Positions 1 to 64,000 of a DNA stretch of 64,000 nt are shown piece after piece. Origin of the DNA: an uncultured Verrucomicrobiae bacterium. GTDB taxonomy: Bacteria; Verrucomicrobiota; Verrucomicrobiia; Chthoniobacterales; JAFAMB01. Each line of letters opens with the position of its first letter. Positions within the stretch are counted from its first letter, which is position 1. The translations under genes were made by a program, and so were the position numbers. The notes under the pieces are model-generated. The model saw nothing but the letters and a program-made list of their open reading frames with translations, had not been told where the DNA came from and made no database searches. The stretch covers positions 192,001 through 256,000 of the forward strand of contig CAVXLD010000001.1 in the NCBI GenBank assembly GCA_963762565.1. Reading direction: 5' to 3'.

Positions 1-367
1 TCGCCCAAGATTTCCAGAGGACCCGTTATCTAAAGCGGTTTCGTTGGGCGGTCAAGATGCGATGCGCCGTGGGCGATAAACACGGCTTTCCCAGGCACAA
101 GGCGGAAAGGCAGGCGGACGGATGGGACTTATGGGACCTATGGGAGTAATATGAATTCGCCCATCATTGGGACTGCGCTTTAACTCAAAAGTGTCATGAG
201 GCGGACCCCATCGTTGCGGAACAGCAGAGATTTCTTCGCTCGGTCGTCTCTTTCTCCCGCTGCTTCCTTTTGACCAAGCTGTGAAGAAATTCCCACTTGA
301 AGGGCAGTGGCGCTGCGCCACGGCGCGCAATAGCGACCAGTTCACGCCGCTTTCGTCTCACCCTCGA

Positions 368-384
368 TGGCACACGTCGTGCTA
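368..384 (+). promoter_or_regulatory. sigma54 (-24/-12) promoter for amtB-glnK
   Basis: TGGCACACGTCGTGCTA = GG-N10-GC with TGGCAC, 150 nt upstream of amtB. Confidence 0.75.
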
Positions 385-533
385 AAGATCGAACTGTAAC
401 GGCCGAAAACGCTGCGGTTGCCTGGCAAAGAGGAGCATGGTATTTGCGGGCTGCGATTTCGTGGCAGCACCCAATCGCCTGATTAGCAAGAATTACCAGA
501 CCCAGGAACCTGACAAATCGTAGCAGACACTTT

Positions 534-2353
<1,820 letters not shown>

Positions 2354-2355
2354 GG

Positions 2356-2469
2356 AGGAGTTCAGGAGTTCGAGGAGTTCAGAAGTGAAAGCGCTGGGTA
2401 GCCGTAGCAATTAGGCGAACCGGCGGTTCGATTCTGAACTCCTGCAACTCCTTGAACTCCTGAACTCCT
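2356..2469. repeat. inverted arms of AGGAGTTC(R) tandem units
   Basis: aggagttcaggagttcgaggagttcagaa (2356-2384) faces ttctgaactcctgcaactccttgaactcctgaactcct (2432-2469). Confidence 0.85.
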
Positions 2470-2470
2470 T

Positions 2471-2536
2471 TAGCGCAAAAGCCTGAATGGCTCAGAAATC
2501 GTTAACGATTTCTGAGCCATTCAGGCTTTTGTGCTA
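2471..2536. repeat. 66-bp spacerless palindrome
   Basis: 33-nt arms 2471-2503 and 2504-2536, one G/T mismatch, ends TAG...CTA. Confidence 0.95.
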
Positions 2537-2549
2537 TTTTGAGCTCCTC

Positions 2550-3647
2550 ATGAGTAGTATTACGGAGCACACGGACACGACGAATGCCCGCATTCTAGCT
2601 GTCTCCGAGGATAAGATTCAGGGATTTGTCAGAGAACCTTTCGCCCAGATCGCAGAGCTTTCGGGACTCTCCGAAGATCTGGTTCTGGAACGAATTCGCT
2701 CCATGCTGGCAGCCGGAACGATACGGCGGGTTCGGCAGACCTTGTTGTCGACCAACCTGGCTCAAGGAGCATTAGTCGCATGGAAAGTTCCTCCCGAACG
2801 GCTTGATGCCGCATTCGATTTCATGTTCCGTCAGGATCCTTTTTCTGGGCACGTCGTCATCCGATCCACCGATTCGAACACAGCAGGAAGCGAGTACAGA
2901 TTATGGACGACGATTAAGGTGCCTCAAGGCTTCAGCTTGGAACAACACGCCGAGCTGCTGCGAAATAAGGTGGGCGGAGAGAAGGTAATATTGATGCCCG
3001 CTAAAGGCATTTTTGCCTTAGGAGTCGGTCACGTGCGCCGCAAGACTTTAGCGTGCGGCGACAAAGCGAGTGCTCCGGCAGAAATGCTGAAGACCGAAAT
3101 CGTTGAACTGAGCTCTCTAGAGTGGCGAGTCCTGTTGGCCTTAAAACGGGAATTCACCTTAGAAGAAATTCGCCCTCATCCCTGGCTTTCAAGGGCGCGG
3201 GAGAGTGACTTACCATTGGAAGTCTTTTTTGAAGTGGCTGAGACCTTGAACGAGAAGAAAATCATCGGCCGATTTTCTACGTTTTTAGAGCATGTAAAGC
3301 CTTCCACATCTGGTGTTCGAGTTACTCGTTTCAACGGTTTGTTCCACTGGGCAGTTCCTCCTGGATGGGAACATAAAGCCGGTTCTGAAGTCGGCCGGCA
3401 CGAGATTCTAACCCATTGTTATTGGCGAGAGGCCGGGCCTGAATTCGGCAACGTCAATATTATGGCGGTTGCTCACGGGACTGACAAAAATTGGCTGTTG
3501 CAGAACAAGGAAGCAATCGACAAACATTTGCAAGCATGTGGGATTGCGACTACCTACACCAACGTATTTTGGGGTGGTAGATCGGAGATAAAACCGTCCG
3601 AGATTTCGCCATTGGTGTATCAGGATTGGTTGAAGCGCATCCGTTAG
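2550..3647 (+). CDS. fused Lrp/AsnC-like siroheme decarboxylase (AhbA/AhbB, NirDL-like)
   Basis: two tandem HTH+AsnC-like halves (PFAQIAELSG, GTIRR; KKIIGRF) and THCYWR matching the HxYxR motif; ATG 2550 chosen because the longer ORF start lies in the palindrome. Confidence 0.7.
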   Translation: MSSITEHTDTTNARILAVSEDKIQGFVREPFAQIAELSGLSEDLVLERIRSMLAAGTIRRVRQTLLSTNLAQGALVAWKVPPERLDAAFDFMFRQDPFSGHVVIRSTDSNTAGSEYRLWTTIKVPQGFSLEQHAELLRNKVGGEKVILMPAKGIFALGVGHVRRKTLACGDKASAPAEMLKTEIVELSSLEWRVLLALKREFTLEEIRPHPWLSRARESDLPLEVFFEVAETLNEKKIIGRFSTFLEHVKPSTSGVRVTRFNGLFHWAVPPGWEHKAGSEVGRHEILTHCYWREAGPEFGNVNIMAVAHGTDKNWLLQNKEAIDKHLQACGIATTYTNVFWGGRSEIKPSEISPLVYQDWLKRIR

Positions 3648-3739
3648 TGATTTTGTCTCTCGGCTGCTGCCAAACAAGCGGGCCATGGTCCAGGTCAACC
3701 TGACCTCACCCGTCCGAACAAAACGGTTTTTAGAATTCC

Positions 3740-6700
3740 ATGCGTATCCTGGCCTTCTTTGTCTTCTGTTGCCTGGTCGGCAACCTGAGTGCGGAAGAAG
3801 AGTTCAGTTTTGAGTCAGCTCCAGGGAAGCTGCCAAAGACGGTTGCTCCTCGTCATTACGTCATTCATCTGGAACCGGACGAGAACCAGATGACGGTCGA
3901 CGGAGCGGAAGCCGTCGAAATGGATGTGCTAAAGCCGACGCACCAAATCGTGATGAATGCGGGCGACATGAAGATTTGGAACGCCACGCTTACTCACAGT
4001 GGCGCTAGAGAGAAGCTGGTTGCTCAACCGGATCTCAGTCAGCAACAGGTAAAATTCGTCACGGCGCAGGATCTTCGCCCGGGCACTTATACACTCTCCT
4101 TTTGCTTCAGGTCACCTATCAACAACGAGTCGCGAGGCTTATTCCTTCAGCATTATCAATCGGACGGAAAGACCGAAAACATTCTGGCCACTCAGATGCG
4201 CCCAGACAAGGCCCGCCAGCTGTTTCCCTGTTGGGATGAGCCTGCGTTTCGGGCCACTTTCCAACTTTCGGTAAAAGTCGACAAGAAGACCTCCGCCGTT
4301 TCGAACATGCCGGAGGTGGCCGAGGAGCCCGTCGGCAGCGACAAAAAGATCGTGATCTTTGAGCGGTCGCCTCCGATGTCCTCTTACCTCGTTTCTTTGA
4401 TCTGCGGGCGCTTGGACAGTGTCGAGGATCAGGTGGATGGCGTGAAACTCCGAGTCTTCACGATCCCGGGTAAAGCTAAATTGGGAGCGTTTGCTCTGGA
4501 GAACGAACGCAAGCTACTAGCTTATTACCGCGATTACTTCGGGATTCCGTATCCATTGCCGAAGCTGGATCAAATAGCGCTTCCGCAGAATTTCGGAGGA
4601 TCGGTAGAGAGCTGGGGCACGATCGCGTATGACGAGAACCTCTTACTGTATGATTCTCTAAACAGCGCCCCTCAGGCTCAGGAACAGATCTTCGCCACTA
4701 TGTCGCGGGCGATTGCGCAGCAGTGGTTTGGCGACCTGGTCACAATGGCCTGGTGGAATAATCGTTGGCTAAGCGAGAGCTTGTCTTCTTGGGTAGCGCA
4801 TAAGGCAGAGGACAAGCTCCATCCCGAGTGGCGAAGTTGGTTGCGAGCGACCGCTGACCGAGAACAGGCCATGGCGCAAGACGAGCGAAGCGACACCCGC
4901 CCGATACAACCGGCGATTAGTCCAGATCAGCAGATCGACGATGGCTTCGATAATATCGTCTCTTGGAAGGGCCAGTATGTGATCCGCATGCTGGAAGGTC
5001 TTCTTGGCGAGGACGCTTTCCGAGACGGGATCCGGCTTTATCTTAAGCAGAACCAATTTTCGAATGCCACCGCTGCGAATCTTTGGGCGGCTTTAGATAA
5101 GACCAGTGGCCGATCGGTCTCTCAGATCGTGTCCCCATGGCTGACCCAACCGGGCTACCCGATGATCCGGGTAACGGCCGAGTGCGTTAAGTCGAAACAA
5201 GTGGTTACGCTAGAGCAATCCCGGTTCACTTTAGAACCAGGCGCGAGCAACGATCAGCAATGGATCATTCCAGTCGGCATCCTTTCTACGTTCAATCCGC
5301 ATCGCCCGAGTTACGCTCTGCTCGATAAGATCACGCAAACCTTCGATTTCCCGGATTGCTGGGGCGCCCTTAATGTTAACGCGAACGACCTCGGTTTCTA
5401 CCGAGTCTGGTATGATCCCGATCTGTTCGCTAAACTGCGCCGGGAATGGGACCGGCTAAGCGAAGAGGAGCGCGTGGATGTGGTTTCAGATACTTGGGCA
5501 ATGGTGCTCTCCAATCGTTCCCCCATCTCAACCTATCTGACACTCCTGGAAGGCCTAGGGGGCGAAACCAGTTACAGTGTTTGGCATAACATCCTCCAAG
5601 CGCTTATCGCAATAGATCGTTTGGAACAGGGTCAGCCCGGGCGAGCCGCTTATCAGGCTTATGTTTGTTCCCTGCTCAATCCGTTGTTAGAGCGACTCGG
5701 CTGGTATCCAAATAACGACGAGGAACTGGCCACCAAGTTGTTCCGAAACGAATTAATCGAGGCACTTGGTGTTTTTGGTGATCGTTCCGTGATTAACGAA
5801 GCGTTTGAGCGCTTCGAACAACTTCATAAGAATCCGGATAGCATCGCCCCGGATTTGCGTGGAGCCGTGGTTGCAGTGGTTGGCCGCTACAGTTCGGAGG
5901 CGGTATACACTCAGCTTCATCAGCTGGCGCGCGAAGCCACTCTGTTGGAAGCGAAAGATGATTATTATCACGCGATGGAGTGTGTTCTCGACCCGAAACT
6001 AGCAGAGAAAACACTAGAACTCGCTATCGGCCAAGAGCTATCACCCGCAGAATCGGCAGGCGCGTTCGCGAAAGTGGCTTCTGAAGGCGAACATGCCGAT
6101 CTCGCCTGGAACTTCGTGAAGGAGCGGTTAGATCTCTTGGAAAAGGATCGATCACAGACGTTATGGACGGTTCTGGTGCCCTCAATTGTGGAAGGTCTTT
6201 ACGATCGAGATACAGCCAATGAAATCCTTAACCTGAGTAAAGACCGGGCCACCGCTAACGGCCTCACTAGAACACAGATGGCGGCCGACCTGTTGCAAGT
6301 CCGAGCAAAGCTTCGCGAACGTTTGCTCCCGGATATCGATGATTGGGTTAAAAAAAGAGCTGGCACCAGGGTGGAAGCGCTGGCGAAATCGTCCGCGGTT
6401 ACCGGTACCTTTACCGCATCTGCAGCACGGCCTTTGAACGCTGTATCGACTATCGGAGCCAATAACCCGACGCCGACGCCAACTCCGGCGTCGCTAAGCA
6501 TGATTCAAAGCACACCTCAGCCGGCTCCGACCGTGGTTCCGCAATCTAGTCCGACCGTTGAATCGATGCCTACGTCAAGCCCACTACCCGTCGCTTCTGG
6601 AAGCCCTGTTGCACCCCCGATTCCGGCAGAATCTCCAAAATCGGAAGAGAATCCGGCAAACGTGCCACCGTCACCGACGGCATCGCCTGAAGCATCTCCC

Positions 6701-6970
6701 ACCGTTGAGCAGCGAGTTGCGAAACATAGGGCTACGCCAAAGCCGCAGCCGACCCCGATGTCAACTCCTAAGCCGAAGACACTCCTGGGCAAAATCTTCG
6801 ACAGCTTGCGGAAGGCCAATGAAGAAGCCGGCAAGCCGACCCCGACGCCAAGCGATGGCCACTATGCGATGCCGACGCCAACTGTTCGTTATTGGGCCAG
6901 TCCGACACCAAAGCCGAAACGTAGTAAGACGGAGCCGTCGCCGACCAATTCCGTCTATACTGACCACTAG
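3740..6970 (+). CDS. secreted M1 aminopeptidase homologue (ERAP1_C-like domain, Pro/Thr-rich tail), catalytic motifs degenerate
   Basis: FPCWDEPAFRATF, YPLPKLD, QWFGDLVTMAWW, WLTQPGYP; HEXXH position reads RAIAQ. Confidence 0.85.
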   Translation: MRILAFFVFCCLVGNLSAEEEFSFESAPGKLPKTVAPRHYVIHLEPDENQMTVDGAEAVEMDVLKPTHQIVMNAGDMKIWNATLTHSGAREKLVAQPDLSQQQVKFVTAQDLRPGTYTLSFCFRSPINNESRGLFLQHYQSDGKTENILATQMRPDKARQLFPCWDEPAFRATFQLSVKVDKKTSAVSNMPEVAEEPVGSDKKIVIFERSPPMSSYLVSLICGRLDSVEDQVDGVKLRVFTIPGKAKLGAFALENERKLLAYYRDYFGIPYPLPKLDQIALPQNFGGSVESWGTIAYDENLLLYDSLNSAPQAQEQIFATMSRAIAQQWFGDLVTMAWWNNRWLSESLSSWVAHKAEDKLHPEWRSWLRATADREQAMAQDERSDTRPIQPAISPDQQIDDGFDNIVSWKGQYVIRMLEGLLGEDAFRDGIRLYLKQNQFSNATAANLWAALDKTSGRSVSQIVSPWLTQPGYPMIRVTAECVKSKQVVTLEQSRFTLEPGASNDQQWIIPVGILSTFNPHRPSYALLDKITQTFDFPDCWGALNVNANDLGFYRVWYDPDLFAKLRREWDRLSEEERVDVVSDTWAMVLSNRSPISTYLTLLEGLGGETSYSVWHNILQALIAIDRLEQGQPGRAAYQAYVCSLLNPLLERLGWYPNNDEELATKLFRNELIEALGVFGDRSVINEAFERFEQLHKNPDSIAPDLRGAVVAVVGRYSSEAVYTQLHQLAREATLLEAKDDYYHAMECVLDPKLAEKTLELAIGQELSPAESAGAFAKVASEGEHADLAWNFVKERLDLLEKDRSQTLWTVLVPSIVEGLYDRDTANEILNLSKDRATANGLTRTQMAADLLQVRAKLRERLLPDIDDWVKKRAGTRVEALAKSSAVTGTFTASAARPLNAVSTIGANNPTPTPTPASLSMIQSTPQPAPTVVPQSSPTVESMPTSSPLPVASGSPVAPPIPAESPKSEENPANVPPSPTASPEASPTVEQRVAKHRATPKPQPTPMSTPKPKTLLGKIFDSLRKANEEAGKPTPTPSDGHYAMPTPTVRYWASPTPKPKRSKTEPSPTNSVYTDH

Positions 6971-7137
6971 GGCTTGAAGCACTGCAACTAAATGCCGTTA
7001 GCCCCAGCCATGTCAGGGGCACTAGAGGAGTGTGTCGGCGAACGGGCGAACAAACTGGTGGGGCGAAGCTCCAGATCTTCCTAAAAAGGTGAACAAGGCG
7101 ATTGCTATTACCGAATCTATAGTAGCCAGCACCGAAC

Positions 7138-8601
7138 CTACCCCGCGTTCAATAACTTCTCCAGCGTCTCCCCGACTAGATTTGGATTTGCTTTCCCTTT
7201 CGAAGCCTTCATCACTTGGCCTTTTAGGAAGTTGATCGCGGCGCCTTTTCCAGCCCGATAGTCTTCGACCGACTTCGGATTCGCTTCGATGACCTGCTGG
7301 CAAAGCAGCTTGATAGCGTCAACATCGCTCTCCTGTTTAAGGCCCTTTGCTTCCACAATCTTTCCCGGGGCTTCACCCGATGCGAACATCTCGGCGAAAA
7401 CTTCTTTCCCCTGTTTGCTGTTGATCTTCCCGTCTTCGATCAGTCCAGTCAATTCCGCGAGATGTTGCGGTTGGATAGGACACTCTCCTACTGATTTCCC
7501 AGCCGTCGCCAATGCACTCAGCAAATCGTTTAGAACGTAGTTAGCCACCGCTTTGGGTCTCTTGGCTCCTTTGGCGGCAGCTTCAAAATAACGTGAGAGC
7601 TCCAAGTCATCCGCCAGCACCCCGGCGTCGTAACTGCTAATCTCGTAATCTCGGATGAAACGCTCACGTTTTGCCCAAGGCAATTCAGGTAGGCGTAAGC
7701 GTACTTCCGGCATGAACACCTCGGTTTTAACGGGGAGCAAATCCGGGTCCGGGAAATATCGGTAGTCATGGGCCGACTCCTTAGTACGCATTAGAAAAGT
7801 CTCGCCTTTGTCGTCGTCCCATCGGCGAGTCTCTTGAGACAATCTCTCTCCACGTTCTAAAGCAGAAATCTGGCGATCGATCTCAAACGCCAAAGCCCTT
7901 CGAACCCCGCTGATCGAATTCAGATTCTTCAACTCGATCTTGGCCCCATACTCGGTCTGATGATGGGGGCGTACCGACACGTTACAATCACAACGCAGCT
8001 GGCCTTTCTCCATATCCGCATCGCTCACATCTCCGTAGATCAAGGCCTGCTTTAGCGACGTGAGATAAGCGAACGCTTCTTCGGGGGATTCTAGGTCCGG
8101 TTGGGAAACAATCTCCATTAGTGGCGTCCCGGCCCGGTTAAAATCGATTCCACTCGTCGTCTCGAAATGGGAATTCTTGGCGACATCTTCCTCTAAATGA
8201 ATCCGGATTAGCCGGACTCGTTTATCCGGATTTTTGATGCCCTTCTGCGCGTCTTTCGGGTAAGCGAGATCGTACAGAGGAACTTCTCCACTCTGGCAAA
8301 TCGGCATATCGTACTGCGAGATTTGATAGTTCTTCGGCATGTCCGGATAGTAGTAGTTCTTACGATCGAATTTGCAGACCGGAGCGATCTCAGATTGGAA
8401 GATCAGGCCGGTCAAGGCTGTCATTTTGAGCGCTTCCAGATTCATCACAGGTAAGGCGCCGGGCAGCCCAAGGCAGGTAGGGCACACATTCGTATTGGGC
8501 TCCGCCCCGTACTCGACCGCGCAACCACAAAACATTTTGCTCCTGGTCTTCAGCTGGACATGCACCTCTAGTCCAATGGTCGCGATGTAATCACTCTTCA
8601 T
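7138..8601 (-). CDS. gatB: Asp-tRNA(Asn)/Glu-tRNA(Gln) amidotransferase subunit B
   Basis: IGLEVHVQL, DRKNYYYPDMPK, DYRYFPDPDL. Confidence 0.98.
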   Translation of the reverse strand: MKSDYIATIGLEVHVQLKTRSKMFCGCAVEYGAEPNTNVCPTCLGLPGALPVMNLEALKMTALTGLIFQSEIAPVCKFDRKNYYYPDMPKNYQISQYDMPICQSGEVPLYDLAYPKDAQKGIKNPDKRVRLIRIHLEEDVAKNSHFETTSGIDFNRAGTPLMEIVSQPDLESPEEAFAYLTSLKQALIYGDVSDADMEKGQLRCDCNVSVRPHHQTEYGAKIELKNLNSISGVRRALAFEIDRQISALERGERLSQETRRWDDDKGETFLMRTKESAHDYRYFPDPDLLPVKTEVFMPEVRLRLPELPWAKRERFIRDYEISSYDAGVLADDLELSRYFEAAAKGAKRPKAVANYVLNDLLSALATAGKSVGECPIQPQHLAELTGLIEDGKINSKQGKEVFAEMFASGEAPGKIVEAKGLKQESDVDAIKLLCQQVIEANPKSVEDYRAGKGAAINFLKGQVMKASKGKANPNLVGETLEKLLNAG

Positions 8602-8637
8602 AGATTTTTAGCCCGGCCAGGCCGGGCTAAAAATCTA
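8601..8637. repeat. perfect 18-bp inverted repeat with 1-nt centre
   Basis: tagatttttagcccggcc-a-ggccgggctaaaaatcta fills the cvpA-gatB gap. Confidence 0.95.
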
Positions 8638-8638
8638 C

Positions 8639-9469
8639 CTAGCGTTTCGCCCCTTTCCACTGCTTACCGACCAACTCCTGCCTGACCTCACCGTTTGTGA
8701 AGAATTGGACAAGCTTTGGGTTGGTCACAACGCCAAGTAAATCGCCCTTCTCAACGGAATTAGAAAGCTCAGGATCCTCCGCCAGGGCTTGAAAGGTTGC
8801 ATTGTTACTCAACGGTCGAAACACCGGATCGGCCATCAACTGTCTAACCGCATCCGGGCGCGACAGAATTGAGCTCCAACGGTCGATGGTATCGTAAACT
8901 GAACCAGGGACCGGATCGAGCCATCGGGTTACGTTTCCCAACCAACCCAAGTCGAGGGACGCCTTCGCTCTCGCGAACGTCGAGACCAGGGGCGCTGGAG
9001 CTAACCCACGGCTTGCCTGTAGCGTTACTTCGTCTTCGGCGACTCGGCCGATCACGTGGATGAGAATCATGAGGAACCAGACGTTCACAAGGCCGTAGAT
9101 GAATCCCAGCAAGGCGCCGCCGGCACCAGAGATCATGCGAGAGACTATCAAATCATAATCCCGGGTCCTGCGGAACAGGAACCCGCTGGCCAGCATCATT
9201 AGATAAAAACAAAGTATACCTAAGAGCACCCGCGCCAGCATAAGCCCGCCGGGCGAGATCGTCTTAGAGCTCATCCCGAGCGGACCGAGAATCGCGTCGG
9301 AAAAGAAATAAACCACCAATACGGAGGCGGCGAACGCCAGTGGAATCAGGAGTTGAAGCAGGAGCCCGCGGAAACAGCCGCGGATCACAGCGTAGATAAC
9401 GCAGGCGGTAAAAATAATTAGTAATCCTGCCTGCCATTGTGGCGATGCCTCCACTGAGCCGCCGGTCAT
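8639..9469 (-). CDS. CvpA (colicin V production) family membrane protein
   Basis: RGCFRGL after TM1 and GAGGALLGFIYG in TM4; four TM helices plus soluble C-terminal tail. Confidence 0.7.
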   Translation of the reverse strand: MTGGSVEASPQWQAGLLIIFTACVIYAVIRGCFRGLLLQLLIPLAFAASVLVVYFFSDAILGPLGMSSKTISPGGLMLARVLLGILCFYLMMLASGFLFRRTRDYDLIVSRMISGAGGALLGFIYGLVNVWFLMILIHVIGRVAEDEVTLQASRGLAPAPLVSTFARAKASLDLGWLGNVTRWLDPVPGSVYDTIDRWSSILSRPDAVRQLMADPVFRPLSNNATFQALAEDPELSNSVEKGDLLGVVTNPKLVQFFTNGEVRQELVGKQWKGAKR

Positions 9470-9475
9470 GACGCA

Positions 9476-10561
9476 TCAAAGCGAATTCTGAGCCCGGTGC
9501 CGTAGCCAGTGATCACAGATCACCAGAATGGCCATTGCTTCGACAATCGGCACTGCCCGAGGAAGAACGCATGGATCATGGCGGCCGCGGGCAGCCAATT
9601 CTACAGGTTCGCCCGCTACGTTCACGGTGGCCTGAGGCTGCAAAATGGTGGCGGTCGGTTTGAATGCGACCCGAAAAACGATGTCTTCACCGTTGCTAAT
9701 CCCGCCTTGTATTCCACCAGAATAGTTGGACTTCGTGCGTACCCGACCACCTTGGATTTCAAACGGGTCGTTGTGTTCGGCTCCCGTCATCCGTGTGCCC
9801 GCAAACCCGGATCCAAACTCGATTCCCTTCGCAGCCGGCAGACTCAATAACGCTTTCCCCAGATCTGCCTCCAGCTTGTCAAAAACGGGTTCACCCAGTC
9901 CGGGCGGAACACCGCGGATGACGCATTCGATGACCCCGCCAACCGAATTCCCTTCTTTCCGCATTGTCTGAATGAGCTCGATCATTTTCGCAGCCTTCTC
10001 TGGATCCGGACACCTGACGATCGAGCTTTCGACTTGCTGAAGCGTCACCGCGTGTGAGTCGATCTCGGCTTCAAGGGAGTGTATCTGGCGGACATAAGCG
10101 ACTATTTCGATCCCCGGGATAGCTTGCGCTAACACTTTTCGGGCCACAGCGGCGGCCGCTACTCGCCCAATGGTTTCACGGGCGGATGCTCGGCCACCGC
10201 CCTGCCAATTCCGGATCCCGAACTTCGCTTGATAAGTGAAGTCTGCATGAGAAGGCCGATAGGCGGTCTCCATCTCCCGATAAGCTTCCGGCCGGGCATC
10301 CTGGTTGCGGACCATGATAGAAATTGGTGTCCCTAATGTTTTGCCCTCGAATACCCCAGACAAGATCTCACATCGGTCAGCCTCTTTTCGCTGAGTCACA
10401 ATCTCGCTTTGACCAGGCCGTCGCCGATCCAACTCCACTTGAATATCCTCTTCTGAGATCGCGATTCTCGGGGGGCACCCATCGATTACAACACCGACTC
10501 CACCCCCGTGGGACTCACCCCAGGTCATCACCCGAAATAGAACGCCAAACTGAGAAGACAT
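9476..10561 (-). CDS. aroC: chorismate synthase
   Basis: GESHG, YRPSHAD, RASARET, GRHDPC. Confidence 0.98.
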
Positions 10562-10616
10562 GTCGCTACGGAGGCCGTGAGCGTATATTACCGCTTATCG
10601 GGATCAAGTCTATGCC

Positions 10617-10818
10617 GGAGCTGGGAGGCGTAAGTGGACGTAGTGGACGAAGTAGACGTAGTGGACAAAGTGGACCGGGAGTGGACGATTTAACTCCTCG
10701 CCGCCGAATCTGAGGACGTCCACTCCGTCAACTCAGTCCATTCCGTCCACTCCTGTCTACTCGGCCGCCCATGCCCGGCGCACCCCTACTAGCTCCTAGA
10801 TTCCAGCTCCTAGCTCCT
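10617..10818. repeat. nested inverted tandem arms (AGTGGACGN inner, GGAGCTR/CTCCTAG outer)
   Basis: about six AGTGGAC-type 9-mers 10633-10687 face GTCCACT-type units 10717-10761; outer ggagctgggag faces ctagctcctag...tagctcct. Confidence 0.8.
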
Positions 10819-10891
10819 CTTTTTTACTCGCGCCCGGCGCTGTTACCGGCCAGAAACAAATAGTCGCACCGAAGACCGCCCTGATCCTGTC

Positions 10892-11794
10892 GTGAATGTT
10901 CACCACCTAGAGCTCTTTTTCTATGTTGCAAAGCATGGCGGAATCAGCTCGGCCGTCCGGCATATGCCTTACGGCATCCAGCAGCCGGCAGTAAGTGGTC
11001 AGATTCTGCAGCTCGAAGAATATCTGGGCCAGAAACTCTTCCATCGAAGACCCTTCTCCTTAACTCCTGCGGGCGAGCGCCTCTTTCGTTTTATCCAGCC
11101 ATTCTTCGAGAACCTCGAACTCGTATCGGGAGAGCTCAGAGGCCATCAAAACAAAGAGCTGCGCCTGGCCGCTTCCACAGCCTTGCTGCGAGAGTACGGC
11201 CCTCGACTGCTGGACCAGGTCAAACAGCATGTCCCGGAGCTAAAACTGATCTTGCGCGAGGCAGATCAATCCATGGCCGAAGATTACCTTTTGGCCCAGG
11301 AGGTTCACCTCGCGGTGACTGAGCTCTATACTAAGCCGCCCAGCGGCATTCAAACCGAGGTGCTGGCGGAGCTCCCCCTGGTTCTTCTTGTCGCCGTTGA
11401 TGGTAAATTCAAGAAAGCGAAGGAAATCTTAGTCCAACGTCCGCTCCCCTTGATCTCAGTATCGGCTACTTCGGCACTTTATCGGACGTTTCAAGACGGT
11501 TTGCGACAGCACGGACCACCTTGGGAAATCAATATCGAACTCTCGACCCTGGAAATGGTAGTCACCTACGCGAGTGCCGGCTACGGTGTCGGTCTATCGG
11601 TCCGCGCTCCAGGCCTCGAATTCGGGCCTAGACTTCGGGCAATCGATCTTGACGATTTCCCGAGTTTGAAGATCGCAGCTTTCTGGCAAGAACCCCTGGC
11701 GATGCTGCCGAGTCTTTTCCTTGAAGAAATCCGCAAGGAGGCTCGGAGGCAGATCGTTGTGCCACAGAAACCGAAGGGGAAGGGTTCATCCTAG
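10892..11794 (+). CDS. LysR-family transcriptional regulator
   Basis: HTH QQPAVSGQILQLEE...LFHR...LTPAG; 300 aa; divergent from aroC. Confidence 0.93.
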   Translation: MNVHHLELFFYVAKHGGISSAVRHMPYGIQQPAVSGQILQLEEYLGQKLFHRRPFSLTPAGERLFRFIQPFFENLELVSGELRGHQNKELRLAASTALLREYGPRLLDQVKQHVPELKLILREADQSMAEDYLLAQEVHLAVTELYTKPPSGIQTEVLAELPLVLLVAVDGKFKKAKEILVQRPLPLISVSATSALYRTFQDGLRQHGPPWEINIELSTLEMVVTYASAGYGVGLSVRAPGLEFGPRLRAIDLDDFPSLKIAAFWQEPLAMLPSLFLEEIRKEARRQIVVPQKPKGKGSS

Positions 11795-12000
11795 ACGCTG
11801 CGCAAGCGTGCGGAGAAACCCGGAATAAAACCCTCTGCTCCGGAGTCTGCTGACATAGGGCTGACACTCAACGACCTAGTGTGCCCGAGAACCGCCGCTC
11901 AGGCCTCCGGCGTTGTTTGATTCTGGATGCCGAGAATAATCTTGCGCTAAGCAGGGTTTGCAGCGTGTGTAACTTTAATAGAAACAGAAACGCTCTCATT

Positions 12001-13164
12001 ATGTCCACCTTAACAGCAGCATCTCTCACGGTCCCGGATACGTTTCCTCCGTTCAGCTTGCCTCGCCTTCTCAAGACGGTTTTTAATCCTAAGGCCGGCG
12101 AGAAGGTAGCCATCTTAATCGACCTTGATGATCCCCATCAGGTGGCAGATTTCGCTTTCCTCAAAAACCCTGATTTGACCATACAGCGACATGCTTACGA
12201 CGTCTTCTATCAGGGATTAAAGAACGGTGTTCTCAAAGAGTTCGGGCTAATCGGTGGAGATCTTTTCGCTTATCAGATCACGGGCGGCAGCAATCTTGAC
12301 CTTCCTGATCTGGCGGTCACGACCGGCGGAAAAGAAGTCAGCCTGGAACGGGACATTTATCCGAACTACAACCTCATCCTTTGCATCTCAACTTATTCTG
12401 CGACTGCGCCTCTGACTGCCTTCGCAAAGAAATACGGCTTTCGGGGCGCCACCTTGCACGGGCTGAACCAAATCATTTTGGCGACCGGTTTGGCTGTCGA
12501 TTACGATGAGGTCAGCGCAAATGCTGAAAAACTTCGGCTGGGAATGACAAAGCCAGACTGGGTGGAAATCGACTTCGTAGTAGCTGGATCGAAGTCCACC
12601 TTACATCTGGACTTGGGGCGACAAGAGGCGCAGAAGAGCCATGGCCTTTGTCGAGGGGGGCCAGACATCGCGAATCTGCCGGCCGGAGAAATTTATTTCG
12701 TTCCCAGCGATGCTTCGGGCGAGTTTCCACTCAAGTACGAAGACGGGACTCTGGGTCTGATGACCGTTGCTCATGGGCGGATTGTGGACGCCAAATTGAT
12801 CCGCGGAAACGCCAAGACAATTGAAGAACACAAACAGAAATTGAGTTCTGATCCGGTAACAGGCGAACTCGGCGAGCTAGGGTTTGGAACTCAGCTTCTC
12901 CCCACTTCAGGGCGCGATATTCAAGATGAGAAGATTCTTGGAACCCTGCACGTGGCAACCGGTCGGAGCGATCATCTGGGCGGCCACTTAACTCCGGATA
13001 AATTCACGAATCATAAAAATGCCACCCATGACGACATTCTGTTTGCGCCGCATAAGACGCCGGAAGTGAACGTCTCGCAGGTGCGCATGCTTCGGAATGG
13101 AAAGACCGAGATCTTAATTGAGGACTTCGTTCCCGCTGCCTATATGGCAGGACTGCTGAGTTAA
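12001..13164 (+). CDS. M29-like (aminopeptidase T-like) metallopeptidase
   Basis: NLPAGEIY, LGELGFG, DEKILGTLHVATG, HDD metal-ligand pattern. Confidence 0.7.
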   Translation: MSTLTAASLTVPDTFPPFSLPRLLKTVFNPKAGEKVAILIDLDDPHQVADFAFLKNPDLTIQRHAYDVFYQGLKNGVLKEFGLIGGDLFAYQITGGSNLDLPDLAVTTGGKEVSLERDIYPNYNLILCISTYSATAPLTAFAKKYGFRGATLHGLNQIILATGLAVDYDEVSANAEKLRLGMTKPDWVEIDFVVAGSKSTLHLDLGRQEAQKSHGLCRGGPDIANLPAGEIYFVPSDASGEFPLKYEDGTLGLMTVAHGRIVDAKLIRGNAKTIEEHKQKLSSDPVTGELGELGFGTQLLPTSGRDIQDEKILGTLHVATGRSDHLGGHLTPDKFTNHKNATHDDILFAPHKTPEVNVSQVRMLRNGKTEILIEDFVPAAYMAGLLS

Positions 13165-13194
13165 GGAATTGGTCGAGGGATCATCCCATGGCGT

Positions 13195-13311
13195 GGGAGG
13201 GCGCGCGTCCCGCGCGCCGCGGCCAGTACTGCATCGCCGACATAACCGAGCGCTTTACCGGGTCTGTGCTGGCCTCCGAGAACAAAGGATCGCGGGGACG
13301 CGATCCCTCCC
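13195..13311 (+). repeat. REP doublet family B
   Basis: GGGAGGGCGCGCGTCCCGCGCGCC ... GGATCGCGGGGACGCGATCCCTCCC; same pair at 16911 and 46060. Confidence 0.85.
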
Positions 13312-13336
13312 CGCTTTGGGCCAATCACATATTACC

Positions 13337-14074
13337 GTGAACATTTACGAAACCGATCTGCTGCTGAACCAATACTTGTTGTTTCATTATGGAACGGCAG
13401 AGGATCAACTGCCCTATTCTTTTGGACCCGGAGATGCGCTCTTTTATCCGTCTCGTTGTGTTACCGAGTTTTTACCACGGATTGGGCACATATCGCGCGC
13501 TCTTGACCTAGGATGTGCCGTCGGCGGATCGACTTTTGAGCTCGCGCGTTGGGCCGACGAAGTTATCGGGATCGACCTTTCTAGCCAATTCGTGGCGGCT
13601 GCTCAGGCCGTGCAAAAAACCGGCGAGATCGGAATTCGCATTGTGGAGGAAGGTCAGCGTTCCGCGGTTGTGACTCGACGGTTAGATCCGCAGATTGATC
13701 GTTCGAAATGCCGGTTCTTCGTAGGAGACGCACTCCAGACGCCGGCGGAACTAGGCACCTTTGATCTGGTTTTGGCAGCAAATCTGATCGATCGGGTGTC
13801 TCGACCTGCGGATTTGTTGAGTGAAATCAAGCGATTGGTGAGAATCGGCGGACACGTCATCCTCGCATCGCCCTACACTTGGCTCGAAGAATTTACGCCG
13901 CGCGAAAACTGGCTTGCCGATGCCACGGCTAACACGTTGAGTCGGATTCAAAGGCTTCTGGGGCCCGAGCTGGTTCAGGTCGCGACCAAAGATCTCCCCT
14001 TCCTGATCCGCGAGCATGCCCGAAAGTTTCAATGGAGCGTGGCGCAGGCGAGTGTGTGGAAAAAGGAGCGGTAG
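13337..14074 (+). CDS. SAM-dependent methyltransferase resembling the OvoA C-terminal domain (putative mercaptohistidine N-methyltransferase)
   Basis: YETDLLLNQYLLFHYG, LDLGCAVG, ANLIDR, SPYTWLEEFTPRENWL, IREHARKFQ; GTG 13337 chosen because the upstream frame is repeat B. Confidence 0.75.
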   Translation: MNIYETDLLLNQYLLFHYGTAEDQLPYSFGPGDALFYPSRCVTEFLPRIGHISRALDLGCAVGGSTFELARWADEVIGIDLSSQFVAAAQAVQKTGEIGIRIVEEGQRSAVVTRRLDPQIDRSKCRFFVGDALQTPAELGTFDLVLAANLIDRVSRPADLLSEIKRLVRIGGHVILASPYTWLEEFTPRENWLADATANTLSRIQRLLGPELVQVATKDLPFLIREHARKFQWSVAQASVWKKER

Positions 14075-14080
14075 GTGTAG

Positions 14081-14220
14081 CGAATCGGCGTGTGGGCGAA
14101 ACGGCGAAAGGGCGAAATGGAAGCCGTACGGCGAAAGTTTCGGTGCGCCCATGACGTGCAACTTTCTATCGATGCCGACGCGCCGAGATTTTCGCCCTTT
14201 CGCCCATTCGCCCATTCGCC
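14081..14220. repeat. inverted arms of GGCGAAAN-type 8-mers
   Basis: gggcgaaacggcgaaagggcgaaat faces tttcgccctttcgcccattcgcccattcgcc between convergent genes. Confidence 0.85.
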
Positions 14221-14238
14221 GGTGCGCGCTTCTAGCTC

Positions 14239-14784
14239 CTATTTCTGTGGCGTGAGGTTGATGGTAGTCGTCAGCTTAGGGTAACCCACAATAGATACCT
14301 CCAGAACATAAGGGCGCCCAGGGACCATATCACGGGTCGAGATGGTACCCGGAAACTCTGAGCGTTCATTGGGATTTACGATCACGTACGCCGGATTTTG
14401 CGTGACCGGTTGATCGTCGCTCCATTGAACGAGTTTCTTGCCGGCCTCATCCCGGAGGAGGAAGTCATATTCGCGGCTGTCGTTGAACTGAAGCGTTACC
14501 CCCTTCTTGGACCGGTTGATGAGGATAATCCGCGCCTCAAACGACCTTGTATCCGGGAGTTTGATAGTATCGGGCGACAACACGACCCGCATTTCCAACC
14601 CATACGCCACGACTCCCGTGATCTTCCCGAACGGATTGATTTTCTCAGTCTTAGCGGCATTCGGAACTGCACCAGGACGCTCGGGCTTCGGACCTACAAA
14701 CGGGACCCAGCGGTGAAGCTTCTGGGAAGAACAGGCAGTGAAGGCGAGTAGGAGTAGGCTTAACGTCCTAAGGCGTAAATGCAT
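14239..14784 (-). CDS. lipoprotein with BsuPI (proteinase inhibitor)-like domain
   Basis: lipobox FTAC; LQFNDSREYDFLLRDEAGKKLVQWSDD resembles BsuPI. Confidence 0.65.
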   Translation of the reverse strand: MHLRLRTLSLLLLAFTACSSQKLHRWVPFVGPKPERPGAVPNAAKTEKINPFGKITGVVAYGLEMRVVLSPDTIKLPDTRSFEARIILINRSKKGVTLQFNDSREYDFLLRDEAGKKLVQWSDDQPVTQNPAYVIVNPNERSEFPGTISTRDMVPGRPYVLEVSIVGYPKLTTTINLTPQK

Positions 14785-14874
14785 CTGCTCCGTTTAGCGA
14801 AAGGCCTTCCCGGTTGCAAATTCTATCCTCTATAACGATGTCGCTCCTACGGAGCAGAATGCACCACACCAAAT

Positions 14875-15936
14875 ATGATTTGGACACCGTTTAACTTCCG
14901 AACGACGCTGCTCTACTCAGCGGTCTGGCTCCTCCTGACAGGTACAATGGCGAAGGCAGAACCTCCGAAATTGATATTGCCAACGGAGAACGACGGCCTT
15001 TTGACCGGTAAATTCGCGGAGTTCTATCAATACGTTCAGCGCGATTTCGAGGGCCAAGTCGGCCAGCCGTGGGAGGGCGGCCAGTATGGTTTCGTCCGGA
15101 ACCCAAGACGCATTGGATCGCAGGTCATTTATACGCGATTTCACGAGGGGATCGATATCCGGCCTCTACACCGGGATGCTGCCGGCGAGCCGGAAGACAT
15201 CATCCATGCAATCGCCGCCGGAACCGTAGTTTACACAAATCCTGTCGCCAGAAATTCGAACTACGGCCGGTATGTGGTCATCGAACATCACCTGGACGGT
15301 TTCCCTTATTACAGCCTTTACGCCCATCTGAACACGATCACTGTGAATATTGGCGACTCGGTAGATCAGGGTTCACCGATTGCAGTGATGGGCCATACCG
15401 GCGAGGGGCTCGACAGGGAGCGCGCCCATGTTCATCTGGAGCTAAACCTTCTTTTGAACTCCCATTTTTCAGAATGGTTCCAGGGACATCACTCAGCAGA
15501 CATCGACCGGCACGGTATCTACAATGGGATTAACTTGGCCGGCATCGACATTGGCCGGTTTTATTTGGAGCTCCAAAAGAATCCGGAGCTTACGGTGCCT
15601 ACCTTCGTTCAACAGGGAGAACCCTGGTACAGAGTCCTGGTCCCGATATCGCCCCGAATGGATCTGACCGAACGATATCCTTGGCTGTTAGAAGGCGAAA
15701 CGGACGCGCCCAGCTGCGAGATCAGTTTCGACCGCACTGGGCTGCCGCTTAAGGTTCGCGGTTCTAGCGAACATGTGACACAGCCAACGGTATCCTGGGT
15801 CCATTCTTCGCCTTTCCCTCAGCATCTGTTGACCAAAGGTTTCATTCGGGACCACGGATCAGGCTACGTTCTCTCAGAGGAGGGAAACCGGTACATCAGC
15901 CTGGTTTGTGACTCGCCTCAGGCTCGCCATCAATAG
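14875..15936 (+). CDS. M23 family metallopeptidase
   Basis: FHEGIDI, YGRYVVIEH, SLYAHL, HVHLE; signal peptide. Confidence 0.92.
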   Translation: MIWTPFNFRTTLLYSAVWLLLTGTMAKAEPPKLILPTENDGLLTGKFAEFYQYVQRDFEGQVGQPWEGGQYGFVRNPRRIGSQVIYTRFHEGIDIRPLHRDAAGEPEDIIHAIAAGTVVYTNPVARNSNYGRYVVIEHHLDGFPYYSLYAHLNTITVNIGDSVDQGSPIAVMGHTGEGLDRERAHVHLELNLLLNSHFSEWFQGHHSADIDRHGIYNGINLAGIDIGRFYLELQKNPELTVPTFVQQGEPWYRVLVPISPRMDLTERYPWLLEGETDAPSCEISFDRTGLPLKVRGSSEHVTQPTVSWVHSSPFPQHLLTKGFIRDHGSGYVLSEEGNRYISLVCDSPQARHQ

Positions 15937-15945
15937 CAGATAGCA

Positions 15946-16046
15946 CTGGAGGGGAGCCGCCTGTTTTCACGTTTTTCGATCGCAGCTCGGGATCGGCGAA
16001 AATGTTGCGCGGTCGCGACGCACGCACCAAAGCGGCTCCCCTCCAG
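15946..16046. repeat. family C element (outer arms only)
   Basis: CTGGAGGGGAGCCGC ... GCGGCTCCCCTCCAG. Confidence 0.8.
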
Positions 16047-16126
16047 GCTATTGGCTATTTGAGAGCGAGCCTCAGACGAACTCCCGCCTTGCCCTGCCCT
16101 TGAATCCCTTCTAAGAATCTCGGCGC

Positions 16127-16876
16127 GTGAAACGGCTAGCTCTGGTCTTAATTTTTCAATGCTGCTTGCACTCTGCCATGGCGGCGAATCGCCTCCCTCC
16201 TTCGGTCCGGCAACTGATTGTCGGTATCGCTCCGGACTGGAATTCGATGACTGGCGAAATCCAGCTTTTACAGAAGAATGGCGATACCTGGAGCCAAGCA
16301 TCTGTTCCGATCAAAGTTCTCTTCGGGAAGAACGGCTTAGCTTGGGGCCGAGGTGAAATCATCGGTTCAGGAGAAGGCCCCGAAAAGGTCGAGCGGGACA
16401 ATCGGGCGCCCGCCGGAGTGTTCAAGATTGGGGTCATTTATACTTATGATCATGCCTTACCGCCAGGCGCCGACTACCCGTTTCATACCGTTACCGCCGC
16501 GGACACGTGGGTCGATGATCTGAACAGCCCTTACTATAACCAGCACGTGGTGGTCGACCCTCGAAATCCACCGCCGTGGTATAACAAGGCTAAGATGAGA
16601 TTGGGAGACTTTGCCTATCACTGGCTGATCGAAATCCGGCATAACTCTGATCCTCCGGTGCCCGGGTTTGGGAGTGCTATCTTCTTTCATATCCGGCGTG
16701 GACCGACTCGACCTTCGGCGGGCTGCACCACCATGGCGGAATCGAATCTAGTGACGCTCGTGAAGTGGCTACGCGCAGCTGACGAACCCCATTATGCCTG
16801 CCTGCCAAGAGCCGAATATCTGGCAAACTGGCAAGCCTGGGGACTGCCGGATCCGAAGGCGACAGGGCTGTTTTGA
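16127..16876 (+). CDS. L,D-transpeptidase (YkuD) family protein
   Basis: ERDNRAPAG and GSAIFFH...SAGC catalytic His/Cys; signal peptide. Confidence 0.88.
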   Translation: MKRLALVLIFQCCLHSAMAANRLPPSVRQLIVGIAPDWNSMTGEIQLLQKNGDTWSQASVPIKVLFGKNGLAWGRGEIIGSGEGPEKVERDNRAPAGVFKIGVIYTYDHALPPGADYPFHTVTAADTWVDDLNSPYYNQHVVVDPRNPPPWYNKAKMRLGDFAYHWLIEIRHNSDPPVPGFGSAIFFHIRRGPTRPSAGCTTMAESNLVTLVKWLRAADEPHYACLPRAEYLANWQAWGLPDPKATGLF

Positions 16877-16910
16877 GGTGGCCGGTGGGGTAAGGCGCGG
16901 GTTGCAATTC

Positions 16911-17031
16911 GGGAGGGCGCGCGTCCCCGCACGCCGCGAGGACGTGCCACAACTGATTGTGTATTTTCGCCGCCATAATTAACATACGCTGGACTTCGGT
17001 AACAACGGATCGCGAGGACGCGATCCCTCCC
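16911..17031 (+). repeat. REP doublet family B
   Basis: GGGAGGGCGCGCGTCCCCGCACGCC ... GGATCGCGAGGACGCGATCCCTCCC. Confidence 0.85.
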
Positions 17032-17112
17032 CAGGTTTTCGACCTGCATTTCCGTCCCAGCCCTACCAACTTTCCGGTTGAGCCCATGCCGTCCGCATCA
17101 GACCGTTAACCA

Positions 17113-17922
17113 GTGACTCGGCCCACTAAAGAAAACAGCGTGCTGGTTTTGGTTGGTCACGGTTCGACCGTAAACCCGGACTCGAGTTTACCGACTTTTG
17201 TTCACGCGAATGAGATCCGGTCCCGGCGCATATTTTCTGAAGTCTACTGCGCTTTTTGGAAAGAAGAGCCCAGTCTGCGGGAAGTCCTCAGAATGGTGGA
17301 AGTACGAGACGTTTACATCGTCCCCAACTTTATTAGCGAAGGTTACTTTACGGCAAAAGTTATCCCACGAGAGTTGGAATTGACCGGGCCAATCACGATC
17401 AGGAACTACCAAACCCTCAAATATTGCGACCCAGTGGGTAATGATCCTCGAATGACCGATCTGTTGCTCCATCGGGCGGCTGACGTCGCCTGCGATGCAC
17501 CACCTCATGATACTAGCCTTGTCATTGTCGCTCACGGCACGGGCCTTAACGAAAATTCAGCCGTTGCCGCTAAACGCCAAGTTGCTGCGATTCGAGACCG
17601 AGGAATTTATCCGGAAGTGGTTGCTGCCTTCATGGAAGAGCCTCCCGAGATTTCACAGTGGGCCAGCTTGACCACCCGGAGATACGTCGTCGTCGTTCCA
17701 TTCTTCATTTCGGATGGCCTGCACAGCTATCAAGACATTCCGGTGTTGCTTGGGATACAAAGCGAGAATTCAGCTCCGGCAAGCCAACAAGAAATTTTTC
17801 GACATAACCCCTATGAACTCCACAACCGCAAACTTTATTACGCGAGTGCGATCGGGACAGACCCGATGATGGCAGACATTATTCTGGATACCGTCGATCG
17901 GTTTGATCAGCAGCATGATTGA
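17113..17922 (+). CDS. CbiX/SirB-type sirohydrochlorin chelatase
   Basis: two CbiX halves: LVGHGS...FWKEEP...VPNFISEGYF and VAHGT...FMEEPP...VPFFISDGLHS. Confidence 0.85.
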   Translation: MTRPTKENSVLVLVGHGSTVNPDSSLPTFVHANEIRSRRIFSEVYCAFWKEEPSLREVLRMVEVRDVYIVPNFISEGYFTAKVIPRELELTGPITIRNYQTLKYCDPVGNDPRMTDLLLHRAADVACDAPPHDTSLVIVAHGTGLNENSAVAAKRQVAAIRDRGIYPEVVAAFMEEPPEISQWASLTTRRYVVVVPFFISDGLHSYQDIPVLLGIQSENSAPASQQEIFRHNPYELHNRKLYYASAIGTDPMMADIILDTVDRFDQQHD

Positions 17923-18598
17923 AAGACTGCTCCAGGAACGCTTACGTCGCGGCATGATCAACCTTGGGGAGCTGGTAGTCCGGGAGGTTGAACCCGGGCG
18001 GTATCTGATCCGGCATTGGAAAGATGACCGACAGGAGCGAAAGCTGGCGGTTGAAACCCGGGCAATCGCTGCCCTAGAAATCGTCAGGTACGACGAGCAA
18101 GGGAATTATCGGCCACTCAAAGGGGCCCCAAACTTGCCGACCGGCTGGGAACTACGCCTCGAGTCGACGGCCGAGCTCAGACGAGCGATCGATTATTTTT
18201 ATCCCGGCGCGTTCTCCACTTGGATCGCATTCAGCCGCGGCGAGATCGATCCGGTCGACCTCAGACAAACCCTTACCCGACAAACCGGCATGTACCGCGT
18301 CACACACAAGCTAACCGGCTTACAGGCCGAAGAATTAGCAGGCCGGTTTTGCCGATCTAATTCAAGCTGTATTCGGACAATCCTTTGGACCATTGACGGG
18401 AAAGCCCCGGAAAAGTATCTGCCCAGCTCTAAATTTGATCCGCAGGCAGATCAGGTCGCCCCGCGTCGAGAGGATCGCGAAGAGGATGGACGGAGCGGAC
18501 CTCATCACGATCGGTCCGCAGTTCCCTTTCTGTGCACCGAAGCCTGCAATCTGTTTGTGGCCGAGGCCCGAAAAATCGTCAAGATTCACTCCACATGA
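17915..18598 (+). CDS. DR2241-family protein (probable Fe-S domain)
   Basis: YRPLKGAPNLPTGW, DYFYPGA, RQTGMY, C-x5-C and C-x3-C; overlaps the chelatase stop. Confidence 0.7.
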   Translation: MIERLLQERLRRGMINLGELVVREVEPGRYLIRHWKDDRQERKLAVETRAIAALEIVRYDEQGNYRPLKGAPNLPTGWELRLESTAELRRAIDYFYPGAFSTWIAFSRGEIDPVDLRQTLTRQTGMYRVTHKLTGLQAEELAGRFCRSNSSCIRTILWTIDGKAPEKYLPSSKFDPQADQVAPRREDREEDGRSGPHHDRSAVPFLCTEACNLFVAEARKIVKIHST

Positions 18599-19815
18599 CG
18601 CGATACCGGTGCCGCTGGCTAGTGACAATGCAGGGTGAGCCGCTGGAGAACGGGGCTTTTGCTATTGAAAATAACCGGTTCGTCGAGGTTGGACCCGCGT
18701 CCCAGCTACTAGACAGAGATTCCGGTGGATTTGTCGATCTCGGGGAATGTATCGTCCTGCCGGGTTTGATCAACGCGCATTGTCACCTGGACTACAGCTC
18801 ACTTCGGGGGAGCATTTTGCCGTCTCGAAACTTCCCCCAATGGATCAGCCGGATCAATTCGTTGAAACGGTCACTCAGTGGTGACGATTACCTCGAAGCC
18901 ATGGACCTTGGGTTCGCCGAACTGCGACGCTCAGGGGTCACCTCTGTATTCGATATTGTAGCCACTCCGCAGATCCTGCCCCGTCTAACGCCGCCTCGTA
19001 TCCGAACGTGGTTTTTCCTGGAACTGATCGACATAAGACCGCGTCCTTGGATCGACGATAGCGCTTTTGGTTCGTGGTTATTTTTCGAGCCGAGCGATTG
19101 GCTCGGTGGCTTCGGTCTGAGCCCGCATGCGCCGTACACCGCTTCGGCCGAACTCTATTCAGCTGCGCTAGCTGCTGCACACAATTTCAAAATGCCGTTC
19201 ACGACTCATGTCTCAGAATCGGCGTCGGAATACGAAATGTTTGCCAAGGGCAAAGGTGATCTGTTTGATTTCCTGAGCAAAATGAACCGGCCCATGACCG
19301 ATTGCGGCCGGCTCTCGCCCTTCCGAGCGTTAGCGTTGTCCGGTCTCTTACCGAAAGACGCTTTATTAGTTCATATGAACGAACTGGATGAAGCAGATCT
19401 GGAGATTCTCGGTCGTGACGAGTGGCGGTCCCTTTCCATCGTTAATTGTCCAAAGAGTAGTCGTTTTCTGCATCACCGGCAGTTCCCCATGCAGGCCTTG
19501 CGAGAACGAGGCTTCAACATCTGTCTAGGAACCGACAGTTTGGCCAGCAACGATTCTTTGAATTTATTCGCAGAAATGCGGATGGCGGCACGAAATCATG
19601 ATTTCGTGAGCCCAAAGGAACTGTTAGAAATGGTAACAGTGAGGCCCGCCCGCGCGATTGGTTTGGAGGGATCACTAGGGCAGATCGCACCCGGGTATCT
19701 GGCAGATGCTATCAGTATTCCTTTTGGCGGTGGTTATCGGAGCATTTATGAGGAAATCATTGATTACCGGGACGATGTATTATGGATGATGGTCGATGGA
19801 AAACAGGTAGCTTAG
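18595..19815 (+). CDS. metal-dependent amidohydrolase (MTA/SAH or aminodeoxyfutalosine deaminase-like)
   Basis: PGLINAHCHLD, SPHAPY, THVSES, LGTDSLASN; ATGA overlap with previous gene. Confidence 0.85.
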   Translation: MTRYRCRWLVTMQGEPLENGAFAIENNRFVEVGPASQLLDRDSGGFVDLGECIVLPGLINAHCHLDYSSLRGSILPSRNFPQWISRINSLKRSLSGDDYLEAMDLGFAELRRSGVTSVFDIVATPQILPRLTPPRIRTWFFLELIDIRPRPWIDDSAFGSWLFFEPSDWLGGFGLSPHAPYTASAELYSAALAAAHNFKMPFTTHVSESASEYEMFAKGKGDLFDFLSKMNRPMTDCGRLSPFRALALSGLLPKDALLVHMNELDEADLEILGRDEWRSLSIVNCPKSSRFLHHRQFPMQALRERGFNICLGTDSLASNDSLNLFAEMRMAARNHDFVSPKELLEMVTVRPARAIGLEGSLGQIAPGYLADAISIPFGGGYRSIYEEIIDYRDDVLWMMVDGKQVA

Positions 19816-20666
19816 CCCTGGCGGCTCTGCTGACGTTCTTAGTGCAAGGCGCGAGATCCCAGGATTTGTCTTTGGCCGCCCAAAGCGCAGCCGTGGTTGA
19901 TTCTTACTCCGGCGAATTTCTTTACACGAAAAACGCCGATGCCAAAGAATACCCGGCGAGCTCCACCAAGATTTTGACGGCGCTGATCGTGATCGAGGCT
20001 GGCAATCTTGACCAAGTGGTAACGGTGGCTCCGGAAGATACCAAGGTCGAACCTAGCAGCCTCGATCTGAAACCGGGACAACAATTTACGCGGCGCCAAC
20101 TACTCTTCGGCATGCTGCTCAAGAGCGCCAATGACGTTGCCATGTGCTTAGCCAGAGATAATGCCGGTTCCGTCCCTGCGTTCGCCGAAAAGATGAATTT
20201 GCGGGCAGCCGAACTAGGAGCAACCTCCAGTCATTTTGTTAATCCACACGGCCTCCATGATCCCAATCACTATACGACGGCTCATGATCTGGTCCTCATC
20301 GCGCGCGCAGCGATGCAACAGCCGCTGTTCCGTCAGATTGTTTCAACTATCTACTACACTTGGCGAACTCCCAACGGCGAAGTGGACCAGCTACGCAACC
20401 ATAACCGGTTACTCCGGCATTTCGCAGGCTGTAACGGGCTGAAAACCGGTTATACCCGGGCCGCACAGCAGGTTCTGGTGAGCTCCGCTTTGCGGGGTGG
20501 TCACGAGGTGGTCGCGGTTGTGCTTCATACCGACAAACCCGGCATCTGGGTCGATAGCAAGACCCTCTTGACCTACGGACTTATTAAGGTGGGGTGTCCA
20601 GCGGAGGATATTGTGGACACCACTGACCGGGTCGACGAGCCGGGCGATGCGGACGAAGGGAAGTGA
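19782..20666 (+). CDS. D-alanyl-D-alanine carboxypeptidase (S11)
   Basis: ASSTK (SxxK), SAN, KTG; NPHGL. Confidence 0.93.
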   Translation: MDDGRWKTGSLALAALLTFLVQGARSQDLSLAAQSAAVVDSYSGEFLYTKNADAKEYPASSTKILTALIVIEAGNLDQVVTVAPEDTKVEPSSLDLKPGQQFTRRQLLFGMLLKSANDVAMCLARDNAGSVPAFAEKMNLRAAELGATSSHFVNPHGLHDPNHYTTAHDLVLIARAAMQQPLFRQIVSTIYYTWRTPNGEVDQLRNHNRLLRHFAGCNGLKTGYTRAAQQVLVSSALRGGHEVVAVVLHTDKPGIWVDSKTLLTYGLIKVGCPAEDIVDTTDRVDEPGDADEGK

Positions 20667-20703
20667 CTTTGGCGTTTGGCGTGTCGGCGGACGGGACCGC
20701 AAT

Positions 20704-20988
20704 TTGGTGGGGCGAGGCTCCCGAACGGAAGATGTACTTTCACAGCGCCCCTCGCTGAACCTCATGAGTTGTCGGCAACACCGATGGACCGCCGAGCCGT
20801 CGGTCTGCAGCGTTTCAATACCCCGTTAGAATGAAGAACGTGCGTAGCAGATGCTTCAGATGCGCTGATTAGTTGTACGCGCTGGGACGCGGCTCGGCAC
20901 GCCAATCGGCGAAACCTCGCGCGCAGTTTCGCAAAATCGAGCCTCTTTGTCGGAGATTTTAGGTCACTCGGGAGCCTCGCCCCACCAA
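20704..20988. repeat. family A split-REP element
   Basis: perfect 21-bp terminal IR TTGGTGGGGCGAGGCTCCCGA; inner GCCGAGCCG 20791 and CGGCTCGGC 20890. Confidence 0.9.
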
Positions 20989-21087
20989 CGTTGGGCCGCT
21001 ACACGCGGATGCTCACAGATTCTTCCTCCGCATCCCATGCCGTAACCGACTCAAAATCAAGCAATTGCGTCTATTACGGCGACCCCC

Positions 21088-21104
21088 TTGCAGTTTCTGT
21101 GCCA
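21088..21104 (-). promoter_or_regulatory. reverse-oriented sigma54 site overlapping the rpoN -35 box
   Basis: minus strand TGGCACAGAAACTGCAA = GG-N10-GC. Confidence 0.65.
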
Positions 21105-21116
21105 CTCTCCTACTAT
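21088..21116 (+). promoter_or_regulatory. sigma70-type promoter of rpoN
   Basis: TTGCAG-N17-TACTAT ending 16 nt before the ATG at 21133. Confidence 0.65.
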
Positions 21117-21132
21117 TCACTCACGACAACTT

Positions 21133-22539
21133 ATGCCCGGCCCAGGAATGCAACAGATACAAGGGATAGGACTGCAGCAAGTTCTTGCTCCGCAGCTGCA
21201 GCAAAGTTTGCAAATTCTGCAGGCCCCCACCCTGGAGCTCAAGAATATCGTCCAACAGGAGCTTCAAACGAACCCCGTCCTCGAGGAGGACCCAAGCGTT
21301 GAAGAAGCCGAGGACCGATCCTCAGACGAAGCTGATTTTCAGGAAGAATTCGAGAAGCTGGCAAAGCTGGATGAAGAATGGCGAGATTATATGGCGCAGA
21401 ACGTCTCTTACTCTGGGCGAAGCCAGGAAGACGAAGAGCGCCGCCAGTTTTTCCTCGACTCTCTCGCGAATCAGGAAACGCTCCAGCAGCATCTATTGGA
21501 GCAGCTGAACACTGCTGATATCGATGCGAAGAAACGAAAAGCCGCCGAGCTCCTGATCGGTAACATTGATGATGTTGGCTTTCTTTCGGCTCCCCTGGAC
21601 GAGATCGCCAATCTTTCCGGGACCCCGATAGAAGATTTGCTGGAAGCCCTCGAACTGCTGCAAACCTTCCATCCCGTTGGGGTCGGCGCTCGAGACCTTA
21701 GAGATTGCCTCCTCATCCAGTTGCGACGGGTCGGAAAGGCCCAGAGCCTTGAATACCAGATCGTCGACCAATATCTCGATGACCTGGGCCGTAAGCGGTA
21801 TCCGGACATTGCCAGACGTCTTGGGGTGACCGTCGACCAAGTGCAAAAGGGGGCCAATTTCATTGCCACTCTTGACCCAAAACCGGGTCAGATTTTTTCA
21901 CCGGAACCCAACAGCTACGTACTGCCAGATGTGGTGGTCGAAAAAGTCGGTGATGAGTATGTGGTCTCTCTCACCGGCGATCAAATCCCTCATCTGAGGA
22001 TCAATAAAACGTATCGAGATTTGATGACGCAGGGTCGCAACGGAGGCGAAGTCAGAGACTACATCCGAGAGAAAATCAGGAGCGGAAAGTTCCTAATAAA
22101 GAGTATCCACCAGCGGCAACAGACCATCCTGAATATCGCGAACGAGATCGTCAAACGGCAACGCGATTTTCTTGATTATGGAACGGCCTTTCTTAAGCCA
22201 ATGACGATGGTGCAAATCGCGGACACGGTGGGTGTACACGAGACCACGGTCAGCCGGGCAATCTCAGGCAAGTACATCGCGACGCCACAAGGGGTTGTGG
22301 AAATGAAGTTTTTCTTCACCCCGGGCTATCAGACCTACGACGGCGTCGCTCTAAGCAACACCAGCGTAAAGGAAACCATTGGGGATTTGGTTCGCAATGA
22401 GGACACTCGCATGCCGCTGAGTGACAAAGAAATTGTGGAAATCCTCTCAGAACGAGGTATCCCAATAGCGCGTCGGACCGTCGCCAAGTACAGGGCCGAG
22501 CTGAACATTCTTCCCAGCAATCTGCGAAAACAATTTTAG
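21133..22539 (+). CDS. rpoN: RNA polymerase sigma-54 factor
   Basis: Gln-rich region I (PQLQQSLQILQ), VHETTVSR, RpoN box ARRTVAKYR. Confidence 0.98.
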   Translation: MPGPGMQQIQGIGLQQVLAPQLQQSLQILQAPTLELKNIVQQELQTNPVLEEDPSVEEAEDRSSDEADFQEEFEKLAKLDEEWRDYMAQNVSYSGRSQEDEERRQFFLDSLANQETLQQHLLEQLNTADIDAKKRKAAELLIGNIDDVGFLSAPLDEIANLSGTPIEDLLEALELLQTFHPVGVGARDLRDCLLIQLRRVGKAQSLEYQIVDQYLDDLGRKRYPDIARRLGVTVDQVQKGANFIATLDPKPGQIFSPEPNSYVLPDVVVEKVGDEYVVSLTGDQIPHLRINKTYRDLMTQGRNGGEVRDYIREKIRSGKFLIKSIHQRQQTILNIANEIVKRQRDFLDYGTAFLKPMTMVQIADTVGVHETTVSRAISGKYIATPQGVVEMKFFFTPGYQTYDGVALSNTSVKETIGDLVRNEDTRMPLSDKEIVEILSERGIPIARRTVAKYRAELNILPSNLRKQF

Positions 22540-23304
22540 GTGCGAATTCTAATCGTTCTTCTATGGATAGGGGTATTCACGTCGTCATTAGCCAAGGAAG
22601 CCCAATTTCGTTTTCCTCAAGACACGTTCTCTTTCTCGAATAACCTCTACTTCGATTATCATCCGGATCAGTCAGGGCACATCATCATCAGCCGCCGGGC
22701 CCCGGGGAAGATCCCGGATTACTCACGTCATTGCTTCGCCCTAGTACGGTCGGTCCTGCAGTTTAGCCGGTTCGCCGAGTTCGATCCTAAACTCCCGAAG
22801 GTTAGCGAAGAGGAATATCGGCAAAGGGTCCTCCGATTAGACCGATACGCTCCATACGGGCCTGGTCCGGCCAAGAAAATTGTGTTTCCCGGATATCCGA
22901 ATCTTTACCAGTTCTCGGCCCATCACACCCTGATGCTACAAAAGAACCTCGGCCTATGGTGGCCGGGATATTGGCGGGTGGGCAACTGGCGAATCGTGTT
23001 TCCGGCTCCTCGTTCCGGTCAAGAACAGTTTGCGCAATGGTTACGCCAACATCTTGACACAGGCCAGATCGAAGCCGTGTACATCACACGATTTCGGCCG
23101 ATCAACCATTGTTTAGTAGCCTACCGTTATACCACCGAACGAAATAGCGACCTGTTATTCTTTGTCTACGACGTCAACCAACCGGGAAAGATAGTTCATC
23201 TGCGGTATCACGTGGCCAATCGAAGCTTCTATTTTGACCCGAGCTGGTATTACGCCGGAGGGTTAGTTTCCGCCATGAAGTTGTACGTCTCGCCGCTGAT
23301 GTAA
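22540..23304 (+). CDS. secreted hypothetical protein, possible papain-like Cys-His-Asp hydrolase
   Basis: signal peptide; RHCFAL, NHCLVAY, VYDVNQP; starts immediately after the rpoN stop. Confidence 0.55.
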   Translation: MRILIVLLWIGVFTSSLAKEAQFRFPQDTFSFSNNLYFDYHPDQSGHIIISRRAPGKIPDYSRHCFALVRSVLQFSRFAEFDPKLPKVSEEEYRQRVLRLDRYAPYGPGPAKKIVFPGYPNLYQFSAHHTLMLQKNLGLWWPGYWRVGNWRIVFPAPRSGQEQFAQWLRQHLDTGQIEAVYITRFRPINHCLVAYRYTTERNSDLLFFVYDVNQPGKIVHLRYHVANRSFYFDPSWYYAGGLVSAMKLYVSPLM

Positions 23305-23317
23305 GGGGCCAGAAAAG

Positions 23318-23558
23318 TTGGTGGGGCGAGGCTCCGGAACTACGATTTTGTGTTCACAGGGGAGTTGATGCACTTAACCCAGCGCTCACAATTTCGATAC
23401 GCTGCCGAGCCGCTGTTCTGTCGTGTGGCCGGCACCTTATTCCATGGGAGATCAGGGGAATCGGCTCGGCGGTCCTTCCGGCCTAACGTTGCGTCCGGCG
23501 TCAAATCATCGAGGTCTCCGATATAGCGTCCGGTCTTTCGGGAGCCTCGCCCCACTAA
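23318..23558. repeat. family A split-REP element
   Basis: TTGGTGGGGCGAGGCTCC ... GGAGCCTCGCCCCACTAA; inner motifs at 23404 and 23462. Confidence 0.9.
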
Positions 23559-23697
23559 TGCCCGCCGTTTCGCCCATTCGTTGCGTTTTGGTGGTTACAG
23601 TAATTGTTGCGTTCTTTCCGGTAGAAAAATCGGGAAAAGCAAGATAAAAATATAACGCCATCTCCCGCAGGCGTGTTATCATAAAGGCGATTGTATC

Positions 23698-25329
23698 ATG
23701 TCTTTCTTCTCCTGGTTCAGGTCGAAATCGGATAAATCAGAGCAAGATGAGTTGGAGTTGAAGGGTTCGAACGAGTCTCCAGAAAGGCAGGCTGATCCCG
23801 AACACCCTCCATTTCAATCGTCGCGCGTACCCCCGCCGCGTCTCCGGGAAACAGTCCCCGGAAGTAGGTCAAAAACGGCATCACCGGTTGAGCCAAGTAC
23901 CGAGACCAAAGAAGGCTTCCGTCGCCCGGTACGAGCGACCGTGGACGTACCGTTGCAAGCGTTGCTCTTACAACTGCCACCGGAAGTAACTAAATCTAAC
24001 ATTGATATCGACCCAAAACGTCGGGTGCAAATTCCCCGTAAATCGGTGCAAATTGATGAAGCGCACCAGACAGCAAAGGTTACTTTCGCTACCCTTTTTG
24101 CATCCTGCCCAGAAATTTTCTCGGCGCCAATTGCTCCTCTCGATCAGCGAACCCTCGATTTTAATCTCCCTGCTTGGGAAAGATCAAGATCAGCGGACTC
24201 AGGCGAACGAACGACCAGCCCAACCGCGAAGACGAAGAGCGAATCGCCAGCTCCACCCGATCGGTTGACTCCTGTCGCTGGCGAAAGGTTGCGTGGGGAA
24301 AAACCACCGATTCCCAGCCCTGAGAAGCCCGACGAAGCGCACCTGGGAGGTGCTGCCCGAAACGGTTCTGAGGTCCCGAAAACCGTGCGCGTGGCACTCG
24401 GCCCAATCATCAAGAATCTGCCGCCAGAGCTGCAGCCTTCGGAACCAAACGCGCTCGCTAACAAACCGGGGGCCACAATCGAACTCCCGTTGGCATTGAT
24501 TAACTCTCAACTCGCAAATGGCCGGGTAACAATCCCCTTTTCAGCGTTGTTGCAATCGTTGCCGGAAGACGTGAAGAGCCATTTTCCACAGGCCGATACG
24601 ACTGCGGAAGTTACCATCCCGATTAAAGAAATTCTGCAAGACTATCCGCAGGATCTATTGCGTCCACGAGCGGATCAAGAACCAGAAGAGGTTCTACCAG
24701 CAATATCGACCCCTTTCACCGGTCCAGCGAAAGAGGATACCGAACGTTTTGCCCACGCTCCAGAACAGCCAGAAACCGAGAAGCTGGCTACCGACAGTCA
24801 TCAACTCGAGCTTATCGAACACCCGGTAACACCAAGCGATTCACCACAGCCTGTATCTAAGGAATCATCGGTTGCCGAGGCGCCTTCGGTTGTCGAGGAA
24901 AAACCGGCCACAGAGGCAGCACCAACCGTTCAAGCCAAGCCGGCACCTAACTTCTCAGCACTGCAGTCTGTATTTTTAACGGATGAAGCATTGGACTTGA
25001 ACAAGGTTGTTCAAAAAGTGGGCCAGCTTCCGGGGATAAATTCTGCCCTGTTTTTTGCAGCAGACGGCAGTCTCGAAGGTGAACCAGAAAAACTGGGCCT
25101 TACTCAATCATCGGTGCAATTGCTTTCCAGCCTTACCCACGAGATTGGACAACGCGTCGAGAATTTGGGGTTCGGTCAAATCGAAACCGTCACGCTCGGT
25201 TGGAAGCGGGAACTGGTCAGCGTTTTCACCAGGGGCGAGTCCGGCTTTGTCGTCCGTCATGAAAAGAGGCCTTTCAGGCCGGGGGTGCGTGAGAAGATCT
25301 GTCTGGTTCTCAGCCACATCTGCAGCTGA
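23698..25329 (+). CDS. large protein with internally repeated domain and C-terminal Roadblock/LC7 (MglB-like) domain
   Basis: C-terminal LPGINSALFFAADG...LGFGQIETVTL...VSVF pattern; directly upstream of mglA. Confidence 0.65.
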   Translation: MSFFSWFRSKSDKSEQDELELKGSNESPERQADPEHPPFQSSRVPPPRLRETVPGSRSKTASPVEPSTETKEGFRRPVRATVDVPLQALLLQLPPEVTKSNIDIDPKRRVQIPRKSVQIDEAHQTAKVTFATLFASCPEIFSAPIAPLDQRTLDFNLPAWERSRSADSGERTTSPTAKTKSESPAPPDRLTPVAGERLRGEKPPIPSPEKPDEAHLGGAARNGSEVPKTVRVALGPIIKNLPPELQPSEPNALANKPGATIELPLALINSQLANGRVTIPFSALLQSLPEDVKSHFPQADTTAEVTIPIKEILQDYPQDLLRPRADQEPEEVLPAISTPFTGPAKEDTERFAHAPEQPETEKLATDSHQLELIEHPVTPSDSPQPVSKESSVAEAPSVVEEKPATEAAPTVQAKPAPNFSALQSVFLTDEALDLNKVVQKVGQLPGINSALFFAADGSLEGEPEKLGLTQSSVQLLSSLTHEIGQRVENLGFGQIETVTLGWKRELVSVFTRGESGFVVRHEKRPFRPGVREKICLVLSHICS

Positions 25330-25362
25330 CTGCGGTTTGCAAGAACCTAGGAAGTTTGGCGA

Positions 25363-26007
25363 ATGCCGATCATAAATTACGCGAGCAAAGAAATTCAGTT
25401 CAAGATCGTCTATTACGGGCCGGCCCTGAGCGGCAAAACGACTACCATTGCCTATATCCATTCGAGGTTGCCGGCTGCGTTTCGAGGAGATTTGGTGTCG
25501 TTGGCCACCGCGGCAGACCGCACCCTCTTTTTCGATTTCTTGCCGGTTGAGGCAGTGATCTTGCAAGGCTTCAAAACCAAATTCCAGCTCTACACCGTTC
25601 CGGGGCAGGTGGTGTACAATACAACCCGGCAGTTAGTCTTACGCAGCGTTGACGGCATCGTATTTGTGGCCGATTCGCACTGGGACAAGATCCACGAAGA
25701 TGTGGAGAGTTTCCGAAATCTCGAGGAAAACCTTCGCAAACAGCATCTCTCATTGGACGAGATCCCGTATGTTCTGCAGTACAACAAACGTGACTTGCCC
25801 GATGCGGCTCCGGTGTCGTACTTAGAATTTTTGCTGAATAACCGGCGCCGACGCGCCCGAAGTTACGAAGCGATCGCAACGAAAGGACGGAGCGTCTTCG
25901 CTGCATTAGATGCCGTGACCCAAAGCGTTCTTAACCGGTTCATTCAAGAGAATCACCTTCTCAGGCCGATGCCGGCCAGAGAGAGCGCTGGGGCGGGGAG
26001 AGTGTGA
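25363..26007 (+). CDS. mglA: MglA-family small GTPase
   Basis: KIVYYGPALSGKTT, RTLFFDFLP, YTVPGQV, QYNKRDL. Confidence 0.92.
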   Translation: MPIINYASKEIQFKIVYYGPALSGKTTTIAYIHSRLPAAFRGDLVSLATAADRTLFFDFLPVEAVILQGFKTKFQLYTVPGQVVYNTTRQLVLRSVDGIVFVADSHWDKIHEDVESFRNLEENLRKQHLSLDEIPYVLQYNKRDLPDAAPVSYLEFLLNNRRRRARSYEAIATKGRSVFAALDAVTQSVLNRFIQENHLLRPMPARESAGAGRV

Positions 26008-26020
26008 ATGGTGATTGGTG

Positions 26021-26235
26021 ATTGGTGGGGCGAGGCTCCCGAAAGGCCTTTTAGTCTTATCAAGCGGGTCAGTTCTCACCCGGAGATTATGTCCGCTACG
26101 CCGATAAACCCGCCGAGCCGTTGGTCCACGCGAACCATGGCTCGGCAGCGTTTCGGCATAGGTCGTATCGTGGTGAGGATCTTCCCCCTGCCTTGCGATC
26201 GTCATCAGGCCTTTCCGGAGCCTCGCCCTACCAAT
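26021..26235. repeat. family A split-REP element
   Basis: ATTGGTGGGGCGAGGCTCCCGAAAGGCCT ... AGGCCTTTCCGGAGCCTCGCCCTACCAAT; preceded by GTGATTG units. Confidence 0.9.
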
Positions 26236-26279
26236 TACCCGCAGTTGCGCTTCTTGCCACCCTCATATATGTGTCCGAA

Positions 26280-26945
26280 ATGATCGACTACATGCAAAAG
26301 GGTGGGCCGCTGATGTGGCTTATCCTCCTGTGTAGCGCTGTCACGGTGGCGGTCTTCGTCGAGCGGTTGCTTTATTTCCATCGTGCCAACATCAATCTTG
26401 GCGAATTTCTCCAGGGATTGGCAAATCTGGTTCGAAACCGTAATCTGACCGAGGCTCGAATCGAGTGTCAGACCACCTCCGTCCCAGTAACACGAGTGCT
26501 GCATGCTGCATTGTCTCGCCCTCATCTTTCGCGCTCAGAACTCCGCGAGATTGTCGAAGAAGCCGCTCAGATCGAAATGCCTCGTCTCGAACGCAATCTC
26601 GACCTTCTGGTTGGGATTGCTTACGTCTCCCCTTTAATCGGGCTTCTAGGTACGGTGACCGGCTTAATCCAAGCCTTCGTCCAGCTCTCTGCCAGCAACG
26701 GATATGCAACCCTGGCCGATGTCTCGAGCGGGGTTTACCAAAGCCTGCTCACAACGGCCGCCAGCTTGGCCGTCGCGATTCCGACCATCTTGGCCTACTG
26801 CTTTCTTTCCTCCAGGCTGAACGCGTTGATGCACGAAATGGAAAGGGCCGGGATTGAAATCGTGAATATCCTGACCGACACGGAGACGCCTGCATCCATC
26901 ATCGAGTTCGACCCATCGTCCCAAGCAGCCAGTGAAAAGAGATGA
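26280..26945 (+). CDS. MotA/TolQ/ExbB proton channel protein
   Basis: KGGPLMW...ER, SPLIGLLGTVTG, SLLTTAASLAVAIP. Confidence 0.92.
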   Translation: MIDYMQKGGPLMWLILLCSAVTVAVFVERLLYFHRANINLGEFLQGLANLVRNRNLTEARIECQTTSVPVTRVLHAALSRPHLSRSELREIVEEAAQIEMPRLERNLDLLVGIAYVSPLIGLLGTVTGLIQAFVQLSASNGYATLADVSSGVYQSLLTTAASLAVAIPTILAYCFLSSRLNALMHEMERAGIEIVNILTDTETPASIIEFDPSSQAASEKR

Positions 26946-27346
26946 AGCTCGAAAGAGCAGTCCGGCTCAATCCCTACCTTCTGTTTATCGTTCCTCTGGT
27001 AGAAGTCGTTTGTCTGCTGCTGCTATTGTTTGTGGTTAGCTCCACATTCTTAGTACACCCTGGCATCAGCGTAAACCTGCCATTCTCAAAATTCACCTTA
27101 GGTACCGTCGGAAACTCGGTGATCGTCACGGTAACCGCGGGCCCCTTCCCCCGGATCTATTATCGAGATCAAGCCGTAACCTTAGACGAGTTACGGACAG
27201 CATTCGAAAAAGACCCGGTAACTGATAAGTCAGTCATAATAAGGGCGGATCGGGAGGCGCCTCAAGGCTCTGTGGTTCAAGTTATGAATCTCTGTCTGGA
27301 TCGGGGATACTCGGTGATTCTGGCAACGTCACCCAAATCGCCGTGA
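26942..27346 (+). CDS. ExbD/TolR family protein
   Basis: single TM, GISVNLP, VIIRADREAPQG; ATGA overlap; TM Asp position is Glu. Confidence 0.9.
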   Translation: MKLERAVRLNPYLLFIVPLVEVVCLLLLLFVVSSTFLVHPGISVNLPFSKFTLGTVGNSVIVTVTAGPFPRIYYRDQAVTLDELRTAFEKDPVTDKSVIIRADREAPQGSVVQVMNLCLDRGYSVILATSPKSP

Positions 27347-28068
27347 AGCCAGCGGCGCGCTCCCTGCAAAATTCCATTTTCGATTGGGATCGCCCGAGAT
27401 GGAACGGACGGTTGCTGTGGCTAATTGTGTTTTCTTTAGGCCTACACTTCGCGGGACTTTACGTTTTCCATGTTGTTTACCCGTCAACCACTTCTCTGCC
27501 TCCCCCAGCGGCTCAAGTCTCGGTACTGAATCCACAAAACCCACAGGACCGCCGGCTCCTTGATTGGGTGGACCTAAACGATCCGTCTGCGATTAGCGCC
27601 CCCAAAGTAGACGACAGCCTGGTCGCAAAATTAGTCCCGGGTTATCGTCCGACGTTTAGCGACGAGACCCCTGAAATCCGGAAAAGCCAGGCCGGCGCCC
27701 CAGCCCAGGAGGCGGCTACTCCTTCGCTTTTTACTCCCGACAATCTTTTCCCTAGGCAAGTCAGGCCTGCTTCTGTTCAACGGAAGACCAGTTTCGCAAG
27801 CCACCTTGAGTTCGGGCCCGCCTTGGAAAATAGAAAACCGGCCACACCGGAGAGACTCCCGACCAGCCAGCGGCTCTCAGAACCCACGACTTTCTTTGTG
27901 GGAATCAATAAGAAAGGCGAAGTAAAATACCTTTTTCTATTGCGAACTTCGGGAAATGATCAGCTGGATCATCTTGCCGAAGAGGCTGTTAAGCAGCTGA
28001 GATTTCAGCCCGATAACACCGAGAGCTGGGACACGGTTTCGCTGCAGTGGGGCAGCGGCGGGAAGTGA
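27343..28068 (+). CDS. TonB/TolA-like energy transducer
   Basis: TM with SLGLH (SxxxH), Pro-rich linker, C-terminal GINKKGEV...TSGNDQLD...AVKQLRF; GTGA overlap. Confidence 0.75.
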   Translation: MKPAARSLQNSIFDWDRPRWNGRLLWLIVFSLGLHFAGLYVFHVVYPSTTSLPPPAAQVSVLNPQNPQDRRLLDWVDLNDPSAISAPKVDDSLVAKLVPGYRPTFSDETPEIRKSQAGAPAQEAATPSLFTPDNLFPRQVRPASVQRKTSFASHLEFGPALENRKPATPERLPTSQRLSEPTTFFVGINKKGEVKYLFLLRTSGNDQLDHLAEEAVKQLRFQPDNTESWDTVSLQWGSGGK

Positions 28069-28280
28069 TTAGTGATTAGTGATTAGTGATTGGTGATTGG
28101 TGGGGCGCTGGGGCGATGAAAAAACGTGTAACATGGACGCGGACTGGCACTAATACACTTATAAGTCCCGTCTTGTCATAAGCCCCATCGATATCAGCCG
28201 CGCACATCCTTGCTCTAAACGCTTTTCCATCAGCCCAGGCACCCACTAATCACCAATCACTAATCACCAATCACCTTCCC
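28060..28280. repeat. inverted arms of GTGATTR heptamers around an imperfect hairpin
   Basis: five GTGATT(A/G) units 28065-28099 face four (T/C)AATCAC units 28247-28274; first unit contains the TonB-like stop. Confidence 0.9.
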
Positions 28281-28287
28281 TGCCCTA

Positions 28288-28316
28288 TTGACGCACCCGC
28301 CCCTCCGCGGGACGAT
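28288..28316 (+). promoter_or_regulatory. candidate sigma70 promoter
   Basis: TTGACG-N17-GACGAT upstream of 28341. Confidence 0.4.
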
Positions 28317-28340
28317 GTTGGTAGCGGCCACAAACTGTCC

Positions 28341-28580
28341 ATGATTCGTATCGAACTCCCAACCCTGATCTTCATCTATCTTTTTCTTTCTGTGATTGTG
28401 ATCGGCGGCCTCTGGTTGTTCGATGGTTGGCGGGTCCAAAAACGTAAAAAACAAGCCTTGCGTTACGCGGTCCGGTGCACGATTTGTGCCTCTATTTTCG
28501 AAGATAAGACCAATGAGCTGCTACCTCGTTGCCCACGATGCGGCAGCTTAAATGAGAGAAGAAACTTTGGAGGACTTTGA
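28341..28580 (+). CDS. small membrane-anchored zinc-ribbon protein
   Basis: N-terminal TM followed by CTIC-x14-CPRC. Confidence 0.75.
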   Translation: MIRIELPTLIFIYLFLSVIVIGGLWLFDGWRVQKRKKQALRYAVRCTICASIFEDKTNELLPRCPRCGSLNERRNFGGL

Positions 28581-28584
28581 TCAA

Positions 28585-29769
28585 ATGTCGATGTTCATCG
28601 GCCGAAATCGAAAGGCCCGCGTGACCTACGGTTTCGATGAAATTGCGCTGGTGCCGGGACAAGTCACTATCAACCCTAATGAGGTGGATATCAGTTTCGA
28701 GATCTCTACTCGAACTGGCAACGCCTTGAAGCTGGGCATTCCTATTCTGGCTAGCGCCATGGACGGAGTGGTTGACGTCCGTTTCGCGGTCGAGATGGGT
28801 AAATTAGGAGGCTTAGCGGTTCTCAACCTTGAAGGCGTACAAACCCGTTACAAGAATCCCGAAGAAGTACTCCTTAAAGTATTAGAGGCGGAAAAAGATC
28901 AAGTTACCGCTTTGCTGCAGAAGATTTACCAGGAACCGGTCCAAGAGGACTTGATCGCGGCCCGGATTAAGCAAATGAAGGATGGTGGAGTCCTGACCGC
29001 CGTCAGCTCCATCCCTCAAAAAGCCGAGCGTTACGGGCAAATCGCCCAAGAAGCTGGCGCCGATGTTTTTGTTGTCCAAAGCACAGTCTCGACAGTTCGA
29101 CACATCTCTACCGAGTATCGCTCCTTAGATCTGGCTAGATTGTGCAAAGATCTGCGTTGTCCGGTGATCGTCGGCAACACCGTTGGCTTCGAAGTCACCC
29201 TTGAAATTCTGGAGTGCGGCGTGGCAGGAGTCCTGGTTGGCGTGGGACCAGGCGCAGCCTGCACGTCAAGGGGCGTCCTAGGTCTGGGCGTTCCGCAAGT
29301 GACCGCGACCGTGGATTGCGCAGCGGCGCGGGATTACTACCTCAAGAGAAGCGGTCGGTACGTGCCCATTATAACCGATGGCGGGATGAGTAAGGGAGGC
29401 GATGTCTGCAAGGCTCTGGCTTGTGGCGCCGATGCCGTGATGATCGGAAGCGCATTCGCGAAGGCAGTCGAAGCACCCGGTAAAGGCTACCATTGGGGCA
29501 TGGCGACGCCTCACGCCAACCTGCCCCGAGGCACCCGCATCCGGGTGGGAACAACCGGTCCTCTACGGCAAATCCTTTTCGGGCCGGCCGAGGTTGACGA
29601 TGGCAGCCAAAACCTAGTGGGCGCTATTACGACTTGCATGGGCAACGTCGGCGCAGCCAGCCTCAGGGAGTTTCAAGAGACCGAGGTTATTATCGCGCCT
29701 TCCATCCGGACAGAGGGAAAATTGTTTCAGCAGGCGCAAATGGTCGGAATGGGATCTCGAAATTCCTAA
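28585..29769 (+). CDS. GuaB3-type IMP dehydrogenase
   Basis: IGRNRKARVTYGFDEIALVP, ASAMD, catalytic GPGAACTSR, ITDGG; no CBS domains. Confidence 0.9.
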   Translation: MSMFIGRNRKARVTYGFDEIALVPGQVTINPNEVDISFEISTRTGNALKLGIPILASAMDGVVDVRFAVEMGKLGGLAVLNLEGVQTRYKNPEEVLLKVLEAEKDQVTALLQKIYQEPVQEDLIAARIKQMKDGGVLTAVSSIPQKAERYGQIAQEAGADVFVVQSTVSTVRHISTEYRSLDLARLCKDLRCPVIVGNTVGFEVTLEILECGVAGVLVGVGPGAACTSRGVLGLGVPQVTATVDCAAARDYYLKRSGRYVPIITDGGMSKGGDVCKALACGADAVMIGSAFAKAVEAPGKGYHWGMATPHANLPRGTRIRVGTTGPLRQILFGPAEVDDGSQNLVGAITTCMGNVGAASLREFQETEVIIAPSIRTEGKLFQQAQMVGMGSRNS

Positions 29770-29820
29770 GAATTCAGTTGCCTAATTCCTTAGAGCAAAA
29801 TACCCCGTTAGCAGTAAGTG

Positions 29821-31065
29821 ATGAGCGATAGACGTGTTGTAGTCACCGGGTTGGGTGTTATCACACCAATCGGTAATGACCTTAAAACCTTTTGGGAGAA
29901 CCTTGTAGCGGGGAAAAACGGGATCCGTAAGATCTCGCATTTCGACGCCTCCATCTTCGACTGTCACATTGCCGGCGAGGTGCCAGATTTCGATCCCATT
30001 ACGTATCTGGCTAATCCTAAGGACGTTCGGCGGACCGACCGTTTTTCCCAATTTGCTCTGGCCTGCTCAAAGCGGGCCCTAGAAGACAGTGGTCTCGATC
30101 TGGAACGCATCGACCGCACTCGGGTCGGCGTCCTGGTCGGCAGTGGGATCGGCGGCTTGAGCACACTGGAGACCCAACATGTGGTTTTCTTGAAGAAAGG
30201 CCCTTCCAGAGTGTCTCCCTTCATGGTGCCAATGATGATCGTGAACATGGCCAGCGGATTAATCGCGATGGAATACGGCTTTGAAGGCCCGAATTATTCT
30301 ATCGTGACCGCTTGTGCCACCTCCGCGAACTCCATTGGCGAAGCTTGGAGGATGATTCGCGATGATGAAGCCGAGATTTTCTTGGCCGGCGGTACCGAGG
30401 CGGTCATCAATAATCTTGGCCTCGGCGGCTTCTGTGCGATGCGGGCGATGAGCACGAGAAACGATGAACCGCACCGGGCATCGCGCCCATTCGATAGGGA
30501 ACGAGACGGGTTCGTGATGGGTGAAGGCGGTGGAGTCTTAATTCTCGAGGAGTACGAACACGCAAAGGCTCGAGGGGCACGCATCTACTGCGAACTCGCT
30601 GGTTATGGACTTACCTGCGATGCTTACCACATGACCGCGCCCAAACCCGATGGGACGCCGGTAGCGCGAGGGATGCAAATCGCCGCGAAGCGGGCCGGCG
30701 TTAATCCGACGGATATTGATTACATCAACGCTCACGCCACATCGACACAGGTCGGCGATGTTTGCGAAACGAATGCGATTAAACGGTTCGCCGGTGATTA
30801 CGCGAAAAATGGTCTTTTGATTAGCTCAACCAAATCGATGATTGGTCATCTGCTCGGCGGCGCTGGAGCAGTAGAAAGCGCGGTCTGCATCCTTGCCATG
30901 CAACATGGTGTGGTGCCGCCCACGATCAATCTCGACAATCCTGACCCTGAGTGCGACCTCGACTACGTCCCAAATGTCGCACGCGAGAAAAAAGTACGAG
31001 TCGCACTTAATAATTCGTTTGGCTTCGGCGGCCACAACGCATCGCTTTGTTTCAAAGCATTGTAG
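29821..31065 (+). CDS. fabF: 3-oxoacyl-ACP synthase II
   Basis: RRVVVTGLG, TACAT, NAHATST, GHLLG, NSFGFGG. Confidence 0.97.
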   Translation: MSDRRVVVTGLGVITPIGNDLKTFWENLVAGKNGIRKISHFDASIFDCHIAGEVPDFDPITYLANPKDVRRTDRFSQFALACSKRALEDSGLDLERIDRTRVGVLVGSGIGGLSTLETQHVVFLKKGPSRVSPFMVPMMIVNMASGLIAMEYGFEGPNYSIVTACATSANSIGEAWRMIRDDEAEIFLAGGTEAVINNLGLGGFCAMRAMSTRNDEPHRASRPFDRERDGFVMGEGGGVLILEEYEHAKARGARIYCELAGYGLTCDAYHMTAPKPDGTPVARGMQIAAKRAGVNPTDIDYINAHATSTQVGDVCETNAIKRFAGDYAKNGLLISSTKSMIGHLLGGAGAVESAVCILAMQHGVVPPTINLDNPDPECDLDYVPNVAREKKVRVALNNSFGFGGHNASLCFKAL

Positions 31066-31067
31066 GG

Positions 31068-31224
31068 GGCGTTTGGCGTTCGGCGTTCGGCGTTTGGCGT
31101 TCGGCGTTCGGCGTTCCTATGATTCGAAATGATTGCAACACTGCGGATCTGTCGTGGCTCGTGAGCAAGCGACGCGCGTTATTGAAGCGCCGAACGCCAA
31201 ACGGTGAACGCCGAACGCCAAACG
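31068..31224. repeat. inverted arms of GGCGTTY heptamers
   Basis: seven GGCGTT(C/T) units 31068-31116 face (G/A)AACGCC units 31188-31224. Confidence 0.92.
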
Positions 31225-32085
31225 AGTAAGTACGTCGTTCTTCTGCTCCTGACCGCATTGTTTTGGTCGTTGGGAGGAGTCCTCATCAAGTCCATCGATT
31301 GGAATCCTGTCGCCATTGCGGGTTCGCGAAGCTTGATCGCCGTCTTCCTAATCGCCATCCTGCGACCGTCCGCCGTCCGTAAATTTTCCTGGACCGCATT
31401 CTTCGGCGGAATCGCCTACATGGTGACAGTTGTGTTGTTCGTGATTGCAACCAAGCTGACAACCGCTGCCAATGCCATTTTTCTCCAGTACACGGCTCCG
31501 ATTTATATCGCTCTGATAAGCCCATGGCTTTTGAAGGAACGTGTTCGTCGACTGGACTGGATTCTGATCGGTCTTGCTTTCGGCGGAATTGCTCTCTTTT
31601 TCTGCGACCGGCTCTCCTTTGCCGGAATTTGGGGAGTAATGGCCGCACTTGTCAGCGGCTTCTCCTACGCGTGGCTTACGATGCTGTTGCGTCGCCAAAA
31701 ATCGGCATCCCCCGAAGCCACGGTGTTCATAGGCAACTTGATGACTGTGTTAGTGGCGGCTCCGGCGATGTGGCCGCCGGTGAACCTGGGCCATAATTGG
31801 CCTTGGCTGCTTGCCTTGGGCGTCCTCCAGCTCACGATTCCCTATTTGCTTTATACACAGGCTATCCGGCATGTGCGTGCGCTGGATGCATCTATAATCA
31901 GCATGATCGAGCCGATCCTTAATCCGATCTGGGTCATGTTTGCCGTGGGCGAACATCCCGCCAGATGGGCAATCGTCGGAGGATGCATGGTCCTGGGAAC
32001 CTCTTTGCTACGGAGTATCTTCGCCTCGCGCGAGCCCGAATCCGAATTCGCCTTAGGCTCATCCGGAATGACAAATGACAGATGA
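31204..32085 (+). CDS. EamA/DMT family transporter
   Basis: about 10 TM, ANAIFLQYTAP, IEPILNPIW; both termini lie in repeats. Confidence 0.9.
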   Translation: MNAERQTSKYVVLLLLTALFWSLGGVLIKSIDWNPVAIAGSRSLIAVFLIAILRPSAVRKFSWTAFFGGIAYMVTVVLFVIATKLTTAANAIFLQYTAPIYIALISPWLLKERVRRLDWILIGLAFGGIALFFCDRLSFAGIWGVMAALVSGFSYAWLTMLLRRQKSASPEATVFIGNLMTVLVAAPAMWPPVNLGHNWPWLLALGVLQLTIPYLLYTQAIRHVRALDASIISMIEPILNPIWVMFAVGEHPARWAIVGGCMVLGTSLLRSIFASREPESEFALGSSGMTNDR

Positions 32086-32190
32086 AAAATGACAGATTGG
32101 GAAATCCTTCGGTCACACGCGTTCTATTTCGGACATTTGTCATCTGTCATTTGTCATTTGTCATTCGAAACGAGCCTCAGGCGAGTTTCG
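32042..32190 (+). repeat. family F element
   Basis: CCGAAYTCGCCTNAGGCTC arm, ATGACAR heptamers, conserved core TTGGGAAATCCTTCGGTCAC, mirrored arm. Confidence 0.92.
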
Positions 32191-32614
32191 CCGTGTACGT
32201 ATTCGCAGTGCCAGACAGACACACGACTCCATCCTGATTGCGCACAGTGGTGGCAAGCGTGCAGATCGGTTTGTCGTCACGAACAGTTGTGACTTCAACC
32301 CTGCCGGTAATCACATCTCCGACGTAGACTGCTTTAACAAACTTCCATTCTACCCCGAGAAACACCGTGCCGGGGCCAGGGAGATCTTCGGCCACGATCG
32401 CGTTCAAAATTCCGGAAGTGATGCCTCCCTGAACGATCAATCCGCCAAACACTGATCTCCCAGCAACTTCGCGGTCATAATGTAACGGATTCCGGTCGCC
32501 GGTGATCTCTGTAAATAGCGCGATGTCGCGCTCGCTGACTGTTCGGGATCGCTCTGCCGAATCGCCAACTCTCGGTTTCCCACGAATTGTTCCCGCCCAA
32601 CCGTCACTCTTCAT
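32177..32614 (-). CDS. MaoC-family dehydratase
   Basis: FTEITGDRNPLHYD, LPGPG, FVKAVYVGD. Confidence 0.92.
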   Translation of the reverse strand: MKSDGWAGTIRGKPRVGDSAERSRTVSERDIALFTEITGDRNPLHYDREVAGRSVFGGLIVQGGITSGILNAIVAEDLPGPGTVFLGVEWKFVKAVYVGDVITGRVEVTTVRDDKPICTLATTVRNQDGVVCLSGTANTYTAKLA

Positions 32615-32624
32615 GATGTGACCT

Positions 32625-32774
32625 CCGGACTCGCCTTAGGCTCGTCCGCAATGACAAATGACAAATAACAGATGACAGATTGGGAATTCCTTCGGTCACA
32701 CGCATTTCTATTTCGGAGATTTGTCATTTGTAATTTGTCATCTGCCATTCCGAACGAGCCTCAGGCGAGTTCGG
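32625..32774 (+). repeat. family F element
   Basis: direct copy of 32042-32190. Confidence 0.92.
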
Positions 32775-33516
32775 CTTCTGTGAGCGCTGCTAACACCCGT
32801 TCCTTCCAAGCCGTGAAGGCATGATCCTGTCGAGAACGAGGCCGAGGAAGATCGATCCGAAATTGGCGATGAATTTGTCCGGGGCGTCCCTTGATCACAA
32901 CGATGCTGTCGGATAATGCGACCGCTTCTTCAATATCGTGCGTCACGAAAAACATGGTCAACGAATGCCTCGCAAAAAGCTCCATCAAATGGTCTTGCAG
33001 CCGGCTTCGGGTGAGAGCATCGAGGGCGCTAAACGGCTCGTCCAGCAATAGAAGAGATGGTTTTCGCACTAAGGCTCTGGCTATCGCCACCCTTTGAGCC
33101 ATCCCTCCCGACAATTGGCGCGGGTAATAATGGGAGAAGGATTCTAAACCAACTTGCTCCAGAATTTCCTTCGCCAACGCTCCGATCCGGCTATGCCCGG
33201 CCGGGCCGAACCCGAATTCCACATTTTGGCGAACGGTCAGCCACGGCATGAGTCGGGGCTCTTGAAACACGACGCCTAGGTTGGGGCGTTCGGCATTTGG
33301 CGTTTGGCGTTCGGCGTTCGGCGCACGATCGCTATCCCAGCGGATTTCTCCGGAGGTCGGGCGCTCAAGTCCAGCTAGAATCCGCAACAGCGTGCTTTTG
33401 CCCGAGCCGGTCGTACCCACCATCACCGTGACTTGTTGCGGCTCGATCGAAAGCTCAAGATTAGCAATCACCAAAGCGTCACCGTAAGCCTTCGTTATCT
33501 GATCGATTCTTACCAT
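32761..33516 (-). CDS. ssuB: sulfonate/taurine-type ABC transporter ATP-binding protein
   Basis: GTTGSGKST, VFQEPRLMPW, LSGGMAQR, LLLLDEPFSALD; start at ATG 33516 because the upstream frame is repeat F. Confidence 0.85.
   Translation of the reverse strand: MVRIDQITKAYGDALVIANLELSIEPQQVTVMVGTTGSGKSTLLRILAGLERPTSGEIRWDSDRAPNAERQTPNAERPNLGVVFQEPRLMPWLTVRQNVEFGFGPAGHSRIGALAKEILEQVGLESFSHYYPRQLSGGMAQRVAIARALVRKPSLLLLDEPFSALDALTRSRLQDHLMELFARHSLTMFFVTHDIEEAVALSDSIVVIKGRPGQIHRQFRIDLPRPRSRQDHAFTAWKERVLAALTEAELA
33285..33323. repeat. GGCGTTY heptamer tract inside ssuB
   Basis: about 5.5 units, translated as APNAERQTPNAER. Confidence 0.9.
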
Positions 33517-33517
33517 T

Positions 33518-33655
33518 GAACTCGCTGAGGCTCCTTCAAGATGACAATGACAGATGACAGATGACAAATGTCCGAAATAGACCGCGCGTGACCGAAGGAT
33601 CTCCCAATCTGTCATCTGTCATTTGTCATTCCGAACGAGCCTCAGGCGAGTTCGG
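33518..33655 (-). repeat. family F element (inverted)
   Basis: core reads in reverse: ...GTGACCGAAGGATCTCCCAATCTGTCAT... Confidence 0.9.
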
Positions 33656-34501
33656 CTGATAGGCGTCCTGCCAGTGCAACGCACGCTCGGAAACCCAGGC
33701 CAAGCATCCGTCAGTCGATTTTCCGCACAGAGCGAATAACAAGATGCTGGTGATCAAAGTGGCGGGACGACCGGTGGTTTGTCCATCGATCAGCAGAAAC
33801 CCGAGACCATGGGTTGCTCCCATGAATTCTGCTGCGACTACAAACATCCAAGCCAGACCTAAACTCTGTCGAAGCCCTACGAAAATGGCCGGTAAACTTG
33901 CGGGGAGAAATATTCTTCGAGCCAAGCTCCACCCCTTGAAGCCGTTCACCAACGCAACCTCAACCAGTTTCCGGTCAACGCTACGGATGCTGCTCACGAG
34001 CGCCAGGTAGAGCGGAAAGAACGCCCCCAGCGCAATCAAGAGGATCTTCGAGGTCTCAAAAATTCCGAACCACAGAATGAAAAGAGGGACCCAAGCATAC
34101 GAAGGTACGCTTCGAATCGCGTGAATGGTCGGGTTGAGTAATCGATACGCGGTTGAGCTAATGCCCGTAACGGTTCCGAGCACTATCGCAACTGCGCTGC
34201 CTAGACCGAAGCCGCTGAAGACTCGGACAAAAGTGGCCCAGAGATGGACCCAGATCTGCCCGCTCCAAAGCAAACGATTGATTTCAGCCAGGATCTCGGT
34301 TGGCGAAGAAGTAATTGTCCGGTCTAACCATCCAAGGCGAGACGCCATTTCCCAGGCGGTTAGTGCGATTGCCGGAACCACAAAACCAAGCAAACTCCAT
34401 CGCCGGCGCCATTTGACAGGAGTCCGGACTCTATCTCTCGCAGTCTTAGATTCCAAGACATCGACTGGCTCAGCGGCAGGGAGCAGCGTAGAAGTCGCCA
34501 T
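33626..34501 (-). CDS. ssuC: sulfonate-type ABC transporter permease
   Basis: VPSYAWVPLFILWFGIFE, LVEVA, WMFVVAAE. Confidence 0.85.
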   Translation of the reverse strand: MATSTLLPAAEPVDVLESKTARDRVRTPVKWRRRWSLLGFVVPAIALTAWEMASRLGWLDRTITSSPTEILAEINRLLWSGQIWVHLWATFVRVFSGFGLGSAVAIVLGTVTGISSTAYRLLNPTIHAIRSVPSYAWVPLFILWFGIFETSKILLIALGAFFPLYLALVSSIRSVDRKLVEVALVNGFKGWSLARRIFLPASLPAIFVGLRQSLGLAWMFVVAAEFMGATHGLGFLLIDGQTTGRPATLITSILLFALCGKSTDGCLAWVSERALHWQDAYQPNSPEARSE

Positions 34502-34517
34502 TTCTTGGTCCCCTCTT

Positions 34518-34807
34518 GTGTCCTGTCCCATAAGTAACATGGCTTTCGCCGTCGGCCAGTTGGCTGTTTTTCAAGGCGCGAGCGAAGCGCCCATATCTGG
34601 TTCATACGGGTCGAGCGAGCAACGCGGAAAAACAGCCAACTGGCCACGGCCCGGAGGGTTGCGATGAAAATGGGCCGGCGGCTGCGTTGCTCGTCGGTTA
34701 CGTATCGATCAAGATATGCGCCCTCTACCGCCAGTCCGGCTCGGACCGCCTTGCCGGCGGCCCATTTTGATCGCAACGAAAGCCATGTTACTTATGGGAC
34801 AGGACAC
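34518..34807 (+). mobile_element. 290-bp MITE-like element, family E
   Basis: 31-bp perfect TIR GTGTCCTGTCCCATAAGTAACATGGCTTTCG; near-identical copy at 39852. Confidence 0.85.
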
Positions 34808-35934
34808 TAGTTGGCAGTCGCGATCCGATCCGCAAACGAGGGATCGAGCAATTCATTCACGATCCTGTCCACGTCGGTGTTGGGATCGATGATTCCGTTC
34901 GCTTTCAAGGCGTTGGCGGAATCCAGAATAACCTGGCGCTGAGTCGCTCCGAGCCGCGAATCCTTCAGGTTGGTCCTTTCCCACACCTTCTCCGCAACGG
35001 CCGGGCTTAATTGAGCCGCTGACTGTAGGATGGTACGCGCTTCGTCCGAATGATCCAGGCACCACAGGCGGGCTTTCTCATAAGTTCGGAGAACGCGCTC
35101 AGTAATATCCGGATGCTCGAAAGCGAAAGCTTCCCGTACGTTCAATACCCCGAAACTGTTCCAATCCGCTCGGCGAAAAAACAGCTTAAATCCCTTGTCG
35201 ACCTCTAGCTGTGCCATGTACGGATCCAGCCCGGCCCAAGCATCGACCTGCCCCCGTTCCAACGCGACTTTGCCGTCGGGATGCTGCAAAGGTACAACCT
35301 GGATATCCTTTTCGCTCAACCCAGCGGAGGCGAGTGACCGCAAAAGAAAAATATGAGGATCAGTTCCGCGAGTCACGGCCACGCGTTTGCCACGCAGATC
35401 TTCGATCCGCGTTATTCCGGAGCTTGGGCTTGTTACCAGCGCGGTCCATTCGGGCGCAGAATAAACGTAAATCGCTTTGATTGGGTTGCCGTTTGCTCGC
35501 CCGATAAATGCCGCCGCTCCCGCGGTTGAGCCGAAGTCGACACTTTTGCCCCTTAGATACTCCAGCGCTTTGTTACTACCCAGGCTCTGCACCCACTCCA
35601 CCTTGATGCCGCTTGAGCCCAGATCCTCCTCTAGCCATTTCTTGTCCTTGAGCACCAGGCTAATCGGATTGTAGTACGCCCAATCGACTCGAACGGTGTC
35701 GACGCTTCCGGCCTTGGAAAATTCGCCAAACCAGAGCGACCCAAACAAACACATAAGGGACAAAATCGAGCTCAGGCGACCTCGCCTCGGTGATGGCTTA
35801 GTTGTGTCACCGTACGCGCGAGGGGGATTGTACCTCGGGCTGCCATGCCTGGAAGATCGAAGTCGGACGGAAAGAATACTGTGCTGATAGGGTTTCACCC
35901 TCCCCATCTCTAGATGTAATCCGCCCGAACGCAA
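34807..35934 (-). CDS. ssuA: aliphatic sulfonate ABC transporter substrate-binding protein
   Basis: DWAYYNP, QSLGSNKALE, TRGTDPH, AWAGLDP; true start uncertain, probably downstream of 35934. Confidence 0.85.
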   Translation of the reverse strand: MRSGGLHLEMGRVKPYQHSILSVRLRSSRHGSPRYNPPRAYGDTTKPSPRRGRLSSILSLMCLFGSLWFGEFSKAGSVDTVRVDWAYYNPISLVLKDKKWLEEDLGSSGIKVEWVQSLGSNKALEYLRGKSVDFGSTAGAAAFIGRANGNPIKAIYVYSAPEWTALVTSPSSGITRIEDLRGKRVAVTRGTDPHIFLLRSLASAGLSEKDIQVVPLQHPDGKVALERGQVDAWAGLDPYMAQLEVDKGFKLFFRRADWNSFGVLNVREAFAFEHPDITERVLRTYEKARLWCLDHSDEARTILQSAAQLSPAVAEKVWERTNLKDSRLGATQRQVILDSANALKANGIIDPNTDVDRIVNELLDPSFADRIATAN

Positions 35935-35972
35935 GCCGTTTCGCGCCTAGCGCAGGCGAGCCGGTCACGACT

Positions 35973-36178
35973 TGGAGGGGAGCCGCTTTGGAATTTTGCG
36001 GATCCGTAAGTTGGCAGCAAGCGGCTCCCGGGAACGGTCCAGGGCTGGGCAGCTCTGTGACGGCTTCAAATCGATGCTTGCAACCGGGTTCTTCCGCCGT
36101 GCCTCACATTGGGTAATTCCCGGGAGCCGCTTGCTACCAACCTACAGATCTGCCACGCTACAAAGCGGCTCCCCTCCA
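35973..36178. repeat. REP doublet family C
   Basis: GGAGGGGAGCCGCTTTG...AAGCGGCTCCCGGGAA / TTCCCGGGAGCCGCTT...CAAAGCGGCTCCCCTCCA. Confidence 0.88.
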
Positions 36179-36303
36179 GTCCTTGGGCGTGCGACGCCAC
36201 CGGGCTGATTGCGATGACGAGAACGAAGATGATCGCGCCACAGTGATCACTCACTCCTTGCAAGCCCAGCAGCTCCAGGCCACGGTTTGGCAGACCTAAA
36301 GTT

Positions 36304-37338
36304 ATGATGAACTATCGTTTACTCGGTCGGAGCGGGCTGCGAGTTTCGGAGCTCTGCTTAGGAACCATGACCTTCGGGGAAGATTGGGGTTGGGGAGCTC
36401 CCAAGGATGAAGCACGGAAAATCTACGACGCGTTTCGCGAAGCCGGCGGCAATTTTATCGATACGGCTAACGTTTATACGCAGGGTTCGAGCGAAACCTT
36501 TCTCGGCGAGTTCTTTTCGGAACACCGTGATAGCGTGGTTCTCGCCACGAAATACACCAATGCGCTAACCACCAATGACCCGAATGCCGGGGGAAACCAG
36601 CGCAAGAATATGATGCAAGCCGTTGAAGGCAGTTTGCGTCGCCTGAAAACCGATTACATCGACCTCTATTGGCTTCATATCTGGGATCAAATGACGCCAG
36701 TTGAAGAAGTGATGCGCGCCTTCGATGACCTGGTTCGCCAAGGTAAAGTCCTTTATGTCGGCGTTTCCGATGCACCTGCCTGGTGGATCAGTAAAGCGAA
36801 TACGATCGCTGAGCTCCGTGGATGGTCGCCCTTCGTCGGTCTGCAGATTGAGTATTCACTGATCGAACGTACGGTCGAACGGGAGCTGATTCCGGCAGCG
36901 AAACATCTTGGGCTCACGGTCACCGCCTGGTCACCTTTAGCGGGTGGCGTTCTCACCGGCAAATATGCGTCAGGCGAAGCCACCGACTCCCGTTATTCTA
37001 CCGAAATGATGAAACAATGGTTACCAGAGCAAACTCGGACTGCTCGCATCGTTGAGGCTCTTCAGAATGTCAGTAAACAGACCGGACGGAGTAAAGCCCA
37101 GATCGCATTGGCTTGGCTGCGACATCGCGCCGTCCCGGTTATCCCTATTGTGGGCGCCCGCAAACTGACTCAGCTTGAAGACAACATCGCCAGTCTGACA
37201 CTCACTCTCACTCCGGACCAACTGGCCTTATTGGATGAGGCCAGTCAGATCGAGCTCGGTTTCCCGTACCACTTCTACGCTAACGAGATGGTCCGCACGT
37301 TCGTGTACGGCGGTGTAAGGGACCACATAATCACGTGA
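36304..37338 (+). CDS. aldo/keto reductase
   Basis: LCLGTMTFG, IDTANVY, LATK, IDLYWLH, WSPLAGG. Confidence 0.95.
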   Translation: MMNYRLLGRSGLRVSELCLGTMTFGEDWGWGAPKDEARKIYDAFREAGGNFIDTANVYTQGSSETFLGEFFSEHRDSVVLATKYTNALTTNDPNAGGNQRKNMMQAVEGSLRRLKTDYIDLYWLHIWDQMTPVEEVMRAFDDLVRQGKVLYVGVSDAPAWWISKANTIAELRGWSPFVGLQIEYSLIERTVERELIPAAKHLGLTVTAWSPLAGGVLTGKYASGEATDSRYSTEMMKQWLPEQTRTARIVEALQNVSKQTGRSKAQIALAWLRHRAVPVIPIVGARKLTQLEDNIASLTLTLTPDQLALLDEASQIELGFPYHFYANEMVRTFVYGGVRDHIIT

Positions 37339-37630
37339 TTAGTGATTAGTGATTGGCGATGGCGCTGGTCGGGCGAGGCTCCCGAAAGAACTAAAGTCTC
37401 TAACGAAGATCCAGACGTTTCGGCCTGAAAGAGTTTGTTAGGCCGATCGGTGTGCCGAGCCGTGGTTCCGCGCGTAACCCGGCTCGGCGCGTTGCTAGAA
37501 GTAGCATGCCTTCTTAATTCGGAATGCGAAGGGAGATGGAAAATCACAGAGTCTTTCGGGAGCCTCGCCCTACCAACGGCGTCTCATCCACCATCACCTC
37601 TCACCAATCACCAATCACTTCTCACCTTCT
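37335..37630. repeat. family A element (37366-37576) nested in GTGATTR/YAATCAC arms
   Basis: GGGCGAGGCTCCCGAAAGA ... TCTTTCGGGAGCCTCGCCC; inner motifs at 37454 and 37480. Confidence 0.88.
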
Positions 37631-37633
37631 CCG

Positions 37634-38044
37634 TCACTCCCCGGCCGCGAGATAATCTCCTTCGACGTGCACAATCTCGATCAGATTGTTGAACGGATCC
37701 CGAGTAAAAAACCGGGGACGAAATGGTAATGCCCTCGTTTCGATGATCTGGTAACCAGCTGCCTTGAGTCTTGTCCGATAATCATCCAAATCATTGACCT
37801 CGATGCAGAAATGCGGGGACCAATCCCCCGGCACTGATCGTGCCTCCGGAACACAATGAAGCTCGACACCTTCTTCTCCGGTATAAAACCAAATCCAACC
37901 TAACGGTTTGACGACTTTAGGAATCGGCTTTTCCCGAAAGCCCATCACCTCGACATAAAATTTCCGCAAAAAGTTCTCCTCTCCTGGAGGAAAAATAATC
38001 GTGACATGCTGGAACTTTGGTGTCGCGGCGGTCGTCGTGCTCAT
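37634..38044 (-). CDS. VOC/glyoxalase family protein
   Basis: FQHVTI, FYVEVMGFRE, ELH, HFCIEV, RDPFNNLIE. Confidence 0.88.
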   Translation of the reverse strand: MSTTTAATPKFQHVTIIFPPGEENFLRKFYVEVMGFREKPIPKVVKPLGWIWFYTGEEGVELHCVPEARSVPGDWSPHFCIEVNDLDDYRTRLKAAGYQIIETRALPFRPRFFTRDPFNNLIEIVHVEGDYLAAGE

Positions 38045-38222
38045 ACGCCAACATCTAGTGCGTCCCAGCGGTCTGCAAGCCTGCTGAGCAGCTTTACTTT
38101 TTGGCTAGTACTATTACTTGTTCCAGATTCGCCTAGCTGCCGCCGCCTCAGAGATGCGCTTGCGGAACTTGTCGCGCGGCGCCACAGGCGGCCATGACAG
38201 TTTGAGAAAGGAATCAGTATCT

Positions 38223-38603
38223 ATGTATCCAACTCGATTAATTGAATACCAGGACGCCTCCGCCGAAGTCCGCCAGGTCTACGATGACATCATGGCTACT
38301 CGCAAGGTCGACAAAGTGAATAATTTCTGGAAGGCGCTGGCCAACCATCCCACCACTCTGCGACGAACTTGGGAGAGCATAAAAGAGGTGATGACGCCAG
38401 GTGAATTGGATCCGTTAACTAAAGAACTAATTTATATGGCGGTGAGCGTTACGAACAACTGTGAATACTGCATCCATTCGCATACTAAGGCAGCCACTAA
38501 GTTGGGCCTTTCCCCGCAAGCGTTCGGAGAATTGTTAGCAGTGATCGGCATGGCCAATGAGACCAATCGTTTGGCGAATGGCTATCAAGTCCCGGTCGAT
38601 TAG
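38223..38603 (+). CDS. carboxymuconolactone decarboxylase/AhpD family protein
   Basis: TKELIYMAVSVTNNCEYCIHSH. Confidence 0.92.
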   Translation: MYPTRLIEYQDASAEVRQVYDDIMATRKVDKVNNFWKALANHPTTLRRTWESIKEVMTPGELDPLTKELIYMAVSVTNNCEYCIHSHTKAATKLGLSPQAFGELLAVIGMANETNRLANGYQVPVD

Positions 38604-38812
38604 CGTCTCAGGAGCGCGCTTGAGGCCTTGACCAGAAACAGCATCAACCAGAATGGCTCTCCGCTGGTTTGTATGCGGATCGCGTGCATTGGAAGGGTCC
38701 GCTGCAGGGGCAGACTTCGTGTTAATTCGCGTCAATTCCGCGGTTAACGACGTTGTCTTTTACCATCATATCGGCTACCTTAGTGAAGGTTGGTTAGTCA
38801 GGGGAAATTGGT

Positions 38813-39802
38813 ATGGACCGGTTTTTCGTTGAGACTAGACGGGTAAGAACGTATGTTCAAACCCGAGGGACGGGCGTGCCGCTCGTCTTTATCCACGGTG
38901 CTCTGTTAAACTCCGACCTGTGGACCCACCAAATCGAGACCTTCTCGGATCTATTTCAGGTTGTTGCCTACGATTTGCGTGGACACGGACGCACTGGTCC
39001 GTCCGATTTGAAACGCTATACAACCGGTACTTTCGCCGATGATCTGGCCGAGATTCTCGACGCCTTAGAACTTAGCCGGCCGATCGTGTGCGGCCTCTCT
39101 ATGGGCGGTATGATTGCACAAAGCTTTGCCGCCAAATATCCGGAGCGAGTGCGCGCGCTCGTGCTATGCGATACCGGGGTATCAACCTGCCATTATTTAA
39201 CCGACAGAATCTTGAACCAGGCCATCGGATTGGTGACACCGACAGCAACGCTTCTAGGGGTTCCAGAGTTCCGCCGGTTCACCCATTTGGTCAACCAATG
39301 CTTCGGCGATCATAGTTGGGTGGCTCAGACTGAAAAAAGCATCAATTTCGTGGCGAAGGCTGTCGGAATGGTTAAGCCCCAAGAAGTCGCCAAGATCGTC
39401 ACTGCTCTCCGGAAGTTTGACAGTTCTCCACTCTACCGGCCTAAGATCCCGGCACTGATTCTCAATGGAGAAAGCGATTCTCCCTTTATTCTTCGGCACG
39501 CTAAGATACTGCAGGATGCTTACGTAGGATCCAATTATCGAACCATTCCGAAAGCAGGCCATTTAGCAAACCTTGATAACCCCGTGATTTTTGATTTGAG
39601 GTTGTTAGAATTTTTGACGGAACTATCCGCTAAGCCAGCTAGAGAGTTTGCAGTGATGGCTTGGCTGGCCCACACTTTGGCTCGCGGGCGCAGCCTGATT
39701 CAAACTTTTACTTCCAAGAAAAGCTCGACCGTTCAGGAGTATAACGGGCCGCTCTTAGAGACGAAGGAGAGGAGTCAGGCACCAGACCTGCGCCCTCGTT
39801 AG
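38813..39802 (+). CDS. alpha/beta hydrolase
   Basis: FIHG, YDLRGHG, GLSMGG, GESD, AGH. Confidence 0.93.
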   Translation: MDRFFVETRRVRTYVQTRGTGVPLVFIHGALLNSDLWTHQIETFSDLFQVVAYDLRGHGRTGPSDLKRYTTGTFADDLAEILDALELSRPIVCGLSMGGMIAQSFAAKYPERVRALVLCDTGVSTCHYLTDRILNQAIGLVTPTATLLGVPEFRRFTHLVNQCFGDHSWVAQTEKSINFVAKAVGMVKPQEVAKIVTALRKFDSSPLYRPKIPALILNGESDSPFILRHAKILQDAYVGSNYRTIPKAGHLANLDNPVIFDLRLLEFLTELSAKPAREFAVMAWLAHTLARGRSLIQTFTSKKSSTVQEYNGPLLETKERSQAPDLRPR

Positions 39803-39851
39803 CACACTATTTCTACTCGCTGACGGCGATTCCTGCGGCTTCAGAACGTTA

Positions 39852-40141
39852 GTGTGCTGTCCCATAAATAACATGGCTTTCGCCGTCGGTCAGTTGGCTG
39901 TTTTTCAAGGCGCGAGCGAAGCGCCCATATCTGGTTCATACGGGTCGAGCGAGCAACGCGGAAAAACAGCCAACTGGCCTCGGCCCGGAGGGTTGCGATG
40001 AAAATGGGCCGGCGGCTGCGTTGCTCGTCGGTTACGTATCGATCTAGATATGCGCCCCTTACCGCCAGTCCGGCTCGGACCGCCTTACCGGCGGCCCATT
40101 TTGATCACAACGAAAGCCATGTTATTTATGGGACAGCACAC
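39852..40141 (+). mobile_element. 290-bp MITE-like element, family E
   Basis: 31-bp perfect TIR GTGTGCTGTCCCATAAATAACATGGCTTTCG, TA on both flanks. Confidence 0.88.
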
Positions 40142-40150
40142 TAGGAGCGC

Positions 40151-40636
40151 TCACTTGTCCAGGTTAGTCGGTTCTGTCAACCGAGTCGCTTGCTCTTTTT
40201 GAGCTTGCACCGTCAGTCGATCCAGGGCACCGGTACCCTCTGGCTGTTTTACGTCGGCCTCGCGATCCACCGATTTAGTATCCTTCGCGTCTTGCTGGTC
40301 CGGCTGCTTTTTATCACCGCTACGACCGCTATTTGTCGTCTGGGCTACGTGATTCTCGCCATCCCGAATTGTTGACGCTTCCGGATCACGCCGGCGATTC
40401 TGCGGAGCAATGGTCGAGTGGAATGATCGATTTGCTGGGGTAATCGAGTGAAGACCATTGGCAGATCTGACATAAATCACTCGATCTTCCCGACCGCCTA
40501 CCACTATGACCCGCTTGACGATTACACGAGTTGCCACCGTCGGGACGGTAGGAACCTGATCGTCATCAGCCTTTGCAATTGCGCATAGGCAAAGGCCCAC
40601 GCTTAGCCCAGTTATAAGAAGTCGCGCTTTCTTCAT
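40151..40636 (-). CDS. secreted hypothetical protein
   Basis: signal MKKARLLITGLSVGLCLCAIAKA; weak resemblance to 49308-50225. Confidence 0.6.
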   Translation of the reverse strand: MKKARLLITGLSVGLCLCAIAKADDDQVPTVPTVATRVIVKRVIVVGGREDRVIYVRSANGLHSITPANRSFHSTIAPQNRRRDPEASTIRDGENHVAQTTNSGRSGDKKQPDQQDAKDTKSVDREADVKQPEGTGALDRLTVQAQKEQATRLTEPTNLDK

Positions 40637-40779
40637 TAGATCTTCTCCAAATATCTGCATGCATCTCCGCGCCAACCGCCAAAGTCCTTGCCGGAGATCA
40701 CCCAATCTTATTTCGCTTCCGCGCATCACCTTGGACTTGCATTGACATCGAGCAAACCGAAACCACCCACGCTCGCTCC

Positions 40780-40879
40780 TGAACTCCCCGACTCCGCAAA
40801 GCCTACGTCGCGGCAAGCCTTGAACTCCCCGACTTCGCAGAGCCTACGTCGCGGCAGGCCTTGAACTCCTTGAACTCCT
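40780..40879 (+). repeat. two 41-bp direct repeats followed by TGAACTCCT 9-mers
   Basis: 40780-40820 and 40821-40861 differ at 3 positions. Confidence 0.9.
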
Positions 40880-40901
40880 TGAGCTACCGTCTGCCTTGGG
40901 A

Positions 40902-42338
40902 ATGCCAGCCAGCCACGAATATGATGCGGTTGTAGTGGGCGCAGGACCGAACGGCTTGTCTGCAGCTATCCGTATCGCTCAGCACGGCTTTTCCACCTTG
41001 GTCTTAGAACAGAGCACAATTATTGGGGGCGCTTGCCGCACGGAAGAACTCACTCTTCCGGGATTCCGGCACGACGTCGGGTCTGCGGTTCATCCTCTTG
41101 CCCTAGGTTCGCCTTTCTTTTCCTCTCTGCCACTCGAAGAGCACGGTCTGAGTTGGTTGCAACCGACAATTCCACTCGCACATCCGATCGATAAAAACCG
41201 AATCGCCGTTCTTTATCAGTCCCTCGAAAAGACTGCGCTTCTCTTCGGACGCGATGCCGACCACTATACCAGGCTGTTTAGACCACTGGTCGCGAACTGG
41301 CGAAGCCTTCTGCACGAGTTTCTCCAACCAATAATCCATCGCCCGCAGCACCTGTTGCAGATGGCTCAATTTGGCTGCATGGCTCTCCTTTCAGTCGAGC
41401 AACTGGTCCGGAGACGCTTTTCGGAAGAAAAAACCAGAGCTTTATTGGCAGGCTTGGGAGCACATTCTTTTTTATCATTGAGTAGCCCAGGCTCAGCCTC
41501 CTTCGTTTTGGTTCTCGGATTGCTGGCTCACGCAGTCGGTTGGCCGATCCCCAAGGGTGGTGCCGGCTCGATCACTCAAGCTCTGTCGCAATATTTGTCA
41601 TCGCTCGGAGGAAGGATCGAGACCGGTAGGCCGATAAAGAGCTTTCGGGAACTGCCGAAAGCCCGAGCGGTGCTCTATGACCTTACTCCCCGGCAGCTCA
41701 TCCAAATCGAGTCACTGCCGAGCGGTTATCAACGGAAACTCGAACGATTCAAGTATGGACCAGCGGTTTTTAAGATCGACTACGCTCTGGATGGAAACAT
41801 CCCTTGGGTCCATGAGGCGTGCCATAGCGCCGGCACCGTTCATCTGGGAGGCACGTTCGAGGAAGTAGCCTTGGCGGAATCAAAAGTTGCTTCTAGAGGC
41901 TACACCGACCAGCCTTTCCTATTGCTCAGCCAACCGACCTTATTGGATCCAACCAGGGCGCCAGCCGGCAAGCACGTGCTTTGGGCTTACGCTCATGTTC
42001 CCTTTGGCTCAGACCGTGATCTCACCGAGATCATCGAACGACAAATCGACCGCTTTGCACCGGGATTTTCCAAGCACGTCATGGCGCGACACGTTAGTTC
42101 ACCGGCACAGCTGCAGACCATGAACCCGAATTTGGTCGGTGGAACCATAACCGGCGGGGCTAACCATTTGTGGCAATTGATCGCTAGACCGACGCTTAGC
42201 GCCGTCCCCTATCGGACGCCAAAAAAAGGGGTGTATCTTTGCTCTTCATCAACACCGCCTGGTGGCGGCGTTCACGGGATGTGCGGATTCCACGCGGCCA
42301 ATGCGGTTTTACGAGATTTTCATCGGAGTTCGAAGTAA
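40902..42338 (+). CDS. phytoene dehydrogenase-like FAD oxidoreductase
   Basis: VVGAGPNGL, GGACRTEELTLPGFRHD, STPPGGGVHGMCG. Confidence 0.9.
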   Translation: MPASHEYDAVVVGAGPNGLSAAIRIAQHGFSTLVLEQSTIIGGACRTEELTLPGFRHDVGSAVHPLALGSPFFSSLPLEEHGLSWLQPTIPLAHPIDKNRIAVLYQSLEKTALLFGRDADHYTRLFRPLVANWRSLLHEFLQPIIHRPQHLLQMAQFGCMALLSVEQLVRRRFSEEKTRALLAGLGAHSFLSLSSPGSASFVLVLGLLAHAVGWPIPKGGAGSITQALSQYLSSLGGRIETGRPIKSFRELPKARAVLYDLTPRQLIQIESLPSGYQRKLERFKYGPAVFKIDYALDGNIPWVHEACHSAGTVHLGGTFEEVALAESKVASRGYTDQPFLLLSQPTLLDPTRAPAGKHVLWAYAHVPFGSDRDLTEIIERQIDRFAPGFSKHVMARHVSSPAQLQTMNPNLVGGTITGGANHLWQLIARPTLSAVPYRTPKKGVYLCSSSTPPGGGVHGMCGFHAANAVLRDFHRSSK

Positions 42339-42339
42339 A

Positions 42340-42468
42340 TGTGGAGCGCTGCCTCGCTTGCGAGGCCGTGGTGAGCAGGGCAAGATGCTGTGTCATACGC
42401 CATTTTTTCGATGCTAGGTGACGTCGCCCTGCTTACCAACGGCCTCGCAAGCGAGGCAGCGCTCCACA
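42340..42468. repeat. REP doublet family D
   Basis: TGTGGAGCGCTGCCTCGCTTGCGAGGCCGTGGTGAGCAGGG ... mirrored arm; second copy inside 61168-61486. Confidence 0.88.
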
Positions 42469-42551
42469 CGGCGTTCTGGCGCGTTTACTTGACGCAGAAA
42501 CGTTCAGGCAGATACTTACGCCGCTAGTCTCCCTATTTATCCCCCAAAACC

Positions 42552-43817
42552 ATGAAACACGGAACTGTTTCTGTATTACTTCTGTCTGCCTGTCTCGCTT
42601 CGCCTGGCTTTAGCGATACAGTGATTAAAGTCCTGCACATCCAAAAGCTCCCCGCAGTTCGTGCCATCTGGCAAGAAGCAGCGGACCAATATCAGAAGGC
42701 AAATCCCGGAGTTAAAGTGCAATTCGACTACCTTGAAAATGAAGCGTTCAAGGCAAAGTTACCCACTCTATTGCAATCTAAAGACCGGCCCAGTGTCTTT
42801 CATAGCTGGGGCGGTGGAGTGATGGACGAACAAGTCGCCTCCGGCGTCTGCAAAGATATTACTCAAGCGGTCGGGAGCGGCGGATTTAAAGACACATTTT
42901 ATTCGGCCGGTGTCCAGAACTTCACCGTAAACGGAAAGATCTACGGCTTACCAAACGATATTGGACCAGTCGTCTTTTGGTACAACAAAGACCTCTGCCA
43001 GAAAGCCGGCGTTGATCCGACCCAAATTCATTACTGGGATGATTTTATTGCGGCGGTCAAAAAAATCCAGGCGGCCGGAATTACGCCAATCGCTGCCGGT
43101 GGCAAAGACAAATGGCCACTACATTTCTATCCGGCGATTCTGTTAATGCGCATCCTGGGCAAGGAAGGATTGACCGATGTGGCCGCCGGCAAGGATGGCG
43201 GGTTTACTAATCCCGATGCCGTCAAGGCGTTCCAGCTTTATAAGGAACTCGCGGACTTGCAGCCGTTCCAGAAAGGTTTTCAAGCGGCGACTTATCCTGA
43301 TTCGGCCGGTACGTTCCATGATGGGAAAACAGCGTTCCATTTGATGGGCATCTGGGACATCACCGAGGGCCGTTCCGATGCCGCGGACGGTAAAGGGTTA
43401 CCGGATGAAAAACTCGGCTGGTTCAACTTCCCGGAAGTGAAGGGCGGAAAAGGTCACGCCAACGATATCTTTGCCAGCGTCGACGGCTGGCTGGTTACCA
43501 GCGATGCCCCCAAAGAGACTGTTGATTTTATGAAGGTCTGGCTCGGAAAAGATATTCAGACCAAGCTAGCGGCCGCTGGTCTGTTCATTCCGATGGTAAA
43601 AGGAACGGCCGAGGCCATCCAGAACCCTTTCTTCAAAGGGATCGCCACGGAGGTCGCCGAATCCGACTGGATCGAAATCGCGATGGACCAGTTGCTCGGA
43701 CCTGACACCGGGTTGGTCTTCAATGATGAGAGCGCCGCGGTAGCCGCTGGAAGTGCTTCCCCAGCGGACGCTGCCAAAGCGATCGAAAGCGCTTTGGAAC
43801 GGAATAAGCAGCAATAA
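42552..43817 (+). CDS. carbohydrate ABC transporter substrate-binding protein
   Basis: signal peptide, ENEAFKAKL, SWGGG, GKIYGLP, FWYNKDL. Confidence 0.92.
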   Translation: MKHGTVSVLLLSACLASPGFSDTVIKVLHIQKLPAVRAIWQEAADQYQKANPGVKVQFDYLENEAFKAKLPTLLQSKDRPSVFHSWGGGVMDEQVASGVCKDITQAVGSGGFKDTFYSAGVQNFTVNGKIYGLPNDIGPVVFWYNKDLCQKAGVDPTQIHYWDDFIAAVKKIQAAGITPIAAGGKDKWPLHFYPAILLMRILGKEGLTDVAAGKDGGFTNPDAVKAFQLYKELADLQPFQKGFQAATYPDSAGTFHDGKTAFHLMGIWDITEGRSDAADGKGLPDEKLGWFNFPEVKGGKGHANDIFASVDGWLVTSDAPKETVDFMKVWLGKDIQTKLAAAGLFIPMVKGTAEAIQNPFFKGIATEVAESDWIEIAMDQLLGPDTGLVFNDESAAVAAGSASPADAAKAIESALERNKQQ

Positions 43818-43829
43818 TCTGAGCTCTCG

Positions 43830-43965
43830 GTTCTAGGTTCAAAGTTTTAGGTTTTAAGTTCTAAGTTCAGAGTGCTCGAAGGCAGAAATGGGCCTCCGAG
43901 CCTCTGGCTTGCAACTCCCGAAGTAGGACCTAAACCCTACAACCGGTAACTTTAAACCCTGAACT
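43830..43965. repeat. degenerate inverted arms of AAGTTYT-type heptamers
   Basis: ttctaggttcaaagttttaggttttaagttctaagttcag faces aactttaaaccctgaact. Confidence 0.6.
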
Positions 43966-43966
43966 C

Positions 43967-45052
43967 ATGCTGAATATCGGAGTCGTTGGATCCGGATTCA
44001 TTAGTCGAGCTTACCTGAAAGCAGCTCGGGACTTTCCGAATGTGCGAATCATCGCATGCTCGGATGTCAACTTTGCTGCTGCAGAAGAAAAGGCTCGCGA
44101 ATTCCAGATCCAAGCACAATCGGTCGGGGAACTGTTAGGAAACTCAGAAATCGATTTGGTTCTGAACCTGACGGTCCCTCAAAGTCATGGGGCTGTTTCC
44201 CTTCAGGCAATTGAGGCAGGGAAACATGTCTATTCGGAAAAACCCTTGGCTCTTTCGATAAAAGAAGCCACTCAACTGCTCTCCGCTGCCGGGGTTCGCG
44301 GCAAGCGGGTCGGTGTTGCGCCGGATACCTTTCTTGGTGGCGGCCAACAAACCGTCCGCGGATTGATTGACGGCGGCGCCATAGGAAAACCGATCGGCGG
44401 GGCTGCGTTCATCCTGCTCCCCGGCCACGAAATTTGGCATCCTAACCCGGACTTTTTCTATCAGGCGGGCGGCGGCCCGGTCCTCGATATGGGACCGTAC
44501 TATTTGACCGCCCTAGTGCATTTGCTCGGCCCAATCAAACGAGTGACATCGATTGGCAGCCGAACATTTGATGAGCGAGAAATTCAATCTGGACCACGAA
44601 AAGGAGAACGGATCCCAGTCACGATTTTGACCCATTTTAACGCCCTTCTGGAATTCCAGGAAGGACCGGTGGTCAGCTTTCACGCGAGTTTCGATGTGAA
44701 AGAGCATACACATTGGCCAATCGAGATCTATGGCACCGAGGGCACGCTCCAAGTACCCGATCCCAATACTTTCGGCGGACCTGTCCGACTATTGAAGGTT
44801 CGAAAGTCCGTCACTGAAGTCCCGCTCACACACGGTTTCTCTGATCGCAATTATCGAATTCTTGGTGTAGCCGAGATGGGGAACGCCATTGAAAAGGGTA
44901 GGCCTCATCGAGCCTCTGCTGAGCTTGGGTATCACGTCCTCGAGGTCATGGAGGCAATCGTTCAAGACGGTGGAAAAGGAACGCAGATCGCTTCACATTG
45001 CGACAGGCCGGCGCCTTTGCCATCACAGCCACGTTTAGGAATATTGGAATGA
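43967..45052 (+). CDS. Gfo/Idh/MocA oxidoreductase
   Basis: GVVGSGFIS, GKHVYSEKP, APDTFLG, WHPNPDFFY, DMGPYY. Confidence 0.93.
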   Translation: MLNIGVVGSGFISRAYLKAARDFPNVRIIACSDVNFAAAEEKAREFQIQAQSVGELLGNSEIDLVLNLTVPQSHGAVSLQAIEAGKHVYSEKPLALSIKEATQLLSAAGVRGKRVGVAPDTFLGGGQQTVRGLIDGGAIGKPIGGAAFILLPGHEIWHPNPDFFYQAGGGPVLDMGPYYLTALVHLLGPIKRVTSIGSRTFDEREIQSGPRKGERIPVTILTHFNALLEFQEGPVVSFHASFDVKEHTHWPIEIYGTEGTLQVPDPNTFGGPVRLLKVRKSVTEVPLTHGFSDRNYRILGVAEMGNAIEKGRPHRASAELGYHVLEVMEAIVQDGGKGTQIASHCDRPAPLPSQPRLGILE

Positions 45053-45101
45053 CCATGGAAGACATCCCCCAACCTGCCTTTGGCCGACGCAATTCGGACC
45101 C

Positions 45102-45307
45102 GGAGGGGAGCCGCTTTATCGTTAGGCAGCTCTGTAATTCGGCAGCAAGCGGCTCCCGAGAACGGCCCCGGATGATGCAGGTCTATTGGGCAGCCATATC
45201 GACCAGCTTGGAACAGAGCCGCTGGGCAAATATTTACGCTGGGTTATTCCCGGGAGCCGCCTGCTGCCAACTGATAGGACTGCCACACTACAAAGCGGCT
45301 CCCCTCC
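45102..45307. repeat. REP doublet family C
   Basis: same four-motif architecture and length as 35973-36178. Confidence 0.88.
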
Positions 45308-45353
45308 AGGCGCTGGGCATGCGACGCCGTGTTCTTAGAAGCACGAAGCGCAC

Positions 45354-45995
45354 ATGAGATCAGCACTCATTCTCTGGGGCGGTTGGGACGGTCACGAGCC
45401 GGAGCGGTGCGCGGAAATCGTTCAAGGGATGCTGACCGATGACGGGTTTCAGGTGAGCAAGGAGGCCGACCTGCAAGTCTTGGTTGAGGCAAACCCAGGC
45501 AGGTTCAACTTGATCGTACCGATCATTTCGATGGGATCGATCACAGATGCTCAGTGTAAAGCTCTGACCTCAGCCGTGGAAGCAGGAACGGGCCTGGCTG
45601 GCTTTCACGGCGGTATGGGCGATAGCTTCCGTAACCATACCCACTATCAATTCATGACTGGCGGTCAGTTTGTTGCGCATCCCGGCAACATCATCAATTA
45701 CCGGGTGAATATTGTGGATCATTCCGATCCAATCACAGCCGGCCTGGATGATTTCGATTACCGTTCAGAGCAATATTACATGCATGTGGATCCGAATAAT
45801 CACGTGCTCGCTACCACTACTTTTTCTGGCGAACACGCTTTCTGGGTTGCAGGGGCGACAATACCAGTGGTCTGGAAACGACAGCACGGGCATGGAAAAG
45901 TGTTTTTCAGTTCATTAGGCCACGCAGCGTCTGAGTTTGCCGTGAAAGAGATGAGAACAATCTTGCAACGCGGGATGGTTTGGGCAGCCAGGTGA
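45354..45995 (+). CDS. ThuA-like domain protein
   Basis: WGGWDGHEP, GFHGG, GGQFVAHP, SEQYY, SSLGH. Confidence 0.9.
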   Translation: MRSALILWGGWDGHEPERCAEIVQGMLTDDGFQVSKEADLQVLVEANPGRFNLIVPIISMGSITDAQCKALTSAVEAGTGLAGFHGGMGDSFRNHTHYQFMTGGQFVAHPGNIINYRVNIVDHSDPITAGLDDFDYRSEQYYMHVDPNNHVLATTTFSGEHAFWVAGATIPVVWKRQHGHGKVFFSSLGHAASEFAVKEMRTILQRGMVWAAR

Positions 45996-46059
45996 AGCCT
46001 ATGGACTTGTCCATCGAAGGCGGTCGAACAGCTCCTAGGCACTCGCTGAACTCAACGCC

Positions 46060-46182
46060 GGGAGGGATTCGCGTCCTCGCGATCCGACGCGATCGAAGCC
46101 CTGCGCGGCTGGCGGACGAGGGGTTGAATGTATCTTTAGTTCTTGGAACGTCTTTACGGCGCGCGGGGACGCGCGCCCTCCC
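46060..46182 (-). repeat. REP doublet family B (inverted)
   Basis: GGGAGGGATTCGCGTCCTCGCGATCC ... GGCGCGCGGGGACGCGCGCCCTCCC. Confidence 0.85.
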
Positions 46183-46266
46183 GGGCGGCGGAGCCCTTCT
46201 CTCGCCGCGAGATGTATACGCAAGCGAGCGAGTGCGAGATCCCGGTTCACATTGCTCAAAGATCCT

Positions 46267-47229
46267 ATGCCGCCCAACCAAACGTTGATAGCGGAAGCTC
46301 CGGCGAAAAAAACGCCTGTCCCGAAAAGCTCTTTGCCTTCCGGGCTGCGCGCCGCCTATCGCAGCGGTATTCTGACGACGCTGCTTTTGTTTTTGCCTCC
46401 GGCGCTCGTGCTCTTCAGCATGTTCGTTATCCTGCCGGTCGGCGAAGCCAGCTATTTCAGCTTTTTTAACTGGAACGGGTACGGCCATCCCAATAAGTGG
46501 ATCGATTTCGTAAATTATTTTCGCGTCCTGCGCGACCCGGTTTTTCTGCAGTCACTGGGAAATAATGGTCTGGTCATCCTAGTCTCAGCTTTTATTCAGG
46601 TGCCGCTGGCGCTCTGGGTAGCCCTTCTGATCTCCGATCGAAGCCGGTCCAGCATCGTGTTTCGGGCGATCTTTTTCGTTCCTTACATACTGGCTGACGT
46701 CGTGGCCGGTCTGATTTGGCGTTATCTCTACGACGGTGATTATGGAATTGTCGGCACGATCTTTCGTTGGTTTGGGCGTGATGCCCCCGATGTCCTGGCA
46801 GAGACCGGGTGGGCGACAGCGGCGCTATTATTAGTCGTGGTCTGGAAATATTTCGGATTTCACATGGCGCTGTTCATTGCTGGACGCCAAAACGTCCCCA
46901 ACGACGTACTCGAGTCGGCGCGAATCGACGGCGCCAGCCGTTGGAACATTACCCGTTTCATAGTTCTTCCGCTGATGCGGCCAGTCATTGTTCTTTCTCT
47001 GTTTTTTAGCTTGCTCGGGTCTCTACAACTCTTTGACCTCATTATCGCGCTGACTGGTGGAGGTCCGCTCAATTCAACCCACTCGGCGGTCTCTTACCTC
47101 TACACGTTTGGAATCAGGCGGATGCAAGTCGGTTTTGGCAGTGCGGTCGGAGTTATCCTTTTTATTATCTGCGTTCTGGTCATGATTTTCTATAAGCGCA
47201 TCTTTATGCGGGAGTCTGCCTCCAAATGA
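46267..47229 (+). CDS. carbohydrate ABC transporter permease
   Basis: FRAIFFVPY, EAA loop ESARIDGA. Confidence 0.93.
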   Translation: MPPNQTLIAEAPAKKTPVPKSSLPSGLRAAYRSGILTTLLLFLPPALVLFSMFVILPVGEASYFSFFNWNGYGHPNKWIDFVNYFRVLRDPVFLQSLGNNGLVILVSAFIQVPLALWVALLISDRSRSSIVFRAIFFVPYILADVVAGLIWRYLYDGDYGIVGTIFRWFGRDAPDVLAETGWATAALLLVVVWKYFGFHMALFIAGRQNVPNDVLESARIDGASRWNITRFIVLPLMRPVIVLSLFFSLLGSLQLFDLIIALTGGGPLNSTHSAVSYLYTFGIRRMQVGFGSAVGVILFIICVLVMIFYKRIFMRESASK

Positions 47230-48047
47230 AATCCCTCTTCAGTTACTATCGATGGTTGGTCTTGCTTCTGGTAGCGAGTTTTTGCCTGGTTCCATTGTGG
47301 GCAACCGTCGTGGGTGGGTTTAAGTCGACGGGTGACCTCCGTACGAATGCTCTCGGCTTGCCCCGGCAGTGGCTGGTAGACAATTATATTTCCATCGTCT
47401 CGACTCCGCGGTTTTGGCAGATGCTTTGGAATTCGGCTGTGATCGCCTTTTTCACGGTCGTACTAACATTGATAGTCAGTTCACTAGCTGCATATACTCT
47501 AGCTCATTTGCGCTTCGCTGGGCGCAAATGGATCGCCAACTACCTGACCCTGGGACTGACTTTCCCGTTCGCCACTGCAGTCTTGCCAGTATTTATTCGG
47601 GTTCGCGATCTCGGCCTGCTCGACACCTACTGGGGCGTCATCCTCCCCCAAGTCGCCTTTAACTTAAGCTTTAGCATCGTGTTGCTGCGCGGTTTCTTCT
47701 CAGAGTTACCAAAGGAATTGTTTGAAGCTGCGATCATGGATGGTTGCAGTTATCCACGAATCTTTTTGCGCATTACCCTGCCGCTCTCTCGCCCGATCCT
47801 GGCCACTGTCGGCGTTCTGGCTCTGGTCGGAAGCTGGAACAACTTCCTTTTGCCATTGGTTACCATCAATGACGACTCCGTTTATCCATGGCCTTTAGGA
47901 ATCATGCAGTTTCAAGGTCAATACAGCACCGACTGGGGGAAGGTGCTGGCTTTCGTAACCCTCACCATGCTTCCCGCTATCACGCTGTATCTGATGGCCC
48001 AGAAACAGGTCATTGCCGGCCTTACTTCGGGAGCCGTTAAGGGTTAG
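47226..48047 (+). CDS. carbohydrate ABC transporter permease
   Basis: EAAIMDG, SWNNFLLPL, GLTSGAVKG; ATGA overlap. Confidence 0.93.
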   Translation: MKSLFSYYRWLVLLLVASFCLVPLWATVVGGFKSTGDLRTNALGLPRQWLVDNYISIVSTPRFWQMLWNSAVIAFFTVVLTLIVSSLAAYTLAHLRFAGRKWIANYLTLGLTFPFATAVLPVFIRVRDLGLLDTYWGVILPQVAFNLSFSIVLLRGFFSELPKELFEAAIMDGCSYPRIFLRITLPLSRPILATVGVLALVGSWNNFLLPLVTINDDSVYPWPLGIMQFQGQYSTDWGKVLAFVTLTMLPAITLYLMAQKQVIAGLTSGAVKG

Positions 48048-48218
48048 CGTTTGGCGTTTGGCGTTCGGCGTTGGCAGTTGGTAGCGCTCGAGCTCAGTAA
48101 GCGGTTTTCTTCTACATAGCGCTCATTATTTTGGGACGACCACGGCCGCCTTTCACCTTTCACTTCTCACTGATCACTAACCTTGAGCATTGGACACAAA
48201 CCATTCACACTCCTACCC

Positions 48219-48581
48219 ATGGCCGAGCTCACAACCTATCTCTTCCCTGCTGTCCAAGGATTGTTTTGCCTGATCGTAGCCGTGGTATGGCTGATCGGGT
48301 TTATTCGTCAGCGAAACATCGGTTTTTTGCTATTGACCCTGGCGACGCTTGCCGAAGGTGTAACCAGTCCAATCCGGCAGGTGCTAATCAATTACGTGAT
48401 CTTTCATGAGTCTCATCTCTCCGCTGCAGAACGGTCGACCGCCCTTGCAACGATTTCCTACACGATTCTTGGTTTTTACATCGTGTTTTGGCTGGTTACC
48501 GCCCTCGGCGCGACGTTGGTGGTGTTCCATCGATCAAAACATCAGATAGCTCCCGGACCAATTCCTCCCGTGTCTGGTTAG
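48219..48581 (+). CDS. hypothetical membrane protein
   Basis: three hydrophobic segments; ATG 48219. Confidence 0.65.
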   Translation: MAELTTYLFPAVQGLFCLIVAVVWLIGFIRQRNIGFLLLTLATLAEGVTSPIRQVLINYVIFHESHLSAAERSTALATISYTILGFYIVFWLVTALGATLVVFHRSKHQIAPGPIPPVSG

Positions 48582-48602
48582 ATCGATCGCACATAAATAG
48601 CG

Positions 48603-48634
48603 TTGGCGGTTTCGCACCGCTGCGAAACCGCCAA
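48603..48634. terminator. 14-bp perfect hairpin between convergent genes
   Basis: TTGGCGGTTTCGCA-ccgc-TGCGAAACCGCCAA; no clear U tract. Confidence 0.55.
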
Positions 48635-48675
48635 GTCGGCTACTCCTGAAAAACTGGAGTCAGGTTAAAGGGTTC

Positions 48676-49182
48676 TTATTTGCGCTCAACCTTGACCTTG
48701 CGGCCGGTTTGATGGTCGAGATAGATCTCCTTGTTTCCCTTTTTCTCGATCAGTTCATACCGGCTTGGGGCCTGTTGAACTTCCTGCGTGGTAACCACCG
48801 CATCGTCGCCAGTTGATTCTACCACCGTGCCTGGCCGCTCAGTGACCACCGTGTTAGGCCGCTCGGTGGTGGTTGTCGTGGTAGTCTCCCGCACGCCGCC
48901 CGCTGGGGCTTGCAGAATGGAGCCAGTCGGTGACACGTAAATCACTTGCTGACCCGAGTCACCCATGTACGTCACGGCATACTCTCCTCCGGTGTCCTGG
49001 ACCACGCGTACTACTTTCGTCGGAGACGCAATTCTTGTTTCTCTAATCACCGACGATTGGACAACTTGGGGCAGGGTTGTGAATTGAAGCACCTCGTCAG
49101 CTTTCGCGATCCCAACGAGTGATACACCTACTCCGGCAACGGCGATAAGACGTGTTACGTTTGTCATTAATTGATCTTTCAT
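48676..49182 (-). CDS. secreted PepSY/BLIP-like protein
   Basis: signal peptide; QFTTLPQVV...KVVRVV...YAV...IYVSPTG; paralogue of the next gene. Confidence 0.6.
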   Translation of the reverse strand: MKDQLMTNVTRLIAVAGVGVSLVGIAKADEVLQFTTLPQVVQSSVIRETRIASPTKVVRVVQDTGGEYAVTYMGDSGQQVIYVSPTGSILQAPAGGVRETTTTTTTERPNTVVTERPGTVVESTGDDAVVTTQEVQQAPSRYELIEKKGNKEIYLDHQTGRKVKVERK

Positions 49183-49307
49183 TTTTGCAGTTGGCGTCTC
49201 GCGCCAATCTGGTGACGCGAGACTAGCCTTTACTCTTTCTATTTCGCAGACGGGACAGTTCTTGGATCTATCTCCAGGCCATCACTGCTGCTGGTTTTTA
49301 GATTCGA

Positions 49308-50225
49308 CTAAGAACCCGGCGAGGGTTTCGCTTTGCTCTTGGATTTGTCCTGAGACTGGGATTTCTCCTGAGACTGTTGTTGTTCGCCAGGAGTCCGGCT
49401 TGTTTGATGCTGCTCCTTGTCGCCCTGGTTCTCCTTCATGTTGCGCTGATCCGCATTCTTTTCATCGGTCCGCGGATTTCCTGAGGTGTCACGAGTTTTC
49501 TGCTCTTGACCATTGCCAACGCGCTCTTGGTTCCCTTGATCCTTTTGTTCTCCCCGACTCACATTATGCTGAGTCTTCTGCTCCTCCCTCATATTCTTGT
49601 TGGCTTCCTTGGCATTGCCTTCGTCGGTTTTTTCGCGCATAGCGCCCGACTGCTGATCTTTGTCTTCAGTACGAACGCTACCCTTGTTCTCTTGGTCCGT
49701 TCGGACATTGGTTTTATCCGTCTCGTTCGTTCGGATATTCGTTTTGTTTTCTTCCGTAGTCCGACCGCCGCCCCGCGAAACTTCACTAGCGCCACCTTTG
49801 ACGATCACTCTCTTGTTGGTCTGATGATCGATATAGATCGCGTCTGGTCCCTGGTCTTGCACGAACTCGTAACGTTCACCCCCGCTCCGGATCTCATCCA
49901 TTGTGATCGTCACTTCCGACGATCCCTGTCCGCCTTGTTCGATCACCGTGCTCGGCCGCTCGACGATGGTTCCATCCGCGTTGACGTAGACGATCTGGTC
50001 TCCGCTATCCGTCAAAACCGTGATTTCGTAGATATTGTCCGGCTCTTCCACAACGCGGACAACCTTCTCCGGGCTTACGATATTGTAATGATGAAAAACA
50101 GTTGTCCGAACTACCTGTGGCAAGGTGGTGAATTGGATCTCTTTTTTAACCTCTTTTGCTTCCGTGGCCGCACACAGACAGAGACCGAGTGCACAGGCCG
50201 CGATAATATACTTTGTTCTATTCAT
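49308..50225 (-). CDS. secreted PepSY/BLIP-like protein with charged low-complexity tail
   Basis: QFTTLPQVV...KVVRVV...YEI...VYVNADG; Q/E/K/N-rich C-terminus. Confidence 0.6.
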   Translation of the reverse strand: MNRTKYIIAACALGLCLCAATEAKEVKKEIQFTTLPQVVRTTVFHHYNIVSPEKVVRVVEEPDNIYEITVLTDSGDQIVYVNADGTIVERPSTVIEQGGQGSSEVTITMDEIRSGGERYEFVQDQGPDAIYIDHQTNKRVIVKGGASEVSRGGGRTTEENKTNIRTNETDKTNVRTDQENKGSVRTEDKDQQSGAMREKTDEGNAKEANKNMREEQKTQHNVSRGEQKDQGNQERVGNGQEQKTRDTSGNPRTDEKNADQRNMKENQGDKEQHQTSRTPGEQQQSQEKSQSQDKSKSKAKPSPGS

Positions 50226-50496
50226 TGGCTTTCTCTTTGATTTACTTCTCTCCCGCCGTACCGGACTCCGAGCCGGGACAGTGACTCCCCTGTAGTAGGT
50301 ATCGCGGTCCCGTCGCCGGGCGGATCTGTAAGATTGCTTTTACGAGAAGCGAAAAGATTCGCTGATCGAGGTAGAACGCGATGCGGATGCTTGTTTACTC
50401 GCGTGGCAACGACTAGACCGCCGGGTCAACTCGCTGCAATTTACTGACAAGAGAATTAACTACAGGATGCTTCCCGACTACCTCGAGAATCAATGC

Positions 50497-51600
50497 TCAT
50501 ACGCTTACCAGCGTTAGGTTCGGGTCCGCATCTAGCGCCAGGTCTGTCGTGGCATTTCCTCTGAAGCGATGAACAGCTACGTATCCGATCATAGCGGCAT
50601 TGTCAGTGGTTAGTGCCGGCTGCGCCAGGAGTAAGCGTCTCCCAGTCTTCTCCGCGGCTTCCTTCATCCTATGCCGAAGCCGGGAATTGCAACTGACACC
50701 ACCACTAACCGTTATTAAGTCGACTCCAAGCTCGGCTGCTGCCGCCATCGTTTTCCGCACGAGGATATCCACTACCGCCTCTTGAAACGATGCGGCGACA
50801 TCGGCTGCATAGTCGCCTTTCAGCTTCGGCAAAAGGTATCGGACAGCAGTCTTGATCCCGCTAAAGCTGAAGTTGAAATCGTGGCTACCTACCATCGGTC
50901 GAGGCAAATCGTATCGCCTCGAATCGCCTCTGGGCGCGAGCACGTCAATCTGGGGACCTCCTGGGTAAGGCAATCCCAACAACTTGGCGACCTTATCAAA
51001 CGCTTCTCCGGCCGCATCGTCTACGGTTCCCCCCAGCACTTGGTATCGACCAACGCCATCCACCAAAACCAACAAAGTGTGGCCTCCGCTTACGACTAAT
51101 CCGACAGACCGCTCGGGACCGGATTCAGTCGCAAAGAACGGCGACAGAAGATGCGCCTCGAGATGATTTACACCGACAAAAGGTCTGTTCAAACCGATCG
51201 CCAGCCCCTTTCCAAACGAGTATCCAACGAGTAACGACGTCAGCAATCCCGGCCCCCGAGTCGCGGCCACACAATCAATCTGCTGCACCTGCACATTGGC
51301 CGTGGTCAATGCTTGGTTAACCAAGGGAGCGACCTTAGACAGGTGATTACGGGATGCGACTTCCGGCACAACTCCACCGAACTCGCGATGAATCAACGTT
51401 TGACTGGAAATGCAAGAGCTTAGAAGTCTGGCGCCCGCAAGCACGGCAGCCGCGGTCTCATCGCAGGAGGTCTCTATGGAGAGCACGACGGGACCGGCCA
51501 CTCCGTCTTCACCAAGCGGCTCGACTGAGCTCGCTGAAGTCCTTCCGCCTTCCTCGATAGTTTCTGAACTATTGCGGACAAGATGGCGCGACGAGCTCAC
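50497..51600 (-). CDS. tsaD: tRNA N6-adenosine threonylcarbamoyltransferase
   Basis: IETSCDET, GGVVPEVASRNH, NHLEAH, VSGGHT, TDNAAMI; start uncertain. Confidence 0.96.
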   Translation of the reverse strand: MSSSRHLVRNSSETIEEGGRTSASSVEPLGEDGVAGPVVLSIETSCDETAAAVLAGARLLSSCISSQTLIHREFGGVVPEVASRNHLSKVAPLVNQALTTANVQVQQIDCVAATRGPGLLTSLLVGYSFGKGLAIGLNRPFVGVNHLEAHLLSPFFATESGPERSVGLVVSGGHTLLVLVDGVGRYQVLGGTVDDAAGEAFDKVAKLLGLPYPGGPQIDVLAPRGDSRRYDLPRPMVGSHDFNFSFSGIKTAVRYLLPKLKGDYAADVAASFQEAVVDILVRKTMAAAAELGVDLITVSGGVSCNSRLRHRMKEAAEKTGRRLLLAQPALTTDNAAMIGYVAVHRFRGNATTDLALDADPNLTLVSV

Positions 51601-52892
51601 TTCTCTGACGGTTGGGGCTGAGCGCCGCCCTGCGTGTAGATCATGACGCTCTTCACCGCGTCGACTGCACGATCCAGTTGTGAGTCCCGTTGGCTGTTGA
51701 CAAATTTTTGATCTTCCGGTGACACAGGGCCGTCTCTCCGTCGCAGAAGAAGCGCCCTCTCCTGATCCAAGGTTAACGATGCTTTGATGTTGGGCGTTAC
51801 CCCATTTTGATGAATCACCTGGCGGCTAGGCGTATAATACCTAGCGGTGGTTAGACGGAGCGCGGAACCATCCGGCAATTGAATAACGCTTTGTACCGAT
51901 CCTTTCCCGAATGTGGTTTCTCCGACGAGAATAGCTCGATTGAGATCCTTTAATGCGCCGGCCACAATCTCAGCTCCACTTGCGCTCTGTCCATTCACCA
52001 GCACCGCCATTGGCATAGTCAGTCTAGGCTTCGCTTTTTGGTCAGTATAGTATTCGTGGCGTTGCGAGGCCTCGCGCCCCTGGGTATAAACCACCATGGT
52101 TTTGGGCGCCACGAATTGCCCGCAAACATCAACGGCACTGGTTAACAACCCGCCTGGATTAAAACGCAGATCCAAAATCAATGCCTGCATCCCTTGCCGC
52201 TGTAGATCATCCAGTTTCTGACTCAACTCTTGTGCCGTCGGCTCGTTGAATTGGGTGATTCTCAAATAACCGATCTTGAATTTGGTGCCCTCTGATTGAT
52301 CCAGGATCTTGGCATCCTTAACGCTCGTCACCTTGATGATCTCGCGTTGTAGGGTGAACTCTTTTGTTTCCTTAGTAGATGGCCGATAAATTGTAAGGGT
52401 TACTTTTTGTCCGGGGTCGCCTTTGAGCTGATTCAAAGCGTCCTGCAAGCTCATTCGGTCCGTAACACTTCCGTTGATACGAAGGATCTCGTCTCCAGGC
52501 ATGATACCGGCGCGCATGCTTGGGGTATCCTCCATCGGAGTAACCACCGTGATGACCCCGTCCTTAGTGGAAACCACGATACCCAAGCCGCCAAACTCGC
52601 TCTTGGTGTCATCCTCCATGTCCCTGTAATCGGCCGGTTCCATGAACTGGCTGTGGGGATCCAGGCTATTGAGCATGCCGTGCAACGCCGAGTAGGTCAG
52701 GCCACGGTAAGACGTCTTACTCTCGTCCACGTAATCCTGCCGCACCAATTGCAGGGCTCGGGTAAAGACCGTGAGATTAAAGTAGTCCGTGTTAGAATCG
52801 GCGGCTGCATTCCCGGTAAGGACCTTGAAGCCCACAGCCAGGTTGAACCCCACGAGCAGCGCGACCAATACCACGACCAATTTGCGCTTCAT
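51597..52892 (-). CDS. ctpA: S41 carboxy-terminal processing protease
   Basis: LDPHS, PDZ GGLGI, DLRFNPGG, SASGAE, TFGKGSVQ. Confidence 0.94.
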   Translation of the reverse strand: MKRKLVVVLVALLVGFNLAVGFKVLTGNAAADSNTDYFNLTVFTRALQLVRQDYVDESKTSYRGLTYSALHGMLNSLDPHSQFMEPADYRDMEDDTKSEFGGLGIVVSTKDGVITVVTPMEDTPSMRAGIMPGDEILRINGSVTDRMSLQDALNQLKGDPGQKVTLTIYRPSTKETKEFTLQREIIKVTSVKDAKILDQSEGTKFKIGYLRITQFNEPTAQELSQKLDDLQRQGMQALILDLRFNPGGLLTSAVDVCGQFVAPKTMVVYTQGREASQRHEYYTDQKAKPRLTMPMAVLVNGQSASGAEIVAGALKDLNRAILVGETTFGKGSVQSVIQLPDGSALRLTTARYYTPSRQVIHQNGVTPNIKASLTLDQERALLLRRRDGPVSPEDQKFVNSQRDSQLDRAVDAVKSVMIYTQGGAQPQPSEK

Positions 52893-52932
52893 GTAAGAGC
52901 GGAACGTAACACAGCATTACAAATAACCAAGC

Positions 52933-53180
52933 TGGTGGGGCGAGGCTCCGGAATAACCTGAAATGGCAAACGGAGAACTCGATTTAGTCTAAACCGAGAT
53001 CGCGCTTCGCCAATGGGCGCGCCGAGCCGATCCCAGCGTGTGGCAGCCGACGATCGGTCAGGGGGGGTGGAACATGCTGGGACCGGCTCGGCGCGTTTAG
53101 CGGCATCGCCCACGATAGATTGGCAAACATTGACGTCCTCCGCTCGAGCAAAGCGGCCGTTCGGGAGCCTCGCCCCACCA
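52933..53180. repeat. family A split-REP element
   Basis: TGGTGGGGCGAGGCTCC ... GGAGCCTCGCCCCACCA; inner motifs at 53021 and 53084. Confidence 0.9.
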
Positions 53181-53187
53181 ACGCCTC

Positions 53188-53613
53188 TCAGAACCGCTTC
53201 CGGTGCCGGACCAGCCTATTGCCCTTTTCGTTGACCAGCACTAGTTCGTCTTCGGTGAGACTTTCAATACGCTCTTCAACCTGATACTGCTGCACGGAAC
53301 CGGAATCGCTCCGATAAACCTCGCCCGAGGCGACCAGTTTCCCATCCTTGACATCCCACATCCCGGAAAAGCTCCAACGCGTCGTGCCTCCATCAGCGTG
53401 CATGATCTCATCCGCGGAATGCATCCCATCCCGATGGAAGCTGTTCTCGCCGTAGAATCGGTAGTTCCCCCCGGCTTCGTCAGTGACCCAAGTCCCAACC
53501 AACTTTTGGGTTAGTTCTTGATCGGTCGGAGCGGACTTGTGGCAGGCAACACCGCCGGCGACGAGCAGGCTGCTCGCCAAGACACCTCCTAGAATACGCC
53601 GTCGCCATCTCAT
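53188..53613 (-). CDS. lipoprotein, lipocalin-like beta-barrel
   Basis: lipobox GVAC; LVGTW, GMW, IESLTEDELVL. Confidence 0.65.
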   Translation of the reverse strand: MRWRRRILGGVLASSLLVAGGVACHKSAPTDQELTQKLVGTWVTDEAGGNYRFYGENSFHRDGMHSADEIMHADGGTTRWSFSGMWDVKDGKLVASGEVYRSDSGSVQQYQVEERIESLTEDELVLVNEKGNRLVRHRKRF

Positions 53614-53619
53614 TCCATT

Positions 53620-53713
53620 TAATTTCACCACAGAGAGACAGAGGACACAAAAGCCAAAATTCGGTTTCCCTTAGGATGACCTTTGTGTCCCCTGTCTCTC
53701 TGTGGTGAAATTA
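53620..53713. repeat. inverted repeat of CACAGAG-type units containing the clpX stop
   Basis: taatttcaccacagagagacagaggacacaaa faces tttgtgtcccctgtctctctgtggtgaaatta. Confidence 0.88.
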
Positions 53714-54979
53714 AGCGGCGTCCTTGTCCTGCTTCCTGCGAATTAGAGGAGCTCGTTTGCCCTCAACCACGGCCCGATTGATCACCACGTCAGCGATGTC
53801 TTCCCGGCTCGGAACGTCGTACATAACGTCGAGCATGATTTTTTCGAACATGGAACGAAGCGCACGCGCCCCAGTTCCTTTGGTGGCCGCCTGTTGGGCC
53901 AACGCCCGGAGAGCGTCCTTAGTAACCACCAAGTTCACTCCCTCCATCGCCAATAGTTTGGTGTACTGCTTCACCATCGCGTTCCGCGTGTCGGTCAATA
54001 TCAGGATTAACTCTTCCTCGGTTAAGGTATCCAGCGCCGTCACAATCGGTAACCGGCCGATGAACTCCGGTATCATCCCGAAGGAGAGCAGATCTTCGGG
54101 TTCGGTATGCCGCAAGGTATCACGCAACTGGAGGTCTGAGGAACTGATTTGAGGCGAATGAAAACCGAGTACTCGGTTCCCTAACCGTCGATTAATCAGC
54201 CGGTCTAACCCCACAAAGGCTCCGCCGCAGATAAACAAAATCTTTTCCGTGTTAACCTGGATATACTCCTGGTGAGGATGCTTTCGTCCACCTTGAGGCG
54301 GGACATTGCAGCTGCTTCCTTCCAAAATCTTCAGAAGCGCCTGCTGGACGCCCTCACCGGAAACATCGCGGGTAATACTGACGTTATCGGTTTTACGGCC
54401 GATCTTATCTATTTCATCGATATAAACGATTCCAATCTCGGCTCGTTTAACGTCGTAGTCAGCATTCTGCAGGAGCCGCAAGATGATATTCTCGACGTCT
54501 TCCCCAACGTAACCGGCCTCGGTCAACGTCGTAGCATCAGCGATACAAAACGGCACATCCAGAATTCGGGCTAGTGTCCTGGCCAGGAGCGTCTTTCCGC
54601 ACCCAGTTGGCCCGATCATCAAAATATTGCTCTTTTCAATCTCGACGTCAGCGTATGGATCGAGGGATAGATCCTTGGTCGGGTTGGCGTTCAGAATCCG
54701 CTTGTAATGGTTGTGGACGGCCACGGAAAGGACCTTCTTGGCCGAATCCTGCCCAATCACATGCTGATCGAGTTCGCGCCTGATCTCGACTGGCTTCGGC
54801 ACACGCAGCGTTGTGGTCTGCCGTCGGGCGTCCTCGTTTAGCTCTTTATCGAGGATGCCTTTACAAACGTTGATACAATTATCGCAGATGTAGACACCCG
54901 GCCCGGCGATCAATTTGCGAACCTCTGCGTGGCTCTTTCCGCAGAAAGAACACATCGTCAGATTAGAGGCCCGGGCCAT
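53711..54979 (-). CDS. clpX: ATP-dependent Clp protease ATP-binding subunit
   Basis: CSFCGK zinc finger, [21 protein letters not shown] loop. Confidence 0.98.
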
Positions 54980-55019
54980 ACGACTTACTAAACCGCTCTA
55001 CAAGATACCAAGAAACCTT

Positions 55020-55685
55020 TCACGAAGCCAGTACCCTATCACCATTTTGAGGGAGCGCCTCTGCCTTTACATCCTTACGCGACTTCACCACTTCGTCGAC
55101 CACGCCATAGATCCGCGCTTCTTCCGCCGACATCCAGTAGTCACGGTCGGAATCGATCCCGATCTGTTCCTCCGTTTTGCCGGTGTGCTGCGCAAGGATA
55201 TGGATCAGCCGTTTCTTGATCTTGAACATCCATTCCACGGTGCGTTCGACGTCACTTGCGGTACCCTGAGCGCCGCCGGAAACCTGGTGGATCATAATAT
55301 CCGAATTTGGCAACGCGTACCGCTTTCCGCGGGTCCCAGCAGCCAGCAACACTGCTCCCATACTCGCCGCTATGCCCACACAATAGGTCGCTACCTCGCA
55401 AGTGACGAACTGCATGGTATCATAAATCGCCATCCCCGCCGTGACCGAACCGCCGGGCGAATTGATGTACAGATTGATGTCCTTCTTCGGATCCGTCATC
55501 TGCAGAAAAAGCATTTGCGCCACGACCAAGTTGGCCACGTGATCATCGATCGCCGTCCCGATGAATACGATCCGATCGTTCAGCAGCCGGCTATAAATAT
55601 CGAGGCTTCGCTCTCCTCTTCCCGTCTGCTCGATCACCATCGGAACCAGGTATGAGCTTGGCTTTGAATAGTTTGATTTCGACAT
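55020..55685 (-). CDS. clpP: ATP-dependent Clp protease proteolytic subunit
   Basis: [23 protein letters not shown]. Confidence 0.98.
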
Positions 55686-55702
55686 GAATAAATCGGCCCG
55701 GA

Positions 55703-57031
55703 TTATCGGTTTAGTTGAGGCTCCGAACTCGTTTCGACGTTAGCATTCGAGGTTAGGAAATCAAGGACCTTGCCGACCTGGATCTCGTCGATCAGCTGGG
55801 GAATTGCTCCTCTTTTATCCAACTCCGACATGGCTTTCTCGTAAGACATCCCATGTTGCGCCGCCAGCGATTCCACCCGGCGCTTCAATTCCGGCCCGCT
55901 CACCTCGATTTTCTCGGCTTCACCAATCCGGGTGAGGATAAAGCTGGCCTTCAGCCGGTCTTTTGCACTGCGAGACGCCACGTTCATGATCTCCTTCCCG
56001 CTCTCTCTCAAGGCATCTTCGCTGACGCCTCTCAATTGGTTTTGCTCCACAATCTCGGACATGATTCGCCGGGTCTCATCTTTGACGTAGCTCTGGGGTA
56101 GCTCGCATTCGACCCGTTGAGTCAGAAAATCCACAATCTGGTTGCGCTTGGCTCTCTCAATTTCTTCTGTCTTTTGCTCGGTAAGCCTGTCCCGGAGTTG
56201 AGCACGCAGCTGGTCTAAAGCCAGCCCAGGGGCAACCTGCGCAGCAAACTCGTCATTCAATTCCGGCAACTCCATCCGCTTCAACGCCTTCAATTCCACC
56301 TGGAAGTGGATCACGCGGCCCTGCAGGGGCTTGACCGGAAAATCATCCGGCGGACTGAGATCAAATTCGCGCCGTTCTCCGATTTGCATCCCCAGAACCG
56401 CGGCGCCAAAACCAGGTAATAAGCTGTCTTCCTGGAGTTTAATCCAGAAATCTTTCCCGTTGGCCAGCCGTTTAGGAGCATCCGGAATCGCTTCCAAGAG
56501 CGGTTGGCCATCGACCGTAGTTTCGAAATCGATTACCCCAAAACCGCCCATTTCCAATGCACCATCGGATTGCTCGGTAAACGTAGCGTGCCGCTCCCGG
56601 AGCCGCTCTAGAGCGGTTTCAACTTCCGGATCTGACACTTGGAGCGGTGGTACCTTCACCGGAATCCCTTTGTATGCAGGAAGCTCAAACTCTGGCGAGG
56701 TAACTACGGTCGCCGTGAAACGCATGCTGCGTTCCGGGGTAAATTCAACATCTTCAACGTTCGATACGGATAAAACTCGTAGGCCTTTTTCCCGAATCGC
56801 TTCTTTGGTCGATTCGTTGACCAGTTTTCGCGTTAACTCTTCTTGGATTTCTTTGCGAAACTTTGATTCAACCACGTGCTGAGGCGCTTTCCCGGGGCGG
56901 AAGCCGCGTATCCGAGCGACCTGTTGGAACCCTTTTACCACGTCGTTCCATTCTTTGGTTACGCGTTCTGGGGGCAATTCGACCCTCAATGACGCCAAAC
57001 AATTCGGTAAATTCTCAACTTCTACGTTCAT
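55703..57031 (-). CDS. tig: trigger factor
   Basis: GFRPGKAP signature; tig-clpP-clpX order. Confidence 0.96.
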
Positions 57032-57073
57032 GGAAACTTAGCGAACGCCAAGCCTAGACCTGATCCCGTATCG

Positions 57074-57274
57074 GGGCAAGAGGGCGAATAGGCGAAACGG
57101 CGAGTGGGTCAATGGGCGAAAAGGCGACAACGCGTCAGAATCATCTCTGAACGCTATGGCAGAAAACTCGACGGTCTCGCGACACGAGTTGCTGTTTCAG
57201 ACAAACGCAGCGGTTTTGAGCCGTTCCGCGGGCACCCTCGCCGTATCGCCCTTTTCGCCCACTCGCCGTTTCGC
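57074..57274. repeat. inverted arms of GGCGAAAN-type 8-mers
   Basis: gggcgaataggcgaaacggcgagtggg... faces tcgccgtatcgcccttttcgcccactcgccgtttcgc. Confidence 0.82.
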
Positions 57275-57292
57275 TCCCGCGTCCGGAAACGT

Positions 57293-58564
57293 TCACAATC
57301 CACTTTCCGCAACCCAGCGGTGCATCTCACCCTCTGCGACTGGACCAACCACTGCCAGACCCATACGGGTGGGATCAAAACAAAGACGCGCAACCGATTG
57401 GATCGCTTCCGGAGTGACTTCTTTGACTTTCGCCTGGACCTCTTCCGGATGAATCACGTGCTCGTAAGCGATGATCGATTCCCCCATCCACATGATCTGA
57501 TTAGTGGTGCTCTCCAAGCTAAGTTCGTTTTGGCCGATCGTGTATTCCTGCGCCTGGTGAAGCTCTTTCTCGGTCGGCGGCTCCTCACAGACTCTCTCCA
57601 ATTCGTGCCGGATCGCTCGCAAGGCGCTCTTTAATTTGCCCGGTTCCAATCCGACGCAAATGCTCATCAATCCTGAATCTTCGAGCACCAACGTTCCACT
57701 ATGGACAGAGTAACAGTAAGCGTAACGCTCCCTGAGCTGTTGGAACAGGCGGGAACTCATATTTTCGCCCAGGATGACGCTGAGGATCTTCAGAGCGTGG
57801 CGCCGGTCATCGTTGCGATCGATGGCATGATAACCCAACGCTAAATGGGTCTGTTCTGTTCCTTCCTTGGCTACCGCCATCCGGTCCTTAACTTTGGTTC
57901 CTTTCCAGCGATCAAATTCGGGCGGAGTCCCAGCTGGCAGGTCCGCCATCGTTGATTCGAATTTGCTGACGACCTCGTTATGGCGGCAACATCCCCCAAC
58001 CGTGATGACCGTGGTACAGCCGTTATAATTCCGCTCCATATATTGAACCAGATCGGGCCGCCGGATGCGGCCGATTGATTCCAGCGAACCGGTCAACGGC
58101 CGGCCCAGAGCGTGACGCGGCCACATCACTCCGCTTAACAACTCTTGCGAGAGCTGGGAGGGTTGATCCCGATACATCAAAATCTCTTCGCGAATAACGT
58201 CGCGTTCTCGCTCGATCTCGACGTCCGCCAGCAACGAGTTGCGAAACATGTCGGTCAGCACATCCGCCAGGATATTGAAGTAATGAGCTGCCGCTTTTGC
58301 ATAAAAGCAGGTGTGATCTTCGGTCGTGAAGGCGTTGATAAATCCGCCCACTCCTTCTACCTCCTCAGTCAACCGTTGAGCATTCCTCGTTTTGGTCCCC
58401 TTAAATAGAAGATGCTCAAGAAAGTGGGAGATGCCGCAGTGTTCCTCAGGCTCGTGACGACCGCCCACTGCAACCCAGATACCTACGCTGACGCTCTTCA
58501 TGTGAGGCATCTCGCAGGTCGCTACCCTAATTCCATTCCTGAGCTTTGTTGTCTGATATATCAT
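57293..58564 (-). CDS. M16 (pitrilysin) family zinc peptidase
   Basis: HFLEH (HxxEH), NAFT, MSSRLFQQLRE. Confidence 0.94.
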   Translation of the reverse strand: MIYQTTKLRNGIRVATCEMPHMKSVSVGIWVAVGGRHEPEEHCGISHFLEHLLFKGTKTRNAQRLTEEVEGVGGFINAFTTEDHTCFYAKAAAHYFNILADVLTDMFRNSLLADVEIERERDVIREEILMYRDQPSQLSQELLSGVMWPRHALGRPLTGSLESIGRIRRPDLVQYMERNYNGCTTVITVGGCCRHNEVVSKFESTMADLPAGTPPEFDRWKGTKVKDRMAVAKEGTEQTHLALGYHAIDRNDDRRHALKILSVILGENMSSRLFQQLRERYAYCYSVHSGTLVLEDSGLMSICVGLEPGKLKSALRAIRHELERVCEEPPTEKELHQAQEYTIGQNELSLESTTNQIMWMGESIIAYEHVIHPEEVQAKVKEVTPEAIQSVARLCFDPTRMGLAVVGPVAEGEMHRWVAESGL

Positions 58565-58607
58565 TGCTTAGATCTTCAGATAGTCAGACGTAAAAATCTG
58601 CGGCGCA

Positions 58608-59306
58608 TCATGTTCCAGTCGCTACTTTGTCTGTCTCCAGCTTGAATAAGCTGCGAGCTAATTCCAAATCACTCGGATAGGTCACCTTTAAATTCCAATC
58701 TCCGCTCTGCATCAGGCGCACCGGAAATCCGGCCATTTCTGCCGCCGACGTCTCGTCCGTAACCGTCATCCCGCGAGCAAGCACCAACTCGTACGCGGCA
58801 AATAACCAATCCCGTCTGAAGATTTGTGGCGTTTGCATCGTCCACAGACCCGAGCGGTCAATACTACCGACTACCAAACCATCACTATCAACTTTTTTCA
58901 ACGTCTCGACGACAGGAGCCGCCAATGCAACAGCTCCACATTTAGTTGCGAGCAGCATCGCGTTCGAGATTGTCGAACTCGAAACCAAGGGCCTGGCGCC
59001 ATCGTGCACAGCGACAAGTTCAACATCCTCGCTCAGCGCCCCTAAACCTTGCCAGACCGATAAATGCCGGTTCGCACCGCCGGTCACAACAGCCGCTACT
59101 TTCTTCAGCGCATATTCCCCGACCAGGTTGCCAAACTGCTTGATGCGTTCTTCGTTCGCAACCAAGACGATCTCATCCACTTCCGGGCAGTTTTCAAAGC
59201 GCTCCAGGGTCCTGATAAATAAAGGTCTACCATCCAAGTCCGCAGTAAGCTTGTCGAACCCCATTCGTTGACTATTGCCCGCGGCCACTACAATCGCTGC
59301 TCTCAT
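58608..59306 (-). CDS. ispD: 2-C-methyl-D-erythritol 4-phosphate cytidylyltransferase
   Basis: AAGNSQRMG, VHDGARP, QTPQ, NLKVTYP. Confidence 0.95.
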   Translation of the reverse strand: MRAAIVVAAGNSQRMGFDKLTADLDGRPLFIRTLERFENCPEVDEIVLVANEERIKQFGNLVGEYALKKVAAVVTGGANRHLSVWQGLGALSEDVELVAVHDGARPLVSSSTISNAMLLATKCGAVALAAPVVETLKKVDSDGLVVGSIDRSGLWTMQTPQIFRRDWLFAAYELVLARGMTVTDETSAAEMAGFPVRLMQSGDWNLKVTYPSDLELARSLFKLETDKVATGT

Positions 59307-59542
59307 TAAAAAAGGCCAGAGTCGCATTTAACCGAGGCCAATCGGCTATAGAAGCCGATCCGCTACGAAATAACAAGTGAAAAGGCGGGGCGAGTTTGCG
59401 GTTCAATATCAGCGGCTCCGATCACGGCGCAGAGAAAGTCATGGCTTAGCGGTATCCCACTGAATGGAACCTATGGGACTCATGAGCGGCGCCTCAGCGC
59501 AAGCCCGAAACCGCCAACGGCTAACGGCAAACCGTGAACCCG

Positions 59543-59995
59543 TCAGGGGAGAGCTTCCCGAACAGATTGGCTCAGCGTCTTACCGTCGACTCGACCGGCG
59601 GCCTTCTCCGTCGCAATTTTCATCACTTGACCCAGCTGAGCCTTTGAGGTGGCGTTGGCTTCGGTTATCGCTTCGCGAACCAGCGCCTTTATTTCCTCCT
59701 CTGACAAGGGCTTAGGAAGATATTGGTTGAGGATCTGCATCTCGCGCCTCTCTTTCTCAGCCAGCTCAGGCCGGCCACCCTTTTCAAAACCAGCAATAGA
59801 GTCCTCCCTCTGCTTGACCTGTTTACGGATAACGATCAGGGTTTCCGGGTCCGCCAGCTTTCCGCCGGCTCCGTATTTCTCAATGGTGGCATTCATCAAT
59901 GCCGATTTCGCCATCCGCAAAACAGAGAGACGTTCCGCCTCTCTAGCCCGCATCGCTTCTTTAAGATCAGCCTCGATCTGGTCTTGGATCGTCAT
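59543..59995 (-). CDS. GatB/YqeY domain protein
   Basis: DLKEAMRA, KQREDS, YLPKPLSEEE, GRVDGK. Confidence 0.93.
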   Translation of the reverse strand: MTIQDQIEADLKEAMRAREAERLSVLRMAKSALMNATIEKYGAGGKLADPETLIVIRKQVKQREDSIAGFEKGGRPELAEKERREMQILNQYLPKPLSEEEIKALVREAITEANATSKAQLGQVMKIATEKAAGRVDGKTLSQSVREALP

Positions 59996-60062
59996 GGGAA
60001 AACCTAGAATAAGAAACGAGCGAGAACGAGCGGAAACGAACGAGAAAGTTCGGAAGCGAGGA

Positions 60063-60159
60063 TTGGCGGGGCGAGGCTCCCGCAGGACCCTGCGCGACGC
60101 CAGGGTTTAAGGCAATTCGATTCCGGATGTAATGTTAGGCCGAAACAAGCGCCGAGCCG
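60063..60159 (+). repeat. family A half-element
   Basis: TTGGCGGGGCGAGGCTCC-N70-GCCGAGCCG, no right arm. Confidence 0.75.
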
Positions 60160-60204
60160 CTCGTTTCTCCTGGCTGAAAGCCGAAATTCGGGCAATATAG
60201 GCGA

Positions 60205-61119
60205 ATGCGTTTGCGCGTGGCCGTAGCTGTACTGGGTTTCTGTTTTATTCAGGCTTTCTCGGCAACTGCATCGCTTCCTTTCAGCACCGTTTTCAAAGGC
60301 GAACCAATTTTTGATTTATTGGTGCGCAGAGCCGAGCAAGAAGGCTGGCGTTCGCGACCATTGGGTGAGCGAATGGTTTTGGTCGGGAAAGCTTTACTGG
60401 GCACGCCATACCGCAGCTTTACCTTGGAAATTGACGATCACATCGAAGCACCTTCGGTCGATTTCCTCGGCATGGATTGTTGGACCTTTTACGAGATCGC
60501 TCTCGCATTCTCCAGAATGCTCGAATTGAAATCGAGTGCGTACAGTCCCCAGGATCTCTTGTCCATCATCGAGCTGGATCGTTACCGAGGTGGACACTGC
60601 AATGGTCTCTACACCTCGCGTTTGCACTTTCTTGAGGACTGGATTTACGACAATCAGAGGCGCGGTTTGGTCCAGAATATGACCGTCAGTCTAGGCGGGG
60701 TTCCGATGCGCGGCCGCTATCTCAACGAGATGAGCAAGTATTGGCGTAGCTCGCGGTATTTGCGGAACAATCCCAATCTGATTCCGGTGATCCGCAACAT
60801 GGAAGAAACCGTAGCCTCTCGCCCGATTTACCATATCCCGAGAGACCGGGTCGCCGCCATCGAGCCTAAGATTCGAAGCGGTGACATCATCTGCATCACC
60901 GGCCGGGGACCCGAAGGATTTACCGAGCACGTCGGGATTGCTTATCGAGACGGCGTCGGCGTTCTGCATTTCATGCATGCGTCCAAGGACGAACACCAGG
61001 TCATGATTGATGTCGCTCTGCATCAATACGTCTACCGGTATCGTAAATTCGCCGGCATCATGGTAGTGCGGCCCGTTGATTTATCGCCGGGCGAGGAGTC
61101 GCATGTCGCAGCCAACTAG
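60205..61119 (+). CDS. DUF1460 / N-acetylmuramoyl-L-alanine amidase-like protein
   Basis: LLGTPY, MDCWTF, RLHFLEDW, SGDII, HVG, MHAS. Confidence 0.85.
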   Translation: MRLRVAVAVLGFCFIQAFSATASLPFSTVFKGEPIFDLLVRRAEQEGWRSRPLGERMVLVGKALLGTPYRSFTLEIDDHIEAPSVDFLGMDCWTFYEIALAFSRMLELKSSAYSPQDLLSIIELDRYRGGHCNGLYTSRLHFLEDWIYDNQRRGLVQNMTVSLGGVPMRGRYLNEMSKYWRSSRYLRNNPNLIPVIRNMEETVASRPIYHIPRDRVAAIEPKIRSGDIICITGRGPEGFTEHVGIAYRDGVGVLHFMHASKDEHQVMIDVALHQYVYRYRKFAGIMVVRPVDLSPGEESHVAAN

Positions 61120-61167
61120 TCTGGTGGTTATCCATTCGTGGTTCGTAAACGGCCAGAGGTGGTCCGG

Positions 61168-61486
61168 CAGTAAGCGGTAAGCAGTAAGCAGTGGTCAGTA
61201 CTACGAGCTAAAATCCAGGAGCTAGGAGGGCCGACGGCTGTGGAGCGTGCCTCGCTTGCGAGTCCGTGGTGAGCAAGGCTCATTACGTGACATCCCCATC
61301 GTCGGCGTACGCTCTTTTGTCTGAAGAGGCAAACCTTGCGATACAGAGCGCTGACCGACATAGGGCATGTGTCGTGGTTCACCCTTGCTCTCCAACGGCC
61401 TCGCAAGCGAGGCACGCTCCACGGCCGTCGCCCCTCCTAGCTCCTAAATTCTAGCTCCTAGCTCCTAAACTGCTTACTGCTTACTT
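61168..61486. repeat. family D element nested in two layers of heptamer arms
   Basis: (CAGTAAG)n-(AGGAGCT)n-D(61240-61422)-(CTCCTAG)n-(CTTACTG)n. Confidence 0.88.
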
Positions 61487-61541
61487 TCGCGCCATCACCC
61501 AAACGCTCGCTAACGCTCGATTTATGGGCCATACTCCCCCC

Positions 61542-62117
61542 ATGGCAGCGACACCTTCTATGATGGTAGAGCTAGGGCGCAAAGCTCCTGATTTTCACCT
61601 GCCGGATGTTGCAGATGGCAGGATGGTTAGCCTCTCCGATTTCGGTCCGGATCAGGCATTACTGGTGATGTTCATCTGCCGGCACTGTCCTTACGTTCTG
61701 CACGTGAAGCCGGAACTGGCCCGGCTCGCAACGGATTACCAGGAAAAAAGCGTCGGGATTGTCGGAATTAGCTCCAACGACGCTCAACATTATCCGGATG
61801 ACGCACCGGATAAGCTGGCTGAGCTGAGCCGGGATCTGGGCATTCCGGTTCTCTACGACGAAAGCCAATCCGTTGCCAAAGCGTACCAGGCCACTTGCAC
61901 ACCCGATTTTTTCGTGTTCGACGGAAATCGGACGCTGGTTTACCGGGGCCAGCTTGATGACAGCCGGCCCGGGAACAGCCGGCCGTTGAACGGCCGCGAT
62001 TTGCGGGCCGCTCTAGATGCAGTCTTAGCCGGACGCGTAGTCGACTCTACTCAGCGCGCCAGCATCGGTTGCAACATCAAATGGAAACCGGGGAACGCTC
62101 CCGATTATTTCCGTTGA
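61542..62117 (+). CDS. thioredoxin-fold (AhpC/TSA-like) protein
   Basis: FICRHCPYV, ISSND, ATCTPDFF, SIGCNIKW. Confidence 0.92.
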   Translation: MAATPSMMVELGRKAPDFHLPDVADGRMVSLSDFGPDQALLVMFICRHCPYVLHVKPELARLATDYQEKSVGIVGISSNDAQHYPDDAPDKLAELSRDLGIPVLYDESQSVAKAYQATCTPDFFVFDGNRTLVYRGQLDDSRPGNSRPLNGRDLRAALDAVLAGRVVDSTQRASIGCNIKWKPGNAPDYFR

Positions 62118-62196
62118 CCCGCGCGGCCTTCGTTTAGGGGAGCCGGGTCAAATTCTTGGCCACGACCATTTGCGGGGAACGATTTGCTCCCAATAA

Positions 62197-62210
62197 TGTT
62201 CACTTGAACA
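62197..62210. promoter_or_regulatory. Verrucomicrobia-type LexA (SOS) box
   Basis: TGTTC-ACTT-GAACA, 26 nt upstream of a repair-linked radical SAM gene. Confidence 0.8.
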
Positions 62211-62236
62211 TATTTTACAGCCGTGCATGTTAACCC

Positions 62237-63322
62237 ATGCACTCGTCGCCACCGCCAAATCTTTCAGGCTGGGGTGAAAAGATCATGGGCCGCGGTTCAA
62301 GCATCAATCCAGTTAACCGCTTTGAACCATTGCATTATGATTTGGATGAATGGTGCGATCCGCCATCCCAGCCGCACATCCGCACTCAGCTTTTTCGCGA
62401 CGACACTCAGAGTATCATCGCGCGCAACCAAAGTCCGGATGTCGGTTTTGAAACCAGCATCAATCCGTATCGAGGATGTGAACACGGCTGTGCTTATTGC
62501 TACGCCAGGCCGACCCATGAATATTTAGGGTTCTCCGCCGGCATCGATTTCGAATCGAAAATACTGGTTAAGTTAAATGCCGCGACGCTGCTCGCGGCCG
62601 AATTAAATCGGCCTGGTTGGCAGCCGCAAACGGTGACCATGAGCGGCGTAACGGATTGTTATCAGCCAATCGAACGCAAACTGAAGATCACGCGTTCCTG
62701 TCTGCAGGTGCTGGCCGATTTCCGCAATCCAACCTTCATCGTCACCAAAAACCATCTGGTCACCCGGGACATTGATTTGCTCGCAAGCCTGGCTGCACAC
62801 AGAGCGGCCGGAGTCACGGTCTCAGTAACCACGCTGGACGCCGGTTTGGCTCAAAAGCTCGAACCACGAGCATCGAATCCGCGGTCACGCCTGGCCGCGA
62901 TCCGGGAGCTAGCGAGCGCTAACATCCCGGTTGGCGTTAACGTCGCTCCGATTATCCCGGGTTTAACCGACCATGAAATACCGAGCATTCTGACCGCCGC
63001 GGGTGAGGCCGGCGCCCAATTCGCCTATTACACGATTGTGCGTCTACCCATGGCGGTATCGACGATCTTCATTAACTGGCTGGAAACCCACTTCCCGGAT
63101 CGCAAAAATACGGTTCTTCGCCGGATTCAGTCGATGCGCGGCGGGAAACTAAACGAATCGGTATTCGGCAAACGGATGCGCGGGGAAGGGATCCTGGCCG
63201 ACCAGATCCGCCGGATTTTCGAAGTTGGCTGCCGCCGGGCCGGCATAAAACAGGATCATGTGGAGCTCAGTACAGAGGCGTTTCGAAGGATAGAACCGAA
63301 CCAGCTAGGATTGGATCTGTAA
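62237..63322 (+). CDS. PA0069-family (SplB-like) radical SAM protein
   Basis: SINPYRGCEHGCAYCYAR (CxxxCxxC), TDCYQPIER, APIIPGLTD. Confidence 0.92.
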   Translation: MHSSPPPNLSGWGEKIMGRGSSINPVNRFEPLHYDLDEWCDPPSQPHIRTQLFRDDTQSIIARNQSPDVGFETSINPYRGCEHGCAYCYARPTHEYLGFSAGIDFESKILVKLNAATLLAAELNRPGWQPQTVTMSGVTDCYQPIERKLKITRSCLQVLADFRNPTFIVTKNHLVTRDIDLLASLAAHRAAGVTVSVTTLDAGLAQKLEPRASNPRSRLAAIRELASANIPVGVNVAPIIPGLTDHEIPSILTAAGEAGAQFAYYTIVRLPMAVSTIFINWLETHFPDRKNTVLRRIQSMRGGKLNESVFGKRMRGEGILADQIRRIFEVGCRRAGIKQDHVELSTEAFRRIEPNQLGLDL

Positions 63323-63329
63323 CCTCGGA

Positions 63330-63480
63330 TTGGTGAGCGAGGCTCCGGCACGACAAAATGCATTGCCAAACCCAGCGATAGGCCCGGCTCGGCGAGCTGT
63401 GCAGCGTTGCACCGGTCAAGTAGGGGCAGCATAGCGGCTTTGCGAAAATCGATCGGTCGTTCGGGAGCCTCGCCCTACCA
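63330..63480. repeat. family A element with shortened left arm
   Basis: GCGAGGCTCC ... CGGCTCGGC-N70-GGAGCCTCGCCCTACCA. Confidence 0.8.
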
Positions 63481-63528
63481 CGCTCGTTGACGGCGTCGTG
63501 TTGCCATGCATACCTGACCCTTCGTCCT

Positions 63529-64000
63529 ATGCATCAAAAGCTGCGGCCATCCCATCATGTTTCGGCGACAGCAGGGTTAACGCTCGCGTGCCTTTTTTGG
63601 GGGCTCAGTTTTCCGGCCAGCAAAGCATTGACGTTCCTCTATCTGAAAGCGATCCCGGCAGAATCGAGTTGGTTCGTAGTCGGCTTACAAGGAGCCCTGC
63701 GTTTCGGTATCGCCGGCCTGATCATGGTTCTGCTCAGTTGGCGAGAACTGTCGTCGTTGAACAGGCGCGAGCTAGGTCAAGGACTCTGGCTCGGGCTATT
63801 TGGAGGAACCGGCTTGATCTTTCAAATCGATGGCTTGGCATATACTCCTGCCTCAACTTCGTCTTTCCTCACCCAGACTTATTGTATTTTGGTCCCGCTT
63901 TACCATGCCGTCGCCGCTCGACGTCTCCCGCGACCAGTGCAACTGCTGGCCACGGCCGGCGTGGTCGCTGGCATCGTCGTCCTGAGCAAGATCGACTGGG
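63529..64000 (+). CDS. EamA/DMT family transporter (truncated by window end)
   Basis: own translation: MHQKL...ACLFWGLSFPASK...LRFGIAG...QIDGLAYTPASTSSFLT; open to the window edge. Confidence 0.85.
   Translation, partial: MHQKLRPSHHVSATAGLTLACLFWGLSFPASKALTFLYLKAIPAESSWFVVGLQGALRFGIAGLIMVLLSWRELSSLNRRELGQGLWLGLFGGTGLIFQIDGLAYTPASTSSFLTQTYCILVPLYHAVAARRLPRPVQLLATAGVVAGIVVLSKIDW

What the first reader, a model, noticed from the sequence alone, without database searches (positions are those of the whole stretch)
20704..20988. Family A: a REP-like palindrome split by a variable spacer of fixed ~70-nt length
Seen: seven elements (20704-20988, 23318-23558, 26021-26235, 37366-37576, 52933-53180, half 60063-60159, 63330-63480) share GTRGGGCGAGGCTCC-spacer-GCCGAGCCG-variable centre-CGGCTCGGC-spacer-GGAGCCTCGCCCYAC. 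My counts of the spacer are 69, 68, 72, 71, 71, 70 nt on the left and 72, 70, 70, 70, 71, 70 nt on the right. Spacer sequences differ strongly between copies and are only patchily complementary within a copy. A weak GCCGA motif lies just before the inner box. The centre varies from about 17 to 90 nt. Known: REP/REPIN elements have a GTAG/GGAG foot plus a short hairpin and are handled by RAYT HUH tyrosine transposases. Inference: GGCTC and GAGCC are the two halves of such a hairpin held ~70 nt apart. Length conservation without sequence conservation suggests a molecular ruler, such as a bipartite protein site, a folded RNA/ssDNA domain, or fixed-size sequence capture. I do not know of a described element with this layout.
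Basis: partly seen in the sequence, partly recalled or inferred. Interest (0 to 1): 0.82.

Follow-up and report, generated by a model that had tools for sequence, protein, structure and literature searches.

The report
Long-loop REP repeats with their transposase
These are copies of a known kind of small bacterial hairpin repeat (REP/REPIN, copied by a dedicated single-strand DNA transposase) in a soil bacterium, unusual because the 4-base hairpin loop has been widened by about 70 inherited, freely drifting bases whose length stays nearly fixed.

Summary
Observation confirmed. 455 of 567 outer boxes in the genome have the inner box 62-80 nt away (415 at 69-73); 183 inverted pairs. The cognate RAYT gene lies elsewhere in this genome between two such arms; it is syntenic and under purifying selection in congeners. 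Its nearest relatives in sister genera carry the same REP in compact 20-nt form. Spacers are inherited and drift; they are not captured. Length looks constrained: 549 of 574 arms in five congeners are 68-74 nt, and the spread is about half a neutral simulation. A second RAYT lineage in the same genus also reached 68-70-nt loops. A decayed REP head before the inner box points to origin from tandem REPs. The ruler is unidentified (RAYT geometry or an SSB wrap are candidates). Verdict: new variant of the REPIN-RAYT system. The scan noted this before, elsewhere in this genome and in other genomes.

The parts
20705..20799 (+). Element 1, left arm: long-loop REP (foot, stem half, TCC, 69-nt spacer, stem half)
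20890..20987 (-). Element 1, right arm (72-nt spacer); centre 90 nt
23319..23412 (+). Element 2, left arm (68-nt spacer)
23462..23557 (-). Element 2, right arm (70-nt spacer); centre 49 nt
26023..26120 (+). Element 3, left arm (72-nt spacer)
   Evidence: one contig of another run joins the flanks with 490 other bases in place of 232
26138..26233 (-). Element 3, right arm (70-nt spacer); centre 17 nt
37366..37462 (+). Element 4, left arm (71-nt spacer; foot GTCG)
37480..37575 (-). Element 4, right arm (70-nt spacer); centre 17 nt; between convergent ORFs
52933..53029 (+). Element 5, left arm (71-nt spacer)
53084..53180 (-). Element 5, right arm (71-nt spacer); centre 54 nt
60064..60159 (+). Solo arm (70-nt spacer; foot GCGG)
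63330..63346 (+). Element 7, remnant of left arm (outer box with one mismatch; rest deleted)
63385..63480 (-). Element 7, intact right arm (70-nt spacer)
7056..7148 (+).

Best explanation
Family A is the REPIN population of one RAYT (REP-associated HUH/Y1 tyrosine transposase) of a soil Verrucomicrobiota genus. Each arm is one REP: foot GT(A/G)G, stem GGC-GA-GGC paired with GCC-GA-GCC, and the ancestral loop TCCY opened after TCC by ~70 nt. Two arms, feet outward, with a centre of 17-110 nt form the unit that is duplicated. SHOWN: anatomy, register, cognate gene (G000:C10:17378-17833) between two arms, compact form in sister genera, inheritance of spacers with the whole element. INFERRED from characterised TnpA-REP enzymes: the RAYT binds the folded single strand, cuts at a dinucleotide chosen by the foot, and transfers the strand to a new site near gene ends. 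INFERRED (about 0.55): the long form began as a head-to-tail REP array that refolded first half with last half, the inner halves then decaying. INFERRED (about 0.7): only arms with a 64-75-nt spacer are copied or kept, because the weak stem needs a protein to close it. The ruler is the RAYT complex itself or a host single-strand binding protein; I cannot tell which.
For: RAYT: 152 aa, H-L-H at 65-67, Y122, NF047646 84.5 bits over cut-off 80, best PDB hit 4ER8 TnpA-REP; arms on both sides in G000 and G002, downstream arm and the same uvrA-like neighbour in G003 and G004; pS 0.74, pN 0.10 between G000 and G002. Nearest RAYTs in sister genera (59-62% identity; L176, L178, L180) carry the 20-nt compact REP with the same or nearly the same boxes; across 105 RAYT rows the automatic label was short for 52, mid 13, long 10, none 30. 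Close paralogues share centre (0.82) and mate arm (20 of 33 under 0.3 distance) but not flanks (0.38); spacer 0.157 against box 0.048 differences per site in 54 pairs. Length: SD 1.65 observed against 2.1-2.9 simulated at the matching divergence; congeners 549 of 574 at 68-74, 22 at 64-67, 3 at 75-83, none at 2-30 or 38-63. Unrelated families in G000 have loops of 69-71 (184 of 425 family B heads) and 67-71 (15 of 43 family C heads); one clade of long-loop RAYTs is rejected, p-AU 0.0026. Decayed head at the predicted offset before the inner box, p 0.0002, rank 1 of 35. Stem forms in only 4% of the ensemble of 396 isolated arms, while the compact copy folds in this register. 147 of 211 stop-facing ends lie within -5..60 nt of a stop.
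Against: No activity assay. Indels are not compensated in close pairs (67 of 139 opposite), so short-term drift of length looks neutral; the simulation is crude (star tree, uniform rates) and gives only a 1.3-1.8-fold excess in SD. The other three remnants predicted by a three-unit array are not significant (p 0.09, 0.11, 0.20). The long-loop group was named after I saw the first tree, which weakens the AU test; the tree is the quick method. In a whole element the ~20-bp outer inverted repeat should outcompete the REP stem (inference). No arm pair above 0.94 identity, so present activity is not shown. Ends of the moved unit are not defined: similarity of close pairs fades over about 18 nt outside the foot.
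Confidence: 0.8

Rival explanations
1. Same REPIN-RAYT system, but the length is a frozen accident: the founder had 70 nt and small indels have not yet spread it.
For: No indel compensation (67 of 139); with half the measured indel rate the simulated SD is 2.1 against 1.65 observed; compact arrays with period 32-36 exist beside 6 of 21 RAYT loci with arrays, which would give 52- and 86-nt hairpins without any ruler.
Against: Same 68-74 peak in six species whose synonymous sites are near saturation at the RAYT; no arms of 38-63 nt in five congeners; the central spacer is near random (0.432 against 0.421); a subfamily with a different spacer consensus still sits at 64-67.
Confidence: 0.25
2. Length is set at the level of the whole element in RNA or single-stranded DNA (outer stem, symmetric internal loop, inner stem), kept by the host as a 3'-end signal.
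For: Left and right spacer lengths correlate (rho 0.37); elements lie near stops and are enriched between convergent ORFs (56 of 182 against 483 of 2076 gaps).
Against: Arms flanking the RAYT gene and 90 solo arms keep the same length; mates are barely complementary (0.545); orthologous sites in congeners hold other families or nothing; the correlation can come from subfamilies; no Rfam match.
Confidence: 0.12
3. The spacer is the worn remnant of a target-specific element that inserted into the REP loop.
For: A ~314-bp element with sub-terminal inverted repeats sits exactly after TCC in 4 arms, with CTCC repeated; other small hairpins sit in family B and D loops.
Against: The spacer shows a decayed REP head, not inverted ends; no pairing between spacer ends beyond one or two possible pairs.
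Confidence: 0.12
4. Fixed-size capture of foreign or flanking DNA (CRISPR- or integron-like).
For: Every spacer is unique; single contigs of other runs differ at three of four elements.
Against: Spacers fall into families and share a consensus; they are copied with centre and mate; element 1 has no match in phages or plasmids; strong in-genome matches that I could place fall on broken arms.
Confidence: 0.02
5. An ordinary old MITE with ~95-bp terminal inverted repeats moved by a DDE transposase.
For: Inverted arms, variable centre, dispersed copies.
Against: The arms flank a RAYT; mates are only 0.545 alike, unlike terminal repeats; boxes are ~99% kept while the spacer is near random.
Confidence: 0.02

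Closest known systems
REPINs and RAYTs of Pseudomonas fluorescens SBW25 (Bertels & Rainey 2011, PMC3337134, passages read; bioRxiv 10.1101/2021.07.10.451892, passages read)
   Same: Two inverted REPs, hundreds of extragenic copies, single-copy syntenic RAYT; spacers of discrete lengths (GI mostly 69-72 bp) with no two alike; new types formed from halves of neighbouring elements.
   Different: There the variable stretch lies between two complete REPs and keeps a hairpin; here it lies inside each REP loop, is unstructured, and the element is 210-300 bp.
GTAG-tagged REP families (Di Nocera et al. 2013, PMC3733652, passages and parts 1 and 5 of 8 read; figures and supplements not seen)
   Same: GTAG/GTGG foot, head-to-head dimers, presence in Verrucomicrobia, stems broken by unpaired GA in one family.
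   Different: Loops listed as 2-20 bp (up to 27 when self-complementary); here 72-76 nt.
Group 2 TnpA-REP/REP of E. coli (PDB 4ER8; Corneloup et al. 2021, PMC8266576, introduction and passages read)
   Same: Foot directly at the stem, a mismatch zone in the stem, upper part needed for structure but free in sequence; single-strand cutting.
   Different: E. coli REPs are 29-37 nt; the protein is only distantly related (E 6e-7); no length rule for the loop is reported in the passages read.
TnpA-Y1 subclass 2.4 long and double-foot REPs (Quentin et al. 2018, PMC6006769, passages read)
   Same: Long REPs with three G-C pairs at the stem base and a GT[AG]G foot.

Membership tests
REP / REPIN-RAYT | GTAG or GTGG tetranucleotide directly 5' of the stem | tested here: met
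   G 97%, T 96%, A/G 99%, G 99% in 455 arms; register
REP / REPIN-RAYT | Short GC-rich imperfect stem | tested here: met
   GGC-GA-GGC/GCC-GA-GCC; compensatory variants; compact copy folds so
REP (classical definition) | Short loop (2-20 nt, up to 27) and total length 20-50 nt | tested here: not met
   Loop 72-76 nt, arm ~94 nt; limits from PMC3733652 and PMC8266576
REPIN | Two REPs in inverted orientation, many copies | tested here: met
   183 pairs, 366 of 455 arms
REPIN | Whole element folds as a continuous hairpin | tested here: inconclusive
   Boxes pair, but mate spacers are 0.545 alike against 0.508 between elements; whole elements were not folded
REPIN | Extragenic, near gene 3' ends | tested here: met
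   147 of 211 ends within -5..60 nt of a stop, crude ORF calls
REPIN-RAYT | Cognate RAYT gene flanked by inverted copies of the same REP | tested here: met
   G000:C10, G002
RAYT | HUH motif, catalytic Tyr, family model | tested here: met
   H65-L-H67, Y122; NF047646 84.5 over 80; not among the 12 PF01797 matches
RAYT | Single copy, syntenic, purifying selection | tested here: met
   One copy in G000; same neighbour in G002, G003, G004; pS 0.74, pN 0.10; not found in G001 and G005 (89% and 81% complete)
REPIN-RAYT | RAYT cuts and transfers the single-stranded REP | not testable with these tools
   needs an in vitro assay
MITE of a DDE transposase | Near-identical terminal inverted repeats over their length | tested here: not met
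   mates 0.545 alike
MITE of a DDE transposase | Target-site duplication | not tested
   no clean empty site was found
Spacer-capture systems (CRISPR-like) | Spacers newly acquired from foreign DNA | tested here: not met
   inherited with the element; one element searched, no phage or plasmid match
Structured RNA family | Conserved, covarying fold of the variable part | tested here: not met
   no Rfam match; MFE z -0.12 in 100 spacers; only one or two possible pairs next to the stem

The most novel reading that the evidence does not exclude
A host-set single-strand ruler shapes REP evolution: one SSB tetramer (65-nt or 35-nt mode in E. coli, PMC9917605) wraps the unstructured loop and lets the weak stem close for the RAYT, so separate RAYT lineages in this genus converged on ~70-nt and ~34-nt loops. 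These would be REPs that need a host protein to be licensed for copying.
Probability: 0.2. Interest if true: 0.75.

Novelty: new variant of a known kind. Interest (0 to 1): 0.45.

Why it matters
How RAYTs copy REPINs is still open (PMC8266576 calls the dissemination mechanism unresolved). This family gives a natural pair: near-identical boxes with a 4-nt loop beside RAYTs of sister genera, and with a 74-nt loop here, the proteins being about 60% identical. That makes loop length, SSB dependence and substrate swaps directly testable. It also shows that REP surveys restricted to short loops miss whole families, and that unique fixed-length spacers are not by themselves a sign of sequence capture.

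Tried and rejected
Pfam PF01797 scan of the genome missed the cognate RAYT; the RAYT-like genes it found belong to other repeat families. Register GGCTC/GAGCC: it has the higher computed probability in isolated arms (0.090 against 0.044) but is broken by the homologous variants; rejected on the comparative evidence. Pairing between spacer ends (GGCC motifs): no excess over permutation. A pair between spacer position 1 and -2: 124 of 233 against 78 expected after thinning, but an unrelated pair (1, -9) also scores z 6.0 and 18 arms of other genomes give 7 of 18, so only suggestive. Rule 'hairpin = 20 + n x 34': weakened, since family B 57-nt and family D 33-nt loops come from inserted small hairpins and three of four remnants are not significant; my first z-scores were not calibrated, as control motifs reached z 9-13. 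Spacer BLAST against the genome: 218 hits outside intact arms for 73 of 455 spacers, against 40 for reversed spacers; I saw 40 lines, and placed several strong ones on broken arms, others unchecked. Compact GTRG form in 300 other genomes of the phylum: none (the pattern excluded a GGAG foot, which one search shows is common). Rate of spacer change from orthologous sites: congeners too distant, sites hold other elements. Empty sites from public runs: contigs only, no clean empty site; differences at elements 2, 3 and 4 rest on single contigs of depth 5-9. Viral contigs were not searched. No structure or complex was predicted.

Full report
Observation. The seven elements and all twelve spacer counts match the sequence. 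The window is C1:192001-256000 of a 6.1-Mb, 54% GC genome; titles of the nearest RAYT loci read Verrucomicrobiota and Chthoniobacterales, and the runs that hold the stretch are mostly soil. The genome has 567 outer boxes; 455 have the inner box at 62-80 nt, 415 at 69-73. 183 inverted pairs exist, with centre classes near 19, 48, 77 and 97 nt. Boxes are ~99% conserved; spacers are 0.508 alike against 0.471 shuffled, none above 0.94. No Rfam match.

Distribution. The exact split pattern occurs in 8 of 41 genomes: all six of the genus (23-368 hits) and two other genera of the family with 3 hits each. In the five congeners 549 of 574 arms have 68-74 nt, 22 have 64-67, 3 have 75-83; two compact copies exist; none at 2-30 or 38-63; 31-37 was not tested. 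At five orthologous sites the congeners hold other repeat families, unrelated family A spacers or nothing. Single contigs of other runs, about 98% alike in the genes, differ at elements 2, 3 and 4; this is a weak hint of turnover.

The transposase. A RAYT of another repeat family in this genome led to a RAYT in G002 flanked by two family A arms, feet outward. Its orthologue lies in this genome at C10:17378-17833, also between two arms and beside the same uvrA-like gene. It has the HUH motif and Tyr122, passes NF047646 and hits PDB 4ER8; synonymous sites are near saturation against G002 while pN is 0.10.

The fold. RAYT homologues elsewhere carry a foot plus a 19-22-nt hairpin. Several have the family A boxes joined by one base (L062, L066, L068, L070, L073, L079), as do the closest RAYTs of sister genera (L176; near-identical in L178, L180). 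Variants change the three bases after GGC-GA together with their partners, which fixes the stem as GGC-GA-GGC/GCC-GA-GCC and the loop as TCCY. Family A is this REP with ~70 nt added after TCC. So the long hairpin is unlikely to form unaided.

The spacer. In 54 close pairs spacers differ at 0.157 per site and boxes at 0.048; centres are 0.82 alike, flanks 0.38; mates are close in 20 of 33. The element is copied whole and the spacer drifts. Element 1 has no phage or plasmid match (one element only). A decayed REP head lies at the predicted place before the inner box (p 0.0002), which suggests a head-to-tail array refolded first half with last half; three further predicted remnants are not significant. 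Compact arrays with period 32-36 occur at 6 of 21 RAYT loci that have arrays, of 106 examined, so two steps would give ~70. One G001 element has one compact and one long arm.

Is length selected? For: SD 1.65 against 2.1-2.9 in a neutral simulation at matching divergence; sharp bounds in six species; loops of 69-71 and 67-71 nt in families B and C, whose RAYTs are a separate lineage (p-AU 0.0026, group named after seeing a first tree). Against: no indel compensation (67 of 139), a crude simulation, and other sizes in families B (34-35) and F. I put selection on length at about 0.7. The ruler is not identified. E. coli SSB binds 35 or 65 nt per tetramer (PMC9917605, passages); that a full wrap brings the two ends together is my recollection. 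The match to 34 and 70 is suggestive only.

Known kinds. REPINs of P. fluorescens already show fixed spacings (69-72 bp) with unique sequence, but between REPs and with a hairpin (PMC3337134, passages). GTAG families have loops of 2-20 bp, up to 27 (PMC3733652, passages and parts 1 and 5; figures and supplements not seen and may list the compact family). In E. coli the upper stem-loop has a non-specific structural role (PMC8266576, introduction and passages). Quentin et al. searched loops of 2-5 nt (PMC6006769, passages). Four searches aimed at REP literature or the taxon, listed no paper on a long-loop REP; the library lacks most subscription journals.

Earlier scan notes. I set my reading before the first look-up. 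Several notes on this genome reach the same verdict, and notes on other genomes (two named as Poribacteria) report loops of 70-72 nt; I did not test those. Verdict: it works like, and belongs with, the REPIN-RAYT system, but fails the short-loop criterion of a classical REP: a new variant of a known kind.

Noticed in passing
G000:C1, C11, C12 (four places; e.g. arm at C1 minus-strand offset 1203465): A ~314-bp gene-less element with sub-terminal inverted repeats is inserted in four family A arms exactly after TCC, with CTCC repeated; it resembles an IS1111-type MITE (label recalled, not tested).
   Followed up: partly
G000 genome; window 15948-16044, 35974-36177, 45102-45307 (family B), 42343-42465 (family D): At least five more REP families, each with its own RAYT in the genus; loops of 34-35, 57-58 and 69-71 (B), 67-71 (C), 2 or 33-35 (D), 4 (E), 48-50 (F).
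   Followed up: partly
G000 family B and D arms: The 57-nt family B loop is the 34-nt loop plus a ~23-nt hairpin; the long family D loop holds a different ~32-nt hairpin.
   Followed up: partly
L170 (G001:C232): A hybrid element with one compact arm and one long arm.
   Followed up: no
L048 (G000:C5:277226-277249): The single compact copy in this genome is unpaired and appears to lie in coding-like sequence.
   Followed up: no
G000:C4:78555-78979 (L010, L046, L047): A frameshifted RAYT of family C.
   Followed up: no
G001-G005, G000 (e.g. G005:C408): A family A subfamily with a different spacer consensus and 64-67-nt spacers.
   Followed up: no
L150:site 1 and L152:site 3 (G003, G005): Elements with family A outer boxes at both ends but a different, self-complementary interior and no inner box.
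   Followed up: no
window 19800-19866: Contigs of two other runs carry 137 other bases in place of 65 near the start of the ORF 19782-20666.
   Followed up: no
window 23698-26007: MglA-like GTPase gene next to a 543-aa proline-rich ORF; already noted by the scan.
   Followed up: no
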